In this document: positions 1-64,000 of the stretch, piece after piece
How the letters are laid out: each line of letters opens with the position of its first letter
Position numbering within the stretch: the first letter of the stretch is position 1
Assembly (NCBI GenBank): GCA_017402845.1
Contig: JAFPLH010000028.1
Location: 38,430 to 102,429, forward strand
Source: Clostridia bacterium
GTDB taxonomy: Bacteria; Bacillota; Clostridia; Oscillospirales; Acutalibacteraceae
Length of the DNA stretch: 64,000 nucleotides
Direction: 5' to 3'
Made by a program: the position numbers and the translations under genes
Notes under the pieces: model-generated
Told to the model about the DNA's origin: nothing
What the model saw: only the letters and a program-made list of their open reading frames with translations
The model's database searches: none

Positions 1-891
1 AGAATTTATAATATCCTTATTAATGTTGTTTTCAATATCCTTCTGAAGCCGCTTATCAAGCTGTTCTGTGCTTAAAGCAGGCTTTAGGTCTATTACGATC
101 CTATACTCACAGCACTTTTTCAGATTCATATGTGCGCTTGCACTAAGAACAACAGGACCGGTAACTCCGAAGTGCGTAAACATCATTTCACCGAAATCGG
201 AGTATACAGCTTTATTTTTGTCATTAAGAACTTTCAGCGAAATATTTTTAAGCGAAAGTCCTTGCAGATCGGCGCACCATTTTTCCTTAACAACGACAGG
301 CACAAGCGACGGCTTTACATCTGTAATAGTATGCCCTGCCTGTTTAGCTAAAGTATAGCCGTATCCGTCTGAACCCGTCTGAGGGTAAGAGCAGCCTCCG
401 CAGCAAACAATTACAGCGTCACCGTGATATGTACGTGTATCAGTTTTTACGCCGACTGCTTTTCCCTGTGATATCAGAAGTCCGGTAACATCTTCGTTTA
501 TAAGCTGAATATGAAGCTTTTTTATAAGCTTAAAAAAACAGTCTATAATATCCATAGACTTATCTGATACAGGAAAAACACGCTGTCCCCTCTCTGTTTT
601 GAGAGGTACTCCGTTAGTTTCAAAAAAGCTCATTGTATCTTGCGGAGAAAAAGCGGAAAATGCACTGTACAAAAAACGGCTGTTAGTAGTAACCGAGGCT
701 ATCAAAGTATCGGTATCGCAGTTATTTGTAACATTACACCTGCCTTTTCCCGTTATTAGAAGCTTTCTGCCAATTTTGGGATTTCTGTCAAACAGAAGCA
801 CCCTCATGCCCCTCTTTGCAAGAGTAACGGCAGCCATACAGCCGGAAGCGCCTGCGCCAACCACAATGACAGTTTTACTCGTCTGCGTCAT
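1..891 (-). CDS. HI0933/BaiN-like FAD-dependent oxidoreductase (N-terminal 297 codons; continues beyond window start)
   Basis: Manual reverse translation from the ATG at 889-891 gives MTQTSKTVIVVGAGASGCMAAVTLAKRGMRVLLFDRNPKIGRKLLITGKGRCNVTN. This has a GxGxxG fold and the GKGRCN motif. The first ~37 codons were translated base-by-base; the rest was read quickly with no stop noticed, so openness to position 1 needs confirming. It is absent from the ORF track because no stop lies in the window. It is a paralog of 53051-54337. Confidence 0.85.
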   Translation of the reverse strand, partial: MTQTSKTVIVVGAGASGCMAAVTLAKRGMRVLLFDRNPKIGRKLLITGKGRCNVTNNCDTDTLIASVTTNSRFLYSAFSAFSPQDTMSFFETNGVPLKTERGQRVFPVSDKSMDIIDCFFKLIKKLHIQLINEDVTGLLISQGKAVGVKTDTRTYHGDAVIVCCGGCSYPQTGSDGYGYTLAKQAGHTITDVKPSLVPVVVKEKWCADLQGLSLKNISLKVLNDKNKAVYSDFGEMMFTHFGVTGPVVLSASAHMNLKKCCEYRIVIDLKPALSTEQLDKRLQKDIENNINKDIINS

Positions 892-1780
892 CGGCTGCAC
901 TCTCCCCGTTCTTGATATAAAGATCGTATCTGTCCCAAATACTTTCAAGCTGTTTAAACGTCTGTGTTACCTCGTCACGCTTTTGTTCGACAGTTGCCAC
1001 TATCAATGCATTGATAAGACTAAGCGGCGCTACAAGAGAATCTACAACAGAAGCCATATCACTTTTTGCGATAAGCACACAATCAGATATTTTTGTAACA
1101 GGCGAGGTCATACTATCAGTAATAGCTATAACGTGTGCACCCTGTTGTGACGCAAAACGCATTGCCTCTACCGTTGAAGAAGAATACCTCGGAAAACTAA
1201 TACCTATCAATACATCTTGCTTGTCTATTCTGAAAAGCTGCTCATACATCTGAGTTTTACTTGTAGTTTCTATGATCTTCACATTTCCGAAGATCAGCTC
1301 GAAATAATAGCCCAGAAATCTTGCAAGCGCAAAAGAGCTTTTTACAGCAAATATATAAATTGTTCTTGCATTTACAATAGCGTCAACCGCTTTTACAAAG
1401 GACTCGTCATTATTTTCGTCCATTGTCTTTTTTATCAGTTTAATATCCTGATTCAAAACACTTGTAAGCACATCGCCGTAATCTATTCTGTTAGAAGCTA
1501 CATCTATTCTTTGAACGGAAGTAAGCTTGTCACGAATCATCTCCTGCATAGCAAGCTGTAATTCGGGATATCCCTCATAACCTATCTCCGCTGCAAAACG
1601 AACTACTGTCGATTCGCTCACGCCTACATTTTCTCCAAGCCTTGAAGCGGTCATATAAGCGGCTTTGTCGTAATGTGATTCTATATATTCCGCTATAAGC
1701 TTTTGTCCCTTTGAAAGACCGCTTCTTGATGCGTTTATTCTCTCCAATAAATTCTTATTCATATTTATCACCCGAAACAC
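875..1780 (-). CDS. MurR/RpiR family transcriptional regulator (HTH + SIS domain)
   Basis: 301-aa ORF with an N-terminal RpiR-type HTH (GQKLIAEYIESHYDKAAYMTASRLGENVGVSESTVVRFA) and a C-terminal SIS-like region. It overlaps the downstream flavoprotein start by 17 nt. Confidence 0.85.
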   Translation of the reverse strand: MFRVINMNKNLLERINASRSGLSKGQKLIAEYIESHYDKAAYMTASRLGENVGVSESTVVRFAAEIGYEGYPELQLAMQEMIRDKLTSVQRIDVASNRIDYGDVLTSVLNQDIKLIKKTMDENNDESFVKAVDAIVNARTIYIFAVKSSFALARFLGYYFELIFGNVKIIETTSKTQMYEQLFRIDKQDVLIGISFPRYSSSTVEAMRFASQQGAHVIAITDSMTSPVTKISDCVLIAKSDMASVVDSLVAPLSLINALIVATVEQKRDEVTQTFKQLESIWDRYDLYIKNGESAADDADE

Positions 1781-1826
1781 ATATAATGATCGTTAAGAAA
1801 GCTCTATTTATTTCCGGCTCTCAGAG

Positions 1827-3149
1827 CTAATTCTCCTCATCATCTTCGACAAACCATTCTTCGTCATCATCTTCGTCATCAGCAACTATATGACCGTCCT
1901 CATAAGCAACTCTCGGCAGTGGATCTACTCTGACATTAGCCTCTGTTGCAAAGCCGAGCTTTACAAGTCTGTTGTTGACCTTTTCGCCGCATATCTGATA
2001 TATTACCGCAAATACAGGCACACCGAGAAGCATTCCGACAAACCCGAAAAGCCCTGCGCCCACGAGTACGCTGAACATGATCCAGAAGCCTGAAATACCA
2101 AGCTGATTTCCGAGAATTTTCGGACCTATAAAGTTTCCGTCAATCTGCTGCAAAACAATTATTATTATTCCAAAGATAAGCGCCTGTATCGGATTTATCA
2201 TTACCAAAAGAATAACACCGGGAATTGCTCCTATAATAGGGCCAAAAAACGGAATTATATTTGTTACGCCCACAAACACGCTTAAAAGTACTGCGTATTC
2301 TATTCCGAAGATCTGAAGCACGATAAAGCAGAGCAAGCCTAAAATAGTTGAGTCTATGAGTTTACCGTACAAGAATTTACCAACTTTATTATTGCAGATA
2401 TCGACAGTTCTCAATACTCTGCCGAGAAATTTCTGCGGTACTAAAGAATAAGTTATTTTCTTTATCTGATTCATCAGCGTTTCTTTGTTTGCAAGATAGT
2501 ATATTGATATGATAACACTGATAATGAAGTTATAGAATACATTATAAACATTCTTTGTAAAGTCGAAAATATGCGGAAACAGGTAATTTGTCAAGCCCTG
2601 TACTATTGTATTAAGATCGACAATATTTGCAGCTTCACTTGAACTGCCGCCCGTATACTGCGCTATGAACGAGTTTATGTCTGCAAATATATCAGACATA
2701 AATTCATACTCAAAGCCGAACCTTGCAGCAACCTTAAACACCCATTCCTGAAAAGAGGTGTAATAAACACCGAAATTATCTATAACTCCCTGCAAGCTGT
2801 TTGTGATCTGCGGTATGATTATACTTAAAAGAAAAACTATTACAGCAAACAGTATCGAATAGGTGATTATCAAAGAAAGCGGTTTACGAAGCTTAACCAA
2901 AAACTCATCTGCTTTATTTTTTATCTGCTTCGGCTCTATATCCATAAAGACAAACGCTTTATTCATAAAGAACATATAAGGTATATTCAAAACGTATGCC
3001 AATACAAATCCTACCAGAAACGGGGTAAGAACCTTAAATATATGTTTTACTACCGTAACAAATATATCAAGCCTTGTAAGCAGCAATACCATTATTGCAG
3101 CAAAGGCGATCAAAGACAAAATAGATCTGAAAGTCCCTTTGGACATCAA
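1827..3149 (-). CDS. AI-2E family (PerM/UPF0118) transporter
   Basis: 440-aa polytopic membrane ORF. The C-terminal NIIPFFGPIIGAIPG and DGNFIGPKILG motifs are typical of the AI-2E family. It has an acidic tail. Confidence 0.8.
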   Translation of the reverse strand: MMSKGTFRSILSLIAFAAIMVLLLTRLDIFVTVVKHIFKVLTPFLVGFVLAYVLNIPYMFFMNKAFVFMDIEPKQIKNKADEFLVKLRKPLSLIITYSILFAVIVFLLSIIIPQITNSLQGVIDNFGVYYTSFQEWVFKVAARFGFEYEFMSDIFADINSFIAQYTGGSSSEAANIVDLNTIVQGLTNYLFPHIFDFTKNVYNVFYNFIISVIISIYYLANKETLMNQIKKITYSLVPQKFLGRVLRTVDICNNKVGKFLYGKLIDSTILGLLCFIVLQIFGIEYAVLLSVFVGVTNIIPFFGPIIGAIPGVILLVMINPIQALIFGIIIIVLQQIDGNFIGPKILGNQLGISGFWIMFSVLVGAGLFGFVGMLLGVPVFAVIYQICGEKVNNRLVKLGFATEANVRVDPLPRVAYEDGHIVADDEDDDEEWFVEDDEEN

Positions 3150-3254
3150 TACACCTCCAAAAAAGCTTTTAGCACATCAGTAATTATTCACTTGAATTAT
3201 ATAATATACCAAAAATTAAAAATTGTAAAGCAAATAAAAAAATTTTTACATTTA

Positions 3255-3416
3255 GGGCACCTCTAAAAACCTCGCACCACCAATCTGCGCCGTATCTTCA
3301 GCCGTCATATTGCATAAAAATTCTTGACATACGTCAGTATGCCGGCGATTTTGTTGTGCAACCTCCCGACTAAATCTACGGCACATCTGAACGACGGCAG
3401 GTTTTTAGAGATGCCC
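3255..3416 (-). mobile_element. 162-bp hairpin MITE, family 1, copy A (TSD TTTA/TTTA at 3251-3254 and 3417-3420)
   Basis: Near-identical to 20382-20543, 51079-51240 and 55974-56137. It has long imperfect inverted arms and a flanking perfect 4-bp direct repeat. It sits in the intergenic gap between two minus-strand genes. Confidence 0.85.
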
Positions 3417-3440
3417 TTTACACAATAAACCTGCATATAG

Positions 3441-3472
3441 AAAAAATGCGGCAGCACAATAATGCCGCCGCA
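3441..3472 (-). terminator. Rho-independent terminator downstream of the Met-gamma-lyase-family gene
   Basis: On the minus strand the sequence reads GCGGCGGCAttattgtgcTGCCGCA followed by TTTTTT. Confidence 0.7.
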
Positions 3473-3476
3473 AATA

Positions 3477-4763
3477 TCATAATAATCCGTTCTCCAAAAG
3501 TCCTGCCTCGTAAAGCTTTTGAACAGACATCATTATTCCAAGCTTTGCATGATACCAGGTCAATCCGCCCTGAAAATAAACTGCATATGGTTCTCTTATA
3601 GGTCCGTCTGCGCTAAGCTCAATAGACGAGCCCTGTACAAATGCACCCGCTGCCATAATGACCTCGCTGTCATAACCCGGCATTGCCCAAGGTTCGGGTG
3701 TAACATAGCTGTCAACGGGAGCTGCCGCCTGAATACCCTTGCAAAACGCAAGCATTCTCTCTTTTGAGCCAAGCTCTACGGCTTGTATAATATCGTGTCT
3801 GCTCTCAACGCTGTTCGGCACAACCCTGAACCCAAGCTTTTCATAACAGCGAGCCGCAAAGATCGCACCCTTTAACGCACCTGCCACAACCGTGGGAGCC
3901 ATAAAAAAGCCTTGATAAAACGCCGGCATTATACCAAGATTTGCGCCAACCTCCTGACCAAGTCCGGGGGCGCTCAGTCTGTATGCGCATTTTTCGATAC
4001 ACTCGGCTGTACCGCAGATATATCCGCCTATCGGAGCAAGACCGCCGCCCGGATTTTTTATCAGCGAACCTACTATCATATCTGCCCCGACATCTGACGG
4101 CTCTGTTTTCTCTACAAACTCGCCGTAGCAGTTATCTACCATACAAATAATATCAGGCTTTATACTCTTTACAAAAGAGATAAGCTCTCCTATCTGCGTT
4201 ACCGAAAAAGTTGGTCTTGTCTGATAACCCTTTGAACGCTGTATAGTTACCATTCTTGTTTTTTCGTTTATTGCTCTTTTTATGCCTTCATAGTCGAAAG
4301 TGCCGTCTTTGAGCAGATCGACTTGTGCATATGTAATACCGAACTCTTTCAGTGAGCATTTCGATTCTCTGATACCTATAACTTCTTCAAGCGTATCGTA
4401 GGGCTTTCCGACAGGTGACAAAAGCTCGTCGCCCGGACGCAGAATTGCAGACAATGCAACCGCAAGAGCATGAGTGCCGCAGGTTATCTGCGGGCGTACA
4501 AGAGCTGCTTCGGTGTTAAAGCAGCAAGCATATACCTTTTCGAGATTATCTCTGCCTACATCATCATAACCGTAACCCGTTGTTGCAGCAAAGCATACAG
4601 CATTAACCCTGTTCTCCTGCATTGCAGAAATTACCTTGCATTGGTTATACTCTGCTGTTTCGTCTATTCCGATAAATCTTTCTTTAAGCTCGTCCAATAC
4701 TTTCTCGCTGAAAGACAATACCTCATCACATATTCCTAATTTGTTATAAATTTTATTATCCAT
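3477..4763 (-). CDS. methionine gamma-lyase family / aluminium-resistance (YnbB-like) PLP enzyme
   Basis: 428-aa ORF with the hallmark GSLIKNPGGGLAPIGGYICG segment and the QITCGTHAL motif of this family. Confidence 0.85.
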   Translation of the reverse strand: MDNKIYNKLGICDEVLSFSEKVLDELKERFIGIDETAEYNQCKVISAMQENRVNAVCFAATTGYGYDDVGRDNLEKVYACCFNTEAALVRPQITCGTHALAVALSAILRPGDELLSPVGKPYDTLEEVIGIRESKCSLKEFGITYAQVDLLKDGTFDYEGIKRAINEKTRMVTIQRSKGYQTRPTFSVTQIGELISFVKSIKPDIICMVDNCYGEFVEKTEPSDVGADMIVGSLIKNPGGGLAPIGGYICGTAECIEKCAYRLSAPGLGQEVGANLGIMPAFYQGFFMAPTVVAGALKGAIFAARCYEKLGFRVVPNSVESRHDIIQAVELGSKERMLAFCKGIQAAAPVDSYVTPEPWAMPGYDSEVIMAAGAFVQGSSIELSADGPIREPYAVYFQGGLTWYHAKLGIMMSVQKLYEAGLLENGLL

Positions 4764-4775
4764 ATTTATTTTCCC

Positions 4776-4958
4776 TTAATTTTGTTTCTGTACGATTTTA
4801 TACTCATCACCTAATCTGAAATACGGACAGCCTTTCGACTTATCACGAATGTATCTGTACATATCGTCTTCGTCCATATTCACTATACACTCGTAACATT
4901 CGTATTCTTCGTCATACTCGTAATTTACGCAGTAATCACAGTTTGATTTTACGCTCAC
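4776..4958 (-). CDS. small acidic Cys-rich protein (CxxC...CxxC...C), function unknown
   Basis: 60-aa ORF with a GTG start and a GGTGGTGA-like RBS upstream. It contains C7/C10, C21/C24 and C44 and is tightly packed between flanking genes. Confidence 0.55.
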   Translation of the reverse strand: MSVKSNCDYCVNYEYDEEYECYECIVNMDEDDMYRYIRDKSKGCPYFRLGDEYKIVQKQN

Positions 4959-5014
4959 GGTATCACCACCCGATTAACTATTATACCATATATAAGAAAA
5001 ATTGCAACATCATT

Positions 5015-5401
5015 TTATCGTATAAATTCACTGACAACATTCAGCACATCTATAAAAATCGGAAGCGACGGTATAAGTATCAAAAGCTTTCCTGCTATCT
5101 CCAACTGTGAGGCTATGGACTGAGCTCCGTTTTCTCTGCATACGTTAGCCGATATTTGCGTAACAAAGCATATTCCCAATGCTTTAACAAGCGCAGATAT
5201 ATATTCGTTTTTTATTTTTGCCGTACTCATAAGCTCGTTTAATGCCGTAAATGCGCCCGATAAAAAGGGTAATGTCATTACAGACAATATTACCGCCGCC
5301 GAGATCATCAGAAGCGACGCTGTTTCTGCATTGTATTTTCTTAGCGCAAGCGCACATACAGACGCAAACACCGATATTACACAAACTGAAATAATATTCA
5401 T
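5015..5401 (-). CDS. spoIIIAD: stage III sporulation protein AD
   Basis: 128-aa four-TM protein. Its position after AC and its size and hydrophobic pattern are typical of SpoIIIAD. Confidence 0.85.
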   Translation of the reverse strand: MNIISVCVISVFASVCALALRKYNAETASLLMISAAVILSVMTLPFLSGAFTALNELMSTAKIKNEYISALVKALGICFVTQISANVCRENGAQSIASQLEIAGKLLILIPSLPIFIDVLNVVSEFIR

Positions 5402-5403
5402 AG

Positions 5404-5598
5404 CTACAACCCGAACACCGACTTTACCGACGCAAACAGGCTGCTTACCTGCTGTATCACCATTGACAAAACTATAACCAAACCTGCAAGAGCTGTCATC
5501 ATAGCCTGATCTTCACGCCCTGCACGAGTGAGCACCTGATTTATCACAGCAACTATCATACCGATAGCGGCAATTCTGAAAAGCAAGTCTATTTCCAT
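5404..5598 (-). CDS. spoIIIAC: stage III sporulation protein AC
   Basis: 64-aa two-TM protein (MEIDLLFRIAAIGMIVAVINQVLTRAGREDQAMM...), characteristic of SpoIIIAC. Confidence 0.9.
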   Translation of the reverse strand: MEIDLLFRIAAIGMIVAVINQVLTRAGREDQAMMTALAGLVIVLSMVIQQVSSLFASVKSVFGL

Positions 5599-5614
5599 TA
5601 TATTATCAGTCCTT

Positions 5615-6124
5615 CTATATCATTAATATTACTGCCGCAAAGCCAATATAAAGCGAAGTAACAAAATATACCTTTGAATTTTTCTGTCTGTTCTCCTGTG
5701 CAAGCCCGATATAATGATCAAGCTGTATTATCGCACTGTCTGTTATTTCTCTTACCGACGTACTATCCGCTGCGCCCAGTGACGACAGCACATCTGTTAT
5801 AAGCTGTTTTTCGCAGTCTTGGAGTACGCACAAAAGCGGTGTATCAGCAACAGCAGATATCACGCTTTCATTTATGGTATAACCGCCCGACAAGCTATTA
5901 TACATATTATCTGTAAACGGCTTTAAATACTGTGTGCCGCAGTTGCTTATCAGATCGCACATTGTAGGCATTTCGTAAGTTATCCGGCGTTTAATCTCAC
6001 TTAACAACTGCTTTAATTCGATGAGCAGTTCTTCTCTTTGTGAAAGTCTTTTTGAAAGCATTATACCGGTAAGCCACGATGTAAGAATTATAAGAACTGC
6101 GCCTATTATCTTCATATTATTCAT
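5615..6124 (-). CDS. spoIIIAB: stage III sporulation protein AB
   Basis: 169-aa ORF with an N-terminal TM segment. Its start overlaps the spoIIIAA stop (ATGAATAA), and operon position supports the call. Confidence 0.8.
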   Translation of the reverse strand: MNNMKIIGAVLIILTSWLTGIMLSKRLSQREELLIELKQLLSEIKRRITYEMPTMCDLISNCGTQYLKPFTDNMYNSLSGGYTINESVISAVADTPLLCVLQDCEKQLITDVLSSLGAADSTSVREITDSAIIQLDHYIGLAQENRQKNSKVYFVTSLYIGFAAVILMI

Positions 6125-7043
6125 AAAGCTTTTGTATATCTCCGATATTATAAACTGCGTCTATTTTTCCGATAATACTTCTGTTTAAAAATACTACCTT
6201 ATTAAATGCGCCTGTTTTAAGCAAACGAAAAAGCGATACATTTTTAAGCCCATTTTCTAAGCTGTCACAATGAACTGAGGCTATCATTTTTACTCCGTAA
6301 TTCACGGTAAAACACACGCTTTCTATATCTTCGCCGGTCAGCTCGTCGCATACGATAAAATCAGGCGACATTGTTCTTACAGCGCAAATTACAGCTTTTT
6401 GTTTTGGATAACCACAGTAAATATCGCAAAGTCCCAAGTCAAAGCCGTTTGATGTGTGTGAATACGCTGACAGCTCTCCCCTCTCGTCAACTACTGATAC
6501 CTTCAGCATTTTTTCAGTACTGAATAATCTTGAAATATCCCTGAGCATTGTTGTTTTCCCCGTTGACGGCACACCGCAAATCAAAATTCCGCCCTCACAG
6601 CCGGCAATATCTGCAAGCTTTCGTGAACAGCCTTTATATTCACGGGCAATTCTGATATTAAGCGAGGTTATATCTCTCACACTTCGCATAATACCATTTT
6701 CGCCTACGTATGTACCACAAATGCCGATCCTGTGTCCGCCGTTTACGGTAATAAAGCCGTTATTGATATCATTTTGAAAGCGATATACCGAATATGAACA
6801 CAACTGAGCAAATGCGTCTTTTATCAGAGCTTCACTTACTGTTATGTACTCGTTTTTTGCATTATCAAGCTCTAATGCTGTTAAGCCTTGTTTTGTCACC
6901 GCATACGGTATATTTTGCTTGTACACAACAACGCTTTTTTCTTTGCGTATGCGTATTTCACTGATATCATCTTGTGCATCTTTCAGTGCATTGTACAATT
7001 CTGTGCCAAAACACTTTATTATTGATAATACCGATCTGTCCAT
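6117..7043 (-). CDS. spoIIIAA: stage III sporulation protein AA (AAA-type ATPase)
   Basis: Walker A motif GVPSTGKTT. The start was moved to MDRSV (7043) because an AAGGAAG RBS lies 7 nt upstream. The longer ORF start at 7085 lies inside repeat-derived sequence. Confidence 0.85.
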   Translation of the reverse strand: MDRSVLSIIKCFGTELYNALKDAQDDISEIRIRKEKSVVVYKQNIPYAVTKQGLTALELDNAKNEYITVSEALIKDAFAQLCSYSVYRFQNDINNGFITVNGGHRIGICGTYVGENGIMRSVRDITSLNIRIAREYKGCSRKLADIAGCEGGILICGVPSTGKTTMLRDISRLFSTEKMLKVSVVDERGELSAYSHTSNGFDLGLCDIYCGYPKQKAVICAVRTMSPDFIVCDELTGEDIESVCFTVNYGVKMIASVHCDSLENGLKNVSLFRLLKTGAFNKVVFLNRSIIGKIDAVYNIGDIQKLYE

Positions 7044-7107
7044 ATATTTCACTTCCTTGAGAGCATATTTATGGCAACACCGCACACATTCAGACGATCG
7101 AACTGTG

Positions 7108-7143
7108 TACTCAGACCGCAGGACGTGATTTATTCAGTGTTTC
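7108..7143 (+). repeat. solo right-end fragment of the family-2 hairpin element
   Basis: CTCAGACCGCAGGACGTGATTTATTCAGTGTTTCC matches the right arm of 34477-34646 (CTCAGTCCACAGGACGTGATTTATTCAGTGGTTCC). Confidence 0.7.
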
Positions 7144-7150
7144 CTTAAAT

Positions 7151-7180
7151 AATATATGATAGTATCATCTGAAATATTCC
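7151..7180 (-). promoter_or_regulatory. sigma-E-like sporulation promoter for spoIIIAA
   Basis: The minus strand reads GGAATATT-N14-CATATATT. This resembles my recollection of the mother-cell sigma-E consensus (ATATT ... CATACA-T). It lies ~105 nt upstream of the spoIIIAA ATG. Confidence 0.4.
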
Positions 7181-7199
7181 ATTACCGGCTGAATACACA

Positions 7200-7245
7200 A
7201 AGAAAAAAGCAATAAGAAAACTCATTTTTAGCTTTCTTATTGCTT
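7200..7245 (-). terminator. Rho-independent terminator downstream of pdp
   Basis: AGCAATAAGAAA...TTTCTTATTGCT forms a 12-bp stem, followed on the minus strand by TTTTTTCT. Confidence 0.7.
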
Positions 7246-7282
7246 GTAATCATTCAATTATTTCATTGTTATCAGATATACC

Positions 7283-7316
7283 GTAGATTTAGCCGGCAGG
7301 TTCCTTAGAGATACCC
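7283..7316. repeat. rearranged 34-bp remnant of the family-1 hairpin MITE
   Basis: CCGTAGATTTAGCCGGCAGG matches an internal left-arm segment. It is fused to TTCCTTAGAGATACCC, which matches the inverted element terminus (TTTTTAGAGATGCCC). It abuts the pdp stop codon. Confidence 0.6.
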
Positions 7317-7317
7317 A

Positions 7318-8619
7318 TTATTGAATTATTTTGTATATAAGCGGTTTCGGCTGCGGTTTTTCCTCAGAAAACTCTACTGCCGACAAAAACTGCGCCTTTG
7401 CACCGTCAAGCTTTTCGGGCGTGTTGGTATAAAGCTTTGCAAGAATTTCGCCTTTATTGACATGATCTCCCGTTTTTCTGCACAACTCAATACCTGCACT
7501 GTGGTCTATACTGTCTTCTTTTTTCTCTCTGCCTGCGCCTAACGCATTTGCAGCAAGACCGATAGCTTCACAATTCATATCTGAAATAAATCCTTCACAC
7601 TCCGATATTACATCAAAACAAAACTCAGCTTTTTTAAACTTTGACGTATCAATGAGATATGAAGCGTCACCGCCCTGTGCGGAAACTATTTCTTTCAGCT
7701 TTTCAAATGCTTTTCCGCTTTCAACTGCCTGCTTTGCAAGTATACGACATTCCTCAACAGTCTTTGAAGATGTAAGAGAATACATATTTGCAGCAAGCTC
7801 AATACACAGCTCGTAAAGATCGCCCTTCTGTTCATTTTTAAGTACACTTACCGCTTCGATAATTTCAAGAGTGTTTCCTACCATAAAACCAAGCGGAATA
7901 TCCATATCGGTAATAAGTGCAGTTATCCTTTTACCGCACAGCTTTCCTATGCGGATCATGGACTCGGCAAGCTTCTGAGCGTCGTCTGTGTTCTTCATAA
8001 AAGCGCCGCTGCCGCATTTAACGTCGAGTATGATACAATCGCTGCCAGACGCTATTTTTTTACTCATAATACTTGACGTGATCAGCGGTACACTTTCAAC
8101 CGTTGCAGTAACGTCACGCAATGCATAAAGCTTTTTGTCTGCTGCTGCAATATTTTTGCTTTGACCTATCATTGCAGCTCCTGTTTTATTGATAATATCA
8201 ATAAATTCATCAGGATCTACTGCTGTTCTGAATCCCGGAATAGATTCAAGCTTATCAACAGTACCGCCTGTATGACCAAGCGCTCTGCCGCTCATTTTTG
8301 CCGCATGAGCTCCCAAAGCCGCGGCGATAGGTACTACGATAACAGTAGTTTTATCTCCTACTCCGCCTGTTGAGTGTTTATCAACTGTCAAGCCATTAAC
8401 AGTTGACAGATCAACTCTCTCTCCGGAATCTGCCATAGCAAGAGTCAGATCGGTAGTTTCACGGTCTGTCATACCGTTCAGAAAAACAGCCATAAGCAGT
8501 GCGGACGCCTGATAATCAGCGATCGTACCGTCTGTAACACCCTTTACAAAATATTCTATCTCCTGCTGCGTAAGCTCTTTTCTGTCTCTTTTTTTTGCGA
8601 TAATATCAATAATATCCAT
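7318..8619 (-). CDS. pdp: pyrimidine-nucleoside (thymidine) phosphorylase
   Basis: Contains DKHSTGGVGD, SGRALGHTGGT and the rest of the family pattern. The start was set at MDIIDII (AGGAG plus 8 nt), not at the GTG 9 nt upstream. Confidence 0.9.
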   Translation of the reverse strand: MDIIDIIAKKRDRKELTQQEIEYFVKGVTDGTIADYQASALLMAVFLNGMTDRETTDLTLAMADSGERVDLSTVNGLTVDKHSTGGVGDKTTVIVVPIAAALGAHAAKMSGRALGHTGGTVDKLESIPGFRTAVDPDEFIDIINKTGAAMIGQSKNIAAADKKLYALRDVTATVESVPLITSSIMSKKIASGSDCIILDVKCGSGAFMKNTDDAQKLAESMIRIGKLCGKRITALITDMDIPLGFMVGNTLEIIEAVSVLKNEQKGDLYELCIELAANMYSLTSSKTVEECRILAKQAVESGKAFEKLKEIVSAQGGDASYLIDTSKFKKAEFCFDVISECEGFISDMNCEAIGLAANALGAGREKKEDSIDHSAGIELCRKTGDHVNKGEILAKLYTNTPEKLDGAKAQFLSAVEFSEEKPQPKPLIYKIIQ

Positions 8620-8631
8620 ACCAAACACTCC

Positions 8632-9789
8632 TTACGGCTCGTAATAGCTGTAAACCGCTTTCTTTGTAACAGGAACTTTATCGGCAGAATCACTAAGCTT
8701 TACAGCGCCGCTGCCCAGATCATTCAAAAGCTGTTCGGCAGCTTCTTTATCAACAGAAGTAAATTTCCAGTCATTTTCCTCTGTGAGTACATCAATACAG
8801 CTATCCTGCGCACCAAGTCTGATATTCGTATTGCCCTCAGAGACAGACCATTTAAGCGAATCATCAAAACACGTTTTTATTATGCGGTCTACTGCCTCTA
8901 CGTTATCAAAGCATACAGAAGTAAGCGAGGTATCGTATTTATCATAAACCGCACCGCCGCAGATCATTTTTGCTCCTGCATTCTTTGCGGACACATCAAC
9001 TGCCTTTGCAATATCGGGATCACAAACAAAAATTGCTTCTATACCTCTTTTATATAATCTGTCGGCTACGTTCTGAGCAATAGCAATATTATCAACTTCA
9101 TCAGAGGTTTCCGTCTGTTCGTTATTTTGTGTTTTTTTCGGTAAGAATGAATATTTTATTGTAACATCATTCACATGAAAGGCTTCGCAGGCTGCGTCTG
9201 CACCTGTAATAAAGCCGTTTGCATAAAGCTTATTTGCGCTGTCATCTGAATTTCCGATAAAGCCTAACATAGTATAGCCTTCTGAAATCGCAAGGTAGCC
9301 TGCAATATAGCCTGCCTGTTCTTCTTTATACGAGATACAGTGTACATTGTCTTTAAGCTTACTATCGGGATAAGTATTTACCAGAATAAAGCTTATCTCA
9401 GGATAATCTGCCTGAACGCTCATTACGGTTCTTTTATACTCCGCACCGGGCAGAACAATTATTTTTGCTTTATTGTCGATTGCCTGTATAACGGCTTTTT
9501 CTGCATCGTTTTCTATATTTTCGGCTGTATAATACTTATATGTCTTAGTGTGTGTATCTCCGTAAGACACAATTGATCTCCAAACGGTAGCTGTGTTGCT
9601 GTCTTTTATTCCCAAAGAATCTGTTATCAGTGCGATATCATATCTTTTAGTTGTATGACTTACAACAGACGCTGTTGAAGCAGACGCTTCAAGCTCGGTT
9701 TCATCTATACCAAAATACTTATCGAAAACACATCCGCAAAGTGATACCGATACAGCCGCAGCCGTTATCAGGAAAACTATTTTTTTCAT
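8632..9789 (-). CDS. BMP-family (PnrA/Med-like) nucleoside-binding lipoprotein
   Basis: Lipoprotein signal MKKIVFLITAAAVSVSLCGC with a BMP-like fold pattern, adjacent to pdp. The start was chosen at MKK after an AAGGAG RBS. The ORF track start at 9816 is a TTG that overlaps the RBS. Confidence 0.8.
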   Translation of the reverse strand: MKKIVFLITAAAVSVSLCGCVFDKYFGIDETELEASASTASVVSHTTKRYDIALITDSLGIKDSNTATVWRSIVSYGDTHTKTYKYYTAENIENDAEKAVIQAIDNKAKIIVLPGAEYKRTVMSVQADYPEISFILVNTYPDSKLKDNVHCISYKEEQAGYIAGYLAISEGYTMLGFIGNSDDSANKLYANGFITGADAACEAFHVNDVTIKYSFLPKKTQNNEQTETSDEVDNIAIAQNVADRLYKRGIEAIFVCDPDIAKAVDVSAKNAGAKMICGGAVYDKYDTSLTSVCFDNVEAVDRIIKTCFDDSLKWSVSEGNTNIRLGAQDSCIDVLTEENDWKFTSVDKEAAEQLLNDLGSGAVKLSDSADKVPVTKKAVYSYYEP

Positions 9790-9899
9790 GATATATCTCC
9801 TTACTGCTTTGAGCAATTTTTGCTAACTTTATTATATCAACACTAAAAACAAAACGCAACCTTTGATAAAAAGTATTTATGATTACTTTTTATAAACAG

Positions 9900-9928
9900 T
9901 TGAAAAATTTCCCATATCAGTGTATAAT
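9900..9928 (+). promoter_or_regulatory. sigma-A type promoter (TTGAAA-N17-TATAAT)
   Basis: Exact spacing and a perfect -10 box, 77 nt upstream of the sugar transferase ATG. Confidence 0.6.
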
Positions 9929-9940
9929 ATTATGGAGCGG

Positions 9941-9975
9941 CTTAAGGCAGCACCGCATTTTACGGTGTGCCTTAA
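9941..9975 (+). promoter_or_regulatory. strong leader hairpin in the 5' UTR of the sugar transferase gene
   Basis: CTTAAGGCAGCACCG-cattttа-like loop-CGGTGTGCCTTAA forms a 13-bp stem with one bulge. It lies between the promoter and the GGAGG RBS and has no good U-tract. Confidence 0.45.
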
Positions 9976-10004
9976 TTCTCATTATAGTATTTCTGGAGGT
10001 TTGT

Positions 10005-10688
10005 ATGTTACTGCCCCGCTATTCAGAGCTTCCCGCACAAATGCAAAACGATGATGTTTTGAAATACTACAATATTCTTTCAAAAAGAACAGGCAGCCTG
10101 ATTTTGAAAAGAATATTTGATATTATTTGTGCTGTTGTACTTATCATTATTCTTGCAATACCTATGATCGTTGTAGCTATCTGCGTAAAGGCTGATTCTG
10201 AGGGACCGGTCTTTTTCAGACAAAGACGTGTAACTGCCGGCGGAAAGGTTTTTAGCATTTTTAAATTCAGAACAATGTATATTAACGATAATTCAAAAAA
10301 TGCTCAGGTAACTGCCGGAACAGACAGCCGTATTACAAAAACAGGACGTACTCTCAGAAAGCTCAAGCTTGACGAAATACCGCAGCTTTTCAACGTTATT
10401 ACCGGTGATATGAGTTTTGTCGGCACAAGACCTGAGGTTGAACGCTATGTTGAAAAGTATTCTCCCGAAATGTATGCTACTTTGCTTATGCCGGCGGGTA
10501 TTACTTCTATGACAAGCGTTAAGTACCGCAACGAAGAAGAAATTCTCGAAAATGCTGATGATGTCGAAAAAGCGTATATCGAGCAAGTTCTTCCCGATAA
10601 AATGAAATACAACCTGGAGTACATAGAAAAATTCAATTTCTTTTACGATATATATATAATGCTTCTTACTGTTGTTAAAGTTTTTTAA
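10005..10688 (+). CDS. polyprenyl-phosphate sugar phosphotransferase (bacterial sugar transferase, WbaP/EpsL-like)
   Basis: One TM segment followed by GPVFFRQRRVT, FKFRTM and PQLFNVITGDMSFVGTRP motifs. The start was set at MLLPRY after a GGAGG RBS. Confidence 0.9.
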   Translation: MLLPRYSELPAQMQNDDVLKYYNILSKRTGSLILKRIFDIICAVVLIIILAIPMIVVAICVKADSEGPVFFRQRRVTAGGKVFSIFKFRTMYINDNSKNAQVTAGTDSRITKTGRTLRKLKLDEIPQLFNVITGDMSFVGTRPEVERYVEKYSPEMYATLLMPAGITSMTSVKYRNEEEILENADDVEKAYIEQVLPDKMKYNLEYIEKFNFFYDIYIMLLTVVKVF

Positions 10689-10723
10689 TAACAGTGACCG
10701 TGCATTGAAAAGGCGGTGATACA

Positions 10724-12190
10724 GTGAAGCCTAACAACAAGCTTCATATCGCTAAAAATACTCTTTCTCTATTCAGGATAGGATATATTACAGATCTGTT
10801 CTTATGCTCTGTGGGTTATGTAAATATAGCAGCCGAGGTGGGAAAGGTGATCTTTCTGCTGTGGGCGCTTTCGCTTATATTCAGCGACTATATAGCAGCA
10901 CTCAGAATAAAAAAGATCTCTTATTTCGGGTGGCTTGTACTCTTTATTATTTCAAACATTGTCACGGTTCTTTTACAGGGCTACAATGACGGAGTCTGGG
11001 AAAGTACACTTATGCTCGTACATCTGCCCGTAATTTTCTTTATTTTTTACGGACTCCACAGCGAATGTGACTCAGAAGATAATACAAAAACAATATTGTA
11101 TGAGTTTTATACAATTTGCAATATTTTCATGTATTTGTCGCTTGTGCTCAACATTATCAGCATTTTTTCGCTGTATATTGTCGGCAAGAGCGTTACTTAC
11201 TCTTTCGGATATCTCGTCGTTTATGAAAACAGATTTACAGGCGTATACTTCAATCCTAATTTAATGGCGTTTTCGTCATTTTGTGCTGCTGTCTGCTGTC
11301 ATATTCTTCTTCAAAAGAAGTTTGTACTCACTACAACCGGCAAGGCTGCAGCTCGTGCTAAAATAATTACAACTTATGTTTCGCTTATTCTGAATTTAGC
11401 CGTTATTTTCCTTACTGATTCAAATGCAACTGCGGTTATAATCATTTGCTATGTATTTACTTTTTTATGCTATCGCATTTTTGGCGGCAGGTATATTAAT
11501 GCTGCTTTTTTAGTAAAAAGAATTATACTATTGGCTGCTGCACTTGCTTTTTTATCTGTAGGCGTTTTTGTTTCACGAACACTGTTTCAAACGGGCGCAA
11601 CTCATACTATGAATGATCCCTCGTCTTCTGCAAATACTTTTTACGACAGCGACGACGAACTCAACGAGATAACATTTGAACATCAGAACAAAAACCTTGA
11701 CAGCGGAAGAATAAAGCTGTTTAAGCAGGGAATAAATGTTTTTAAGCATCACCCTGTTATGGGAGTAGGAAAAGGCAATATACAAAAATACGGAAACAGA
11801 TACAACAACAATAAAATGAAATACAGTGATTTTCATAACGGATATCTGACAATTTTAGTATGCTCAGGCTTGATAGGCTTTCTGCTTTTTGCAGGCTTTG
11901 CGGTCTGTTTATCGTACCGTATGATAAAATGTCTTTTTTCTGTTAAACCCGTTATTAAAGATGACGCTTTCCCCTGTATCGTTTCATTTATTGCGGCGTA
12001 CTGTATATACACATTATTTGAAAAGGCTATGGTCTTTGAGGTATCGTTCATGGTAACCATATTCTGGTTATTTTTGGGATATGCCTGCACATATATGCGA
12101 TCAAACGAAGGCAGCAACTACTGCGTTTATGCTTTCTCGTCAAGATTTGAAAAAAAGTCTGTGGACGACAAAGGTAATAATACAAAATAA
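10724..12190 (+). CDS. O-antigen ligase/polymerase family membrane protein (Wzy_C domain)
   Basis: 488-aa polytopic ORF with an extracytoplasmic loop followed by the HNGYLTILVCSGLIGFLLF motif. Confidence 0.75.
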   Translation: MKPNNKLHIAKNTLSLFRIGYITDLFLCSVGYVNIAAEVGKVIFLLWALSLIFSDYIAALRIKKISYFGWLVLFIISNIVTVLLQGYNDGVWESTLMLVHLPVIFFIFYGLHSECDSEDNTKTILYEFYTICNIFMYLSLVLNIISIFSLYIVGKSVTYSFGYLVVYENRFTGVYFNPNLMAFSSFCAAVCCHILLQKKFVLTTTGKAAARAKIITTYVSLILNLAVIFLTDSNATAVIIICYVFTFLCYRIFGGRYINAAFLVKRIILLAAALAFLSVGVFVSRTLFQTGATHTMNDPSSSANTFYDSDDELNEITFEHQNKNLDSGRIKLFKQGINVFKHHPVMGVGKGNIQKYGNRYNNNKMKYSDFHNGYLTILVCSGLIGFLLFAGFAVCLSYRMIKCLFSVKPVIKDDAFPCIVSFIAAYCIYTLFEKAMVFEVSFMVTIFWLFLGYACTYMRSNEGSNYCVYAFSSRFEKKSVDDKGNNTK

Positions 12191-12207
12191 TAAAGGAGAG
12201 AAAACAC

Positions 12208-12693
12208 ATGAAAAATCGTTTGTTGGAATTACTTCAGGAGAACTGCAAATACACAGAGCAGGAGCTTGCTATTCTGCTTAATACAACTCCCGATGAAGTA
12301 AAAAGACAGATCGCTTATTACGAGGAGCTCGGAGTAATTTGCGGTTATAAGGCTCTTATCAACTGGGAGAAGGTTCCCGGTTCAGATGTAAGAGCTTTGA
12401 TCGAATTAAAGGTAACGCCAAAGCGTGACAAGGGCTTTGACGAAATAGCACAGCGTGTGATGTCATTTAAAGAGGTTGAGGGTGTATATCTCATGGCAGG
12501 CGATTACGACTTAGCTGTTTTTGTAAACGGTCATACAATTCAGGATATTGCTATGTTCGTTGCAAAAAGACTTTCTCCGCTTGAGTCTGTGCTTTCTGCC
12601 AGCACACACTTTATACTTACAAAGTATAAGTCTAACATGGTAGATATGCAAAACCTTACTTCCAATAATGACGAAAGGGAATGTGTGGTATAA
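12208..12693 (+). CDS. Lrp/AsnC family transcriptional regulator
   Basis: 161-aa ORF with an N-terminal HTH and a C-terminal RAM-like domain. AAGGAG RBS. Its stop overlaps the start of the next gene (TAATG). Confidence 0.85.
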   Translation: MKNRLLELLQENCKYTEQELAILLNTTPDEVKRQIAYYEELGVICGYKALINWEKVPGSDVRALIELKVTPKRDKGFDEIAQRVMSFKEVEGVYLMAGDYDLAVFVNGHTIQDIAMFVAKRLSPLESVLSASTHFILTKYKSNMVDMQNLTSNNDERECVV

Positions 12694-13871
12694 TGGATTA
12701 CGATCGTTTTTTAAACAGCAGAATTAAGAATTCAAAGCCTTCGGGAATAAGAAAATTTTTCGATATCGCAAATGAGATGGATAACGTGATCTCTTTGAGT
12801 ATCGGAGAACCCGATTTCAAAACCCCGTGGCATATTAGACAAAAAGGTATAGATTCTCTTGAAAAGGGTAAAACCTGGTATACGCCTAACAGAGGTCTGG
12901 CTCAGCTTCGTGAGGAGATATGCAAATACTTTGAAAGAAGATTTGATGTTACATACTCCCCCGAAACAGACGTTCTTGTTACCGTGGGCGGCTCTGAAGC
13001 CATTGACGGCGCTTTGCGCTGCATTGCAGAAGAAGGCGATGAAATACTCATTCCGCAGCCGTCGTTTGTTTGTTATGAACCATTGACATCAATGGCAGGC
13101 GCAACACCTGTTATCATAGAAACAAAGGCTGAAAATGAGTTCAGACTTACTCCGCAGGAGCTCGAAGAAAAAATCACTGACAAAACAAAGATGCTTATAC
13201 TCCCCTTTCCGAACAATCCGACGGGCGGATCAATGAGCAAAGAGGATTACGAGGCAATTGCTCCTGTTATAGAAAAGCACAATCTGCTTGTACTCTCTGA
13301 TGAAATATATGCAGAGTTATCTTATGGCTCAAAGCCTGTGTCTTTTGCTTCTATCAAGGGTATGAAAGAGCGTACAATCGTTATCAGCGGATTTTCAAAG
13401 TCTTACGCAATGACGGGCTGGCGTTTGGGTTATGCTCTCGGACCTAAAGAGATCATAGCACAAATGACAAAGCTTCATCAGTATGCTATTATGAGCGCAC
13501 CTACAACAGCGCAGTATGCAGCTATTGAGGCTCTCAAAAACGGTGACAGTGACATTGAAGAAATGCGTGAACAATATGATATGCGCCGCAGACTTATTGT
13601 TGACTCCTTTAACGCAATGGGACTTTCCTGCTTTGAGCCTAAGGGTGCTTTTTACGTATTCCCCTGTATAAAATCAACAGGTCTTTCCTCTGAGGATTTT
13701 GCTTCAAAGCTTTTACTTTCTAAAAGAGTTGCAGTAGTACCGGGAAATGCTTTCGGTGACTGCGGTGAGGGTTTTGTAAGAGTATCTTACTCCTACTCAC
13801 TTTCGCACATAAAAGAGGCTTTAAAGCGTATCAAGGAATTTATTTCGGAATTGGAAAACGAGAAGAAATAA
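12693..13871 (+). CDS. class I/II pyridoxal-phosphate aminotransferase (aspartate/aromatic type)
   Basis: Contains NPTG, SGFSKSYAMTGWRLGY (PLP lysine) and RVSY motifs. It is translationally coupled to the Lrp gene. Confidence 0.9.
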   Translation: MDYDRFLNSRIKNSKPSGIRKFFDIANEMDNVISLSIGEPDFKTPWHIRQKGIDSLEKGKTWYTPNRGLAQLREEICKYFERRFDVTYSPETDVLVTVGGSEAIDGALRCIAEEGDEILIPQPSFVCYEPLTSMAGATPVIIETKAENEFRLTPQELEEKITDKTKMLILPFPNNPTGGSMSKEDYEAIAPVIEKHNLLVLSDEIYAELSYGSKPVSFASIKGMKERTIVISGFSKSYAMTGWRLGYALGPKEIIAQMTKLHQYAIMSAPTTAQYAAIEALKNGDSDIEEMREQYDMRRRLIVDSFNAMGLSCFEPKGAFYVFPCIKSTGLSSEDFASKLLLSKRVAVVPGNAFGDCGEGFVRVSYSYSLSHIKEALKRIKEFISELENEKK

Positions 13872-13890
13872 TAGTATGTATTTATAAAAA

Positions 13891-13934
13891 TTGCCCCGGC
13901 AGATTCTTATTTATCTGTCGGGGCAATTTGTTTT
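13891..13934 (+). terminator. Rho-independent terminator after the aminotransferase
   Basis: TTGCCCCGGCAGAT...ATCTGTCGGGGCAA stem followed by TTTGTTTT. Confidence 0.75.
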
Positions 13935-13988
13935 CTGTTCTGTATTTGCAGTTCAGGTTTTTTGAACGAGTAAAGAAACTATTAATGT

Positions 13989-14103
13989 TAAGGGACGCTT
14001 TCTGCCAAAGCGTCCCCTCTTTCAACACAGTCCTATGGACTGTGTTGAAATTCACCCATTGCAAAGGGCTGGAGCATGCCTCCGGCGGCTAAGGTGAGCT
14101 GCT
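13989..14103 (+). repeat. multi-hairpin intergenic repeat, family 3, left-truncated copy
   Basis: Collinear with 37305-37416. It has perfect hairpins GGGACGCTTT-ctgcc-AAAGCGTCCC and TTTCAACACAGTCC-tat-GGACTGTGTTGAAA, then TTCACCC..GGGCT and GCCTCCGGCGGCTAAGG. Confidence 0.75.
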
Positions 14104-14173
14104 CCTTAGAACCCCGCAATCTTTTTTGAAAAAAAAGTTTGACAAAAAACTTTAATTTTCATAATTTCTTTAC

Positions 14174-14536
14174 TCATTCATAAGCCGTGATTTGCAGTTC
14201 TATCCAATACATAAGCAGATTTACAATTTTCTTTTGCTGTTCGCTTGTAAGCTGCGTATTTTCGGGAACTTTGTACCACTTATTAAGGCACCCGCGACAA
14301 CAACAAGCACAGGCATGCTGAGCGATAAAAACGGGGTGTCCTTTCATTGGCGTTTGCTTTCCGTCATTTGGTATATAGGCAGGAGCAAGACGAGTTTTTA
14401 CAAAATCCTCTGCGTGACTGCGTATAGTATCAATGCCCTTTTTTTCTATATACTCAATGTCCGTATCACGCAGCTTAAAGCGTGACCGAAAGCTTGATTT
14501 TTGAAGCTTGTCAACTGCCTGTTCAAGAGTCTGCAT
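14174..14536 (-). CDS. DUF4186 domain protein
   Basis: 120-aa ORF with HPVFIAQHACACCCRGCLNKWY, characteristic of DUF4186. It overlaps the tcdA stop by 14 nt. Confidence 0.75.
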   Translation of the reverse strand: MQTLEQAVDKLQKSSFRSRFKLRDTDIEYIEKKGIDTIRSHAEDFVKTRLAPAYIPNDGKQTPMKGHPVFIAQHACACCCRGCLNKWYKVPENTQLTSEQQKKIVNLLMYWIELQITAYE

Positions 14537-15299
14537 TTTCGTTTGCTCCCTTTTCTGCTAAGGTCTTTATAACCTCTCCGGCAATTATCAGCCCTGCAAC
14601 AGACGGTACAAACGCACAACTGCCGGGTGCTTGCTTTACATACGTTCCATTTTTCGCCCTGTCATTTGGTAAAGTATCGTCGCTTGAATTCACCTTTTTT
14701 TCAGGCGTTATCGGTTTTTCTTTGGAATAAACAACCTTCAGCTTTTTTATACCTCTCTTTTTCAGCTCGCTTCTCATTACTCTTGCAAGAGGACAAACTG
14801 ATGTTTTGTAGATATCTTCAACCTCAAACATTGTCGGATCCAGCTTGTTTCCTGCGCCCATTGACGAAATTACAGGAGTACCAACACTGTTACACTTCGT
14901 TATGATCTCGATTTTTCCCGATACAGAATCAATTGCGTCAACCACATAGTCATACGAGGAAAAATCAAATCTGCAAGACGTTTCAGCATTAAAAAAGATC
15001 TTATGATTATTTACTTTGATATTGGAGTTAATATCCTTTAGCCGCTTTTCCATAACATCTGTTTTATACTGCCCTACTGTGCTGTGAAGTGCGATTATCT
15101 GTCTGTTTATGTTTGAAAGTGCAACTCTATCGTCGTCAATGAGGTCTATCTCACCTATTCCGCTGCGTGCAAGTGCCTCTGCTGTATAACCGCCTACACC
15201 GCCTATGCCGAATACCGCTACTTTGCAGCGGCTAAGATATTCTAAAGCAGCTTCGCCTAACAAAAGCTGTGTTCTTCCAAATTGTTCGTTCATGTTCAT
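14523..15299 (-). CDS. tcdA: tRNA threonylcarbamoyladenosine dehydratase (ThiF/E1-like)
   Basis: Contains VAVFGIGGVGGYTAEALARSGIG, DDDRVALSNINRQ and the rest of the TcdA/CsdL pattern. Confidence 0.85.
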   Translation of the reverse strand: MNMNEQFGRTQLLLGEAALEYLSRCKVAVFGIGGVGGYTAEALARSGIGEIDLIDDDRVALSNINRQIIALHSTVGQYKTDVMEKRLKDINSNIKVNNHKIFFNAETSCRFDFSSYDYVVDAIDSVSGKIEIITKCNSVGTPVISSMGAGNKLDPTMFEVEDIYKTSVCPLARVMRSELKKRGIKKLKVVYSKEKPITPEKKVNSSDDTLPNDRAKNGTYVKQAPGSCAFVPSVAGLIIAGEVIKTLAEKGANENADS

Positions 15300-15342
15300 A
15301 TCACCATTATTTGCACATATATTTTAACAAGGAGTGATAAGC

Positions 15343-15603
15343 ATGAACTTAATTTCACTGTTGTGTATGATATGTGCCGTTACCTTGTTTTATTCTTTAA
15401 TAAATGCTTTTTCGGGAATAAAGTCACCTGTCAAGGCAAGCATACAAAGTACCTTTCTTGGGTTGGCAAGCTTGATACTTATTAATGTTTTTTCACCGCT
15501 GACAAGTGTTTTTATTCCCGTAAGCGTACTTTCTGTATCTGCCGCTGTCGTAGGCTCAGTACCCGGAGTTATTCTTATAGCGCTTCTAAATACCTTTTTT
15601 TGA
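15343..15603 (+). CDS. bofA: pro-sigmaK processing inhibitor BofA
   Basis: ~86-aa two-TM protein. The C-terminal half aligns by eye with B. subtilis BofA (..INVF....IPV..L....A.VG.PGV..IALL..F). AAGGAG RBS 8 nt before the ATG. Confidence 0.7.
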   Translation: MNLISLLCMICAVTLFYSLINAFSGIKSPVKASIQSTFLGLASLILINVFSPLTSVFIPVSVLSVSAAVVGSVPGVILIALLNTFF

Positions 15604-16203
15604 CTTTCTGATATCTTCAAGCGTTTGCTCGGCAAAATCAGAATTATGAGTTATGGTAGCGATCATCATTTTATATATCATTTCGGCATTGGTTTGAAAA
15701 TTCTTCTTTACAAGTTTTGCCTGCTTTGAATCCGGCACATAAAGCTGAAAACTAAACAGATCTATATCTTCGTCGGTAACACGACATTTTACCATATAGC
15801 CGTTTTTTATCTTTTTTATCTCCGCTATATTCTCAGCTTCGTTTTTCTCCTGCATGATAAGCTCAAGCACTGTTGAAACTGCACGTTCTCTTATTGTAAG
15901 CGGTAACTCGTCACTCAGATTTGCTGCGATCAGCTTTCCGCTTTTAGACAAAACATAAAGCTCGTTTTCTTCGTCGGCAGCTATAATGTTTTTCTTATGC
16001 ACAAGATCGTTAAATGCGTCAAGTATCTCAAAGTAATTTGCAATAGCGTTTTTCTGCATTGAAGCTACCACATAGTCCTTTTTTACAGGCTTATTAACGC
16101 AGTCTATTATATAACAGATCAATAGTCTTACATTACTTCTTCTTCTCAGTCCGCCCGGCTCAATGCCTGCGTCAATAGCGTCGTATTCGTTTTCAAACTC
16201 CAT
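15586..16203 (-). CDS. DUF4364 family protein
   Basis: 205-aa ORF. The N-terminal AGIEPGGLRRRSNVRLLICYII segment is typical of DUF4364. Its 3' end overlaps bofA convergently by 18 nt. Confidence 0.65.
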   Translation of the reverse strand: MEFENEYDAIDAGIEPGGLRRRSNVRLLICYIIDCVNKPVKKDYVVASMQKNAIANYFEILDAFNDLVHKKNIIAADEENELYVLSKSGKLIAANLSDELPLTIRERAVSTVLELIMQEKNEAENIAEIKKIKNGYMVKCRVTDEDIDLFSFQLYVPDSKQAKLVKKNFQTNAEMIYKMMIATITHNSDFAEQTLEDIRKSKKGI

Positions 16204-16242
16204 ATTATCACCACCACTAAATAATTATTCGTCAATTACAGA

Positions 16243-18387
16243 TCAGCCTTTCATAGTAAGGCTGATTCTCTTTTTCTTTACATCTACATCAAGTATTTTC
16301 ACCTTTACGATATCTCCGACTTTTAGAACCTCGCTTGGGTGCTTGATGTATTTATTGCATATCTGCGAGATATGGAGAAGTCCGTCTTGATGTACTCCGA
16401 TATCAACAAATGCACCGAAATCTATTACATTTCTGACAGTACCCTGAATCTCCATTCCTGCTTGAAGATCGGAAATATCAAGCAGGTCGCTTCTCAGCAT
16501 TGGCGCAGGCAGTTCATCTCTCGGATCTCTGCCTGGCTTTGAAAGCTCTTTTGCTATATCGATCACTGTTGGCATGCCTAAACCTAATTGCTTGGATATG
16601 TCGATTACACTCTGCTTACCAAGCCTTACCATTACATCAGAAAAATTTCCGGCTTTCATTTCGGTATCGGTATAACCCAAAAGCTTCAAAAACTCCTTTG
16701 CGGGCTTATAGCTTTCGGGGTGTATGCCGGTATTATCGAAAGGCTCTGCACTTTCAGACACTCTCAAAAATCCTGCGCACTGCTCAAATGCTTTCGGTCC
16801 GAGCTTAGGTACTTTTTTAAGCTCGGCTCTTGATCTGAACGCACCGTTTTCTTCTCTGTATGCAACAATATTCTTGCAAACCGTGCTGTTAAGTCCTGCT
16901 ATACGTGAAAGCAAAGCAGGTGACGCTGTATTAAGGTCTGCTCCGACAGAGTTTACGCAGTCTTCAACTACGCCGTCAAGTGCGTCACTTAGTCTTTTTT
17001 GCGGCATATCGTGCTGATATTGTCCCACACCTATTGCCTTAGGCTCTATCTTCACAAGCTCTGCAAGGGGATCCTGCAAACGTCTTGCAATCGAAACTGC
17101 ACTTCGCAAAGTCAAGTCTAAATCGGGCAATTCCTCTGCTGCAAGCTTTGAAGCTGAGTATACTGACGCTCCTGCCTCGCTTACTACCATATACATTACT
17201 TTGCGTGAACATTTCTTTATAGCTTCGGCAGCAAAGGTTTCTGTTTCTTTTGTTGCCGTTCCGTTTCCTATTGAAATAATATCTACCTTATATTTGTCGA
17301 TAAGTGAAAGAAGTCTTTTCTCTGCACGCTCTGCATGCTCAGGTGAAAAAGTAATATTTAATACATCAGTTGCAAGCACCTTACCGGTGCCGTCTACAAC
17401 GGCAGTTTTGCAGCCTGTTCTGTAACCCGGATCAAGTCCTAAAACTACCTTTCCTTTGACCGGCGGCTGCATAAGGAGCTGCTTTAAATTCGATGCAAAA
17501 ACCTTTATTGACTCCTCGTTTGCTCTGTCTGTAAGATCGCTTCTTATTTCACGTTCGATAGACGGCATTATAAGTCTTGTATATGAGTCGTCACAAGCTG
17601 CCCTTACTATATCGGTACATCTGCCTTTACCGTGCAAAAGCTCTTTGTGAATATCTCTTAATGTGGCTTCATCGTCATTTTCCAGAACAGCCTTTAATAT
17701 TCCTTCTTTCTCGCCTCTGTTTACGGCAAGTATTCTGTGATTAGGAATCTTGTTTGCAGCTTCGGCAAAATCGTAATACTTTGTATATACACTCTCTGCC
17801 TCGCTGTCAACCGCTTTTACTTTGATTATACCCTTTTTTGAGGCAGACGCTCTGACCATACTGCGAATCTTTGCGTCATCTGAGATCTGTTCTGCAATAA
17901 TATCAGACGCACCTGCAAGAGCCTGCTCTATATCTTCTACGCCGAGTTCGGTATTTATATATTCGGCAGCAGCTTCTTCGGGAGATACATCATTACGCTG
18001 TTTCATAATAAGCACTGCCAGAGGCTCAAGACCTTTTTCTTTTGCAACAGAAGCACGAGTTCTTCTCTTTGGCTTGAACGGACGGTAAATATCTTCAAGT
18101 GCGCTTAATGTTTCTGCTTTGTTTATCGCTTGCGATATTTCATCTGTAAGCTTTTCCTGAGCTTCGATAAGCGAACGTATCTCCTCTCTGCGCTTGTCAA
18201 GACTGCGGTAATACTCAAGCTTATCTGCAAATTCTCTGATAAGCTGGTCATTCATTGAGCCGTGCATTTCTTTTCTGTAACGAGCGATAAACGGAATAGT
18301 GTTGCCGTCATCTAAAAGAGAAATAATATTTGCTGCATATTCCTCTAAAATGTTCATTTCTTTTGATAGTATCTTTGCATATTCCAT
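16243..18387 (-). CDS. tex: Tex family transcription accessory protein (YqgF, HhH and S1 domains)
   Basis: 714 aa. N-terminal TIPFIARYRKE, a central RuvC/YqgF-like GLDPGYRTGCK, and a C-terminal S1 domain (GTVRNVIDFGAFVDIG). Confidence 0.95.
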   Translation of the reverse strand: MEYAKILSKEMNILEEYAANIISLLDDGNTIPFIARYRKEMHGSMNDQLIREFADKLEYYRSLDKRREEIRSLIEAQEKLTDEISQAINKAETLSALEDIYRPFKPKRRTRASVAKEKGLEPLAVLIMKQRNDVSPEEAAAEYINTELGVEDIEQALAGASDIIAEQISDDAKIRSMVRASASKKGIIKVKAVDSEAESVYTKYYDFAEAANKIPNHRILAVNRGEKEGILKAVLENDDEATLRDIHKELLHGKGRCTDIVRAACDDSYTRLIMPSIEREIRSDLTDRANEESIKVFASNLKQLLMQPPVKGKVVLGLDPGYRTGCKTAVVDGTGKVLATDVLNITFSPEHAERAEKRLLSLIDKYKVDIISIGNGTATKETETFAAEAIKKCSRKVMYMVVSEAGASVYSASKLAAEELPDLDLTLRSAVSIARRLQDPLAELVKIEPKAIGVGQYQHDMPQKRLSDALDGVVEDCVNSVGADLNTASPALLSRIAGLNSTVCKNIVAYREENGAFRSRAELKKVPKLGPKAFEQCAGFLRVSESAEPFDNTGIHPESYKPAKEFLKLLGYTDTEMKAGNFSDVMVRLGKQSVIDISKQLGLGMPTVIDIAKELSKPGRDPRDELPAPMLRSDLLDISDLQAGMEIQGTVRNVIDFGAFVDIGVHQDGLLHISQICNKYIKHPSEVLKVGDIVKVKILDVDVKKKRISLTMKG

Positions 18388-18398
18388 AACAGAACCTC

Positions 18399-20213
18399 TT
18401 ATTCATTTAGTTTGAATACATAGTAATTATTCTTTATATCATACGGAGTATTTAACTCCAAAAGTTTTTCTTTGGTCTTGTTATTATTAACAAGCGTTTT
18501 ATACAGCTCCATTTGCTGTACGTTTGTAGTATAGTACGACGACTCAGAGTTTATATCACGAATAACATAAACTGCTTTTTCTGCCTGATCTACCGTTTCG
18601 GGTATTCCTATATGTATATTGCCGTAGGTCATTACCTTGCTGTCTATGCTTTCAACTTCACTTTGTATAACGCTCGGCTCAACCCTCAGTCCGTAAAGAG
18701 TGATAAGACCTGCGTTATACGTTGCAGTATAATCTACATATATCTGTGAATCTGCGTATTCTTCATTTCGGAAGGTCTCGCACAGTTCAAGAAGATCGTA
18801 ATCAAAGTATGCAAGCGCTTTGTTCTGTTCGGTGAAGCTTCCGCTGAATAAATAGTACGTATAACCGCAGAAATTTGCAAGATATAATAGCGCTGCGAAA
18901 AAGCAAATCAAATAACTGCGATGTTCCCACAGCTTTGAAAACATATAAGCCAGCAGAAGCGCAAATGCAAAATACACGGCGTTATATCTGTAAATAGCCA
19001 ACTGCTCCAAAAGAGTCATAGGGTACATAACTGCTAACATATAAAACAGCACTATAAGCTCAAAGCTGAACTCTTTTTTCTTTACTATATTGTATACTGT
19101 ACTAAACAGCATAAATACAAAACCTAAAAACAGGAGTATTTGAGAAACACTTATCTTGTAATGAGAGAAATGAAGTACATTCTGATAGAATACTCCGTAT
19201 TTATCGTCTGCCATAAAATCGTATTGATCGCAGCTTGTAAGTGTGTTTATGTTTTTGATTATCTCTTTGATCGAAAGCGACTGCCACCCTATCTCTGATA
19301 AACGACCGGCAGACGCATTTGTAAACGTGATACAGCCTATCTTGAATTCGGGCAGTATTCCTACCACAACCAACAAATACAATAGTATGGGTACTGATAC
19401 AACAATAGCACTAAAGAACATTATGCCTGTTTGCTTAATTGTTATTTCCTTTTTGATGAGAGCGTATATTAAAGCCAACACTAAGAAAACAGGCATCATC
19501 ATAACAGCGAGAATGTATGAGTACATACTGATACCAAACATAATTCCGCTTATGAGTGCATATTTGTTTTTTCCTGTTTTTATTAGTCTGACAAAAAAGT
19601 ATAAAAACATTACAAACATAGGCAGCATTGCATTACAGTCAAATGCCCATCGTTCGGACATTATGAAAAACGGCATTATATCTATCACGGCTGCCGTAAT
19701 AACAGCGCACTTTGCGCCAAACATTTCGTATGCGGTCTTAGTGCCGAATATCAGAAGAAGCAAGCCGAAAAATACAGATACCACACGCAGAGTAAACACA
19801 CTGTATCCGAATATTTTTGAAAGTAAAAACGCTATATATACATACAGGCTTGACTGACCTGAACCTGCATTATTAAAATATACAGGAAAACTCACTCCGT
19901 AACGGTCTGTACCAAACTGAGAAAGCGTCCAGGTATTATATCCCATTGAAATTTCATCAATATGCAGTCCCTTTGGTAAAATCGTTATCTGTACAAGTCT
20001 TGTAAACAAAAAGACTATACCTATTACGGTAAAATAGAGCCAGTAGGCTTTATTCTCCGAAATACTCTTTTTCAGCGCCTCAATGCCTTTTAGTTCTTCT
20101 GCGTTCTGATCTTTCGTTTTGGCTGTTTCTTTTGGTACTGAATTATTTGCGTTTGTAGCTTTTGTGCTATTACCTGTTTTGCTGCTGCGTTTTCCGGTCT
20201 TTGACTTTGCCAT
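18399..20213 (-). CDS. GT-C fold glycosyltransferase (ArnT/PMT, GT39/83-like) membrane protein
   Basis: Lys/Thr-rich N-terminal tail, about 12 TM segments, an early HIDEISMGYN loop typical of ArnT/PMT_2, and a C-terminal soluble domain. The start was set at MAKSKTGKR. The ORF track extension to 20444 reads into the MITE. Confidence 0.75.
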   Translation of the reverse strand: MAKSKTGKRSSKTGNSTKATNANNSVPKETAKTKDQNAEELKGIEALKKSISENKAYWLYFTVIGIVFLFTRLVQITILPKGLHIDEISMGYNTWTLSQFGTDRYGVSFPVYFNNAGSGQSSLYVYIAFLLSKIFGYSVFTLRVVSVFFGLLLLIFGTKTAYEMFGAKCAVITAAVIDIMPFFIMSERWAFDCNAMLPMFVMFLYFFVRLIKTGKNKYALISGIMFGISMYSYILAVMMMPVFLVLALIYALIKKEITIKQTGIMFFSAIVVSVPILLYLLVVVGILPEFKIGCITFTNASAGRLSEIGWQSLSIKEIIKNINTLTSCDQYDFMADDKYGVFYQNVLHFSHYKISVSQILLFLGFVFMLFSTVYNIVKKKEFSFELIVLFYMLAVMYPMTLLEQLAIYRYNAVYFAFALLLAYMFSKLWEHRSYLICFFAALLYLANFCGYTYYLFSGSFTEQNKALAYFDYDLLELCETFRNEEYADSQIYVDYTATYNAGLITLYGLRVEPSVIQSEVESIDSKVMTYGNIHIGIPETVDQAEKAVYVIRDINSESSYYTTNVQQMELYKTLVNNNKTKEKLLELNTPYDIKNNYYVFKLNE

Positions 20214-20381
20214 ATCATTATCACCCCGATAATTATAGTATATCATAATAATAATGGTATTGTCCACAATTAATACTGTTCCGATATAGAATTCAGATGA
20301 TCTTTTACTGAACAACGATTTCAATATACTATCAGAAAACACTACCGCCTGCATACACAACAGGCGGTGAAAAAGTATAAA

Positions 20382-20543
20382 GGACACCTCTAAAAACCTC
20401 ACGCCGCCCATCTGCACCGTATCTTCAGCCGTCATATTGCACAAAAAATCTTGACATACGTCAGTATGCCGGCGATTTTAAAGTGCCGTCTGCCAACTAA
20501 ATCTACGGCACATCTGAACGACGGCAGGTTTTTAGAGATGCCC
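20382..20543 (-). mobile_element. 162-bp hairpin MITE, family 1, copy B (TSD TAAA/TAAA at 20378-20381 and 20544-20547)
   Basis: Full-length copy. The 4-bp flanking duplication is perfect. It lies between the Clp-like gene stop and the GT-C gene start. Confidence 0.9.
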
Positions 20544-20553
20544 TAAATCGTAA

Positions 20554-22923
20554 TTAGTCGGTTTCGAGCATTATTTTACCGTCTTTTTCTGTGACATTGA
20601 TTTTTGTGAAAGCTCCCTCGCCGTGATATACGATCTCGTTTGTAACAGCGTCTTCAACCTCTTTGCGAATAAAGTTTCTCAGATCTCTTGCTCCGCTTTT
20701 TCCGCCGCATGAATGATCTGCAAGATAGTTTACTGCGTTATCATCGTAAGTAAATGTAATGCCCTTTTCCTTTAACGAACCCACATATTCGTTTAACATA
20801 AGGCGCGCAATATCCTTATAGTTATTCTCGCTGAGTACATTAAAATGAATTATCTCGTCTACACGGGCAATAAACTCAGGACGCAGGAAATTTGAAAGAG
20901 CTTTCATGGTCTTTTCTTCGCTTAACTGAGAAGCAGATTTATTAAAGCCAACAATGCCCTCTTTTGCGTCGCTTCCTGCATTGCTTGTCATTACGATAAC
21001 AGTGTTCTCGAAATTAACAACTCTGCCGTGAGCGTCTGTGAGTCTGCCCTCGTCTAAGATCTGGAGCAGAATATTCAAAACATCAGGGTGAGCTTTTTCA
21101 ATCTCATCAAAGAGAAGTACGGAGTACGGACGCCGGCGAACCTTTTCTGTAACCTGTCCTGCCTCGTCGTAGCCTACATATCCCGGAGGTGAACCTATGA
21201 TCTTGGAAACAGAGTGCTTTTCCATAAACTCTGACATATCAAGTCTTATAAGCGTTTCCGGAGAGTCAAACAGCTCCTGCGACATAACCTTTACAAGCTC
21301 TGTTTTTCCTACTCCCGTAGGTCCTACAAATATAAATGACGCCGGGTGACGACGAGGACTTATCTGTACTCGTGAACGTCTGATTGCACTTGCAAGAGCT
21401 TCGACTGCCTTATCCTGTCCGATAATTTTAGTCTTTAGCTTCTGGTCAAGATCGGCTAGTCTTTTAAGCTCGTTTTCCTGTATCTTTGAAGCCGGAATAC
21501 CTGTCCACAATTCAACTACCTTTGCAACGTCCTCCTCGGTAACAGTCACCTTCATTTTTTCGGGATCGTATGCCGAAAGCTTTTTCTCCAAACGCTTAAT
21601 ATCTGTTCTGATTATCGACAGTCTTTCATAATCTATGCTGTCTGCGTTTGCTATTTCTGACTCCTCTGCAAGCAGAACTTCATAATCATTTTTTAGTGAA
21701 TAATACTTATCAGCATCTTTATTTCTCAAAGAAGCATTTACGCAAGCCTCGTCAAGCAGATCAATAGCCTTATCGGGCAAAAATCTGTCTGTAATATATC
21801 TTTCTGATACAATAACCGCACGTCTTACTATCTTGTCTGTTACTTCTACCTTGTGGTATTCTTCGTAGTAGCACTTTACGCCTTCAAGCATTTCGATAGT
21901 ATCAGAAATTGACGGCTCAACTACCGTTACAGGCTGAAAACGTCTTTCGAGAGCTGCGTCTTTTTCAATGAATTTTCTGTACTCATTGTATGTAGTAGCT
22001 CCGATAACCTGAATCTCCCCTCGTGAAAGAGCAGGCTTCATAATGTTTGCTGCATTCATTGTTCCTTCGGAGTCGCCGCCTGCGCCTACAAGATTGTGTA
22101 TCTCGTCAATAAACAAAATAACGTTGCCGTGCTCCTTCACCTCAGCCATAAGACCTTTTATACGCTGTTCAAACTGTCCTCTGAACTGTGTTCCTGCGAT
22201 CAAAGATGTGAGATCCAAAAGGAAGATCTCTTTATCTTTAAGCTTTCTCGGCACCTCGCCGGCTACGATCCTCTGTGCCAATCCCTCTGCGATCGCAGTT
22301 TTTCCGACACCCGGCTCACCGATAAGACACGGATTATTCTTCGTTCTGCGGCAAAGAATCTGTATCACTCTTGTGATCTCCTTTTCTCTGCCTATTATTC
22401 TGTCAAGCTTGCCGTCTTTGACCTTCTGATTAAGGTTATCACAGTAAGCGTTTAAGTGTTTCATCTTTTTTGCAGGCATTTTTTTCTTTTTTGAGGACTC
22501 ACCTGCCTGAGATGACTTATTGCCCTTAGAAGTATCACTTTTTTCTGACTCGTCAGAACGATCTCGGCTGAAAAAAGTTTTCATAAAGGGCAGCGTAGGT
22601 GCTCCGTGAGCAAAATCGTCATCATCTTCGTTTTCATCATCGCTGTCATCATCAGCAGTCATCTTAAAAAGATCGGAATCTGCAAAATCGTTCATCATTT
22701 TGCTTAAATTCATTTCGCCGTCTTCTCCGAACAGATCGTTAATAGATTCTGACAGCTCATCGATCTGATTATCAGTAATACCCATTTTGTTAAGAATATT
22801 ATCAAGAGGTTTTATACCCGCTTCACGGGCGCACTTGATGCAGTAACCGTTTGTATTGTCACCCGGCTTATCGGTTGACACAAATATTACCGCCGGTCTT
22901 TTTTTACATTTTACACAAAGCAT
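20554..22923 (-). CDS. two-AAA+ Clp/Hsp100 unfoldase (ClpC/ClpA class) with an N-terminal C4 zinc ribbon
   Basis: Walker A motifs GEPGVGKTAIAEG and GPTGVGKTELVK, a short M-domain, and a VGF loop (EGIVGFNK) for ClpP docking. The N-terminus CVKC-x21-CIKC plus an acidic linker replaces the usual Clp_N repeats. Confidence 0.9.
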   Translation of the reverse strand: MLCVKCKKRPAVIFVSTDKPGDNTNGYCIKCAREAGIKPLDNILNKMGITDNQIDELSESINDLFGEDGEMNLSKMMNDFADSDLFKMTADDDSDDENEDDDDFAHGAPTLPFMKTFFSRDRSDESEKSDTSKGNKSSQAGESSKKKKMPAKKMKHLNAYCDNLNQKVKDGKLDRIIGREKEITRVIQILCRRTKNNPCLIGEPGVGKTAIAEGLAQRIVAGEVPRKLKDKEIFLLDLTSLIAGTQFRGQFEQRIKGLMAEVKEHGNVILFIDEIHNLVGAGGDSEGTMNAANIMKPALSRGEIQVIGATTYNEYRKFIEKDAALERRFQPVTVVEPSISDTIEMLEGVKCYYEEYHKVEVTDKIVRRAVIVSERYITDRFLPDKAIDLLDEACVNASLRNKDADKYYSLKNDYEVLLAEESEIANADSIDYERLSIIRTDIKRLEKKLSAYDPEKMKVTVTEEDVAKVVELWTGIPASKIQENELKRLADLDQKLKTKIIGQDKAVEALASAIRRSRVQISPRRHPASFIFVGPTGVGKTELVKVMSQELFDSPETLIRLDMSEFMEKHSVSKIIGSPPGYVGYDEAGQVTEKVRRRPYSVLLFDEIEKAHPDVLNILLQILDEGRLTDAHGRVVNFENTVIVMTSNAGSDAKEGIVGFNKSASQLSEEKTMKALSNFLRPEFIARVDEIIHFNVLSENNYKDIARLMLNEYVGSLKEKGITFTYDDNAVNYLADHSCGGKSGARDLRNFIRKEVEDAVTNEIVYHGEGAFTKINVTEKDGKIMLETD

Positions 22924-23039
22924 AACTTAACCTTCCTTTACACAGCTTTCGTCATATAGAATTATTATAAATTAAAAAGAGCTTTTAATATTACACTTTT
23001 ATAATCATTTTGTTAATTATTTGTAAAAGCATAAACGAA

Positions 23040-23753
23040 TCAATTAATATTCGGTGATTTTGTTGCACCCTTAACAAAGTCACGCATTAAGGGGCTGTCG
23101 TATATTCCCTCGAATACAAACGACTCGGAAATAGTTTCATCAGAAATGATCTCAGGTACATGATCCAGATGCGGAATTGAAATTCTGACAATAAAAGCCA
23201 CCAGTATTACAACTGCAAAGCCTTCAAGCAGTCCCACCAATGCTCCGCAAAAGCTGTCAATAATGCTTAAACCGGACTCTCCTAATGACGCTCCAAAAAT
23301 ATTTATCAGTATCTTAATTATTACCATAAGAATAACGAACAAGAATACAGACACAAATATCGACATAAAAGAAATTATAATAGGTCTGAGTAATTTTTCT
23401 GCAACCTCTGGTCCCTGCGACAAAGCATTTGAGAGTCCGCCGGAGGAAACCTTAAAGCTTTTCATTGAATTTTCGATAAACTCAGGCAGAGATTTTAATA
23501 TCTGACTTGTTGGATCGCCGGAGGAAAGCTGTTTATTGATCTTCATGTTTTCTTCCATTTTCTGAATGAGCGAGCCCTTTATTCCGCCGTTGTAGATCGC
23601 TTCTGCGATAGGACTTGCAAGAACCATTGATATTGCAGATGCAACAACCGTACCTATTACAGAGAAAAAGGTTTTTAATACTCCTTTATTAAAGCCTAAA
23701 ATGGCAAATACTGCCACAACTGCTATACACAACAAATCAAGCATAATACTCAT
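23040..23753 (-). CDS. CvpA family membrane protein
   Basis: 237-aa ORF. The N-terminal LDLLCIAVVAVFAILGFNKGVLKTFFS segment is typical of CvpA. It has several TM segments. Confidence 0.75.
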   Translation of the reverse strand: MSIMLDLLCIAVVAVFAILGFNKGVLKTFFSVIGTVVASAISMVLASPIAEAIYNGGIKGSLIQKMEENMKINKQLSSGDPTSQILKSLPEFIENSMKSFKVSSGGLSNALSQGPEVAEKLLRPIIISFMSIFVSVFLFVILMVIIKILINIFGASLGESGLSIIDSFCGALVGLLEGFAVVILVAFIVRISIPHLDHVPEIISDETISESFVFEGIYDSPLMRDFVKGATKSPNIN

Positions 23754-23794
23754 AATTCCATTATCCTTTCTATATTATAATTAAAATCAAAAAA

Positions 23795-25000
23795 TCAGCT
23801 ATCAAGAATATGCTTTCTTATCTCGGATACTCCCAATATATAAGCTGTTTTTTCCTGCGGAAGAAGTGCGCTTTTTGCGTCTGAGCCGATCTGCCAGCTA
23901 TTAAAGCAATCTCCGTAATAATTGTATAAATACAGCTTATCGCCTGACAGAACTGCTATTTTATCCTTTCGGCATGCTAAAGAGAATATTTTTAGTCCGG
24001 TAGAGAATACACCCACCTCATTTCCGGCGGTGTTTATTGTTACTACTGAACATTCTCTGCCGTCGTCGAAATCTGCAAGCGATAATACAATTGCGTTTCC
24101 GTATGAGATAGTATATGCGGTAAGCACCTTTGATCCGTAAAGATAAGGATGTTCACGTCCGTTTGAGCAATCCGCAACAGACACCATTTTGTCTGTAACG
24201 ACCGCAAAGCGATCCTTCTCTATAAAATCGACCTCGTATATTATCTGGTCTGTATAATCAAAAGTATATACTGCGTCTTCTTTTGTAAAGTCTATCAGAT
24301 AGACCTTTGAAACCATTCTGCCGTCTATTGCGTTCACACCGCCGACTGCCGCCATTGTTCCTTCCTCGTTGAGTGATACCGACATTGCATAAAAAGCGTT
24401 AAACGAATAGGAATACACAAAATTATTATCCTTGTCATACACATACAACGCCGACAAATAACCTGTTTTGTCCGAAAGAATACAGTACATTCCGTTAGAG
24501 GTAATATCACAGTCGGTAATAGTTTTACCCTGTACTCCGCTGTAAATCTCTCCGTTTATACCGAATATCTTAAAGCTTCCCGCACCTACGCTGTAAGCTA
24601 TACTGTAACCTGCGCTGCCCTTGATATAAGGATTTGTATAGCTGTGCTGCGACGAAAAGATCTGTTCTCCGTTATAATTGAGCTTTACTATCGAAGTATC
24701 ACTGATATATACAATTCCGCCGTCGGTATTTATCATATTTTTTTCAAGAATAGCCGTACCTGATATATCCTGAGAAAAATCCTCCTTTGCCATGCCTGCA
24801 AAGCGAACTGTTTCTTCTATTCCCTCAGGTGACAGCTTATCCCATTTTGTAACCACTACAACGATCAATATGCATACCACAAATAATACAAGACCTAATA
24901 ACAGCTTGGCACCATAGCTTTTTAAGTCAATGCTTTCTTCTTCATCTTCGTTTTCAAACTCGTCAATATCATCAAGATCATCTGAATAAGCCATTGCCAA
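23795..25000 (-). CDS. membrane-anchored repeat (beta-propeller-like) protein, DUF5711-like
   Basis: 401-aa ORF with an acidic N-terminus, a single TM segment, and a repetitive beta-rich ectodomain. The family name is from memory only. Confidence 0.55.
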   Translation of the reverse strand: MAMAYSDDLDDIDEFENEDEEESIDLKSYGAKLLLGLVLFVVCILIVVVVTKWDKLSPEGIEETVRFAGMAKEDFSQDISGTAILEKNMINTDGGIVYISDTSIVKLNYNGEQIFSSQHSYTNPYIKGSAGYSIAYSVGAGSFKIFGINGEIYSGVQGKTITDCDITSNGMYCILSDKTGYLSALYVYDKDNNFVYSYSFNAFYAMSVSLNEEGTMAAVGGVNAIDGRMVSKVYLIDFTKEDAVYTFDYTDQIIYEVDFIEKDRFAVVTDKMVSVADCSNGREHPYLYGSKVLTAYTISYGNAIVLSLADFDDGRECSVVTINTAGNEVGVFSTGLKIFSLACRKDKIAVLSGDKLYLYNYYGDCFNSWQIGSDAKSALLPQEKTAYILGVSEIRKHILDS

Positions 25001-25087
25001 CCTCCTTGTCTTTTTTTGAAGTGCTAAAAAACCTCTGCCGTTCAGATAAAGTGCATATCAGCGCCTTTAATTAGTGGATATCACAAC

Positions 25088-25858
25088 TCAATATACTACC
25101 TTATTGAGGTAAAGTCCGCATGCAGGCGCTGTGGAACCTGCAAACCTTCTGTTCTTCTTTTCTATTATATATGGTATTTCATCAGGGTTTATCTTATCTT
25201 GTGCCACTCTGAGAAGTGTGCCTGTCATTATGCGAACCATATTATACAAAAATCCGTTTGCTTCAACAGTATATATTACAAAATTACCGTCACGGTGTAC
25301 ACCTGCTTCGTAAACAGTACGCTGCATATCGCCCTCACGCCTTTTATCGGGTGTACAGAATGAAGTAAAATCGTGTGTACCCTTATAGTACGAACAGGCT
25401 TTATTAAGCTTTTCTATATCCAGATTATTATAACGGTAATGAAGTGCGTATCCATCATAAAACGGATTTCTTACCTCGCTGTTCCAGATTTTATATATAT
25501 ATTGCTTTCTCAGGCAGTCGTATCGGGGGTGAAAATCCTTTTCGGCTTCTTCACAGCCTATTACGGCAATTGAATTGGGCAAATGTCTGTTCAACGCCGC
25601 CTTTAACCTTTCGGGTGGGATCTTGTGAGTTGTTCGCAATCCTATACAGTACATATTCGCATGTACGCCCGTATCTGTACGGCTGCAGCCCTTTACGTCG
25701 TAATCATCACCGATAATATTGGCAAGCGCATTTTGAAAGACCTCTTGAACTGTCAATGCATTTTGCTGGATCTGCCAGCCGTGATAATGACTGCCGTCAT
25801 ACATTATTGTTATCTTTACATTCCTATACGAATCGTCTTGGGAAAATAAATGTTGCAT
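25088..25858 (-). CDS. truA: tRNA pseudouridine(38-40) synthase
   Basis: Contains YDGSHYHGWQIQ, GCSRTDTGVHA and LYNMVR motifs. The start was placed at MQHLF; the exact start is uncertain and overlaps the ecfT 3' end. Confidence 0.9.
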   Translation of the reverse strand: MQHLFSQDDSYRNVKITIMYDGSHYHGWQIQQNALTVQEVFQNALANIIGDDYDVKGCSRTDTGVHANMYCIGLRTTHKIPPERLKAALNRHLPNSIAVIGCEEAEKDFHPRYDCLRKQYIYKIWNSEVRNPFYDGYALHYRYNNLDIEKLNKACSYYKGTHDFTSFCTPDKRREGDMQRTVYEAGVHRDGNFVIYTVEANGFLYNMVRIMTGTLLRVAQDKINPDEIPYIIEKKNRRFAGSTAPACGLYLNKVVY

Positions 25859-26640
25859 ACTATAACTCCTATAAATACCGCACAAGAAACAAGAACAGCG
25901 GCAAGATCGTATTTTGAATACTTTAATACCTTCATACGCGTTCTGCCGTCACCGCCGTGATAACAGCGGCTCTCCATTGCCATTGCAAGCTCGTATGCCC
26001 GTCTGAATGCCGAAACAAACAACGGAATAAGTATCGGGATAAGCGCCTTTATTCTGTTTATAAAATTACCGCTTTCAAAATCTGCTCCTCTTGCCTTTTG
26101 TGCGCTCATTATTTTGTCGGTTTCTTCAAGCAGCGTGGGAATAAATCTCAATGCAATAGTCATCATCATTGCAATTTCATGCACCTTTATATGAAACACT
26201 CCAAGCGGTTTTAAAAGCCTTTCTATTCCGTCTGTGAGATTTGTAGGCGTTGTCGTATAAGTGAGCGATGAGCTTATCAGCACCATTGCTATTATACGAA
26301 CCGAAACAAATATTGCCGTATTTATGCCTTCCTGCGTTACAGAAAGCCGCCAGAATGACCATATCGGCTCGCCTGTTCCATAAAACAAATTCAGAATGCT
26401 GGTAAAGAATACAATATAAATAATAGCCTTAACACTTTTGAGATATAGTCTTACAGACACACCCGAAAACATTATTACAGCTAATACGGCAAAAAATATC
26501 AAACCAAGTGAATAGAAATTTTTTGTGCAGAATATAAACACAATAAAAGCCGTAAGCATTATTATTTTCATGCGGGGATCCATTTTGTGCAGAACAGAGC
26601 TGCCGGGGAAATACTGTCCCAGAGTGATTTCTTTAAGCAT
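25816..26640 (-). CDS. ecfT: energy-coupling factor transporter transmembrane subunit
   Basis: 274-aa polytopic protein with AQKARG...R motifs. It follows two EcfA ATPases in the canonical ecfA-ecfA'-ecfT-truA order. Confidence 0.9.
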   Translation of the reverse strand: MLKEITLGQYFPGSSVLHKMDPRMKIIMLTAFIVFIFCTKNFYSLGLIFFAVLAVIMFSGVSVRLYLKSVKAIIYIVFFTSILNLFYGTGEPIWSFWRLSVTQEGINTAIFVSVRIIAMVLISSSLTYTTTPTNLTDGIERLLKPLGVFHIKVHEIAMMMTIALRFIPTLLEETDKIMSAQKARGADFESGNFINRIKALIPILIPLFVSAFRRAYELAMAMESRCYHGGDGRTRMKVLKYSKYDLAAVLVSCAVFIGVIVCNIYFPKTIRIGM

Positions 26641-27520
26641 TGTATCCCCCCTTCTGTAAAATTCCCGTTTTCTTTGGTTTTAGCTTCATTATTTCTTCGG
26701 CGGCTTTTTCGACAGAGTAGATATCTGCTGAAACAGAATATCCTCTGCGTTTTAATTCAAGCAGTATCTTTGTTACCTGCGGTATTTGCAGACCGATTTT
26801 TTCAAGCTCATCGCCCTTTTCAAAAACGCTGTGTGTACTGTCAAAAGCAAATACCTTGCCTTTGTTCATAACAAGTATCTTGTCTGCAATTCGTGAGATA
26901 TCCTCCATACTATGCGATACAAGCAGAACAGTATTCTCCTTCTGCCTGTGATAAGCTTCTATCTGCGCCAGCAAAACATCTCGCCCGTTAGGATCAAGAC
27001 CTGCGCAAGGCTCGTCTAAAATTAGTATATCGGGCTCCATTGCTATTACGCCTGCAATTGCAACTCTGCGTTTTTCTCCGCCCGAAAGCTCAAACGGCGA
27101 CTTTTTCAGCAGCTCCGGCTTTAAGCCTACAAACTTTGCAGCGCTCTTTACCCTCTTTGATATCTCATCTGCCGACAAGCCCATATTTTTTGGTCCGTAG
27201 GCTATATCTTTCTCTGCGGTTTCTTCAAAAAGCTGGTATTCAGGATACTGAAATACCATTCCCACTCTGAAACGAACCTTTCTTATCTTTTTGGGATCGC
27301 TCCAGATATTGTTCCCGTCAAGAAGAATTTCGCCCTCATCAGGTTTTATAAGTCCGTTCAAGGTTTGTATAAGGGTAGATTTTCCCGAACCAGTATGACC
27401 GATTATACCTATAAAATCGCCTTTTTCGATATTAAGCGACACCTGATCTACGGCTTTTTTTTCAAACGCCGTACCCGCACCGTATGTAAACGATACATTT
27501 TTTACTTCAAGCAAAGACAT
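26633..27520 (-). CDS. ecfA2: ECF transporter ATPase subunit A2
   Basis: ABC ATPase with GHTGSGKST, LSGGEKRRVAIAG and ILILDEP motifs. Operon context supports the call. Confidence 0.9.
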   Translation of the reverse strand: MSLLEVKNVSFTYGAGTAFEKKAVDQVSLNIEKGDFIGIIGHTGSGKSTLIQTLNGLIKPDEGEILLDGNNIWSDPKKIRKVRFRVGMVFQYPEYQLFEETAEKDIAYGPKNMGLSADEISKRVKSAAKFVGLKPELLKKSPFELSGGEKRRVAIAGVIAMEPDILILDEPCAGLDPNGRDVLLAQIEAYHRQKENTVLLVSHSMEDISRIADKILVMNKGKVFAFDSTHSVFEKGDELEKIGLQIPQVTKILLELKRRGYSVSADIYSVEKAAEEIMKLKPKKTGILQKGGYNA

Positions 27521-27525
27521 TTATT

Positions 27526-28386
27526 TTACAATTCCTTTTTTTCTAATCCTTTTACAATAGCGTTGACACATTCATCTACATTCAGCGGCAAAGTATCGTC
27601 TAAATCCAATCCTCTTGCCTTTAATTTATATGCAAGCTCTGCTGACTGCGGAACGTCAAGAGAATGTTTTCTTAAAAGCTCTACCTTTGAAAAAACCTCT
27701 TTCGGTGTACCCTCAGTGAGTATTTTTCCGCTGTCAAGAACGATAAGCCTGTCTGCAAGCGCCGCCTCGTCCATATAGTGTGTAATAAGAATAACGGTGA
27801 TATTACGCTCTTTATTAAGCTTGACTATTGTATCCATTACTTCTTGTCTGCCTCGCGGATCAAGCATAGCGGTAGGCTCGTCAAGCACTATACAGTCGGG
27901 CTGCATTGCAATTATACCTGCAATTGCGATTCTCTGCTTCTGACCGCCTGAAAGCTTATGCGGAGCATGAGTTCTGTATTCGTACATATCAACAGCTTTT
28001 AGGGCATTGTCAACTCTCTGACGTATCTCCTTCGGATCAAGACCTAAATTCTCAGGACCAAATGCCACGTCTTCTTCTACTATACTTGCCACGAGCTGAT
28101 TATCAGGGTTCTGAAGCACCAGTCCGACTCGCCTGCGGATATCGAGCAGTTTATCGTCGTCTTTTGTATTCATACCGCACACGATAACATCTCCGCTTTC
28201 GGGAAGCAAAATACCGTTGAACATTTTTGCAAGCGTGGATTTTCCCGAACCGTTATGCCCCAGAAGTGCGACAAACTCACCCTTGTTTACACTCAGAGAA
28301 AGCTCTTTCAAAACAGGCTTTGCAGCTTCGCTGTCGCTGTCTGCGTCATATCTGAAAACTACATTTTCTACGCTAATAAACTTCAT
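27526..28386 (-). CDS. ecfA1: ECF transporter ATPase subunit A1
   Basis: ABC ATPase with [22 protein letters not shown] and CIVLDEP motifs. Confidence 0.9.
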
Positions 28387-28425
28387 TTCATCAACTTCTT
28401 TAAAACTTTACAAACTATTATTACC

Positions 28426-28995
28426 TTAGATTATACCGTTTGTAACGGTAACGGCAGGCATATAACTCATCATATATTCAACGGCGCTGTTCAGCTTGCT
28501 TTCATCACCGTCAGCATTAAAAACGGAACACAATAATACTCTTTTTCCGTTTTTAAGCTTTGCATAAATATTCATTCCCGTTTCAACGCTTCTGTAATGA
28601 TTCTTTGTTCTCACTATCTCGACAATATCCTCATAAGCTAACATTGTACCTGTACCCTTGGAAAAAACAAATCTCGAACCACACTTTATTCTATCGGAAA
28701 GAAAACACTTTCCGTTTTTGAAATCATTGTACATTACATCATCTTTAAACCGAGCAGTATATTTTTTCACATTGGTTCTTGCGCTTACAAACGAGGATAA
28801 AGTCATACAAATCATTATCAAGCCTACAAATGCCGTACAGCAGCCGCAAACTATCGGTAACAGCTTCTCGGCAGCTATCAGTGATGCAATTAAATATACA
28901 AGCGGAGAAAGAACAACAAAAGCCCCGCCTGTAATCATTACCGCACTTGAAGGCGACAAATAATCAACGATACTTTTTGTATTTGAATTATCCAT
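28426..28995 (-). CDS. hypothetical membrane protein (two TM segments plus a C-terminal soluble domain)
   Basis: ORF with a likely start at MDNSNTK. I recognise no family for it. Confidence 0.5.
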   Translation of the reverse strand: MDNSNTKSIVDYLSPSSAVMITGGAFVVLSPLVYLIASLIAAEKLLPIVCGCCTAFVGLIMICMTLSSFVSARTNVKKYTARFKDDVMYNDFKNGKCFLSDRIKCGSRFVFSKGTGTMLAYEDIVEIVRTKNHYRSVETGMNIYAKLKNGKRVLLCSVFNADGDESKLNSAVEYMMSYMPAVTVTNGII

Positions 28996-29014
28996 AAATA
29001 CCCCTCTGAAAAAA

Positions 29015-29875
29015 TTATTTACTCCATATTGCAGTAGAACCGCAAGGCAGCACAAGGCCTGTTTTTGTTGTACGCAAGCCTATTTCGTCGGCAGACACCT
29101 CTCCGCCGAAGTGATTTTTAAGCGTTACCCCCAAAACATACTGCATTACTCCTGAGGAAAGTCCTGTTGTGTATGAATTGAGTATAAAAAACTCCGCATT
29201 ATCGCTCATTACCTGCGAGCACAATTCTATCAAAGGAAAAAGCTGTTCTTCAAGCTTCCATACTTCGCCGTTGGGACCTCTGCCGTATGACGGCGGATCC
29301 ATTATTATACCGTCGTATTTATTGCCTCTGCGAATCTCACGCTGAACGAATTTTACACAATCGTCAACTATCCAGCGAACAGGTCTGTCTGAAAGCTTCG
29401 ATAAAGCTGCGTTTTCTTTCGCCCACTGCACCATGCCCTTTGAAGCGTCAACGTGGCAAACCTTAGCGCCTGCATTTAAGCATGCAAGAGTTGCGCCGCC
29501 CGTATATGCAAACAAATTGAGTACATTAAGCTGTCTGTCTGCGTTTTTTATTCTGTCTGCGACAAACTCCCAGTTAGCCGCCTGTTCGGGGAAAATACCC
29601 GTATGCTTAAAGCCCATGGGCTTTACACCGAACACAATGTCGTTATACGAAACATACCACACATCAGGGAGCTTTTTGTATACCTCCCAGTTTCCGCCGC
29701 CAGTTTTAGATCTATGATAACGGGCGTGCGCTTTTCTCCACAGAGGATCCTTTTTCTCTGTTTTCCAGATGATCTGAGGATCAGGGCGAATAAGTATCTT
29801 ATCGCCCCAGCGTTCAAGACGTTCTCCGTCAGATGTATCTATAAGCTCGTATTCCTGCCATTTAGCTTCTCTCAT
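29015..29875 (-). CDS. class I SAM-dependent (RlmI/RlmK-type, COG1092) methyltransferase
   Basis: Contains VLNLFAYTGGATLA and IIMDPPSYGRG motifs. 286 aa, with no PUA domain. Confidence 0.8.
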   Translation of the reverse strand: MREAKWQEYELIDTSDGERLERWGDKILIRPDPQIIWKTEKKDPLWRKAHARYHRSKTGGGNWEVYKKLPDVWYVSYNDIVFGVKPMGFKHTGIFPEQAANWEFVADRIKNADRQLNVLNLFAYTGGATLACLNAGAKVCHVDASKGMVQWAKENAALSKLSDRPVRWIVDDCVKFVQREIRRGNKYDGIIMDPPSYGRGPNGEVWKLEEQLFPLIELCSQVMSDNAEFFILNSYTTGLSSGVMQYVLGVTLKNHFGGEVSADEIGLRTTKTGLVLPCGSTAIWSK

Positions 29876-29890
29876 ACTATTACTCCGAAA

Positions 29891-31246
29891 TCAGTTCAGA
29901 CGAGTATTGATCGTATCAGCTATTGCTTCTGCGGCTGCTTTTATCTCGTCAATGCTTTCGCCCTCAAGCATTACTCTTATAAGCGGCTCTGTGCCTGACG
30001 GTCTTACAAGCACTCTGCCTCTGCCGTTAAGATCTTTCTCTGTTTGAGCTATCTTTGCGCAAATTACCTCGTCTGTTTTATAGTTATCTTTTTGTTCTCT
30101 TGCAACCTTAACATTGATAAGCACCTGCGGAAAACGCTTCATTACTCCTGCAAGCTCAGATAACGATTTGCCGCTTCTCTTTATTATACTCAAAAGCTGA
30201 ATACCTGTAAGCTGTCCATCGCCTGTTGTGCCGTGGTCTAAGAATATTACATGACCTGATTGCTCTCCGCCGAGCTTATAGTTATTTTTCAGCATATTTT
30301 CGAGTACGTATCTATCTCCGACAGCAGTTGCTTCAAACTTTATTCCGTTCTCATCACAGAATTTATTGAAGCCCATATTTGTCATAACCGTACCTACAAC
30401 GGCATTGTTTGTAAGCTTTCCTCTCTCGTTTAGATCTTTAGCGCAAACTGCGATAATAAAATCTCCGTCTATAAGCTCGCCGTTTTCGTCAGCAGCAAGA
30501 CATCTGTCTGCGTCACCGTCAAAGGCAACGCCGCAATCGTAACCGTTCTCTTTGACAAAAGCTGTCAAGCCCTCAATATGAGTAGAACCGCACTTTTCAT
30601 TAATATTGATACCGTCAGGCTCTGCGTTGATGATCTTAAAATCTGCGCCCAATTTTGTAAACAGCTTTTCTGCCGTCGAGCTTGCAGAACCGTTTGAACA
30701 GTCAACTGCTACTTTGATACCCGACAGATCGCCCTCGATACTGTTTGCAATATGATCTATATAGTCGTCAACAGCAGAAGTAAGTACCGTTACACAGCCT
30801 AATCCGTCACCTGTCGGTACGGGGTACGGCTTTGCATTGTCGCATACAATAGCTTCTATTTCTTCTTCAAGTGCGTCGGGCAGCTTATATCCCTCACAAT
30901 TAAAAAGCTTGATACCATTGAATTCATGAGGATTATGCGACGCTGAGATCATAATACCTGCGTCTGCTTTCAGTTTTCTTACAAGATAAGCCACAGCAGG
31001 CGTAGGCACAACACCCAACTGTATAACATTTGCGCCAACAGAACAAAGGCCTGCTGTAAGCGCGCCTTCAAGCATATCAGATGAGCGTCTTGTATCCATA
31101 CCAATAAGAACACACGGCTTTGTTTCTTTATTATTATTCTCTAAAAGCACCATTGCAGCGGCACGACCTATATTCATAGCAAGCTCGCATGTAAGCTCAG
31201 AGTTTGCAACACCTCTTGCGCCGTCTGTACCAAATAATTTTCCCAT
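29891..31246 (-). CDS. glmM: phosphoglucosamine mutase
   Basis: Contains MGKLFGTDGARG, ISASHNP (active-site Ser), FDGDADR and GEQSGH motifs. Confidence 0.95.
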   Translation of the reverse strand: MGKLFGTDGARGVANSELTCELAMNIGRAAAMVLLENNNKETKPCVLIGMDTRRSSDMLEGALTAGLCSVGANVIQLGVVPTPAVAYLVRKLKADAGIMISASHNPHEFNGIKLFNCEGYKLPDALEEEIEAIVCDNAKPYPVPTGDGLGCVTVLTSAVDDYIDHIANSIEGDLSGIKVAVDCSNGSASSTAEKLFTKLGADFKIINAEPDGININEKCGSTHIEGLTAFVKENGYDCGVAFDGDADRCLAADENGELIDGDFIIAVCAKDLNERGKLTNNAVVGTVMTNMGFNKFCDENGIKFEATAVGDRYVLENMLKNNYKLGGEQSGHVIFLDHGTTGDGQLTGIQLLSIIKRSGKSLSELAGVMKRFPQVLINVKVAREQKDNYKTDEVICAKIAQTEKDLNGRGRVLVRPSGTEPLIRVMLEGESIDEIKAAAEAIADTINTRLN

Positions 31247-31267
31247 ATATAATATCTCCTCGTTAAA

Positions 31268-32323
31268 TTATAATTTGTCAAATAAAGTTGGATTTCCCGC
31301 CATTACACCGTTCGGCGGTGTCATTTCGAGATGCTCGCACGCCGCAAAGGTAACGCATCTTCCTCTTGGTGTACGGCTAAGAAAGCCTATCTGCATTAAA
31401 TAAGGCTCATAAACATCTTCTATTGTTACAGCCTCCTCACCAATTGCAGCGGCTAATGTTTCCAAGCCGACAGGCCCTCCGTTATAGTACTTTATTATAG
31501 CTTCAAGCATTCGTCTGTCGTTTGCGTCAAGACCGAGTTCATCAATTTCAAGCTTATCAAGAGCAATTCTTGCAATATTGCAGGTTATTCTGCCGTTGCC
31601 CATGACCTGTGCAAAATCACGCACTCTTTTCAGCAGGCGGTTTGCTATTCGGGGCGTTCCCCTTGAGCGTGACGCTATTTCAAGAGCTCCGTCACCGTCT
31701 ATGGGAATATTAAGTATACCTGCGCTGCGAATTACGATCTCTGCGAGTTCTTCGGGAGAATACAGCTCCAGTCTTAAAACCACACCGAAACGATCTCTCA
31801 GAGGTGCTGTGAGCTGACCTGCCCTTGTAGTCGCACCTACAAGCGTAAACTTCGGCAGCGGTAAGTGATAAGACGCCGCCATCTGACCTTTGCCGGTGAT
31901 TATGTCAATTGCGAAATCCTCCATTGAAGGGTACAATACTTCTTCAACTGCTCGTGAAATGCGGTGTATCTCGTCAATAAAGAGTACATCTCCGGTACTC
32001 AGATTTGTAAGCAGCGCCGCAAGATCCCCGGGCTTTTCTATTGCCGGGCCCGAAGTTATACGCAAATTCACATTCATTTCATTTGCTATTATTGCCGAAA
32101 GAGTAGTTTTGCCAAGTCCCGGAGGACCGTAAAGCAAAACATGATCGAGGATCTCTCCCCTTTTCTTTGCGGCTTCAATGAATACCTTTAAGTTTTCTTT
32201 TACTTTTTCCTGTCCTATATACTCGTCAAGAGTTTTCGGACGAAGCGGATTATCTCCGCCCGCCAGATCCTCGGGAATCTCGGAAGCAGAAACAATTCTG
32301 TCTTCAAAATCCATTTCCTGCAC
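31268..32323 (-). CDS. ruvB: Holliday junction branch migration helicase RuvB
   Basis: Contains [26 protein letters not shown] and TRAG motifs. Confidence 0.95.
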
Positions 32324-32335
32324 TTCATTCCCTCC

Positions 32336-32941
32336 TTATCTTTTGCCAAGCTCCAATAATGTTTTATGTATAAGCTCCTCAACTGAAAGCCCCGGATCAA
32401 ACTGCGATAAAACAGGCATTACATCATCATTTGTATATCCCAGAACGCCTAACGCCTCTGCGGCATTGTTTATATTTCCTGAAACAACGCTCATAACTGC
32501 GCTGCCCTTTCTACCCTTGGGAATATCGGCAATTCCCGATTTTTTCATCTTATCTTTTAATTCAAGAATAATTCTCTGGGCAAGCTTGCTGCCTACTCCC
32601 GAAGCCTTTGTAAGCGATTTTACATCAGATGAAGCAATAAATACTGCAACCTGTTCGGGAGTAAAATCCGATAAAATAGCCGTGCCCACCTTTGAGCCGA
32701 CTCCGCTGACGCTTGTTAGCATTTTAAAACATTCAAGCTCCTGAAGCGTGGAAAAACCGAACAGCTCTACTGCGTCTTCACGTACAGCCATATATGTATA
32801 AAGCTTGATCTGCGAGCCTGTTTGCGGCAATTCACGAATCGTATTCAAAGAAGTAGTGCATTTATACCCGACTCCTGCACATTCAACAACTACAAATCCG
32901 GGTGCGCTGTAAGTATATGTTCCTGATAAAGAATAAATCAT
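32336..32941 (-). CDS. ruvA: Holliday junction DNA-binding protein RuvA
   Basis: 201 aa with an MIYSLSG N-terminal OB fold, HhH motifs (VSGVGSKVG, ASGVGSKLAQRI), and the ruvCAB context. Confidence 0.9.
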   Translation of the reverse strand: MIYSLSGTYTYSAPGFVVVECAGVGYKCTTSLNTIRELPQTGSQIKLYTYMAVREDAVELFGFSTLQELECFKMLTSVSGVGSKVGTAILSDFTPEQVAVFIASSDVKSLTKASGVGSKLAQRIILELKDKMKKSGIADIPKGRKGSAVMSVVSGNINNAAEALGVLGYTNDDVMPVLSQFDPGLSVEELIHKTLLELGKR

Positions 32942-32958
32942 GATCTATAATAATCCTT

Positions 32959-33465
32959 TCAAGCAATACCGCCCGTCCAAAAATTTTTCAGCGGCGTGCC
33001 GTTAGCCTGTGTATGACATATCGCAATTGCAAGTGCGTCTGCCGTATCGTCAAGCTTTGGCATTTTTTGTAATTTCAAAAGTCTTTTTGTCATTTCCATG
33101 ACCTGTTCCTTTTTTGCTCTGCCGTAACCTGTAACGGCAGTTTTTACTTCGAGAGGAGTATATTCAAAAATAGGAACACCTTTAAGTCTTGCAGACAACA
33201 GAATAACACCTCTCGCCTGTGCAACGTCTATTGCTGTTTTTTGATTGTTCTGAAAATAAAGCTTTTCTATTGCCAGCACATCAGGCTTGCATTTGTCGAG
33301 TATTTCGCACATTTCACGGTATATTATTTCAAGTCTTAAATCAAAGCTCTGCTCCGGTGTAGTCAGAATAGCGCCGAATCCGAGCGTATGATATTTATTG
33401 TTATAATACTCTATTCCTCCGTAACCCACAATCGCATAACCCGGATCTATTCCCAAAACAACCAT
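32959..33465 (-). CDS. ruvC: crossover junction endodeoxyribonuclease RuvC
   Basis: The start MVVLGIDPGYA follows a GGAGGA RBS. The C-terminal DTADALAIAICH motif is present. The upstream ORF extension was rejected. Confidence 0.9.
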   Translation of the reverse strand: MVVLGIDPGYAIVGYGGIEYYNNKYHTLGFGAILTTPEQSFDLRLEIIYREMCEILDKCKPDVLAIEKLYFQNNQKTAIDVAQARGVILLSARLKGVPIFEYTPLEVKTAVTGYGRAKKEQVMEMTKRLLKLQKMPKLDDTADALAIAICHTQANGTPLKNFWTGGIA

Positions 33466-33554
33466 TAAATACTCCTCCGCTAAAATCACTTCCTGTATTA
33501 TACCATAATTTAGGAAGATGTACAATACAAAATACAATTTATTTTGGAGTCAGG

Positions 33555-34430
33555 TCAAGCGCCGCACCCTTTCAGAACATTATAAAACTCTGCCGGAGGC
33601 GGCGACTGTATCACTAAAGTTTCTTTTGTAACAGGGTGTTTAAAGCTTATTTTCGTACAATGCAGCGCCTGCCGCTTGATATATTGCAAACTGCCGCCGT
33701 ACATATCGTCGCCCGCAAGCGGATGCATGATACTTGCCATATGTACTCTTATCTGATGAGTGCGTCCTGTTTCAAGTTCAAATTCAGTTAGCGTATGATT
33801 ATTGCCTGTTTGTATAGGCTTATAATGCGTTACGGCATATACTCCGCCCTCGCCGGTCTCACGCTGGATACTGTGTCCCTCTTTCAGTCTTATCGGTTTA
33901 TTTACAGTACCGCCGATGTCGATTATACCCTCGCATACTGCTATATATTTTTTCTTGACTGTACTAGTAAGAATAGGCGCACTGTACGCATTTTTTGCGA
34001 TCAGAACAACGCCTGACGTATCTCTGTCAAGACGGTTTATTGCTCGAAACGTCCACTTTTCAGACAATTGCTCTGCGTGATAAGCACAGGCGTTTGCAAG
34101 AGTGTCGTCAATGTGACCGTGTACAGGGTGTACTGCCATATACGGCGGTTTATCGGCAACAAGCAAATGTTCATCTTCATACAATATTTTAAACGGAAGA
34201 TCTACGGCAGTTATTTCGGGGGTATCATCAGGAAGATTCAAAGTTACCTCGTCACCGGCACACAGTCTCACGGTGACACGGGCGTGAGTATTATTGCACA
34301 GAATACCGTTATACTCTTGTTTCAGCGACTTCAAAAGCGTGCTTGTTACCTCGCACTCCGTTCTGAGAAAATCTCTGAGCAATTTTCCGCTGCAGCTCTG
34401 CGGAACAATAAATTTTAATCTCGTACCCAT
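33555..34430 (-). CDS. RluA family pseudouridine synthase
   Basis: Contains the RLDRDTSGVVLIAK catalytic motif, a GRTHQIRVH motif, and an S4-like N-terminus. Confidence 0.9.
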   Translation of the reverse strand: MGTRLKFIVPQSCSGKLLRDFLRTECEVTSTLLKSLKQEYNGILCNNTHARVTVRLCAGDEVTLNLPDDTPEITAVDLPFKILYEDEHLLVADKPPYMAVHPVHGHIDDTLANACAYHAEQLSEKWTFRAINRLDRDTSGVVLIAKNAYSAPILTSTVKKKYIAVCEGIIDIGGTVNKPIRLKEGHSIQRETGEGGVYAVTHYKPIQTGNNHTLTEFELETGRTHQIRVHMASIMHPLAGDDMYGGSLQYIKRQALHCTKISFKHPVTKETLVIQSPPPAEFYNVLKGCGA

Positions 34431-34476
34431 ATTTTACCTCATTTGACACTTCATTCAGGATATAATTATTATCAAG

Positions 34477-34646
34477 GGAAACACTGATTAAATCGAGTGC
34501 CCATATCGCTTAGTATTTTTTCAGGCAAATTGTGCGAAAATCACGCCGGAATACTGACGTATTTCAAGTGATTTGAGTGCAATTTGACAAAAAAGGCAAG
34601 CAAGATGGGTGCTCAGTCCACAGGACGTGATTTATTCAGTGGTTCC
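34477..34646 (+). mobile_element. 170-bp hairpin MITE, family 2 (TSD CAAG/CAAG at 34473-34476 and 34647-34650)
   Basis: The TIRs are GGAAACACTGATTAAATC and GGAACCACTGAATAAATC (reverse complement of the right end). The arms form a long imperfect hairpin. The apical ~45 nt (GGAATACTGACGTATTTCAAG...GTGCAAT) is shared with family 1. Confidence 0.75.
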
Positions 34647-34658
34647 CAAGAAAGGAAG

Positions 34659-35873
34659 ATGACAATGTATAATTACATTAAAAGATTGTTGATCATATTT
34701 CTCTCTGCTCTGGTTTTTTTGACCGTAATAATGCTGTGCTGTGTTCAGGGAGGCGAAAACAAAATAGACATGACTCCAAAGAATACAGAGTCGGAGCACC
34801 ACAGTACCGAGAGTACCGAAGAAAAAGAACATAAACACGTTTTTCATTCGGGTGTATTAAAGGGAGTATGGGTGCCTTATTTTACTTTGTCGAACGGAAA
34901 CGGGGCTATGACGCAAAAAGACTTTGAAAACCACTTTGACCGCATTATTGCCAAATCTAAAGAAAACGGCATAAACGCTCTATTTGTTCATGTGCGCTCT
35001 CACTGTGACGCAGTTTTCCCGTCGGATATTTTTCCGTTTTCCGATATATTTACCGGCAGCGAAACACCGCCGGATTACGATCCGCTCGAATATATGATAA
35101 CAGCCGCACATAATGCAGGACTTGAATTTCATGCATGGATAAATCCGTACAGAGTACTTACAGACGAAAATGCAGTTCTGAGCAAAAACAGTCCGTGTTA
35201 TGATTGGGCAAACGACAACGAAAGCAGCCGTAACATTATTGAATATGAAGGCGGACTGTATCTGAATCCTGCACGGGCAGAGGTTCGTTCTTTGATTATA
35301 GACGGTGTGCGTGAGATTGTCAATAGATACGACGTTGACGGTATTCATCTTGACGACTACTTTTACAGCTTTACCTCTGAGGAGTACGACTCGCTCGAAT
35401 ACGAAGAATACTGCAATAATGTAAATCAGAGATCACAGCCCATGACGCTTGCACAATGGCGGTGTACCAACGTAAATATGCTGATCTCCGGAATATATGC
35501 CGTTGTTAAATGCGCAGATGAAAAGATACAGTTCGGAATATCTCCGCAGGGAAATATGGAAAACGATATCGAAATGGGCGCAGATATTTATGAATGGTGC
35601 AGTAAATATGGTTATATAGACTACATTGCGCCGCAAATCTATTACAGCTTTGACAATACGGTAATGCCCTTTGAAAAAACATTTGATTCATGGCAAGGTA
35701 TTATAGAAAATAATGATATTAAGCTTTACTCAGGACTTGCGCTATACAAAGCAGGCACAGACACCGACGGCGGCTCGTGGCTCGACGGGAAAAGCATTAT
35801 TACCCGTCAGGAGGATTACGCACTAAACGCAGGCGCAGACGGTTATATTCTCTACTCGTGGGAATACTTATAA
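34659..35873 (+). CDS. glycoside-hydrolase-like GHL10 / YngK (UPF0748) family secreted protein
   Basis: TM/signal anchor followed by GVWVPYF, NALFVHVR and AWINPYR, typical of the family-10-like glycosylhydrolase/DUF187 group. The start was set at ATG 34659 after AAAGGAAG. The ORF track start at 34584 lies inside the MITE. Confidence 0.75.
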   Translation: MTMYNYIKRLLIIFLSALVFLTVIMLCCVQGGENKIDMTPKNTESEHHSTESTEEKEHKHVFHSGVLKGVWVPYFTLSNGNGAMTQKDFENHFDRIIAKSKENGINALFVHVRSHCDAVFPSDIFPFSDIFTGSETPPDYDPLEYMITAAHNAGLEFHAWINPYRVLTDENAVLSKNSPCYDWANDNESSRNIIEYEGGLYLNPARAEVRSLIIDGVREIVNRYDVDGIHLDDYFYSFTSEEYDSLEYEEYCNNVNQRSQPMTLAQWRCTNVNMLISGIYAVVKCADEKIQFGISPQGNMENDIEMGADIYEWCSKYGYIDYIAPQIYYSFDNTVMPFEKTFDSWQGIIENNDIKLYSGLALYKAGTDTDGGSWLDGKSIITRQEDYALNAGADGYILYSWEYL

Positions 35874-35902
35874 TTGACATCTTTTTGCTCTGACAACAAA
35901 AT

Positions 35903-35933
35903 CCCGTATGCCGAAAAAACATACGGGGTTTTT
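35903..35933 (+). terminator. Rho-independent terminator
   Basis: CCCGTATG-ccgaaaaaa-CATACGGG followed by GTTTTT. The A-run upstream makes it potentially bidirectional for rtcB. Confidence 0.75.
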
Positions 35934-35959
35934 ACTGTAAACACTCAGTATAAAAATAT

Positions 35960-37183
35960 TTAGCCGTCAGCTTTAAAGTTATAAATAGGTTTGATAACGG
36001 CTGTAATATCTGCCGTCGGCGCAATATTCCCGACAATATCATCCATATTTTTATACGCAAACGGGCTTTCGTCAAGCGTGTTTTCATTTACTGATGTTGT
36101 ATAAATGCCCTGCATAGCCTGTCGGAATTCTTCAACCGAGAACATCTCCTTTGCAGCGGTACGGCTGAACAATCTGCCTGCACCGTGAGGTGCTGAGAAG
36201 TTCCATTCGGGATTTCCTTTGCCTGTACAGATAAGACTACCGTCTTTCATATTTATAGGTATGAGCAGCTTTTCTCCCTGCTTTGCAGATACAGCGCCCT
36301 TACGTATAATGTTGTACTCCATATCAATATAATTGTGTATTGTTTCAAAATATTCAAAGCAATCAATATCTTTTCCGAAATAGCCGTTGAGAATACTTTG
36401 CGCTATGGTTTTTCTGTTTAGTACAGCAAATTCCTGACAGATCTTCATATCGTGGAGATACATTTCTCTGTACTCGCCCGTAAGATAACAAAGCTCTCTC
36501 GGCAAAGTGGGCATTTTCGGCTTGAAGCTTTTGTGAAGTTCTTTTATTGCCTGCTGTATTTCCTTACGTCTGCCCATAGCCTTGTATTCTTCTATAAGAC
36601 GCATTTGCTTTTCAAACAATTCATCTTTGCCAAGTGAAAGCTCGTAAGCAAGATGCTGATAATGATTTGCAACCTGTGTACCGAGATTTCGGCTGCCGGT
36701 ATGAATTACGAGGTACACCTTGCCGTCGTCGTCACGATCAAGCTCTATAAAGTGATTGCCGCCGCCAAGCGTACCGATACTTCTTTCTATTCGTTTGCTG
36801 TCTTTGAGATAACGGTAACAATGAAGCTGCTGCAAGTCAGGAAAACGAACTATTCTGCCTTCGTGTACATTTTTTCCGCTGGGAACTGTACTTCTGAGCG
36901 TATTGTCAAACCGTTCAAAATCTATCGTACACTTACCAAGCTCTACCGTCAACATTCCGCAGCCTATATCTACACCGACAATATTCGGTATGACTTTATC
37001 TCCAAGATCTGCGGTAAAGCCTATTACGCAGCCTGTGCCTGCGTGACAATCGGGCATAATGCGAATTTTGCAGTTTTCTGTGAACGGTTGATCGCACAAT
37101 AGCATGAGCTGATCGAGCGCTGTATCCTCAACTGTGTCGGTATATATGATCGCTGAGCTGAATTTTCCTTTTATTTCACGCAT
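35960..37183 (-). CDS. rtcB: RtcB family RNA 3'-phosphate ligase
   Basis: Contains DIGCGM, GGGNHFIEL and PHGAGR motifs. 407 aa. Confidence 0.9.
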   Translation of the reverse strand: MREIKGKFSSAIIYTDTVEDTALDQLMLLCDQPFTENCKIRIMPDCHAGTGCVIGFTADLGDKVIPNIVGVDIGCGMLTVELGKCTIDFERFDNTLRSTVPSGKNVHEGRIVRFPDLQQLHCYRYLKDSKRIERSIGTLGGGNHFIELDRDDDGKVYLVIHTGSRNLGTQVANHYQHLAYELSLGKDELFEKQMRLIEEYKAMGRRKEIQQAIKELHKSFKPKMPTLPRELCYLTGEYREMYLHDMKICQEFAVLNRKTIAQSILNGYFGKDIDCFEYFETIHNYIDMEYNIIRKGAVSAKQGEKLLIPINMKDGSLICTGKGNPEWNFSAPHGAGRLFSRTAAKEMFSVEEFRQAMQGIYTTSVNENTLDESPFAYKNMDDIVGNIAPTADITAVIKPIYNFKADG

Positions 37184-37249
37184 TTATATCATTCCTTTGC
37201 TTTTTTGTATCTATTCAGAAACCAATTCAACAGAAAGTCTATGTGTGAT

Positions 37250-37416
37250 GCTGCCTTAATGCACCGCCTTGGAGCGGCGGGGAACACTTTGGTGCAAAAC
37301 GGTACTAAGGGGCATTTTCTGCCAAAATGCCCATCTTTCAAAAACAGTCGTTTAGACTGTTTTTGAAATTCACCCCTAAAAGGGCTTTTGCGTGCCTCCG
37401 GCGGCTAAGGGGCAGC
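37250..37416 (+). repeat. multi-hairpin repeat, family 3, full copy (~167 bp with imperfect terminal inverted repeats)
   Basis: The ends are GCTGCCTTAATGCACCGCCTTGGAGC and GCCTCCGGCGGCTAAGGGGCAGC, which are inverted. Internal perfect hairpins are GGGCATTTT-ctgcc-AAAATGCCC and TTTCAAAAACAGTC-gttta-GACTGTTTTTGAAA. A 12-bp perfect hairpin follows at 37414-37441. I found no clear TSD. Confidence 0.7.
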
Positions 37417-37551
37417 TCAAGCCTTTTGAAAAAGGCTTGAGCCAAAACTTTATTTTTGTTGACTTCATTGTCAGAAAAATGCGATAGGATTCTGAATAGT
37501 TTCGTTTTATTTATTATATACCGCTGCTTTGGAAAATTCACGGAAATTTTA

Positions 37552-37980
37552 TTACGAGATCCTGCGTGTTGTTTTTACTCGCTTATTGACACGCACAACT
37601 CCGCCTATTCCTCCTGTTACAGTAAAGATCGCACATTTTAGAAGCGTAGTTGCAATATCGCTTGTATCTGAATTTGCAAGTCCGGTAATAAATACCGCTA
37701 AGAACATTATACCTCCTGCAAGAAGCCCGATCATCATTCCCCGCTTTTTATACATAGATACAGAAAAATATCCGGACATAAATCCTCCGGCGCCGCTTAT
37801 TGCTGCGGAAACCACCGGCAGCAGGTCAACAGGCAAAGAGCCTGCCTTTACCATAATAAATGAACATAAGCAAAGCAGCGCAGTACAAACTGCAAGACCT
37901 GCCGCCGAACCGATAAGAACAGATCTGGTAATTCTGATAATATCGGCTGTTCTTTCGTTTTTTTCAATGTATTCAGACAT
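37552..37980 (-). CDS. TIGR04086-like (YrzE-like) small membrane protein
   Basis: ~142-aa four-TM Gly-rich protein. The start was set at MSEYIEK (AGGAG plus 8 nt). Confidence 0.6.
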   Translation of the reverse strand: MSEYIEKNERTADIIRITRSVLIGSAAGLAVCTALLCLCSFIMVKAGSLPVDLLPVVSAAISGAGGFMSGYFSVSMYKKRGMMIGLLAGGIMFLAVFITGLANSDTSDIATTLLKCAIFTVTGGIGGVVRVNKRVKTTRRIS

Positions 37981-38143
37981 CGCCGTCACTCCTGTTGTTT
38001 GATATTATTAAAGTATATGTAGGAATCAAATTATTATCACAAAAAACCTTCTGTTGATCGGTGCTGTAAAGTTAGAAAAATCGTATGAAAAATTATTGCA
38101 ATATTTACAAATGATTATCAAAATAGTTATAGCATTTTAATCT

Positions 38144-38185
38144 TTTTTTTGATATAATTGTATTTGTATAATTATATCAAAAAAA
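38144..38185. repeat. perfect 16-bp AT-rich inverted repeat (TTTTTTTGATATAATT-N10-AATTATATCAAAAAAA) in a divergent promoter region
   Basis: Read directly from the sequence. It lies 58 nt upstream of the FHA-SEDS gene start and contains two TATAAT hexamers. Confidence 0.6.
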
Positions 38186-38242
38186 GACTCGTAACTTTTA
38201 TCCCGGAGCGACGTCTTTTTATCTAAAACGGAGGTATTTATA

Positions 38243-39964
38243 TTGGACGGATTCTTGGGATTTGTATTTGATCTTTTAGCCGTAATACTTCGTGTATCAG
38301 TTCCGGTATTTTCGGTGATTATCTTATACAAAATATATTCATCGCTTCGCAATAACAGACGAGAAGAACGCCCGCTTATAATGCTCTTTGACGAAAACGA
38401 GCAAAAGGCTGTTCCCGTACTGTATTGGGAAAACTCGATAGGCAGAAGCAAAAGCTGCGATATTTGCCTGCCGGACGCTACTGTATCGAGAGAACACGCT
38501 GTTCTGCTCAGACGTGATAATGGCTGGAGTATATCGGACAACGATTCGAAAGCCGGTGTTTTTGTAAACAACGAAAAGATCACCGAACGCACTAACATCT
38601 ATCTGAATGATGAAATAAGAATAGGCTCTACAAATTTATCTGTAAAGCGAGCTGAGGAGTTTGAGGGTGCGTCACGCCGTTCGTGGTTTTTCAGAAACAG
38701 CGGTAAACGCAGCATTAGTCCGAAAATGCTGTTAGTTCTTATATCCTTTTTCTTTTTATTGGTATGCGGCGACGCAAGTCTTAACTCTGAAGCTCTGCAT
38801 ACAGGCATAATTGATCTTATGCCCTTTACCTACGGTTTGATCACAATAGGTCTGATGTGGGCAACTTATACATTGACAACGCTTGTATTCAAACGTGTAA
38901 ACTTTGAAATTGAGAGCCTTGCATTTTTCCTCACGGGAATGGGTGTGCTTATCTCTGTACACCAGACAGAAAAGCAAGCGATAGTTCAGCTTATTTCCGC
39001 CACTGTCGGTATAATACTTTTTGAGTTCCTTATAATCTTTATGGAAGATCCAGACCGTGTCGGCAGGTGGTCAAAATGGATATATATATCATCTTTGGGA
39101 CTGCTTGCAATAAACCTTGTTTTCGGACGAACTCAGTACGGCGCTGCAAACTGGATCTCTATCGGGGGAATATCCGTACAGCCTTCAGAGGTAGTTAAAG
39201 TAGGCTTTATCTTTGTAGGTTCGGCAGGTCTTGACCAGCTTCAGACAAAGAAAAACCTTTTCGGATTTCTTATCTTCTCCGCAGTATGCGTAGGCGCCCT
39301 TGCCTTAATGGGTGACTTTGGTACTGCGCTGATCTTCTTTATAACTTACTTGCTCATATCGTTCATGCGTTCGGGCGACTTCAAGACTTTGTTTGTAGCA
39401 GTTGGGGCAGCAGTATTCGCTTCTGTTATCGTACTGCGATTCAAGCCTTACATTATGGACAGATTCAGCGCATGGGGACACGTTTTTGAAGAACCTTATG
39501 TCTGGGATACGGGCTTCCAGCAAGCAAGAACTCTTATTTACTGTGCAAGCGGAGGTCTTTTCGGAGTAGGACTGGGCAACGGCTTCTGTAAAAATCTTTT
39601 CGCCTCTGAAAGCGATATAGTTATTGGTATTCTCTGCGAAGAACTGGGAATTATAGTTGCTGTTGTGCTTGCTATCTCGGTAGGTGCGCTTGTATTCTAT
39701 GCGCGAGCAATTACAACACGAAGCAGAAGTACGTTCTACTCTATTTCGGCTTGCTGTGCGGCAGGCTTGCTTGTAATTCAGCTTTCACTCAACATTTTCG
39801 GTGCAACAGATATTTTGCCGCTTACCGGTGTAACATTTCCGTTTATCAGCGCAGGCGGATCGAGTATGATATCATGCTGGGGATTACTTGCGTTTATAAA
39901 AGCAGCAGACGAACGTACTTATGCTATAAGACGAGAGAGTTTATTCAGCTCGTCGGAAGAATAA
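38243..39964 (+). CDS. FHA-domain / SEDS (FtsW-RodA-SpoVE) fusion protein
   Basis: TTG start after GGAGG plus 8 nt. After one TM segment comes an FHA domain (GRSKSCDICLPDATVSREHAVLLRRDNGWSISDNDSKAGVFVNNEKI). A ~10-TM SEDS polymerase domain follows (PSEVVKVGFI, GDFGTALIFF, LPLTGVTFPFISAGGSSM). Confidence 0.9.
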   Translation: MDGFLGFVFDLLAVILRVSVPVFSVIILYKIYSSLRNNRREERPLIMLFDENEQKAVPVLYWENSIGRSKSCDICLPDATVSREHAVLLRRDNGWSISDNDSKAGVFVNNEKITERTNIYLNDEIRIGSTNLSVKRAEEFEGASRRSWFFRNSGKRSISPKMLLVLISFFFLLVCGDASLNSEALHTGIIDLMPFTYGLITIGLMWATYTLTTLVFKRVNFEIESLAFFLTGMGVLISVHQTEKQAIVQLISATVGIILFEFLIIFMEDPDRVGRWSKWIYISSLGLLAINLVFGRTQYGAANWISIGGISVQPSEVVKVGFIFVGSAGLDQLQTKKNLFGFLIFSAVCVGALALMGDFGTALIFFITYLLISFMRSGDFKTLFVAVGAAVFASVIVLRFKPYIMDRFSAWGHVFEEPYVWDTGFQQARTLIYCASGGLFGVGLGNGFCKNLFASESDIVIGILCEELGIIVAVVLAISVGALVFYARAITTRSRSTFYSISACCAAGLLVIQLSLNIFGATDILPLTGVTFPFISAGGSSMISCWGLLAFIKAADERTYAIRRESLFSSSEE

Positions 39965-39988
39965 TGCAAAGGGAGGCTTCTGATTTTA

Positions 39989-41380
39989 ATGAAAAAAGTT
40001 CTTAACAGATCTTTGCTCACTTGGTTTTTGGCGATTGCTTTCTTTATTGGATTGGGATATTTTGTTGTAAACTTAGTAATACACTCCTCGGAATGGGCTC
40101 AAAAGCCGATGAACGCTCACCTTTCAGTTACCGGACTTGCTCAGGCAGGCGACATATACGACAGAAACGGAGTTCTTCTTGCAACAAGCATTGACGGCGA
40201 GAGATATTACAGCAACGATTACAGCACTCGTCTTGCAATGCTTCATACGGTAGGCGACGACAGCGTTAATATATCAACAGCGCTTCAAAGCGTATACCGC
40301 ACAGGACTGACAGGCTACAACTATATATTAGGCTTAGGTCTGCCCGATTCTTTCAGAAGCAGCAGCGATATTAATACCACTCTTGATTCTGCGGCTTGTG
40401 CGGCTGCTTACAATGCAATGTCAAAGAACAATTATAAAGGTGCTTGTGTTGTATACAACTACAAAACAGGTGAAGTAATATGTGATGTCAGTACACCATC
40501 GTATGATCCATACGAACCTGTAACTATAAAAGAGGGCGATCACACTTATGACGGCGTATATCTTGACAACGTTATAAGCTCTACATACCCTCCGGGTTCT
40601 ACTTTTAAGCTTGTTACGGCTGCCGCTGCGCTTGAAACAATAGAGGGTTCAGAAAACAGACTTCTTTACTGCGAGGGCAGTAAAATTATCGGGGGCGAAT
40701 ATGTAACATGCGTCGAACCTCACGGCGAAATTAATATGAAAGACGCTATGGCTGTATCATGCAACATATATTTCGCTGAACTTGCAGTAGAGCTTGGTCC
40801 TGAAAAAATGACAGAGTATGCAGAGGCTATGGGTTTTAATAAAAGCTTTAAGCTTGACGCAAATGATATTGCTATGTCACGTTTCAGCGTAAAAGACGCT
40901 GATACGGCAGCTTTGGCATGGTCGGGTGTAGGTCAATATACTGATATGGCAAATCCCATGCACATGGCAATGATCTGCTCTGCGATTGCAAACGGCGGAA
41001 CACCCACTGAACCATACATATTGGAAAGTGTAAACTCTTTATTTAATTTCAAGAATATTCTCACTGACACTCACGGCAAAAATGGAACAAGAATGATCAA
41101 AAGCTCAACGGCTTCAAAGCTCGGTGAAATGATGAGGTTTACCGTCAGCGATTATTACGGTGATTCTATGTTTGGCGATCTGCACGTAGCAGCAAAAACA
41201 GGTACGGCAGAGGTTGCAAACGGTGAACCCGACGGTTGGATAGTTGGTTATGTTACAGACGAAGGCTGCCCGTTGGCTTTCGCTGTATGTATAGAACACG
41301 GCGGCTTCGGATTTAGCTCTGCCGGACCGGTTGCTTATGCGGCTCTTGCTGCGTCTGCAAAGGCTGTAAGAGGGTACTAA
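39989..41380 (+). CDS. class B penicillin-binding protein (transpeptidase)
   Basis: N-terminal TM anchor plus STFK, SCN and KTGT active-site motifs. It lies 24 nt downstream of the SEDS gene. Confidence 0.9.
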   Translation: MKKVLNRSLLTWFLAIAFFIGLGYFVVNLVIHSSEWAQKPMNAHLSVTGLAQAGDIYDRNGVLLATSIDGERYYSNDYSTRLAMLHTVGDDSVNISTALQSVYRTGLTGYNYILGLGLPDSFRSSSDINTTLDSAACAAAYNAMSKNNYKGACVVYNYKTGEVICDVSTPSYDPYEPVTIKEGDHTYDGVYLDNVISSTYPPGSTFKLVTAAAALETIEGSENRLLYCEGSKIIGGEYVTCVEPHGEINMKDAMAVSCNIYFAELAVELGPEKMTEYAEAMGFNKSFKLDANDIAMSRFSVKDADTAALAWSGVGQYTDMANPMHMAMICSAIANGGTPTEPYILESVNSLFNFKNILTDTHGKNGTRMIKSSTASKLGEMMRFTVSDYYGDSMFGDLHVAAKTGTAEVANGEPDGWIVGYVTDEGCPLAFAVCIEHGGFGFSSAGPVAYAALAASAKAVRGY

Positions 41381-41419
41381 TCAATTTCAATGTTCAAGCA
41401 ATAATATTTTTCATTTTAG

Positions 41420-41465
41420 AAGGCAATACCACAATGATCTTTCAGGCGGTGTTGCCTTTATTCTA
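41420..41465 (+). terminator. probable terminator after the PBP gene
   Basis: AAGGCAATACCAC...GCGGTGTTGCCTT stem followed by TTATTCT. The U-tract is weak. Confidence 0.45.
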
Positions 41466-41554
41466 TACCCTATTTTAACATTTTTGTAAGCTTATGCGAA
41501 ATAATGAATTAAAAGTTTGTTCAGCAAAAATCAAAGATACAAATATATCACAAT

Positions 41555-41587
41555 AAAAAAAAACAGGGTACTTTTTCAAGCACCCTT
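41555..41587 (-). terminator. Rho-independent terminator after the SPFH gene
   Basis: On the minus strand the sequence reads AGGGTGC-ttgaaaaa-GTACCCT followed by GTTTTTTTTT. Confidence 0.6.
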
Positions 41588-41616
41588 AATAATACTATCT
41601 ATGCGATAATCTGAAA

Positions 41617-42519
41617 TTACTGCTTTATATCTGCATTTGCAACTTCTTTGATAGAAGTAACAAGACCTGCAAGATTCTGAAGCTCTGAAGGAATGATGAT
41701 CTTTGTAGCTTTGCCGTCTGCAACCTTCTGGAATGTTTCCAGACTCTTGAGCTGAATAACCTTATCTGTCGGAGCAGCTTCATTAAGCATTCTCAATGCG
41801 TCTGCATAAGCCTTCTGTACTGTAAGAATAGCTTCTGCCTCACCTTGCGCTTCACGAATCTTAGACTCTCTTATAGCGTCTGCCTGAAGAATTGCTGCCT
41901 CTTTATGACCTTGTGCAACAAGGATCTGACCTTGCTTTTCACCTTCTGCGTCAAGAATTCTTGCACGGCGTTCACGCTCTGCCTTCATCTGCTTCTCCAT
42001 GGCGTCTTGAATCTCACGAGGCGGAAGAATGTTTTTAAGCTCTACACGGTTTACCTTTATGCCCCATGCGTCTGTTGCTTCGTCAAGAATAAGCTTGATC
42101 TTTGTATTGATAACGTCACGAGATGTAAGAGTGTGGTCAAGCTCAAGCTCACCAACGATATTACGAAGTGTGGTTGCTGTAAGATTTTCTATAGCTGCTA
42201 TCGGACGCTCTACACCGTAAGTATAAAGCTTAGGATCGGTTATCTGGAAATATACAACAGTGTCGATCTGCATTGTAACGTTATCCTTTGTGATAACCTG
42301 CTGCGGCGGAAAGTCTACAACCTGCTCTTTTAAAGAAACCTTGCGTGCGATTCTGTCAAAGAACGGTACTTTTACGTGCAAGCCTGTTCCCCATGTTGCA
42401 GAGTATGCACCCAATTTCTCGATTACGTAGGCATTAGCCTGCGGTACGATCTTAACGTTTGAAATAACAATGCAAAGTACAATAAAAATCACAACTGCAA
42501 TAAAAATTAAAAATGGCAT
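41617..42519 (-). CDS. SPFH/band-7 (stomatin-like) protein
   Basis: N-terminal TM anchor, then an SPFH domain and a coiled-coil (MEKQMKAERERRARILDAEGEKQ). It is paired with nfeD. Confidence 0.9.
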   Translation of the reverse strand: MPFLIFIAVVIFIVLCIVISNVKIVPQANAYVIEKLGAYSATWGTGLHVKVPFFDRIARKVSLKEQVVDFPPQQVITKDNVTMQIDTVVYFQITDPKLYTYGVERPIAAIENLTATTLRNIVGELELDHTLTSRDVINTKIKLILDEATDAWGIKVNRVELKNILPPREIQDAMEKQMKAERERRARILDAEGEKQGQILVAQGHKEAAILQADAIRESKIREAQGEAEAILTVQKAYADALRMLNEAAPTDKVIQLKSLETFQKVADGKATKIIIPSELQNLAGLVTSIKEVANADIKQ

Positions 42520-42550
42520 AATAAAAAACTCCTCTCAAACAAATAAAAAA

Positions 42551-43003
42551 TCATTTTTCTGTCGAAACAACAGGCGTAACTATAAGCTTTACTCCGCTGA
42601 TCTCTTTTACGGTAACCTTTGTGCCTTCGGATATGATCTGATTGTTTTCAGTTCTGGCTGTCCATGTATTGCCCGATACTTTAACCTGACCTGTACCCTC
42701 GGTGTTATTTATCTCCTGCGTTACAACAGCGATCTTACCGATATTTCTGTCTGCGTTCGTAGCCTCTGTTTTGACCTGTCTTGCCTTTTGCACATAAGGC
42801 TTGGTGATGATAAGCATAAACAGCGATACTCCCACAAACAAAGCAAGCTGTATTGCAAGGTTTGGTACAAAAAAGCTGACAATTGCAGCCGCCAATGCAC
42901 CAACAACAAACCATACAGAAACAAGCTGTGTTGTTAGCCCCTCTGCTACCGCCATTATCACCATAACAGCGATCCATACATACGGCAAATAATCCATATA
43001 CAT
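42551..43003 (-). CDS. NfeD family membrane protein
   Basis: 150 aa with three TM segments and a C-terminal OB-fold (GTGQVKVSGNTWTAR), upstream of the SPFH gene. Confidence 0.85.
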   Translation of the reverse strand: MYMDYLPYVWIAVMVIMAVAEGLTTQLVSVWFVVGALAAAIVSFFVPNLAIQLALFVGVSLFMLIITKPYVQKARQVKTEATNADRNIGKIAVVTQEINNTEGTGQVKVSGNTWTARTENNQIISEGTKVTVKEISGVKLIVTPVVSTEK

Positions 43004-43082
43004 ACCTCCCTTTATGGCAATGCAAAATAATTAGTGCTGTTGACAAATACGAACACTTACTTGACGCATTGTCCATATTTTT

Positions 43083-43111
43083 ATTGTAGCATATTTCGAT
43101 ATTTTCGTCAA
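43083..43111 (-). promoter_or_regulatory. sigma-A type promoter for nfeD-SPFH (TTGACG-N17-TACAAT)
   Basis: Read on the minus strand, ~80 nt upstream of the nfeD start. Confidence 0.5.
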
Positions 43112-43159
43112 TATTTCTCGTATGATTTTTATATGCGTCCCTTATATATATGCAGACAA

Positions 43160-43570
43160 TCAGATAAGAATACCGTCAAGATGATCTGTTTCGTGCTGAA
43201 TTATCTGTGCTGTATATCCGGAAAACTTATCTCTATGCTTTTTAAACGCTGTGTCGCTGTATTCTACCTCGATTTCTTTGTATCTTATCGTTTTGCGTAC
43301 TCCCTCTAAAGACAAACAGCCTTCTTCTGTTTCATACGGATACGCTTTCTTCACAATTTTCGGGTTTATCATTACTATGTGAATCATTTCCACAGCAACA
43401 ATTATTACTCTCTTTTTATACCCTATCATATTAGCAGCCATACCTACACATCTATCGGAATTAGCTTTCAGTGTATCTTTCAGATCTTCGATAACGTTAT
43501 TATCCTTTTGTGTTGCCGGCTCTGATTTTCTGCTTAAAAAGATAGTATCCTTTACAATTGGTTTTATCAT
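43160..43570 (-). CDS. def: peptide deformylase-like protein (short 136-aa type, motif-1 Gln replaced by Met)
   Basis: EGCLS and QHETDHLDG metal motifs are present. Motif 1 reads GMAANMIG instead of GxAAxQ. The start was set at MIKPIVKD. Confidence 0.8.
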   Translation of the reverse strand: MIKPIVKDTIFLSRKSEPATQKDNNVIEDLKDTLKANSDRCVGMAANMIGYKKRVIIVAVEMIHIVMINPKIVKKAYPYETEEGCLSLEGVRKTIRYKEIEVEYSDTAFKKHRDKFSGYTAQIIQHETDHLDGILI

Positions 43571-43623
43571 ATTTTTTCTCCTTACAAAATACCCCTCCGA
43601 TAATAATTCGGAGGGATAATACA

Positions 43624-43887
43624 TTATTCGTTAAAATCGAACATTCCCGTAAGCAGCGTAGTTTTATCTGCTGTTACTGTCAATATTCCGCCTTCTGTTT
43701 TGGCGATCTTTTTTGTACCGTCCTCAAGCTCTATCTTACATTCACACGGCAATACAGAAGTTATAAAGGGAATATGTCCTGCAAGTACTGCAAGCTCACC
43801 CTCAACGCCTCTCAGCTTTATCATTACTGCTTCGCCGTTGAATTTATCGCCGTCCGGACTTGATACAACAAGCTTAAATGTACTCAT
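43624..43887 (-). CDS. atpC: F1 ATP synthase epsilon subunit, N-terminal beta-sandwich only
   Basis: 87-aa ORF (VVSPDG..F.GE......G.EGELAVLAGHIP) directly after atpD. It lacks the C-terminal helical hairpin. Confidence 0.85.
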   Translation of the reverse strand: MSTFKLVVSSPDGDKFNGEAVMIKLRGVEGELAVLAGHIPFITSVLPCECKIELEDGTKKIAKTEGGILTVTADKTTLLTGMFDFNE

Positions 43888-43890
43888 AGT

Positions 43891-45300
<1,410 letters not shown>

Positions 45301-45312
45301 TCACTCCTTAAT

Positions 45313-46116
45313 CTATGTGCCGCTGCCGGCAACAATTTCTGTAATTTCCTGAGTAATTGCACCCTGTCTTGCACGGTTGTATTCAAGGTGCAGATCTTCT
45401 ATCATAGCCTGTGCGTTTTTGCCTGCCGAGTCCATAGCCATACGTCTTGCAGCAACCTCGCTTGCATAGCTTTCCCTTACAAATCCGATCAGCTTTCCGT
45501 TTATATACTCCGGTACTGCCGAATTGAGAATAGTAAGCTCATCAGGTTCAAATATCGTACCGCTGTTTGCAGACTTCGTTTCAACAGACAGCGGAAGTAT
45601 CCATGAGATCTGCGTTTCCTGCGTCAATACCGATATGTATTTCGTCCAGATCACACCCAATCGGACAAAATGTCCGTGTACAAAATCTCTGCAAAGCTCG
45701 TTTGAAAGCTGTGCGCCGTCTTTTACGGAAAATTTCTCGCTTGAAATAAAGCCGCTGCCGAATCGTTCACAAGCACGCTTGCCTATCGGTATAAACTCTG
45801 CGCCCTCAAACTCTTTTGCAAGTCTGAATACGTTGGCATTATAACCGCCTGCCAGACCTCTGTCGCCTGCAATTACGATAATGCGGTCTTTTCCCTCAGA
45901 GTTTCCCTTTACATACGGACTTTTCCGGCACTCACGAGATGATACAAGCAGATCAACCACACTGCTTACGGCAGATGAATATTGACGGCTTTTATTCATG
46001 GCGTCGCTTGCACCTCTTATTTTCGACGACGCAACCAATCCCATTGCCTTTGTGAGGTGCAGAGTAGAATCAACGCTTTTTATTCTTGTTCTAAGCGCTT
46101 TAGTATCTGCTCCCAC
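45313..46116 (-). CDS. atpG: F1 ATP synthase gamma subunit
   Basis: 267 aa with N-terminal LRTRIKSV..T..ITKAM and C-terminal ITQEITEIV motifs. Confidence 0.9.
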   Translation of the reverse strand: MGADTKALRTRIKSVDSTLHLTKAMGLVASSKIRGASDAMNKSRQYSSAVSSVVDLLVSSRECRKSPYVKGNSEGKDRIIVIAGDRGLAGGYNANVFRLAKEFEGAEFIPIGKRACERFGSGFISSEKFSVKDGAQLSNELCRDFVHGHFVRLGVIWTKYISVLTQETQISWILPLSVETKSANSGTIFEPDELTILNSAVPEYINGKLIGFVRESYASEVAARRMAMDSAGKNAQAMIEDLHLEYNRARQGAITQEITEIVAGSGT

Positions 46117-46120
46117 AATA

Positions 46121-47614
46121 TCACCTCTTCATATCTTTGAGTGTTTCAATAAGGCTGTCTATATCGCTTTGCTCAAAGTAGCCGTCCTCAATACGCTTAA
46201 GGAACTCAGCATTTTCATTTTGCAGCTTTTCATAAAGCTTTTCTTCGTACTCATGCACCTTATCGACTGGCACTGAATTCAGATATCCGTTAATTACCGC
46301 ATAAATAATTGCAACCTGACAGCCAACGTGTACAGGAGAATTTCTGCCCTGCTTGAGTACCTCAACAATTCTCTCACCCAAAGCAAGACGAGCCTTTGTA
46401 TCGGCGTCAAGATCGCTTCCGAACTGTGCGAAAGCCTGAAGCTCTCTATACTGTGAGTACAACAGCTTCAATTCGCCAGATACCTTTTTCATACCCTTGA
46501 GCTGTGCGGCGCCGCCTACACGGCTGACCGAAATACCGGGGTTGATCGCCGGCATGATTCCTGAATGGAACAGCTCAGTTTCAAGGAATATCTGACCGTC
46601 GGTAATAGATATTACATTTGTCGGTATATATGCCGAAACGTCGCCTGCCTGTGTTTCGATTATCGGCAAAGCTGTTATAGAGCCTCCGCCGTACTCAGGT
46701 GCTACGCAAGCCGCACGTTCAAGCAAACGTGAATGCAGATAGAATACGTCACCGGGGAATGCTTCACGTCCCGGCGGCCTTCTGATAAGCAAAGAAAGTG
46801 CTCTGTATGCTACGGCGTGTTTGCTTAGATCGTCATATATGATAAGAACGTCTTTTCCCTGTTCTCTGAAATGCTCAGCCATAGCACAGCCCGCATACGG
46901 TGCAATATACTGTATAGGCGCACTTTCTGCGGCTGATGCTGATACGATTATTGTATAATCCATAGCGCCTGCACGAGAAAGCTCGTTTGCAAGCTGAACA
47001 ACTGAGCTCGCCTTCTGACCTATGGCAACGTATATACATAATACGTCTGAATTCTTCTGATTTATTATTGTATCAATGGCAATTTCTGTTTTACCTGTCT
47101 GTCTGTCGCCTATTATCAGCTCACGCTGACCTCTGCCTATCGGGATCATACCGTCAATAGCCTTGATACCTGTCTGCATAGGCTTGAAGATACTTTTTCT
47201 TTCGATAATGCCGGGAGCCTCAGACTCAATAGGTCTTGTTGCCTTACAGTGTGCCGGACCTTTTCCGTCTATCGGTTCACCCAGAGCGTTTACAACTCTG
47301 CCGAGTAATTCTTCACCTACGGGCACTGACAAAACTCTGCCTGTTCTGCGAACTGTCGTACCCTCTCTTATATCGTTATCATCCGAAAGAATGGCTACGG
47401 ATACCGTTTCATTCTCCAAGTTCTGAGCCATGCCGAACGTGCCGTCTTCAAATTCAAGCAATTCGCTTGCCATGCACTCTCTCAGACCGTATACACGTGC
47501 AATACCGTCACCTACGAGAATAACAGTTCCTGTTTCTGCCATTTCTATGCGGGATTTATAATTCTTGATCTGATCTTTGATTATACTGCTGATCTCTTCC
47601 GGTCTTAAACTCAT
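46121..47614 (-). CDS. atpA: F1 ATP synthase alpha subunit
   Basis: Contains GDRQTGKT Walker A and the rest of the family pattern. Confidence 0.97.
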
Positions 47615-48150
47615 TTATTGATCACTTCCTTTATATCATGCAGTCTGCGGCGCAAACTGCCGTCAAGCACTTTGCCGTCAACGTGTACTATCATACCGCC
47701 GAGAATTGCGCTGTTCACATAGCAGTTGAGCAATACAGTCTTGCCGCAAAGCTTTTCAAGTTTAATTTTAAGCTGTGCTTTTTCGTCCTTTTTCAGCGGT
47801 ACGGCGCTTACAACATTTGCCGTTACAATGCCGTCGTTTATGTGGCACATATCCTCATAATCGGCAATGCATTTATGCAGAAGCCTTGCGTGATTTTTTT
47901 CACAAAGCAGCTTCAGAAACGACAATACATATTCATGCACCGTGTCAGAAAAAGCTTCGTTTACGGCGTTGAGCCTTTCTCTGACGGGAATATTCGGTGA
48001 GGAAAGAAAATCCAGATATTCGGGCGTTTCTCTCATTGCTGCCGATATTGTTTTCAACCCGTCCGATACTGTTTTAGTGAGATTCTCCTCTGCTGCAAGC
48101 ATATAAAGCGCTACGGCATACTCTTTTGCGGTATCAGTCATTTTCCTCAC
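47611..48150 (-). CDS. atpH: F1 ATP synthase delta (OSCP) subunit
   Basis: 179-aa ORF between atpF and atpA. The AKEYAVALY start is typical. The exact start could be 48150 or 48141. Confidence 0.85.
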
Positions 48151-48640
48151 CTATTTTCTCAATAAAGGAATTTATAAAATCTCTGTGATCGGCGGAATTT
48201 ATCTCTCTGCCCAAAAGCTTTTCGGTGAGAAGTGAGCTTACCTCGGTAATCTCATTCTTTATATCCGCCTCAGCCTTTTTCTTTTCAAGCTCTGCGTCTG
48301 TCTGTGCCTGACGTAATATATCGTCTGCCTTGCTCTTTGCGCTCGAAACAATTTTTTCGCTCTTGCGTTCTGCCTTTGCACGAGCCTGCTTTATTATGTC
48401 TGACGCCTCGCTGTCGGCAGCTGCAAGCTTGGCTTCATATTCAGTTTTTGCACTGTCAGCGTCTGCCTGTGCCTTCTGCGCATTATCAAAACGCTCATCT
48501 ATGAGCTTTTGTCTTTCTTCAAGTGTTTTCTTTACAGGCTTATACATGAATTTTTTGAGAATCAGAAACAGTATCAGAAGGTTAAGCAAAGATATTAACA
48601 TCTGCCATATATTAACAGATATTACCTCTGTTGATTGCAT
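48134..48640 (-). CDS. atpF: Fo ATP synthase b subunit
   Basis: Single N-terminal TM segment and a long charged helix. The start was set at MQSTEV (GGAG plus 8 nt). Confidence 0.85.
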   Translation of the reverse strand: MQSTEVISVNIWQMLISLLNLLILFLILKKFMYKPVKKTLEERQKLIDERFDNAQKAQADADSAKTEYEAKLAAADSEASDIIKQARAKAERKSEKIVSSAKSKADDILRQAQTDAELEKKKAEADIKNEITEVSSLLTEKLLGREINSADHRDFINSFIEKIGEEND

Positions 48641-48657
48641 ACTATCAGCTCCCAAAA

Positions 48658-49858
<1,201 letters not shown>

Positions 49859-49896
49859 AGTATATTTTCACCACCTTCTCTTTGCATTTCTTTGAG

Positions 49897-50316
49897 TTAT
49901 TCTTTGCTCTGCTCTTTTTCTGTTGCAGCCGCTTCGCTATCGGTTTTCTTGCCTATAAAAGGACGAAATCCAACCGCAACACGAGGGAAAAACAAAGGCA
50001 CAACAGCCGCTATCGGATCAAAAAACAGCACGCCGGCACCTGCTGCCGCAAACAACATAAGCATTCGCATTGATTGTGAAAAACGCATTGTCTGCCTTGC
50101 GTCCTTCTCCTCTTTTTTAAGTGCGTTCTGAACCGTTATGCCCATTAGCAAAAAATTGAGAATTGCCGCACAAGCCGAAAGCAAATTGCCGAAAAAAACC
50201 TTAATGCTCCAGAACCCGACTGCTAAAAATACCGCCTGCATAAACACACTCAGAATAATTACCCATACCGATATATATACAGTTTCACGGGCAACGGTTT
50301 TATCGAGTTTTGCCAT
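49897..50316 (-). CDS. atpI: ATP synthase protein I-like membrane protein
   Basis: 139-aa four-TM protein and the first gene of the atp operon. Confidence 0.7.
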   Translation of the reverse strand: MAKLDKTVARETVYISVWVIILSVFMQAVFLAVGFWSIKVFFGNLLSACAAILNFLLMGITVQNALKKEEKDARQTMRFSQSMRMLMLFAAAGAGVLFFDPIAAVVPLFFPRVAVGFRPFIGKKTDSEAAATEKEQSKE

Positions 50317-50412
50317 ACGCTTTCTTCACACCTTTCACAAACCCTTAATAATGAAATGCGTTATCGGTCTATTTGTATAGAAACAAACTATTTTACAAAA
50401 TCAACCACTAAT

Positions 50413-50441
50413 ATTATATTATAAATCTAAAATAAATTCAA
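50413..50441 (-). promoter_or_regulatory. sigma-A type promoter for the atp operon (TTGAAT-N17-TATAAT)
   Basis: Read on the minus strand, ~95 nt upstream of atpI. Confidence 0.5.
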
Positions 50442-50521
50442 TAGATAACTGATCGAACTTGTCAAAAATTTAACAGACAAGTATTGTGCTATTTAGTGTG
50501 ATACAGACAAATGCGTATTTT

Positions 50522-51004
50522 TTACAGATTTTGTACAGCTTTGCAAATCTTCTCCAGACAATACTCTGCACATCTTTGACAAATCAACGCTCTGTTATTG
50601 CACAAATCTTCGTTAAAGTTTTTCTTTTCGGCAGTTACTTCATCACCTATTGCAAGTCCGATATAAACCGTACCCACGGGATTTTCCTGCGTACCGCCGG
50701 AAGGTCCTGCAACGCCCGTTGTACTCACGGCAATATCAGCGCCTGAAAGCTTTAACACTCCGCTTGCCATTTCTTTTGCGCACTGAAAGCTTACTTCGGT
50801 AAATTCATTTATTGTCTGTTCCTTTACTCCGAGCACCTTCATTTTGATGTCGTTTGAATACGAACATACTCCGCACTCAAAAACATTGCTTGCACCCGGC
50901 ACGCTTGTTATCATTTGTGAGATAAGTCCGCCCGTACAGCTTTCAGCACAGGCTGCCTTCAGAGCTTTGCTTTGCAGAAGCATAACCGTTTGTTTACGAA
51001 TATC
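50522..51004 (-). CDS. CinA C-terminal domain protein (nicotinamide-nucleotide amidase PncC-like)
   Basis: Contains ESCTGGLI and VSTTGVAGPSGG motifs. The start was set at MDIRKQ. Confidence 0.85.
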   Translation of the reverse strand, partial: DIRKQTVMLLQSKALKAACAESCTGGLISQMITSVPGASNVFECGVCSYSNDIKMKVLGVKEQTINEFTEVSFQCAKEMASGVLKLSGADIAVSTTGVAGPSGGTQENPVGTVYIGLAIGDEVTAEKKNFNEDLCNNRALICQRCAEYCLEKICKAVQNL

Positions 51005-51078
51005 CATAAAAACCACCCTTAAAAATAGTATTTTATACACATTATATCACGTTCCATTTTAAAATACAATTTTTTTAA

Positions 51079-51240
51079 GGGCATCTCTAAAACCCTGCCG
51101 TCGTTCAGATGTGCCGTAGATTTAGTCGGCAGGCTGCACAATAAAATCGCTGGCATACTGACGTATGTCAAGATTTTTTGTGCAAGATGACGGCTAAAGA
51201 TACGGTGCAGATGGGCGGCGTGAGGTTTTTAGAGGTGTCC
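51079..51240 (+). mobile_element. 162-bp hairpin MITE, family 1, copy C (TSD TTAA/TTAA at 51075-51078 and 51241-51244)
   Basis: Full-length copy in the opposite orientation to copies A and B, with a perfect 4-bp duplication. Confidence 0.9.
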
Positions 51241-51246
51241 TTAAAT

Positions 51247-51285
51247 ACAAAAAACCGTCCGGAGAACCGGACGGCTGTTTTGTTT
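51247..51285 (-). terminator. Rho-independent (bidirectional) terminator after the SASP gene
   Basis: CCGTCCGG-agaa-CCGGACGG flanked by an A-run and a T-run. Confidence 0.75.
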
Positions 51286-51306
51286 AGGGGTATTATTGCT
51301 GTACGA

Positions 51307-51507
51307 TTACTTTACTGATTCCTCGTAGCTCTCGATCATTCTCTTTACCATCTGACCGCCGACAGAACCTGCCTGACGTGATGTGAGATCGCCGTTGTAG
51401 CCCTCTTTGAGATCAACACCTACCTCACTTGCACACTCCATTTTAAACTTATCCATAGCCTCTCTGGCTTCGGGAACATTAAGCTTGTTGTTATTCTTTG
51501 CTGACAT
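51307..51507 (-). CDS. alpha/beta-type small acid-soluble spore protein
   Basis: MSAKNNNKLNVPEAREAMDKFKMECASEVGV...LTSRQAGSVGGQMVKRMIE. 66 aa, with AGGAGAA RBS. The upstream extension in the ORF track was rejected. Confidence 0.9.
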   Translation of the reverse strand: MSAKNNNKLNVPEAREAMDKFKMECASEVGVDLKEGYNGDLTSRQAGSVGGQMVKRMIESYEESVK

Positions 51508-51705
51508 AATAATATTTTCTCCTTTTGTAATATTTGCGAAAAACTCAGTATACATATTAAAATGCATAAGCGGTATTTCGTGTTCTGCGGCAAAAATACC
51601 GCTTATGTCATACCATGTCAAGCACGTTTAAGCAACAAGCGTTATTTCTGCCGTGATAATATTGTGTGCTTTTCACGGCAGTTTATAAAATGTAAATTTT
51701 GTAAT

Positions 51706-52158
51706 TTATTCTGCTGATTTTCGTTTTTTCAAAGCAGCTATTATACAAACAAACAAAAAACACATTAAAAGTCCGAACAAACCGCCGCTGAAATCTATGA
51801 GAACATCTCTGACCTGCGCCGATCTTCCCTCGGAAAAATATTGTATTGTTTCGTCTGTAACGGGTACGGCAAGCAAAAAGAATAATATACAAAAAATATT
51901 TTTCTTAAATGACTCTGTGTATGAATGAACAGTTGCCGACAGAAAAAAGCCGTATACCGCAAACTCGCAGAAGTGGGCAAGCTTTCTTATAGTATAGGCG
52001 TTAAAAAGATTTGGCAAATGCAAAAACGTAACTATACGGTCAAGCAAACCAAGCGCCTGATCGCTTTCTGCGGTAGAGTCCGCCGCACTTGCCGCAGAAT
52101 GTGCAAATATTACTGCCACTGTTATTATTGTTAATATAAGTAAAACTCTCCTTTTCAT
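51706..52158 (-). CDS. VanZ family membrane protein
   Basis: ~150-aa ORF with a signal/TM segment, LAHFCEFAVYGFFL, and the DE..Q...GR..Q..D VanZ signature. Confidence 0.75.
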   Translation of the reverse strand: MKRRVLLILTIITVAVIFAHSAASAADSTAESDQALGLLDRIVTFLHLPNLFNAYTIRKLAHFCEFAVYGFFLSATVHSYTESFKKNIFCILFFLLAVPVTDETIQYFSEGRSAQVRDVLIDFSGGLFGLLMCFLFVCIIAALKKRKSAE

Positions 52159-52462
52159 TATTAATACTCCTTTGTTATCAGTCCTGTTATACAAAAAATG
52201 TATCACGATATTTTTACAAATTTCTGATTTATTTATAGAATCAAATAATTTTCAATGTCGTACTTTCCCATTTCGGTATACGATCAATACCTACTCTATA
52301 CATCAACAGCATTTTTATCTTCGTACGGAAAGTATATAGATCGCTTCTACAATTTACGATTTAGACACTATCCGATAATATCACATTTTATTGACAACAC
52401 AAATGAAAAAAAGAAAAAATTAACGAAATTTTAGACACTAATTATAAACGAAAAAAAGGGTA

Positions 52463-52491
52463 TTGTCAACAGGTGAATGTTAATATATAAT
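52463..52491 (+). promoter_or_regulatory. sigma-A type promoter (TTGTCA-N17-TATAAT)
   Basis: Exact spacing and a perfect -10 box, ~48 nt upstream of the TTG start at 52540. Confidence 0.6.
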
Positions 52492-52539
52492 AGATAAGGC
52501 ATATATAAAGCAATAAAATAATAAACGGAGGTTTTTATC

Positions 52540-53040
52540 TTGCAGCATCTGATCGAATCCATTATTAACGCACTGGGCGGAGTTCCTGCCGAAGCGATCG
52601 TATTCATCATTTCCCTGTTTCCAATTCTCGAACTTCGAGGAGGACTTATAGCCGCCTCTATTCTGGGTATTGATATGTGGAAAGCTATTCCCATTTGCAT
52701 TGTGGGCAATATCTTGCCGATACCATTTATTTTGCTGTTTATAGAAAAAATCTTTGAAATTCTCAAAAACACAAAGCTCGTAAAGCTTATTAACAAGCTC
52801 GAACAAAAAGCCGAGGACGGCGCGCAAAAAATTATGAAGTATAAAAAATGGGGACTCCTGCTTTTTGTTGGTATACCGCTGCCCGGCACCGGCGCCTGGA
52901 CCGGTTCACTCGTTGCTGCACTCTTTCACTTTAAGCTGAAAGACGCTTGTCTGGCTATTCTGGGCGGTATTGTTCTTGCTACTGTAATTATGTGTTTCAT
53001 CTCTTACGGTATTCCTTATCTTGTAGGACTGTTTTTATAA
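52540..53040 (+). CDS. small multidrug export protein family (COG2426) membrane protein
   Basis: Contains PILELRGGL and GIPLPGTGAWTGSLVA motifs. TTG start after a GGAGG RBS. Confidence 0.8.
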   Translation: MQHLIESIINALGGVPAEAIVFIISLFPILELRGGLIAASILGIDMWKAIPICIVGNILPIPFILLFIEKIFEILKNTKLVKLINKLEQKAEDGAQKIMKYKKWGLLLFVGIPLPGTGAWTGSLVAALFHFKLKDACLAILGGIVLATVIMCFISYGIPYLVGLFL

Positions 53041-53050
53041 GGCGGTATTT

Positions 53051-54337
53051 ATGTACACCGAAAACAACAAATTTGACGTTATAATTGTCGGCGGCGGTGC
53101 AGGGGGGCTTGCAGCCGCCGTTTGCTGTGCAAAAAAAGCAAACAAAAGCAAGGGCTTGCGTATCGCCGTTCTTGAAAAAGAACCTAAACCCTGCAAAAAG
53201 CTTTTGGCTACCGGCAACGGTAAATGTAACCTTACTAATATGAATATGAGCGAAAAATATTACAATACATCTGCTCAGAGCTTCATCAAACCGCTGCTTT
53301 CAAAATACACTCCACAAAAGCTTATCAAATTCTGGGAGTCACGCGGTCTTTTTTGCGTACCTGACGAATACGGCAGAGTATACCCGAATTCCGGTCAGGC
53401 TATATCTGTTGCTGATACTTTGCTTATTAATCTGAAAAAATACAATACAGAGCTTTTCTGCAATACCGAAGTCAAAAAAATCACAAAGGTCAAAGGCGGC
53501 TTTGCTGTCGGCTGTACCGACAAGGAATACTTCTGTAAAAAGCTGATAATCTCCGCCGGCGGTTTTGTTCAGCCAAATCTCGGAAGCAACGGTTCGGGGT
53601 ATTCATTCGCTAAAGATCTGAATTTGTCATGTACTCCTTTGTTTCCAAGCCTTGCCCCTGTATTATGTAAAGATAAGCTGCTGTCTGTTGTAAAAGGAGT
53701 GCGCTGCAATGCTGTTGTCAAATGTATTGCAGACGGTAAAGTTATTCATACCGAAAAGGGCGAGCTTCAATTCAACGAAAAAAACATTTCGGGTATATGC
53801 ATTTTTCAGCTTTCAAGACATATCAATGAGTTTTTTTCTCTCGGCTCGGTTCTTGGCAGACCTTGCCGAAAAATTCAGATAAACGCAGATCTGCTGCCCG
53901 ATATTGCATACGAGGAAATATTCTCAGCTCTGACTTTAAGACGCAGACTTTACCCCGACTCAGACGCTGCCGAAATATTCTGCGGATTACTCAACAAAAA
54001 ATTGTCCCGATACTTATGCTTAAAGCTTAATATAAATGAAAAGCTGTCAGCAGGCGATTTATCCGACGACGATTTGTCTGCCTTTGCATCATTATCAAAA
54101 GAATGTACATTTATACCCTGCGCCCCCTCGTTAAAAGAAAATGCACAGGTTACAGCAGGCGGTGTTTCTCTTGCTGAGATCAACAAGAATATGGAATGTA
54201 AAAAGTACAAGGGATTATACATAATAGGTGAAACACTCGACATTGACGGATTATGCGGAGGGTATAATCTTCACTGGGCATTTATAAGCGGAATTATTGC
54301 AGGTCACAATGCTGCGGCAGGCGACAGCTTAAAGTAA
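53051..54337 (+). CDS. HI0933/BaiN-like FAD-dependent oxidoreductase
   Basis: Contains DVIIVGGGAGGLAAA, ATGNGKCNLTN and a C-terminal GGYNLHWAF motif. Confidence 0.85.
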   Translation: MYTENNKFDVIIVGGGAGGLAAAVCCAKKANKSKGLRIAVLEKEPKPCKKLLATGNGKCNLTNMNMSEKYYNTSAQSFIKPLLSKYTPQKLIKFWESRGLFCVPDEYGRVYPNSGQAISVADTLLINLKKYNTELFCNTEVKKITKVKGGFAVGCTDKEYFCKKLIISAGGFVQPNLGSNGSGYSFAKDLNLSCTPLFPSLAPVLCKDKLLSVVKGVRCNAVVKCIADGKVIHTEKGELQFNEKNISGICIFQLSRHINEFFSLGSVLGRPCRKIQINADLLPDIAYEEIFSALTLRRRLYPDSDAAEIFCGLLNKKLSRYLCLKLNINEKLSAGDLSDDDLSAFASLSKECTFIPCAPSLKENAQVTAGGVSLAEINKNMECKKYKGLYIIGETLDIDGLCGGYNLHWAFISGIIAGHNAAAGDSLK

Positions 54338-54351
54338 AAAGGAAAATAACA

Positions 54352-55956
54352 ATGATAAGAATAAGTGATATAAAACTGCCTCTTGATTTTGACGAACATA
54401 CACTCAAAAAAGCTGCCGCAAAACAGCTCGGAGCTGATATTAGCACAATAAAATCAGCAGGCATTGTACGAAGAAGCATTGACGCACGAAAAAAAGATAA
54501 CATTACTTTTACCGTTACAGCCGATATTATTGTAAACGGCAGCGAGCAGAAAATACTAAAACAATGCAAAAACGGAAAAGCTGTGATAACAGAGCCGTAC
54601 TCCTACACGATTCCGAAAGGCAGGAAAACCGATAAACCGCCTATCGTTGCAGGTGCGGGGCCTGCGGGATTATTTGCGGCTTTAGCACTTGCAAGGGCAG
54701 GACTTTGTCCTATACTGATAGAAAGAGGTAAACCGGTAGACGAACGCACAAAGGACGTTTCAGGTTATTGGCAGACAGGAAAGCTCGATATTAACAGTAA
54801 CGTACAATTCGGTGAGGGCGGAGCAGGAACTTTCTCTGACGGAAAACTTAATACCGGTACTAAAGACATTCGTTCACGCTTTGTACTCGAAACTTTTGTG
54901 CAGCACGGAGCACCTGCTGACATTTTAGTAAACGCTAAACCGCATATAGGTACAGACAAGCTCAAAAATACAGTCAAGAATATCAGAAAAGAAATAATTT
55001 CTCTTGGCGGTACTGTTCTTTTTGAAACAAAGCTTGTTGACATCAAAACAAAAAAGGGCGCTGTATGCGGTATTATGGTTTCCGATAAATCAGACAATAT
55101 TTCTGAGATCGAAACAAATCACGTCATACTTGCTCTCGGTCACAGCGCGAGAGATACATTCAAAGCGCTTTACAGCAGCGGCTTTATTATGGAGGCAAAG
55201 CCTTTTTCAGTAGGTGCGAGAATCGAGCATTTACAGACAGACATCAACAAGGCGCAATACGGAAAATTCTATAACAACCCCGTTCTGGGTGCGGCAGACT
55301 ATAAGCTGAGCGCTCACCTTAAAAACGGCAGAGGAGTTTATACCTTCTGTATGTGTCCGGGAGGGCGTGTTGTTGCGTCTGCAAGCGAAGAAAATACAGT
55401 TGTTACAAACGGTATGAGCGAATATGCCCGTGACGGTTTAAACGCAAACAGCGCTTTACTGGTTGGTGTATCGCCTGAGGACTATGCAAGCGAACATCCG
55501 CTTGCAGGTATTGAGTTTCAGAGAAAAATTGAACGTCTTGCCTTTTTGTCAGGCGGTGAAAACGGTCATGCGCCCTGCATACGTGCAGAAGATTTCATTA
55601 AGAGAAAAAAAAGCTCACGGTTTGGCAGCGTTTTGCCGACATACAAGCCGGGGGTAACATTTGCCAATCCGGAACAGTATTTGCCGGAATACATTTGCGA
55701 AAGTATGCGTGAGGGTATTTTGATTTTCGACAAAAAGCTAAAAGGCTTTGCAAACGGTGACGCATTATTGACAGGTGCGGAAACCCGTTCAAGCAGTCCG
55801 GTCAGAATACTCAGGGGAACAGACTTCAATTCCGTTAGTATTAAAGGCGCATATCCCTGCGGCGAGGGTGCAGGCTATGCAGGCGGAATTGTTTCTGCTG
55901 CAGTTGACGGAATAAAGTGTGCCGAAGCGGTGATCTCGATTAGCAATTCAGACTGA
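54352..55956 (+). CDS. FAD-dependent protein (COG2509 family)
   Basis: Contains GAGPAGLFAAL, FGEGGAGTFSDGKL and CPGG motifs. 534 aa. Confidence 0.85.
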   Translation: MIRISDIKLPLDFDEHTLKKAAAKQLGADISTIKSAGIVRRSIDARKKDNITFTVTADIIVNGSEQKILKQCKNGKAVITEPYSYTIPKGRKTDKPPIVAGAGPAGLFAALALARAGLCPILIERGKPVDERTKDVSGYWQTGKLDINSNVQFGEGGAGTFSDGKLNTGTKDIRSRFVLETFVQHGAPADILVNAKPHIGTDKLKNTVKNIRKEIISLGGTVLFETKLVDIKTKKGAVCGIMVSDKSDNISEIETNHVILALGHSARDTFKALYSSGFIMEAKPFSVGARIEHLQTDINKAQYGKFYNNPVLGAADYKLSAHLKNGRGVYTFCMCPGGRVVASASEENTVVTNGMSEYARDGLNANSALLVGVSPEDYASEHPLAGIEFQRKIERLAFLSGGENGHAPCIRAEDFIKRKKSSRFGSVLPTYKPGVTFANPEQYLPEYICESMREGILIFDKKLKGFANGDALLTGAETRSSSPVRILRGTDFNSVSIKGAYPCGEGAGYAGGIVSAAVDGIKCAEAVISISNSD

Positions 55957-55973
55957 GCAAAAAAACGAATAAA

Positions 55974-56137
55974 GGGCATCTCTAAAGAACCTGCCGTCGT
56001 TCAGATGTGCCGTAGATTTAGTCGGCAGATTGTACAAGAAATTTGCAGGAATACTAACGTATTTCAAGAATTTATTGTGCAATATGACGGCTGATGATAC
56101 GGTGCAGATGGACGGCGTGAGGTTTTTTGAGGTGCCC
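55974..56137 (+). mobile_element. 164-bp hairpin MITE, family 1, copy D (TSD TAAA/TAAA at 55970-55973 and 56138-56141)
   Basis: The most diverged full copy. Its apical hairpin carries the AATAC/GTATT variant that is also seen in family 2. Confidence 0.85.
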
Positions 56138-56233
56138 TAAAGCTTTCGCTCAAGCCTTTTTCAACAATTTGACAAAAAATTTCAGAGATGTTCTTTACTC
56201 ATTCAAAAGCTGCGGCTAATTGCTAATTGCTAC

Positions 56234-56262
56234 TTGACAATACTGTGCAAAAATGATAAAAT
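56234..56262 (+). promoter_or_regulatory. sigma-A type promoter for pyrC-carAB (TTGACA-N17-TAAAAT)
   Basis: Perfect -35 box and 17-nt spacer, ~57 nt upstream of the pyrC ATG. Confidence 0.6.
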
Positions 56263-56318
56263 AATGCGAGAGGCAAATGCTTCGGCTTATGTTTAAATTG
56301 TGCAAAGGAGTATTGATT

Positions 56319-57581
56319 ATGAAATATTTGCTCACTAATGCAAACGTTTTTTTACCATACGGTTTTGTCAAAAAAGACGTTCTCATTTCTGACGGTCGTA
56401 TTGTTTCTATCGACAATAATATCTCTCCTGTTGACTGTGAAATTTTCGATTTTAATAATTGTTTTATGTTTCCCGGTTTTATTGATGTACACGTACATCT
56501 AAGAGAACCGGGTTTTTCATACAAGGAAACCATAAAAACAGGTTCTCTTGCTGCGGCGCACGGCGGTTATTCCGATATATGCCCTATGCCTAATCTCAAT
56601 CCCGTTCCCGACAGCGTTGAGCATCTGAAACAGCAGCTCGACATTATTGAGCGTGACGCTTGTGTAAATGTTCATCCTTATGCGTCTATCACTCAAAACG
56701 AAATGGGCGCTACCCTTTCTGATATGGAAAACCTCAGTAGATATGCAGCTGCATTTTCTGATGACGGCAGAGGCGTTCAGAATGATGCTATCATGCTTTC
56801 CGCTATGGAAAAGGCTAAATCACTCGACAAAATTATAGCCGCACACTGCGAGGTAAACGAGCTCTTGAAGGGCGGCTATATCCATGACGGAGAGTATGCA
56901 AAGCTTCATGGTCATAAGGGTATCTGTTCGGAAAGCGAATGGGAACAGATAAAGCGTGACATCTCTCTTGTTCGTAAAACCGGCTGTAAATATCACGTAT
57001 GCCACATCTCAACAAAAGAAAGCGTGGAGCTTATAAGACAGGCAAAAAAAGACGGTCTTTCAGTAACCTGCGAAACAGGGCCTCATTACCTTGTGTTTAA
57101 CGATATGCAGCTAAAAGAAGAAGGCCGCTTCAAAATGAATCCGCCTATCAGAAGCGAACAGGACAGACAAGCTCTTATTGAAGGTATTAAAGACGGTACT
57201 ATCGACATGATCGCCACTGACCACGCTCCGCACAGCGCCGAAGAAAAAAACAGAGGCTTAGAAAAAAGCCTTATGGGTGTTGTAGGTCTGGAAACTGCTT
57301 TTCCCGTACTCTACACGCACCTTGTAAAAACAGGCGTTATCTCTTTGGAAAAGCTTATTGAACTGATGAGTACAAATCCGGCTGAACGTTTCGGACTGCA
57401 CTCGTCTATTGATATAAACGAGCCTGCAAACCTTTGTGTCTGGAAGCTCGACGAAAAATACACCGTAGATCCGAATGACTTTTTGTCTATGGGAAAAGCA
57501 ACTCCTTTTGAGGGTATGACGGTTTACGGAAAGTGTTTGTTGACAATGGTTAAGGGGGAAATAAAATGGAAACAAAACTAA
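56319..57581 (+). CDS. pyrC: dihydroorotase
   Basis: Contains PGFIDVHVHLREPG and ATDHAPH motifs. The start was set at MKYLLTN after an AAAGGAG RBS. Confidence 0.95.
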   Translation: MKYLLTNANVFLPYGFVKKDVLISDGRIVSIDNNISPVDCEIFDFNNCFMFPGFIDVHVHLREPGFSYKETIKTGSLAAAHGGYSDICPMPNLNPVPDSVEHLKQQLDIIERDACVNVHPYASITQNEMGATLSDMENLSRYAAAFSDDGRGVQNDAIMLSAMEKAKSLDKIIAAHCEVNELLKGGYIHDGEYAKLHGHKGICSESEWEQIKRDISLVRKTGCKYHVCHISTKESVELIRQAKKDGLSVTCETGPHYLVFNDMQLKEEGRFKMNPPIRSEQDRQALIEGIKDGTIDMIATDHAPHSAEEKNRGLEKSLMGVVGLETAFPVLYTHLVKTGVISLEKLIELMSTNPAERFGLHSSIDINEPANLCVWKLDEKYTVDPNDFLSMGKATPFEGMTVYGKCLLTMVKGEIKWKQN

Positions 57582-58663
57582 ACAAAAAAATTGTTCTCGA
57601 GGACGGAAGCGAATACTACGGAACAGGCTTCGGACATAGCTGCGACAAAGTATGCGAAATAGTATTCAATACCTCTATGGTGGGGTATCAGGAGATCGTT
57701 TCAGATCCGTCTTACACTTATCAGATGGTTGTTATGACGTATCCGCTTATTGGCAACTACGGTATTGCAGACGATGATTTTGAAACTAAAACTCCTACTA
57801 TCGGCGGACTTATAGTCAGAGAATACAACAATTATCCGTCGAATTTCCGCTATACGAAAACTCTTGATGAAATTCTTGAGGAGTACGAAATTCCCGGTAT
57901 TTCAGGCATTGATACAAGACTTCTTACCAGAAAGATCAGAGATAACGGCTGCTGCAAGGTGCTTATCACCGATGCAGATACACCGCATGAAAAGGCTATG
58001 GAAATACTTGGCAATACGTCTGTACCCAGTGACGCTGTATCAAAGGTAAGCTGTAAAAAGAAGTGGTATTCACGCACAGTTCACCCGAAGCTTGACGTTG
58101 TTGCGGTAGACTGCGGCATTAAGCTCAACATTATCAGAAGCCTTAACAAGCTCGGCTGTAATGTTACGGTAGTACCATATAATACCACAGCAGAACAAAT
58201 CGAAAAGCTTGATCCCGACGGAGTTTTCTTTTCAAACGGTCCGGGCAACCCTGAGGACGTTCCCGAAACTATTGAGCTTATCAAGAAGCTGAGAGGCAAA
58301 TATCCCATTTTCGGAATTTGTCTTGGTCATCAGCTTATCAGCCTTGCATACGGTGCAAAAACCTACAAGCTTAAATTCGGTCACAGAGGCGGCAACCATC
58401 CTGTAAAGAATCTTAATACCGGAAAAATTGAAATAACAAGTCAGAACCATAACTATGCTGTTGACTCCGACAGCGTTAAGAATACAGATCTGACTGTTAC
58501 TCACATTAATATTCTCGATAATACCGTTGAGGGTGTATCTTGCGAGAAAGATCGCGTATTCAGCGTACAATATCACCCCGAAAGCGCACCCGGTCCTCAG
58601 GACAGCTTCTATCTGTTTGAGAAATTCATCGGTTATATGAGGGAGGGCAAAAACAATGGCTAA
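57566..58663 (+). CDS. carA: carbamoyl-phosphate synthase small (glutaminase) subunit
   Basis: Contains GICLGHQL and the HNYAV..D and QYHPE triad region. Confidence 0.95.
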
Positions 58664-61600
58664 AAGAACAGATCTTAAAAAAGTATTGGTAATCGGCTCA
58701 GGTCCGATCGTTATCGGTCAGGCAGCAGAATTTGACTATGCAGGTACTCAGGCTTGCTTAGCACTTCGAGAAGAAGGTTATCAGGTCGTTTTGTGCAACT
58801 CAAACCCTGCTACTATTATGACAGATACCGTTATCGCCGACAAAGTATATATGGAGCCGCTGACACTTGAATATATGGCAAAAATTCTCCGCTATGAGCG
58901 TCCTGACGCTATTGTTCCGGGAATCGGCGGTCAGACAGGTCTTAACCTTGCTATGAAGCTTGCAAGAAAAGGCGTTCTTGAAGAATGTCAGGTCGAGCTT
59001 TTAGGTACAAGCGTAGAAAGTATCGAACGTGCTGAGGACAGAGAGCTTTTTAAAGAGCTTTGCGAGGAGATCGGCGAGCCTGTTTTGCCGTCAATTATTA
59101 CACACTCTATCGAAGAAGGTCTTTCTGCCGCACATGAAATAGGTTATCCTGTTGTACTTCGTCCTGCGTTCACTCTTGGCGGCACGGGCGGCGGTTTCGT
59201 AAACAACGATGAAGAACTCTGCGAGATCATGAAAAATGCCCTCAAGCTCTCCCCCGTTCATCAGGTTCTTGTTGAAAAGAGCGTTAAGGGCTTTAAAGAG
59301 ATCGAGTACGAAGTAATTCGTGACGCAAATGATACGGCTATTACTATATGTAACATGGAAAACCTTGATCCGGTAGGTATTCATACGGGCGACTCTATCG
59401 TTGTTGCACCGAGTCAGACTCTTACAAACAAAGAATATCATATGCTGCGTGACTCTGCGCTTAAAATAATCCGTGCCCTTAAGATCGAGGGCGGCTGCAA
59501 TGTTCAGTTTGCGCTTGATCCGGTTTCTTTCGACTACTATCTTATCGAGGTAAATCCGAGAGTTTCTCGTTCTTCTGCACTTGCTTCAAAGGCAAGCGGT
59601 TATCCTATCGCAAGAGTATCTGCCAAAATTGCAGTAGGTATGACTCTTGACGAAATTCAGATAGCTAACACCCCTGCAAGCTTTGAGCCTACTCTTGACT
59701 ATATCGTAACAAAAATGCCTCGTTTCCCGTTTGATAAGTTCTCAGACGCTTCTAACGTTCTTGGCACACAGATGAAAGCCACAGGCGAGGTAATGAGCAT
59801 AGGCAGAACCTTTGAAGAAAGCCTGCTTAAAGCAACTCGTTCACTCGAAATAGGCGTATATCACATCTATAAGCCGAAGTTTAACAATATGTCGAACGAT
59901 GAGCTTCTCGACTATATCCGCAAGGGTACAGATGACAGAATATACGCAATTGCCGAGCTTATCTGGAACGGCATTGACCTCAGAGAGATTTTCGAGATCA
60001 CAAAGATCGATATGTTCTTCTTAGAGAAGATCAAGAACATTGTAGACTTTGAGCGTGTTGTTGCAAATGCAAAGAATGATATTTCTGTACTTTACGAAGC
60101 AAAGAGAATGGGCTTCTCAGATAAGTATATCGCCAAGCTCTGGCAGACAACAGAAGAAGATATTTATTATCTGCGCAAAGAAAACAATATGTTCCCTGTT
60201 TACAAGATGATAGATACTTGCGCTTCAGAGTTTGAGTCGTATATCCCCTACTTCTATTCGACATATGAGCAGGAGAACGAGTCTATTGTAAGCGACAAAA
60301 AGAAAATTGTTGTTCTCGGTTCAGGTCCTATCAGAATCGGTCAGGGTGTTGAGTTCGACTACTCAACTGTGCATGCTGTTTCTACTATCAAGAACAACGG
60401 CTTTGAAGCTATCATTATAAACAACAACCCCGAAACAGTTTCTACCGACTATACAACAAGCGACAAGCTTTATTTTGAACCCCTCACAGTTGAGGACGTT
60501 ATGAACATCATAGAGCTTGAAAAGCCCATAGGCGTTATTGCTTCACTCGGCGGTCAGACAGCTATAAATCTTGCCGAACCGCTTATGAAGCGTGGTGTAA
60601 AAATTATAGGTACTGACGTTGAGGCAATCGAAAAAGCTGAAAACCGTGATTCATTTGAAAAGATCATGGAGGAGCTTAAAATTCCTCAGCCGACAGGTCA
60701 GGCTGTTACAAATATCGAGGACGGCGTAAGAGCAGCCGCTGAGATCGGATATCCCGTTCTGGTGCGTCCGAGTTACGTTCTGGGCGGCAGAGCAATGCAG
60801 ATAGTTGCAAACGAACATATGCTGCGCCATTATCTCAAGACAGCCGTTGAGGTTGACGAAGATAAGCCCGTTCTTGTTGACAAATACATTGTCGGCAAGG
60901 AATGTGAGGTCGACGCTGTTTGCGACGGCAAAGACGTATTTATCCCCGGACTTATGGAACACGTTGAGCGTACAGGCGTACACTCCGGCGACAGTATCAG
61001 CGTTTATCCCTCTTTCACAATTCCGCAAGAGGTCAAGGACGTTATTATCGACTACACTGTTAAGCTCGGTCTTGGTATTGGTATTGTCGGACTTTACAAC
61101 ATTCAGTTTATCGTTGACAGAAACAACCGTGTTTATGTTATTGAGGTAAACCCACGTTCCTCGAGAACTGTTCCTTTCCTTTCAAAAGCAACCGGCTATT
61201 CTCTGGCAGATATCGCAACGCTTGCTATTCTCGGAAAGAGCCTTAAAGAACAGGGAATCGACGTTGTATACCCCAAAGAAAAAGAGCGTTGGTATGTTAA
61301 AGCTCCTGCTTTCTCATTCTCCAAGCTTTCCGGACTTGACGCTTATCTCTCACCTGAAATGAAATCTACCGGTGAAGCAATCGGATATGACAACACTCTT
61401 ACCCGTGCTTTGTATAAGGCTTTGCAGTCGGCAGGAATCAAAATGGTAAATTACGGTACAGTATTTGCCACAATTGCAGACATAGACAAAGAAGAAGCTT
61501 TGCCGCTTATCAAGCGTTTCTACAATCTCGGCTTTAATATCGAAGCCACAGAGGGTACTGCTAAATTCCTTAAAGACCATGGAATCAGAACAAGAGTACG

Positions 61601-61832
61601 TCATAAAATCGCTAACGAAAACGGCGAGATCGAAACAACTTTGCGTTCGGGTTATATCAGCTATGTTATCAACACAAAGGATATTTACCACGAAAACAGC
61701 AACGACGGCTATCTTATTAGACGCTGGGCTGTTGAAAATAACGTAGCTATTTTCACGGCGCTTGACACGGTAAGAGCATTGCTTGACGTTCTCGAAGAAA
61801 CAACACTTTGTATCTCTACTATTGATATGTAA
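58656..61832 (+). CDS. carB: carbamoyl-phosphate synthase large subunit
   Basis: 1058 aa with duplicated ATP-grasp halves and an MGS-like C-terminal domain. Confidence 0.97.
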
Positions 61833-62019
61833 GCTGACAGTGTGTAGTTTTGTGAGTTGAAACATTGTTAATGTAGCCATAGATTCCACTTTTAGCTTTA
61901 TTCAAAAATTACCGCATTAAAAAAAGGTTATTGATTAGAAAAGAATAGAAAAATAATAAACCAATCAAAGACAGAGCCGATCTGCCTTTGGTTGGTTTAC
62001 GGCAAAACAGGAGAATACT

Positions 62020-63474
62020 ATGAAAGAAAAATTTGCAGCCGCTGCAACTGCAATAATGCTGATCTGCTCACAGCAAACTGTATCAGCTTCTACACATACA
62101 CTCATTCTGGGTGACGTAAATCTGGACGGCAGGGTTACTGCGTTTGATTCTTTACTCGTTCAGCGTCATGTTATCAATATGTTACACCTTGAGGGCGAAA
62201 GGCTTATCGCTGCCGATATTAATCAGACAGGTATGATCTCAAATATTGACGCTATGGAAATTCTCAGAACTTCCATTAAACTCTTGCCCGTTAAAACTAT
62301 CGAAATCGAAGATGTCGTTTCCGATACCGATAAAGAAAGCGACACTGACACTTTTACTGATGATACTACTGATACTACTGATACACCCGATATAGTCATA
62401 ATCGAAAGCGATACTGACACACTTTCTGAGTACGACACAGAAAATGATACCGACACGCTGTCAGAATACGACACAGAAAATGATACCGATACGCTGTCAG
62501 AATACGACACAGAAAATGATACCGACACACAATCCGATAACGATACGGAGAACGATCCCGAAACCGATACAGATAATGACACCGATACCGACGAATACAG
62601 CGATAATATGGGTATTCCCTACTCTATGACGCTTAACTGCGGTGACAGAGTTTATCTTGAACCGGATTATAATGGGTGGTGTTCTTTTTATGCTGACGGT
62701 ACAAGAGCTTCTGACGATCCGAGCTGTACAGTACTTGAAGTATACCAATCGGGAATGATAAAGGGTTATCACACCGGCACAAGCGTTGTTACCGTTGAGG
62801 CTTCTAACGGTGAAAAAGCCTATTGCAAGGTAACAGTTAAACACAATATGACAGAAAGTTATATTCATGTTGGAGATCACAAGCTTAAAGTAACTAAAAA
62901 AATAATGACCGCAAACGACTGCTACAACGAAGCTGACGATTTTGACGTTATCAAAGGACTTATGGTACACTCTACCGCAGAACCGGGAAAAAATGCTGCT
63001 TTCTGGTATGACGCATGGAATCGCCCCGAAACTCCGGCGGCAGTTCATGCTTTTCTGGATAACGAGGAGGTTTGTCAATATCTGCCATATGAACTGCAGG
63101 GCTGGCACGCCGGCAGCTCGGCAAATAGAACACATCTTGATTTCGAGATCTGCGAACCTGCCGGCTTTAATTACGACGAAAACTGGGAAATTGAAAACTA
63201 TGATGTAGAAAAGCAACAGCCTTATTTTGATAAAATCTGGGAAAATGCCACTGTATATTCTGCATATTTATGCTATATTTCAGATCTTGACGCAAGTGAT
63301 ATCATCAGCCACAACGAGGGCGGCAAAATTGGTATTGCAACAGATCATAAGGATCCCGATCACTGGTTTATCAAACATAATAAAACTATGGACGATTTCA
63401 GACATGATGTAGAACAGCTTCTTAAAGAAGATATATATATAACAGACGAGGTAATTGTCAGAGAATTACCTTAA
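62020..63474 (+). CDS. secreted dockerin-containing N-acetylmuramoyl-L-alanine amidase (Amidase_2/PGRP-type) with a D/T-rich repeat linker and an Ig-like module
   Basis: Signal peptide, then a type-I dockerin duplicated Ca-loop (GDVNLDGRVTAFD / ADINQTGMISNID). Next come 3x DTDTLSEYDTEN, a Big_2-like segment (VTVEASNGEKAYCKVTV), and an amidase region (VHSTAEPG, GWHAGSSANRTHLDFEICEP, SHNEG..DHKDPDHW). Confidence 0.75.
   Translation: MKEKFAAAATAIMLICSQQTVSASTHTLILGDVNLDGRVTAFDSLLVQRHVINMLHLEGERLIAADINQTGMISNIDAMEILRTSIKLLPVKTIEIEDVVSDTDKESDTDTFTDDTTDTTDTPDIVIIESDTDTLSEYDTENDTDTLSEYDTENDTDTLSEYDTENDTDTQSDNDTENDPETDTDNDTDTDEYSDNMGIPYSMTLNCGDRVYLEPDYNGWCSFYADGTRASDDPSCTVLEVYQSGMIKGYHTGTSVVTVEASNGEKAYCKVTVKHNMTESYIHVGDHKLKVTKKIMTANDCYNEADDFDVIKGLMVHSTAEPGKNAAFWYDAWNRPETPAAVHAFLDNEEVCQYLPYELQGWHAGSSANRTHLDFEICEPAGFNYDENWEIENYDVEKQQPYFDKIWENATVYSAYLCYISDLDASDIISHNEGGKIGIATDHKDPDHWFIKHNKTMDDFRHDVEQLLKEDIYITDEVIVRELP
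62410..62517 (+). repeat. 3 x 36-bp in-frame tandem repeat (DTDTLSEYDTEN)
   Basis: The units are 62410-62445, 62446-62481 and 62482-62517, with 1-5 differences between them. Degenerate D/T-rich units flank them. Confidence 0.9.
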
Positions 63475-63501
63475 TCACAAATTCATTTCGGAGTGATTTA
63501 T

Positions 63502-64000
63502 ATGAATCAAGGCACATACTCTGTTTTATCTAATATCAACATCGCCAAAGACGTGTATAAGATGATACTCGGCGGCGATACCTCTCAGATAACTGCTCCG
63601 GGGCAGTTTATCAACATTAAGCTTGACGGCTTATATCTGCGCAGACCTATCTCTATCTGCGATTTTGACGAAAACTCAATTACTATCATCTACAAGGTAG
63701 TAGGCGCAGGCACCGAGTTGATGAGCCGCTTTGAAGCTTACAAGAATCTTGACGTTCTTGTAGGACTCGGAAACGGCTTTGACATTTCAAAAAGCGGTGA
63801 CCGTCCGCTGCTTATCGGCGGCGGCGTTGGTGTTCCGCCTATGTATTACCTTTGCAAGGCTTTGCTCGAAAAAGGCGTTTCACCAACTGTTATTCTCGGA
63901 TTCAATTCCGCCGAAGATGTATTCTACGAGAAAAAATTCAAAAAGCTCGGTGTTCCCGTTTACGTTGCTACCGTTGACGGAAGCTGCGGCATTAAAGGCT
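63502..64000 (+). CDS. pyrK: dihydroorotate dehydrogenase electron-transfer subunit (5' part; continues past window end)
   Basis: Manual translation from the ATG at 63502 gives MNQGTYSVLSNINIAKDVYKMILGG...RRPISICD...LIGGGVGVPPMYYL, an FNR-like PyrK pattern. It is absent from the ORF track because no stop lies in the window. Confidence 0.85.
   Translation, partial: MNQGTYSVLSNINIAKDVYKMILGGDTSQITAPGQFINIKLDGLYLRRPISICDFDENSITIIYKVVGAGTELMSRFEAYKNLDVLVGLGNGFDISKSGDRPLLIGGGVGVPPMYYLCKALLEKGVSPTVILGFNSAEDVFYEKKFKKLGVPVYVATVDGSCGIKG

Follow-up and report, generated by a model that had tools for sequence, protein, structure and literature searches.

The Correia elements (CREE) of Neisseria generate a TA duplication and contain an IHF site, and promoters arise at their ends. 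They are described as MITEs that lie between genes, measure about 100-160 bp and have inverted ends around a conserved core; they are co-transcribed with neighbouring genes, and RNase III binds to the hairpins of their RNA, with either cleavage or protection as the result (PMC2649163). IS5-related MITEs have been described from Porphyromonas gingivalis (BrickBuilt, MITEPgRS, MITE293 and MITE700) and from Neisseria meningitidis (ATR, with ISNme1 as the proposed parent) (PMC4596501). The elements of this second group resemble the repeats described here in being short and non-coding, in having IS5-type inverted ends and in that a parent was proposed from the ends, but they have unrelated ends (GAGACCTTTGCA...), their duplications are variable or absent, and their hosts belong to other phyla; BrickBuilt, unlike our repeats, also holds a minisatellite (PMC4596501). 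The sequences of CREE and of our repeats are unrelated.

The DNA analysed here, called the window in the following, is the whole stretch of 64,000 nucleotides (G+C content 41%) from a metagenome-assembled genome (MAG) of an uncultured rumen Acutalibacteraceae; exact protein matches to it were found in the rumen Acutalibacteraceae/Clostridia MAG GCA_036342795.1. Its dispersed repeats are a previously undescribed family of a well-known kind, the IS5-family MITE, and no such MITE had been described before in the rumen Clostridia species that hosts them. We consider it very probable that the repeats are non-coding MITEs which were mobilised in trans by an IS1194-like IS5-family DDE transposase, and that the insertions are old and fixed. 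To locate the copies, repeat finding and multiple alignment were combined with an nhmmer profile made from them. These approaches agreed on the four full copies, two in each orientation, that an initial annotation made from the sequence had placed at the following positions (the duplicated tetranucleotides are read on the + strand):

3255..3416, + strand: MITE copy 1, 162 bp, with TTTA at 3251-3254 and 3417-3420; neighbours are a methionine-gamma-lyase family gene, then an AI-2E transporter (start 3149)
20382..20543, + strand: MITE copy 2, 162 bp, with TAAA at 20378-20381 and 20544-20547; neighbours are a Clp-type AAA+ ATPase gene (stop 20554), then a PMT_2 glycosyltransferase
51079..51240, - strand: MITE copy 3, 162 bp, with TTAA at 51075-51078 and 51241-51244; neighbours are a SASP gene (51307-51507, - strand), then a CinA gene (- strand)
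55974..56137, - strand: MITE copy 4, 164 bp, with TAAA at 55970-55973 and 56138-56141; neighbours are a gene for an FAD-dependent protein (stop 55956), then dihydroorotase, upstream of which the copy lies

The copies had been called near-identical. They clearly belong to one family, with nhmmer E-values of 1e-54 to 1e-58 for the four full copies against the profile built from them, but at pairwise identities of 83-94% the wording was somewhat generous; copy 4 is the most diverged. As had been reported, an exact direct repeat of four A/T bases flanks every copy. Since the chance of an exact match of all four bases in such A/T-rich flanks is about 1-3% per copy, duplications at all four copies are far beyond chance. 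Both ends of the element carry GGRCAYCTCTAAAAACCT in inverted orientation as terminal inverted repeats, the outer 16-18 nt being GGRCAYCTCTAAAAACC at each end, and the inverted ends had been quoted correctly. The whole element is an imperfect palindrome over its entire length (DNA fold -29.6 kcal/mol, z-score -5.3). Inverted termini and a 4-bp target-site duplication, which together had been read as the footprint of insertion by a DDE transposase, are both present at all four copies.

MITEs are expected to be short (about 50-500 bp) and non-coding, to have a target-site duplication of fixed length, and to occur as dispersed copies whose occupancy differs among related genomes. Our repeats measure 162-164 bp, are accompanied by a duplication of 4 bp at each of the four sites, and are dispersed in the window and differ in occupancy between related genomes, as described below. 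A length of 162 bp leaves no room for a transposase gene, and the element has none. The earlier statement that the window encodes no transposase holds for the IS5 type, which neither tblastn nor a six-frame profile search detected in the window. In total, the examination covered the four copies in 64 kb together with two full and several partial copies from elsewhere.

All four copies sit between genes that share one direction. Copy 1 is located between the start of the AI-2E transporter gene and a terminator-like hairpin of the methionine-gamma-lyase-family gene (3447-3472, - strand). Copy 2 lies 10 nt past the stop codon of the Clp-type AAA+ ATPase gene and ahead of a terminator-like hairpin (20344-20368, - strand); because of this placement between stop codon and hairpin, it is probably transcribed as part of the 3' UTR of the ATPase. 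Copy 4 begins 17 nt past the stop codon of the gene for the FAD-dependent protein. A mechanically called ORF (18399..20444) overlaps copy 2, but this ORF has a TTG start, and its true start is most likely the ATG at 20213, which follows a GGGGTGA ribosome-binding site. With this likelier start the overlap disappears, and the description of the copies as intergenic can be retained. Promoter and terminator scans returned weak consensus matches only, which were not clearly above the shuffled expectation.

Exact-protein look-ups showed that the same loci recur in several independent rumen and gut assemblies. For the same species, five window proteins (exact matches) and the near-identical cluster member P0123 were used. 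Sites 1, 3 and 4 were filled in every same-species contig sampled (about 20 contigs), and no presence/absence polymorphism was seen among these. Many of the same-species contigs end inside the element, as is expected of a multicopy repeat. This indirectly supports the high genomic copy number that the initial annotation had deduced from the density of copies; on the other side, no further copy was found in about 18 kb past the two window ends. The look-ups also bear on the idea that the family results from chance similarity, from an assembly artefact, or from full-length insertion sequences that decayed independently. Its sole attraction is that the source is a metagenome-assembled genome. The same filled loci are found in independent assemblies from several studies and samples, the nhmmer E-values given above speak against chance, and all copies have the same internal sequence, which independent deletions would not give; we therefore assign this explanation a negligible probability.

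A sister species was identified in which the methionine-gamma-lyase-family protein is 94% and the FAD-dependent protein 86% identical to that of the window. At the site of copy 1, the intergenic spacer is 153 nt in the sister species versus 330 nt in the window. The sister-species sequence reads ...ACG TAAA AATGTAAAATATTTTTAATTTGC..., with a single TAAA, and the reverse-complemented window sequence reads ...GTG TAAA (162-bp element) TAAA TGTAAAAATTTTTTTATTTGC..., with a right flank that aligns well. The sister species thus has an empty site in which the duplicated tetranucleotide occurs once; sites of this kind are what the initial annotation had proposed to look for in relatives of the host. 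The site of copy 4 is also without the element in the sister-species contig L142, where the flank is too diverged for a base-precise comparison, and no family member was found in any sister-species locus examined. As two sites are without the element in the sister species and the sites sampled within the species are filled, the insertions arose after the split from the nearest sampled sister species and are by now fixed in the rumen host. Fixation in the species, together with the identity of only 83-94% between copies, points to an old burst of transposition rather than to ongoing activity.

In the ISfinder classification, the IS5 group is characterized by GG or GA ends and a 4-bp duplication. 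A link to this group had been offered as a hypothesis in the initial annotation, and it can now be examined with the terminus of the element. One genome per species was scanned for AGGTTTTTAGAGRTGYCC, which yielded at least 115 stretches, where about 70 would be expected by chance according to our own estimate. Among the matches listed, the distribution is nonrandom: nearly all follow A/T-rich sequence whose last base is A, many occur as inverted pairs at a distance of 40-270 bp, many genomes have several matches, and many matches lie at contig ends. The interior encodes a transposase in at least nine organisms among the matches listed. Similarity between different terminus-bearing elements ends right after nt 18, so that the 18-mer is best understood as a common transposon terminus on many unrelated interiors. 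At 131 distinct termini from many phyla among the matches listed, the flanking 4 nt are strongly A/T (T in 63% at position -4, A in 68% at position -1), and the commonest flanking 4-mers are TTAA, ATAA, TATA, TTTA, TTAT and TAAA.

A metagenome scan with a sub-terminal pattern gave 14 stretches, 2 of which were true family members. Because this number was so small, the wider set of elements sharing the terminus was used for a survey of duplications. Exact 4-bp duplications were present in 16 of 39 further miniature elements with the terminus from other genomes, among the matches listed. A lack of duplicated flanking 4-mers in a larger set had been named in the initial annotation as grounds for refutation, and this was not the outcome.

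Several observations on the distribution of the terminus were made along with this survey. Among the matches listed, conservation of GGRCAYCTCTAAAAACCT extends over Bacteroidota, Bacillota, Pseudomonadota, Spirochaetota, Nitrospinota and other phyla, and dozens of unrelated miniature elements, 86-270 bp in size, have it at their boundaries (e.g. at loci L003, L037, L040, L059 and L090). The transposases associated with this conserved terminus are only about 38-53% identical to each other. Mini-palindromes of 40 bp, which consist of two termini and a 4-nt loop (GGGCATCTCTAAAAACCTTGTTGGATTTTTAGAGATGCCC), recur in several Treponema genomes, T. putidum among them:

L020, 3377-3416: Treponema mini-palindrome
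L044, 3587-3626: Treponema mini-palindrome
L054, 1005-1044: Treponema mini-palindrome
L103, 1195-1234: Treponema mini-palindrome

The 18-nt terminus flanks genes for transposases of the NF033581 type at L007, L036, L041 and other loci. The clearest example, a 1309-bp element from an Amylibacter MAG, encodes a 374-aa transposase with the Pfam domains DUF772 and DDE_Tnp_1, which scores 186 bits against NCBIfam NF033581 (IS5 family; score cutoff 140 bits), and four of five copies of this element have exact 4-bp duplications (AACT, AACT, ATCT and AGCT). In the Amylibacter MAG CBDBLJ01 (L007, L017, L045, L105, L108 and L109) there are at least eight matches to the identical transposase, two of them 845 bp apart; a recent and active expansion of the 1309-bp IS5-family element in this genome is suggested.

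The nearest curated relatives, as determined by tblastn against annotated plasmids, are IS1169, IS1168 and IS1194. IS1194 starts with GGGCACCTCTAAAAAC and ends in ...TTAGAGGTGCCC (paired ends GGGCACCTCTAAAAAC / GGGCACCTCTAATAAG); in a Lactococcus plasmid, TTTA is followed by GGGCACCTCTAAAAACGT at its start, and ...TTATTAGAGGTGCCC is followed by TATA at its end. The left end of IS1194 and the terminus of the window MITE are identical over 16 nt, and both start with GG. Unlike IS1194, the MITE is 162 bp long, has no transposase and shows no similarity past about 16-18 nt, and its host is an uncultured rumen Acutalibacteraceae, whereas the hosts of the IS1194/IS1169 group are Lactobacillales or Bacteroides. 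In the regions flanking the IS1169 gene, no similar terminus was seen. The IS1194 transposase scores 295 bits against NF033581, within the range of 290-305 bits obtained for the transposases of IS1194, IS1169 and P0241. The P0241 element, from gut or rumen, is 1255 bp long (transposase 290 bits), has exact duplications of TACT and TTCA, and ends in GGGAACCTCTAAAAATT, a terminus that is related but not identical to that of the MITE.

The ends of the window MITE match those of elements encoding NF033581 transposases, IS1194 included, and its 4-bp duplications correspond to those that the full-length relatives sharing the terminus make at A/T-rich targets. The suggested link to IS5 has in this way gained substance, and these comparisons support an ancestry of the MITE in the IS1194-like lineage of the IS5 family. 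We infer that an IS1194-like DDE transposase, encoded elsewhere now or formerly, would bind both ends of the MITE and excise or copy it in trans. Integration would proceed via a 4-bp staggered cut at an A/T-rich tetranucleotide, and repair of the gaps would yield the 4-bp duplication.

A different route of dispersal has to be considered as well. REP elements are 20-40 nt long, have no target-site duplication and are tied to a Y1 transposase. If our repeats were of the REP/BIME type, or other palindromic intergenic repeats, they would have been spread by a RAYT (an IS200/IS605-type tyrosine transposase) or by recombination instead of by a DDE transposase. They are indeed intergenic, palindromic and G-rich on one strand, and the single-strand hairpin constraint discussed below would suit a mechanism that involves single-stranded DNA. 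However, a length of 162 bp, 4-bp duplications and termini identical to those of IS5-family DDE elements set the MITE apart from REP elements and make such an origin very improbable.

The autonomous partner that mobilisation by an IS1194-like transposase calls for was not found in the window or in 184 loci from other genomes or contigs. Among the matches listed from one genome per species, terminus-bearing insertion sequences came only from other taxa, and an nhmmer search with a profile of the MITE recovered no full-length insertion sequence whose similarity to it goes past the terminal ~18 nt. A search for homologues of the IS1194 transposase returned 6452 relatives, mostly on contigs of 1.1-1.5 kb, and singled out no parent. 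Viral contigs gave six matches, none of them informative, and a full-text literature search for the terminus string returned nothing relevant. Copies of the MITE itself are present in other Clostridia MAGs at L026, L131 and L132, and copies or close variants at L026, L055, L083, L002, L062 and L098. The variant at L055 (7141-7330, Ruminococcus MAG RUG11832) is chimeric: it has the left half of the family up to the central core, and its right part is unrelated sequence that ends in a different degenerate terminus (…GGTTTTCAGAGATGT).

Within the window, three relatives of the four copies (referred to as family 1 in this paragraph) were detected that are absent from the initial annotation:

34476..34648, - strand: diverged relative (family 2), 173 bp
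7272..7318, - strand: remnant or foldback fragment with the family-1-like terminus GGGTATCTCTAAGGAACCTGCCGGCTAAATCTACGG
7104..7145, - strand: solo family-2 terminus, GGAAACACTGAATAAATCACGTCCTGCGGTCTGAGTACACA, 88% identical to 34606-34646

The ends of family 2 are GGGAAACACTGATTAAATC and GGGAACCACTGAATAAATC, which agree with the family-1 inverted repeat at 16 of 24 positions, and reading the ends one base further inwards would make a CAAG duplication possible. Both families have the central core TTGAAATACGTCAGTATTCCGGCG in common. MITEs normally conserve their ends, and it is unusual that in family 2 conservation is stronger in the central core (GAAATACGTCAGTATTCCGGCG) than at the ends. The fragment at 7272-7318 lies directly 3' of the stop codon of the pyrimidine-nucleoside phosphorylase gene, and the solo terminus at 7104-7145 just upstream of the start of spoIIIAA. 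Both share the 232-nt spacer between these two genes and are present in all same-species contigs. A repeat of another sort is located at 62404-62583, where a 36-nt tandem repeat inside the ORF 62020-63474 encodes acidic 12-residue repeats of the type ENDTDTLSEYDT; an orthologue of this ORF has Dockerin_1 and Amidase_2 domains.

The two strands of the MITE differ in their predicted folding. The better-folding strand starts with GGGCAUCUC... (also given as GGGCATCTC); it corresponds to the - strand at copies 1 and 2 and to the + strand at copies 3 and 4. As RNA, it is predicted to form one rod-like hairpin, which contains 9-13 G·U pairs and has an energy between -78 and -98 kcal/mol. The complementary strand attains only -40 to -57 kcal/mol, with 0-4 G·U pairs; the RNA-fold z-score of copy 2 is -10.8. 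Nearly all mismatches in the arms of the hairpin are G·U or tandem G·A, its internal loops are mostly tandem GA/AG, the other strand shows C·A and pyrimidine mismatches, and G exceeds C on the favoured strand (skew +0.19 to +0.24). In eight aligned family members, which share ancestry and are not fully independent and whose structure was predicted on the favoured strand, this strand has G·U in one or more copies at 18 stem positions versus A·C at 2 (binomial p = 4e-4), one-sided changes number 15 from Watson-Crick to G·U and 2 from Watson-Crick to C·A, and compensatory double changes occur in 8 stem pairs. Because the copies lie in both genomic orientations, a mutation bias linked to replication or to host transcription is unlikely as the cause. 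The pattern hints at a constraint on the single-stranded form of the favoured strand, as RNA or possibly as DNA. With respect to the neighbouring genes, the favoured strand is sense in three of the four window copies (1, 2 and 4) and antisense in copy 3, or sense in four of five if L026 is included, where only the downstream gene is clear; neither proportion is significant, and at other loci the relation of the better-folding strand to the flanking genes was ambiguous or mixed.

These features raise the question of whether the repeats are primarily a structured RNA family (3' UTR stabilisers, terminators or small RNAs) that is kept for a host function, with transposon-like ends that would be incidental or ancestral. 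Such a family could account for the folding asymmetry between strands, for the G·U pairs, tandem G·A mismatches and compensatory changes, for the position of copy 2 between a stop codon and a terminator-like hairpin, for the central core, which folds into a weak terminator-like hairpin with a T run behind it, and for the fixation of the copies within the species. However, arrival of the copies by transposition is demonstrated by their exact 4-bp duplications and by the empty sister-species site, their ends match the termini of insertion sequences, and copy 3 is antisense to its neighbouring genes. In addition, Rfam gave no match at the gathering threshold for the whole window and none even at E<=1 for copy 2. 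We therefore regard an RNA family of this kind as improbable. Exaptation after insertion would be consistent with MITEs mobilised by an IS1194-like transposase and does not replace this explanation.

Since several copies occupy 3' UTR-like positions, a role at the RNA level may apply to the inserted elements. The MITE would then be under a constraint to form a long hairpin on one particular strand and might act as a stabiliser, a processing site or a terminator-like structure. That the family has been kept after insertion as a strand-specific structured RNA module in 3' UTRs and intergenic transcripts of rumen Acutalibacteraceae is a speculative reading of the predicted folds, to which we give a small though not trivial chance; in such a module, a rod-like hairpin with about 65 pairs, including G·U pairs and tandem G·A mismatches, would regulate the processing, the stability or the termination of mRNAs. 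By analogy, the Correia element is a plausible candidate for the closest functional analogue of the single-strand hairpin signature (PMC2649163). If the module existed, selection on RNA and not transposition would explain the co-variation of the arms and the restriction of mismatches almost entirely to one strand. The hairpin would then be one more bacterial example, like the Correia or ERIC elements, of a MITE recruited into transcripts, which would be an incremental rather than a conceptual advance.

For the genome at hand, the MITE family accounts for the assembly breaks at these positions and flags mechanically called ORFs that run into the repeat. Beyond it, IS1194-like elements of the IS5 family and their many miniature derivatives can be recognised by the 18-nt signature GGRCAYCTCTAAAAACC in Bacteroidota, Bacillota, Pseudomonadota, Spirochaetota and other phyla. 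The practical value of the finding lies in the annotation of uncultured rumen Clostridia.

Follow-up and report, generated by a model that had tools for sequence, protein, structure and literature searches.

MITEs of Oscillospirales whose interior is selected to fold on one strand, around a hairpin tip common to many families

The closest analogues of the repeat described here are bcr1, the Correia elements and the ERIC-type repeats. In the Bacillus cereus group, the MITE bcr1 is transcribed as part of UTRs, and its RNA structure is kept by compensatory changes (PMC3184786, PMC3446304). Together with bcr2 and bcr3, it resembles the present element in being MITE-like, about 155-160 bp long and resident in a Firmicute, with short AT-rich target duplications, many intergenic copies and a compensated RNA structure. 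It differs in that no invariant tip across families with differing termini has been described for it, and in that its hosts are Bacillus rather than Oscillospirales.

The Correia elements (NEMIS) of Neisseria are dense MITEs of 100-160 bp with a conserved centre, and their inverted repeats pair as an RNA hairpin when transcribed. Their centre, however, is an IHF-binding DNA site and their ends carry promoter elements, whereas the element described here has a hairpin tip with a fixed G:U pair and no promoter was found in it. The central IHF site of Correia elements is thought to help the ends meet in the transposition complex. Correia hairpins are described as targets of RNase III (PMC3049150, PMC3184786), and PMC3049150 counts both ERIC and Correia elements among the RNA targets of RNases.

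ERIC/IRU and the pneumococcal BOX, RUP and SPRITE repeats are also small and interspersed, with RNA folds and orientation-dependent effects on transcripts. BOX is modular, and the pneumococcal repeats mirror coding-strand bias, with about 61% of them on the leading strand (PMC3049150). The present elements, in contrast, have no orientation bias, and there is no sequence or structural similarity.

Likeness of another kind is found in the IS5-family insertion sequences (ISs) and their MITE derivatives. The largest family related to the present element, F2, has the 13-17-bp termini and the TA/TTAA junctions of an intact IS of the same bacteria, but the MITE interior is unrelated to that of the IS, so it is no simple deletion derivative. 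Finally, folded single-stranded DNA sites, such as integron attC, the ends of IS200/IS605 and plasmid single-strand origins, are strand-specific imperfect hairpins whose structure is conserved more than their sequence. These sites differ in lacking terminal inverted repeats with target duplication and in not being dispersed as MITEs are. Conservation in them falls on extrahelical bases or nick sites in loops; in the present elements it is the loop that varies. What sets the present elements apart from bcr1, Correia and ERIC-type repeats is the single long rod, the tandem G.A loops about one turn apart and, above all, a tip that is invariant across families.

The window, meaning the whole 64-kb stretch of DNA that was analysed, contains four full copies of one element of 162-164 nt (family F1), as established by repeat finding and alignment. 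Copy C (51079-51240, 162 nt) has its well-folding strand on the plus strand, ends in GGGCATCTCTAAAACCC and GGTTTTTAGAGGTGTCC, and has TTAA at either flank. Copy A (3255-3416, minus strand) is flanked by TAAA on both sides and lies between the genes for an AI-2E transporter and a methionine gamma-lyase. Copy B (20382-20543, minus strand), flanked by TTTA on both sides, has a glycosyltransferase-like gene on one side and a Clp ATPase gene on the other. Copy D (55974-56137, plus strand) is 164 nt long, is flanked by TAAA on both sides, lies between genes for a FAD-dependent protein and a dihydroorotase-like protein, and has A:U as its apical pair. Pairwise identity among copies A-D is 85-94%.

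The terminal inverted repeats of F1 have the ends GGGCATCTCTAAAAACC and GGTTTTTAGAGGTGCCC, with inverted termini of at least 17 bp. The 4-bp direct repeats differ from copy to copy (TAAA in A and D, TTTA in B, TTAA in C); a 2-bp duplication within a TWWA target would fit them equally well. The element has no coding capacity: the ORFs that run across the copies are only extensions of long ORFs on the stop-poor antisense strand. Being well under 500 bp long and non-coding, with inverted termini and copy-specific target duplications at unrelated loci, the F1 element is a MITE by structure. The first-pass annotation had placed a MITE at 51079-51240, and the four full copies with their inverted termini and direct repeats bear it out.

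An excess of antisense ORFs is seen over the elements in general; it is an artefact of a sense strand that is rich in purines and stop codons.

Other parts of the window hold related sequence. Element E (34476-34647, plus strand) belongs to a sister family; it has other termini (GGGAAACACTGATTAAATC...), the same apical module and an additional small hairpin in its 3' arm. A solo right end, half a copy of the E-type family, is found at 7104-7148 (plus strand), and a rearranged F1 fragment at 7272-7320 (plus strand) consists of an inner left-arm piece fused to an inverted terminal piece. On average the window has about one copy every 12 kb, and no transposase gene adjoins the F1 copies there.

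The genes near the F1 copies encode an AI-2E transporter, a methionine gamma-lyase, a Clp ATPase, CinA, a small acid-soluble spore protein (SASP), a dihydroorotase-like protein and a pseudouridine synthase. Since these neighbours are unrelated housekeeping genes together with a SASP gene, the window is chromosomal DNA of a spore-forming member of the Clostridia. Copy C lies 12 nt beyond the terminator of the spore-protein gene (51253-51276) and 10 nt upstream of a TTGTAT-17-TATAAT promoter of cinA on the opposite strand.

Three of the four metagenome contigs with the neighbouring SASP gene carry copy C. The fourth departs into unrelated sequence just short of the insertion point, so that it offers no clean empty site. 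Metagenome contigs end at the element, where the assembly breaks. When additional F1 copies were sought in metagenomes, only one was found, on contig L117, making a fifth copy of the family. Because extra F1 copies were limited to this one, family-level statistics were taken from sister families. Dozens of further related copies occur in differing contexts of other genomes, and the related loci fetched from these genomes have only the repeats in common with the window.

The F1 element folds into an imperfect rod of about 70 bp. For copy C, the predicted RNA fold has an energy of -91.2 kcal/mol on the plus strand (z = -11.6) against -56.4 on the complement, and copies A, B and D give -78 to -88 kcal/mol for the sense strand against -47 to -56 for the antisense strand. 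That the rod belongs to one strand only, as had been claimed earlier, thus holds for all four copies (-78 to -91 against -47 to -56 kcal/mol). With DNA parameters the asymmetry of copy C is kept but is smaller (-41.6 against -30.5 kcal/mol), the gap between strands shrinking from 35 kcal/mol under RNA parameters to 11 under DNA parameters.

A pair table of the five F1 copies (A-D and L117) gives 9-11 G:U and 0-1 A:C per copy. The first-pass annotation had counted seven or eight transition differences between the arms that become G:U on the strand shown; the direction stands, while the count rises to 9-11 when the inner stem is included. The table agrees with the same annotation on the three 2x2 internal loops at arm positions 19-20, 30-31 and 41-42, of which the last two are GA/GA. 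In copy C, the first has GC on its 5' side (51097-51098) opposite UG at 51221-51222. The second has GA, within CAGAUG (51108-51109), opposite GA at 51210-51211, and the third has GA, within UAGAUU (51119-51120), opposite GA at 51199-51200; both are tandem G.A. All of these 5' sides lie on the plus strand. A fourth irregularity follows about 11 nt past the third loop.

The spacing of exactly 11 nt that had been reported holds within F1, on three or four loops of one family. In F1 and its nearest relatives, the AGAU motif, from which the tandem G.A loops are formed, is repeated at intervals of 11-14 nt, mostly 11. Several families that retain the fold lack this periodicity, so it is a family feature and not a rule of the superfamily. 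Placing all loops on a single face of the helix is a matter of arithmetic only.

At the end of the rod is the apical module, GGCATAC-TGAC-GTATGTC-AAG in copy C (51152-51172, plus strand), which comprises a 7-bp stem with a fixed G:U pair and a 4-nt loop, and is common to all related families. The apical pair is C:G in copies A-C and A:U in copy D and L117, in line with the covariation proposed for this hairpin. L117 has one further true double change, from C:G to U:A. Copy A also differs as had been described, one G:U becoming G:C and two G:C becoming G:U.

F1 is one branch of a larger superfamily with an invariant tip in common, a point absent from the first-pass annotation. Element E, for instance, has termini unlike those of F1 but the same 21-nt tip, GGMATACTRACGTATKTCAAG. 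A genome scan with this pattern, using one genome per species, gave at least 116 loci. The loci listed come nearly all from Ruminococcus, Oscillospiraceae, Acutalibacteraceae and unclassified Clostridia MAGs of rumen and gut; among them are R. flavefaciens FD-1 and two isolates, P7 (Ruminococcaceae bacterium) and NK3B98 (Clostridiales bacterium). As for copies per genome in the related families, at least ten loci among the matches listed come from MGBC108887. The tip was also found on six viral contigs, with one weak phage match; the search for plasmid matches to the element gave none.

Extraction of hairpins yielded 79 complete elements, which form 19 clusters at 75% identity. MITE-like elements of at least 19 sequence clusters thus carry the tip, and they differ in their termini, examples being GGCAAYACCGCACA, GGAAACACTGATTAAATC, GGGTGTATCTGAAAAC, GGAACTGTTGGGAAATAAG, ATTGCTCCGCCAATTAAG and AGAGCCTGTTCACAT. 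By inspection, the F1 termini agree with the GGGTGTATCTGAAAAC family in 12 of 17 positions. In some elements, about 400 nt long, the module lies off-centre between long inverted termini.

The tip hardly varies over the 885 kb of sequence that were fetched, and has the consensus 5'-GCA-GGMAUAC-UNNC-GUAUKUC-AA-G. Only the 4-nt loop and one covarying pair are variable. For that pair (M/K), the search pattern permitted four combinations, and the 128 matches show only the two complementary ones. Neither the tip sequence nor MITEs of Ruminococcus gave anything specific in a search of the literature. These elements are a superfamily of MITEs in Oscillospirales that has so far been undescribed.

The asymmetry between strands is not confined to F1. 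The more stable strand is the one defined by the tip in all 19 clusters, with a mean difference of -19.9 kcal/mol (Wilcoxon p = 4e-6). In a strand-neutral test, the left arm was aligned to the reverse complement of the right arm in each cluster. Summed over the means of the 19 clusters, whole arms aligned in this way contain 116 G:U against 55 A:C. Transversion mismatches in the cluster representatives are likewise skewed (GA 50, AG 49, AA 42 and GG 15 against TT 11, CT 5, TC 5 and CC 4).

The same is found in the outer arms, taken as the parts more than 45 nt from the tip, where sequences are unrelated between clusters. Over the 19 clusters, these outer arms have 44 G:U against 14 A:C (p = 1e-4) and 47 purine-purine against 19 pyrimidine-pyrimidine mismatches (p = 8e-4); G:U exceeds A:C in 14 clusters and the reverse holds in 4. 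Within F2, 145 cells are G:U against 26 A:C, and unpaired columns are 72% purine. G:U makes up about 17% of pairs, or about one in six. The sense strand is purine-rich overall, its loops are purine-rich, and certain words are specific to it (AGAT 35 against ATCT 5; CAAG 43 against CTTG 3). The strand asymmetry is general and no founder accident.

Evidence for selection on pairing can be provided by the largest family, F2, with 19 diverse sequences. RNAalifold predicts 68 pairs for it; 95.1% of cells are paired, and 28 of the pairs are doubly changed. None of 500 column shuffles matches the observed covariation, and sliding the partner by 1-3 columns lowers pairing to 34-46%. An additional hairpin of three pairs, present in the 3' arm only (pairs 147-149/154-156), covaries too. 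Across families, the helix next to the tip also covaries, one of its pairs being AU in 13, CG in 10, UA in 9 and UG in 2. Covariation across many copies, proposed earlier as a check, is thus strong in this largest related family.

Substitutions away from Watson-Crick pairs are unequal in kind. Relative to the family consensus, they give G:U in 68 columns against 36 with A:C (p = 0.002), and among private changes within genomes they lead to G:U in 39 cases and to A:C in 12 (p = 2e-4). Equal numbers of the two would have spoken against the earlier proposal. At paired sites, the transitions C>T and A>G outnumber G>A and T>C by 36 to 17, and at unpaired sites the numbers are 2 and 11 (Fisher p = 0.001). 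Since the bias is opposite at unpaired control sites, the excess of G:U reflects selection for pairing, and mutation bias is ruled out as its source. Changes giving rise to G:U are about as frequent as changes at unpaired sites and so look nearly neutral, as is expected for G:U in RNA.

One strand of these elements is under selection to fold, and F1 is a new family within MITEs that have such a selected one-strand hairpin. The excess of G:U, the covariation and the opposite bias at unpaired sites uphold the view that simple decay of a double-stranded inverted repeat is insufficient as an explanation.

The mobility of F2 is probably linked to an IS5-family element. In contigs L099 and L052, an F2-type terminus adjoins a gene for a 325-aa protein with DDE_Tnp_1 and DUF772 domains. 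Close relatives of this protein are abundant, some of them from Ruminococcus, and are named IS5 family transposase in the sources. The intact IS encodes a protein of 321-325 aa, is seen in at least five different contexts, has GGCAACACCGCATA at both ends, and has TTAA or CTAA/TTAA at its junctions. F2 MITEs and this IS have in common a terminus of 13-17 bp (GGCAACACCGCATA) and a target preference, and the IS presumably provides transposase in trans for the F2 MITEs. The interior of the IS is unrelated to that of the MITE, and the hairpin core is therefore cargo and not a remnant of the IS. A cognate IS for F1, the family in this window, was sought and not found.

Other modes of movement were considered. 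Truncation at the 5' end, as in retrotransposition, is ruled out by the existence of both 5'- and 3'-truncated copies. Copy-specific direct repeats and inverted termini of at least 17 bp also distinguish the element from single-strand transposons of the IS200/IS605 kind, which have a subterminal hairpin at either end.

Transcription of the elements was approached through known RNA classes, signals and orientation. Rfam 15 covariance models at gathering thresholds gave no match at the element in the window and eight related loci, and a permissive search gave chance-level matches only (E above 1), which rules out a known RNA family. Some ends recall the T-arm and acceptor of a tRNA, but ARAGORN and Rfam find no tRNA; the ends in question are the long inverted termini of the elements of about 400 nt, and a tRNA-like or tmRNA-linked module was dropped. 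No conserved sigma-70-like promoter or terminator was found in F1 or, by inspection, in the family consensus sequences. An element-borne promoter was rejected because no conserved -10 follows the TTGACA/TTGAAA that the antisense strand has at the tip. A terminator-like repeat such as SPRITE, in which a U run comes after a G+C-rich hairpin, was rejected as well: a T run follows the apical hairpin of F1, but other families are A-rich there (for example GGAAAAATGACG), and the feature is not conserved.

The orientation of the elements to flanking genes is unbiased. In tandem arrangements, 11 are sense and 19 antisense (p = 0.2), and a further 10 lie between divergent and 9 between convergent genes. 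Orientation to the local GC skew is random (31 against 33). GC skew gave no signal of a replication-strand bias, and skew in the window tracks only the strand of the genes. Without a bias to the sense orientation, a co-transcribed 3'-UTR or operon element is ruled out, and most copies are not positioned for sense co-transcription. Copy C, lying between a terminator and the cinA promoter, can be expected to receive little read-through and low transcription of either strand. Where the first-pass annotation had expected a transcribed structured RNA or a single-stranded intermediate, selection of one strand to fold stands, and the part concerning transcription finds no support in the random orientation and the lack of a conserved promoter or terminator.

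There is about an even chance that these elements are an IS5-mobilised MITE family carrying a structured RNA module, with RNA most likely as the molecule that folds. The larger strand gap with RNA parameters (about threefold), the near-neutrality of G:U, its share of about 17% and the purine-rich sense strand all favour RNA over DNA, though they are suggestive only. RNA-synonymous strands are purine-rich in Firmicutes. Precedents exist in bcr1, ERIC and Correia elements. Sense transcription of an element, whether by read-through or driven by a promoter nearby, would yield a transcript with a very stable hairpin. G:U and G.A would preserve the helix in RNA while making the DNA a less perfect palindrome, and established knowledge suggests that a poorer palindrome should protect a 160-bp inverted repeat from instability. 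At the RNA level, the hairpin might act as a determinant of processing or stability, either as a target for a double-strand-specific RNase or as a block to exonucleases. Alternatively, it could serve as a decoy for a protein; the benefit could fall to the host or to the element.

Two observations sit less easily with a structured RNA. An invariant tip stem with a variable loop is less typical of an RNA loop than of duplex recognition, the duplex being either double-stranded DNA or a hairpin formed by DNA. In addition, the bias among private substitutions implies constraint on many copies or on all source copies, which is hard to square with an RNA function at a few transcribed loci. A bolder version can be put forward tentatively: a new and widespread class of structured RNA in Oscillospirales, its core made up of the invariant tip, the covarying helices and the purine-rich loops, that rides on IS5-type MITEs. 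In the strongest form of this version, the one-strand fold would be needed for the proliferation of the element itself, through a single-stranded step in RNA or DNA, in elements that resemble ordinary MITEs of DDE transposases in other respects. Such a step in mobilisation would explain constraint in both orientations and in private substitutions.

An alternative that is unlikely, yet deserves weight, is that it is single-stranded DNA which folds. In that case the hairpin would have to be formed by the sense strand during propagation, as a strand-specific intermediate of excision, replication or integration, or for recognition of a DNA hairpin by a protein, and selection would act on every source copy whatever its orientation. 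Every asymmetry seen also fits single-stranded DNA. Random orientation to genes and GC skew, together with the private G:U bias, suits a constraint from the element's own life cycle; the asymmetry persists with DNA parameters (-41.6 against -30.5 kcal/mol); and a tip whose stem is invariant while its loop varies would be apt for recognition of a duplex by its sequence. DNA accommodates tandem G.A and G.T as stable mismatches, also within hairpins. The termini and target duplications, however, are of the IS5-family DDE type. Such elements cut and join double-stranded ends and do not need a folded single strand, and the single-strand transposons of the IS200/IS605 and IS91 kinds have neither target duplication nor long terminal inverted repeats. 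Exposure on the lagging strand would predict a replication-orientation bias, of which the gene-strand and GC-skew proxies show none. Moreover, about 10 G:T in 60 pairs are a heavy cost for a DNA hairpin, but nearly free for RNA.

It is improbable that the architecture of double-stranded DNA accounts for the pattern. According to this explanation, the palindromic tip (GAATAC-N4-GTATTC) binds a dimeric or bending protein, phased AGAT, recurring about every 11 bp in the same orientation in both arms, curves the DNA, and the ends of the short element meet in the transposition complex. The half-sites of the tip are indeed conserved around a variable 4-nt spacer, with one position covarying symmetrically, the AGAT repeats are directly oriented at 11-14 bp, and genomic orientation is random; an element of 160 bp is also near the persistence length of DNA. 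The explanation does not reach the roughly 60 further positions kept complementary through double changes, the preference for G:U over A:C mismatches, or the covarying small hairpin found solely in the 3' arm of the sister families, and AGAT periodicity is lacking in several families with the fold. A purely double-stranded reading therefore survives as a minor contributor only.

Equally poor prospects attach to the proposal that the fold has no function. The near-palindrome would have arisen by, for instance, fold-back duplication of one end, correction between arms would mimic covariation, and the asymmetry would be a founder accident or a mutation bias. Quasi-palindrome correction is a known mutational route by which a change is copied from arm to arm, many G:U are inherited through common ancestry within a family and are not independent, and most copies resemble ordinary selfish insertions at intergenic AT-rich sites. 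This proposal is nevertheless largely refuted, in that the asymmetry recurs in unrelated outer arms (14 clusters against 4, and 44 against 14 pooled) and favours the same strand in 19 of 19 clusters, a simple mutation spectrum tied to one strand is excluded by the opposite biases at paired and unpaired sites, correction between arms does not distinguish the strands and would erase G:T and A:C alike, and the 21-nt tip is identical across bacterial families.

These findings add a repeat superfamily, apparently a very abundant one, to the fibre degraders of rumen and gut, Ruminococcus and its relatives. They also provide an unusually clean comparative case of a MITE interior that is selected to fold on one strand, in which the termini vary and the tip is invariant. 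Cultured carriers exist, namely R. flavefaciens FD-1 and the strains P7 and NK3B98, which makes direct testing possible. If the fold is that of an RNA, hundreds of loci per genome could undergo hairpin-dependent processing. If mobility depends on it, the idea that termini suffice for MITEs would be called into question.

Copy C, a full-length element of the F1 family, has on one side the intrinsic terminator of the small acid-soluble spore protein (SASP) gene (window 51253-51276) and on the other the promoter of the cinA-like gene, a near-consensus TTGTAT-17-TATAAT on the minus strand (51040-51078); its insertion point falls exactly between the two. The insertion moved away the sequence that formerly lay upstream of this promoter's -35 element. 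In the metagenome contig L119, which carries the spore-protein gene, unrelated sequence begins just short of the copy C insertion point.

One short intergenic stretch has been struck repeatedly. It holds a solo right end of the sister family typified by element E (7104-7148) and, some 125 nt away, a rearranged F1 remnant of 49 nt (window 7272-7320) in which a piece of the inner left arm is fused to a terminal piece in inverted orientation.

The largest MITE family has the termini GGCAACACCGCATA, which are also the ends of an IS5-family insertion sequence that occurs in very high numbers in assemblies from rumen and gut. Intact copies are present in L128-L135 (for instance at about 1430-2585 of L134) and in L099 (55-1200). 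They encode a transposase of 321-325 aa with DDE_Tnp_1 and DUF772 domains, and their left end contains a promoter-like site, TTGCGA-17-TATAAT. In the metagenome contig L117 (644-1093, minus strand), the F1 copy is found directly downstream of the C-terminal end (including ...ARANGLDAETYLTELFS...) of a transposase-like ORF, a putative member of the IS66 family.

Five loci (L024, L041, L044, L060, and L083) contain elements of about 400 nt in which the hairpin module is off-centre. Their long inverted termini, such as TAAGCTGACGGGAATCGAACACG, are similar to a tRNA's T-arm and acceptor end; neither ARAGORN nor Rfam called a tRNA at these termini.

Because the sense strand of the MITEs is purine-rich, their antisense frames lack stop codons, which inflates the counts of antisense ORFs across elements in other loci. 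Within the window, longest-ORF calls start inside copy B (18399-20444, minus strand; overlap 20382-20444) and inside element E (34584-35873, plus strand; overlap 34584-34647). Both N-terminal extensions into the MITEs are probably spurious. Also in the window, ORF 62020-63474 contains four to five tandem 36-nt repeats (62404-62583); each would be translated into an acidic unit of 12 residues, approximately E-N/S-D-T-D-T-L-S-E-Y-D-T.

One of the matches to the hairpin tip comes from L046, a contig that bears the label Bacteroidaceae. Since all others among the matches listed are from Clostridia, it may reflect mis-binning or transfer. Two short metagenome contigs with the spore-protein gene that neighbours copy C (among L119-L121) end inside the MITE; these repeats evidently break up assemblies of the window's organism.
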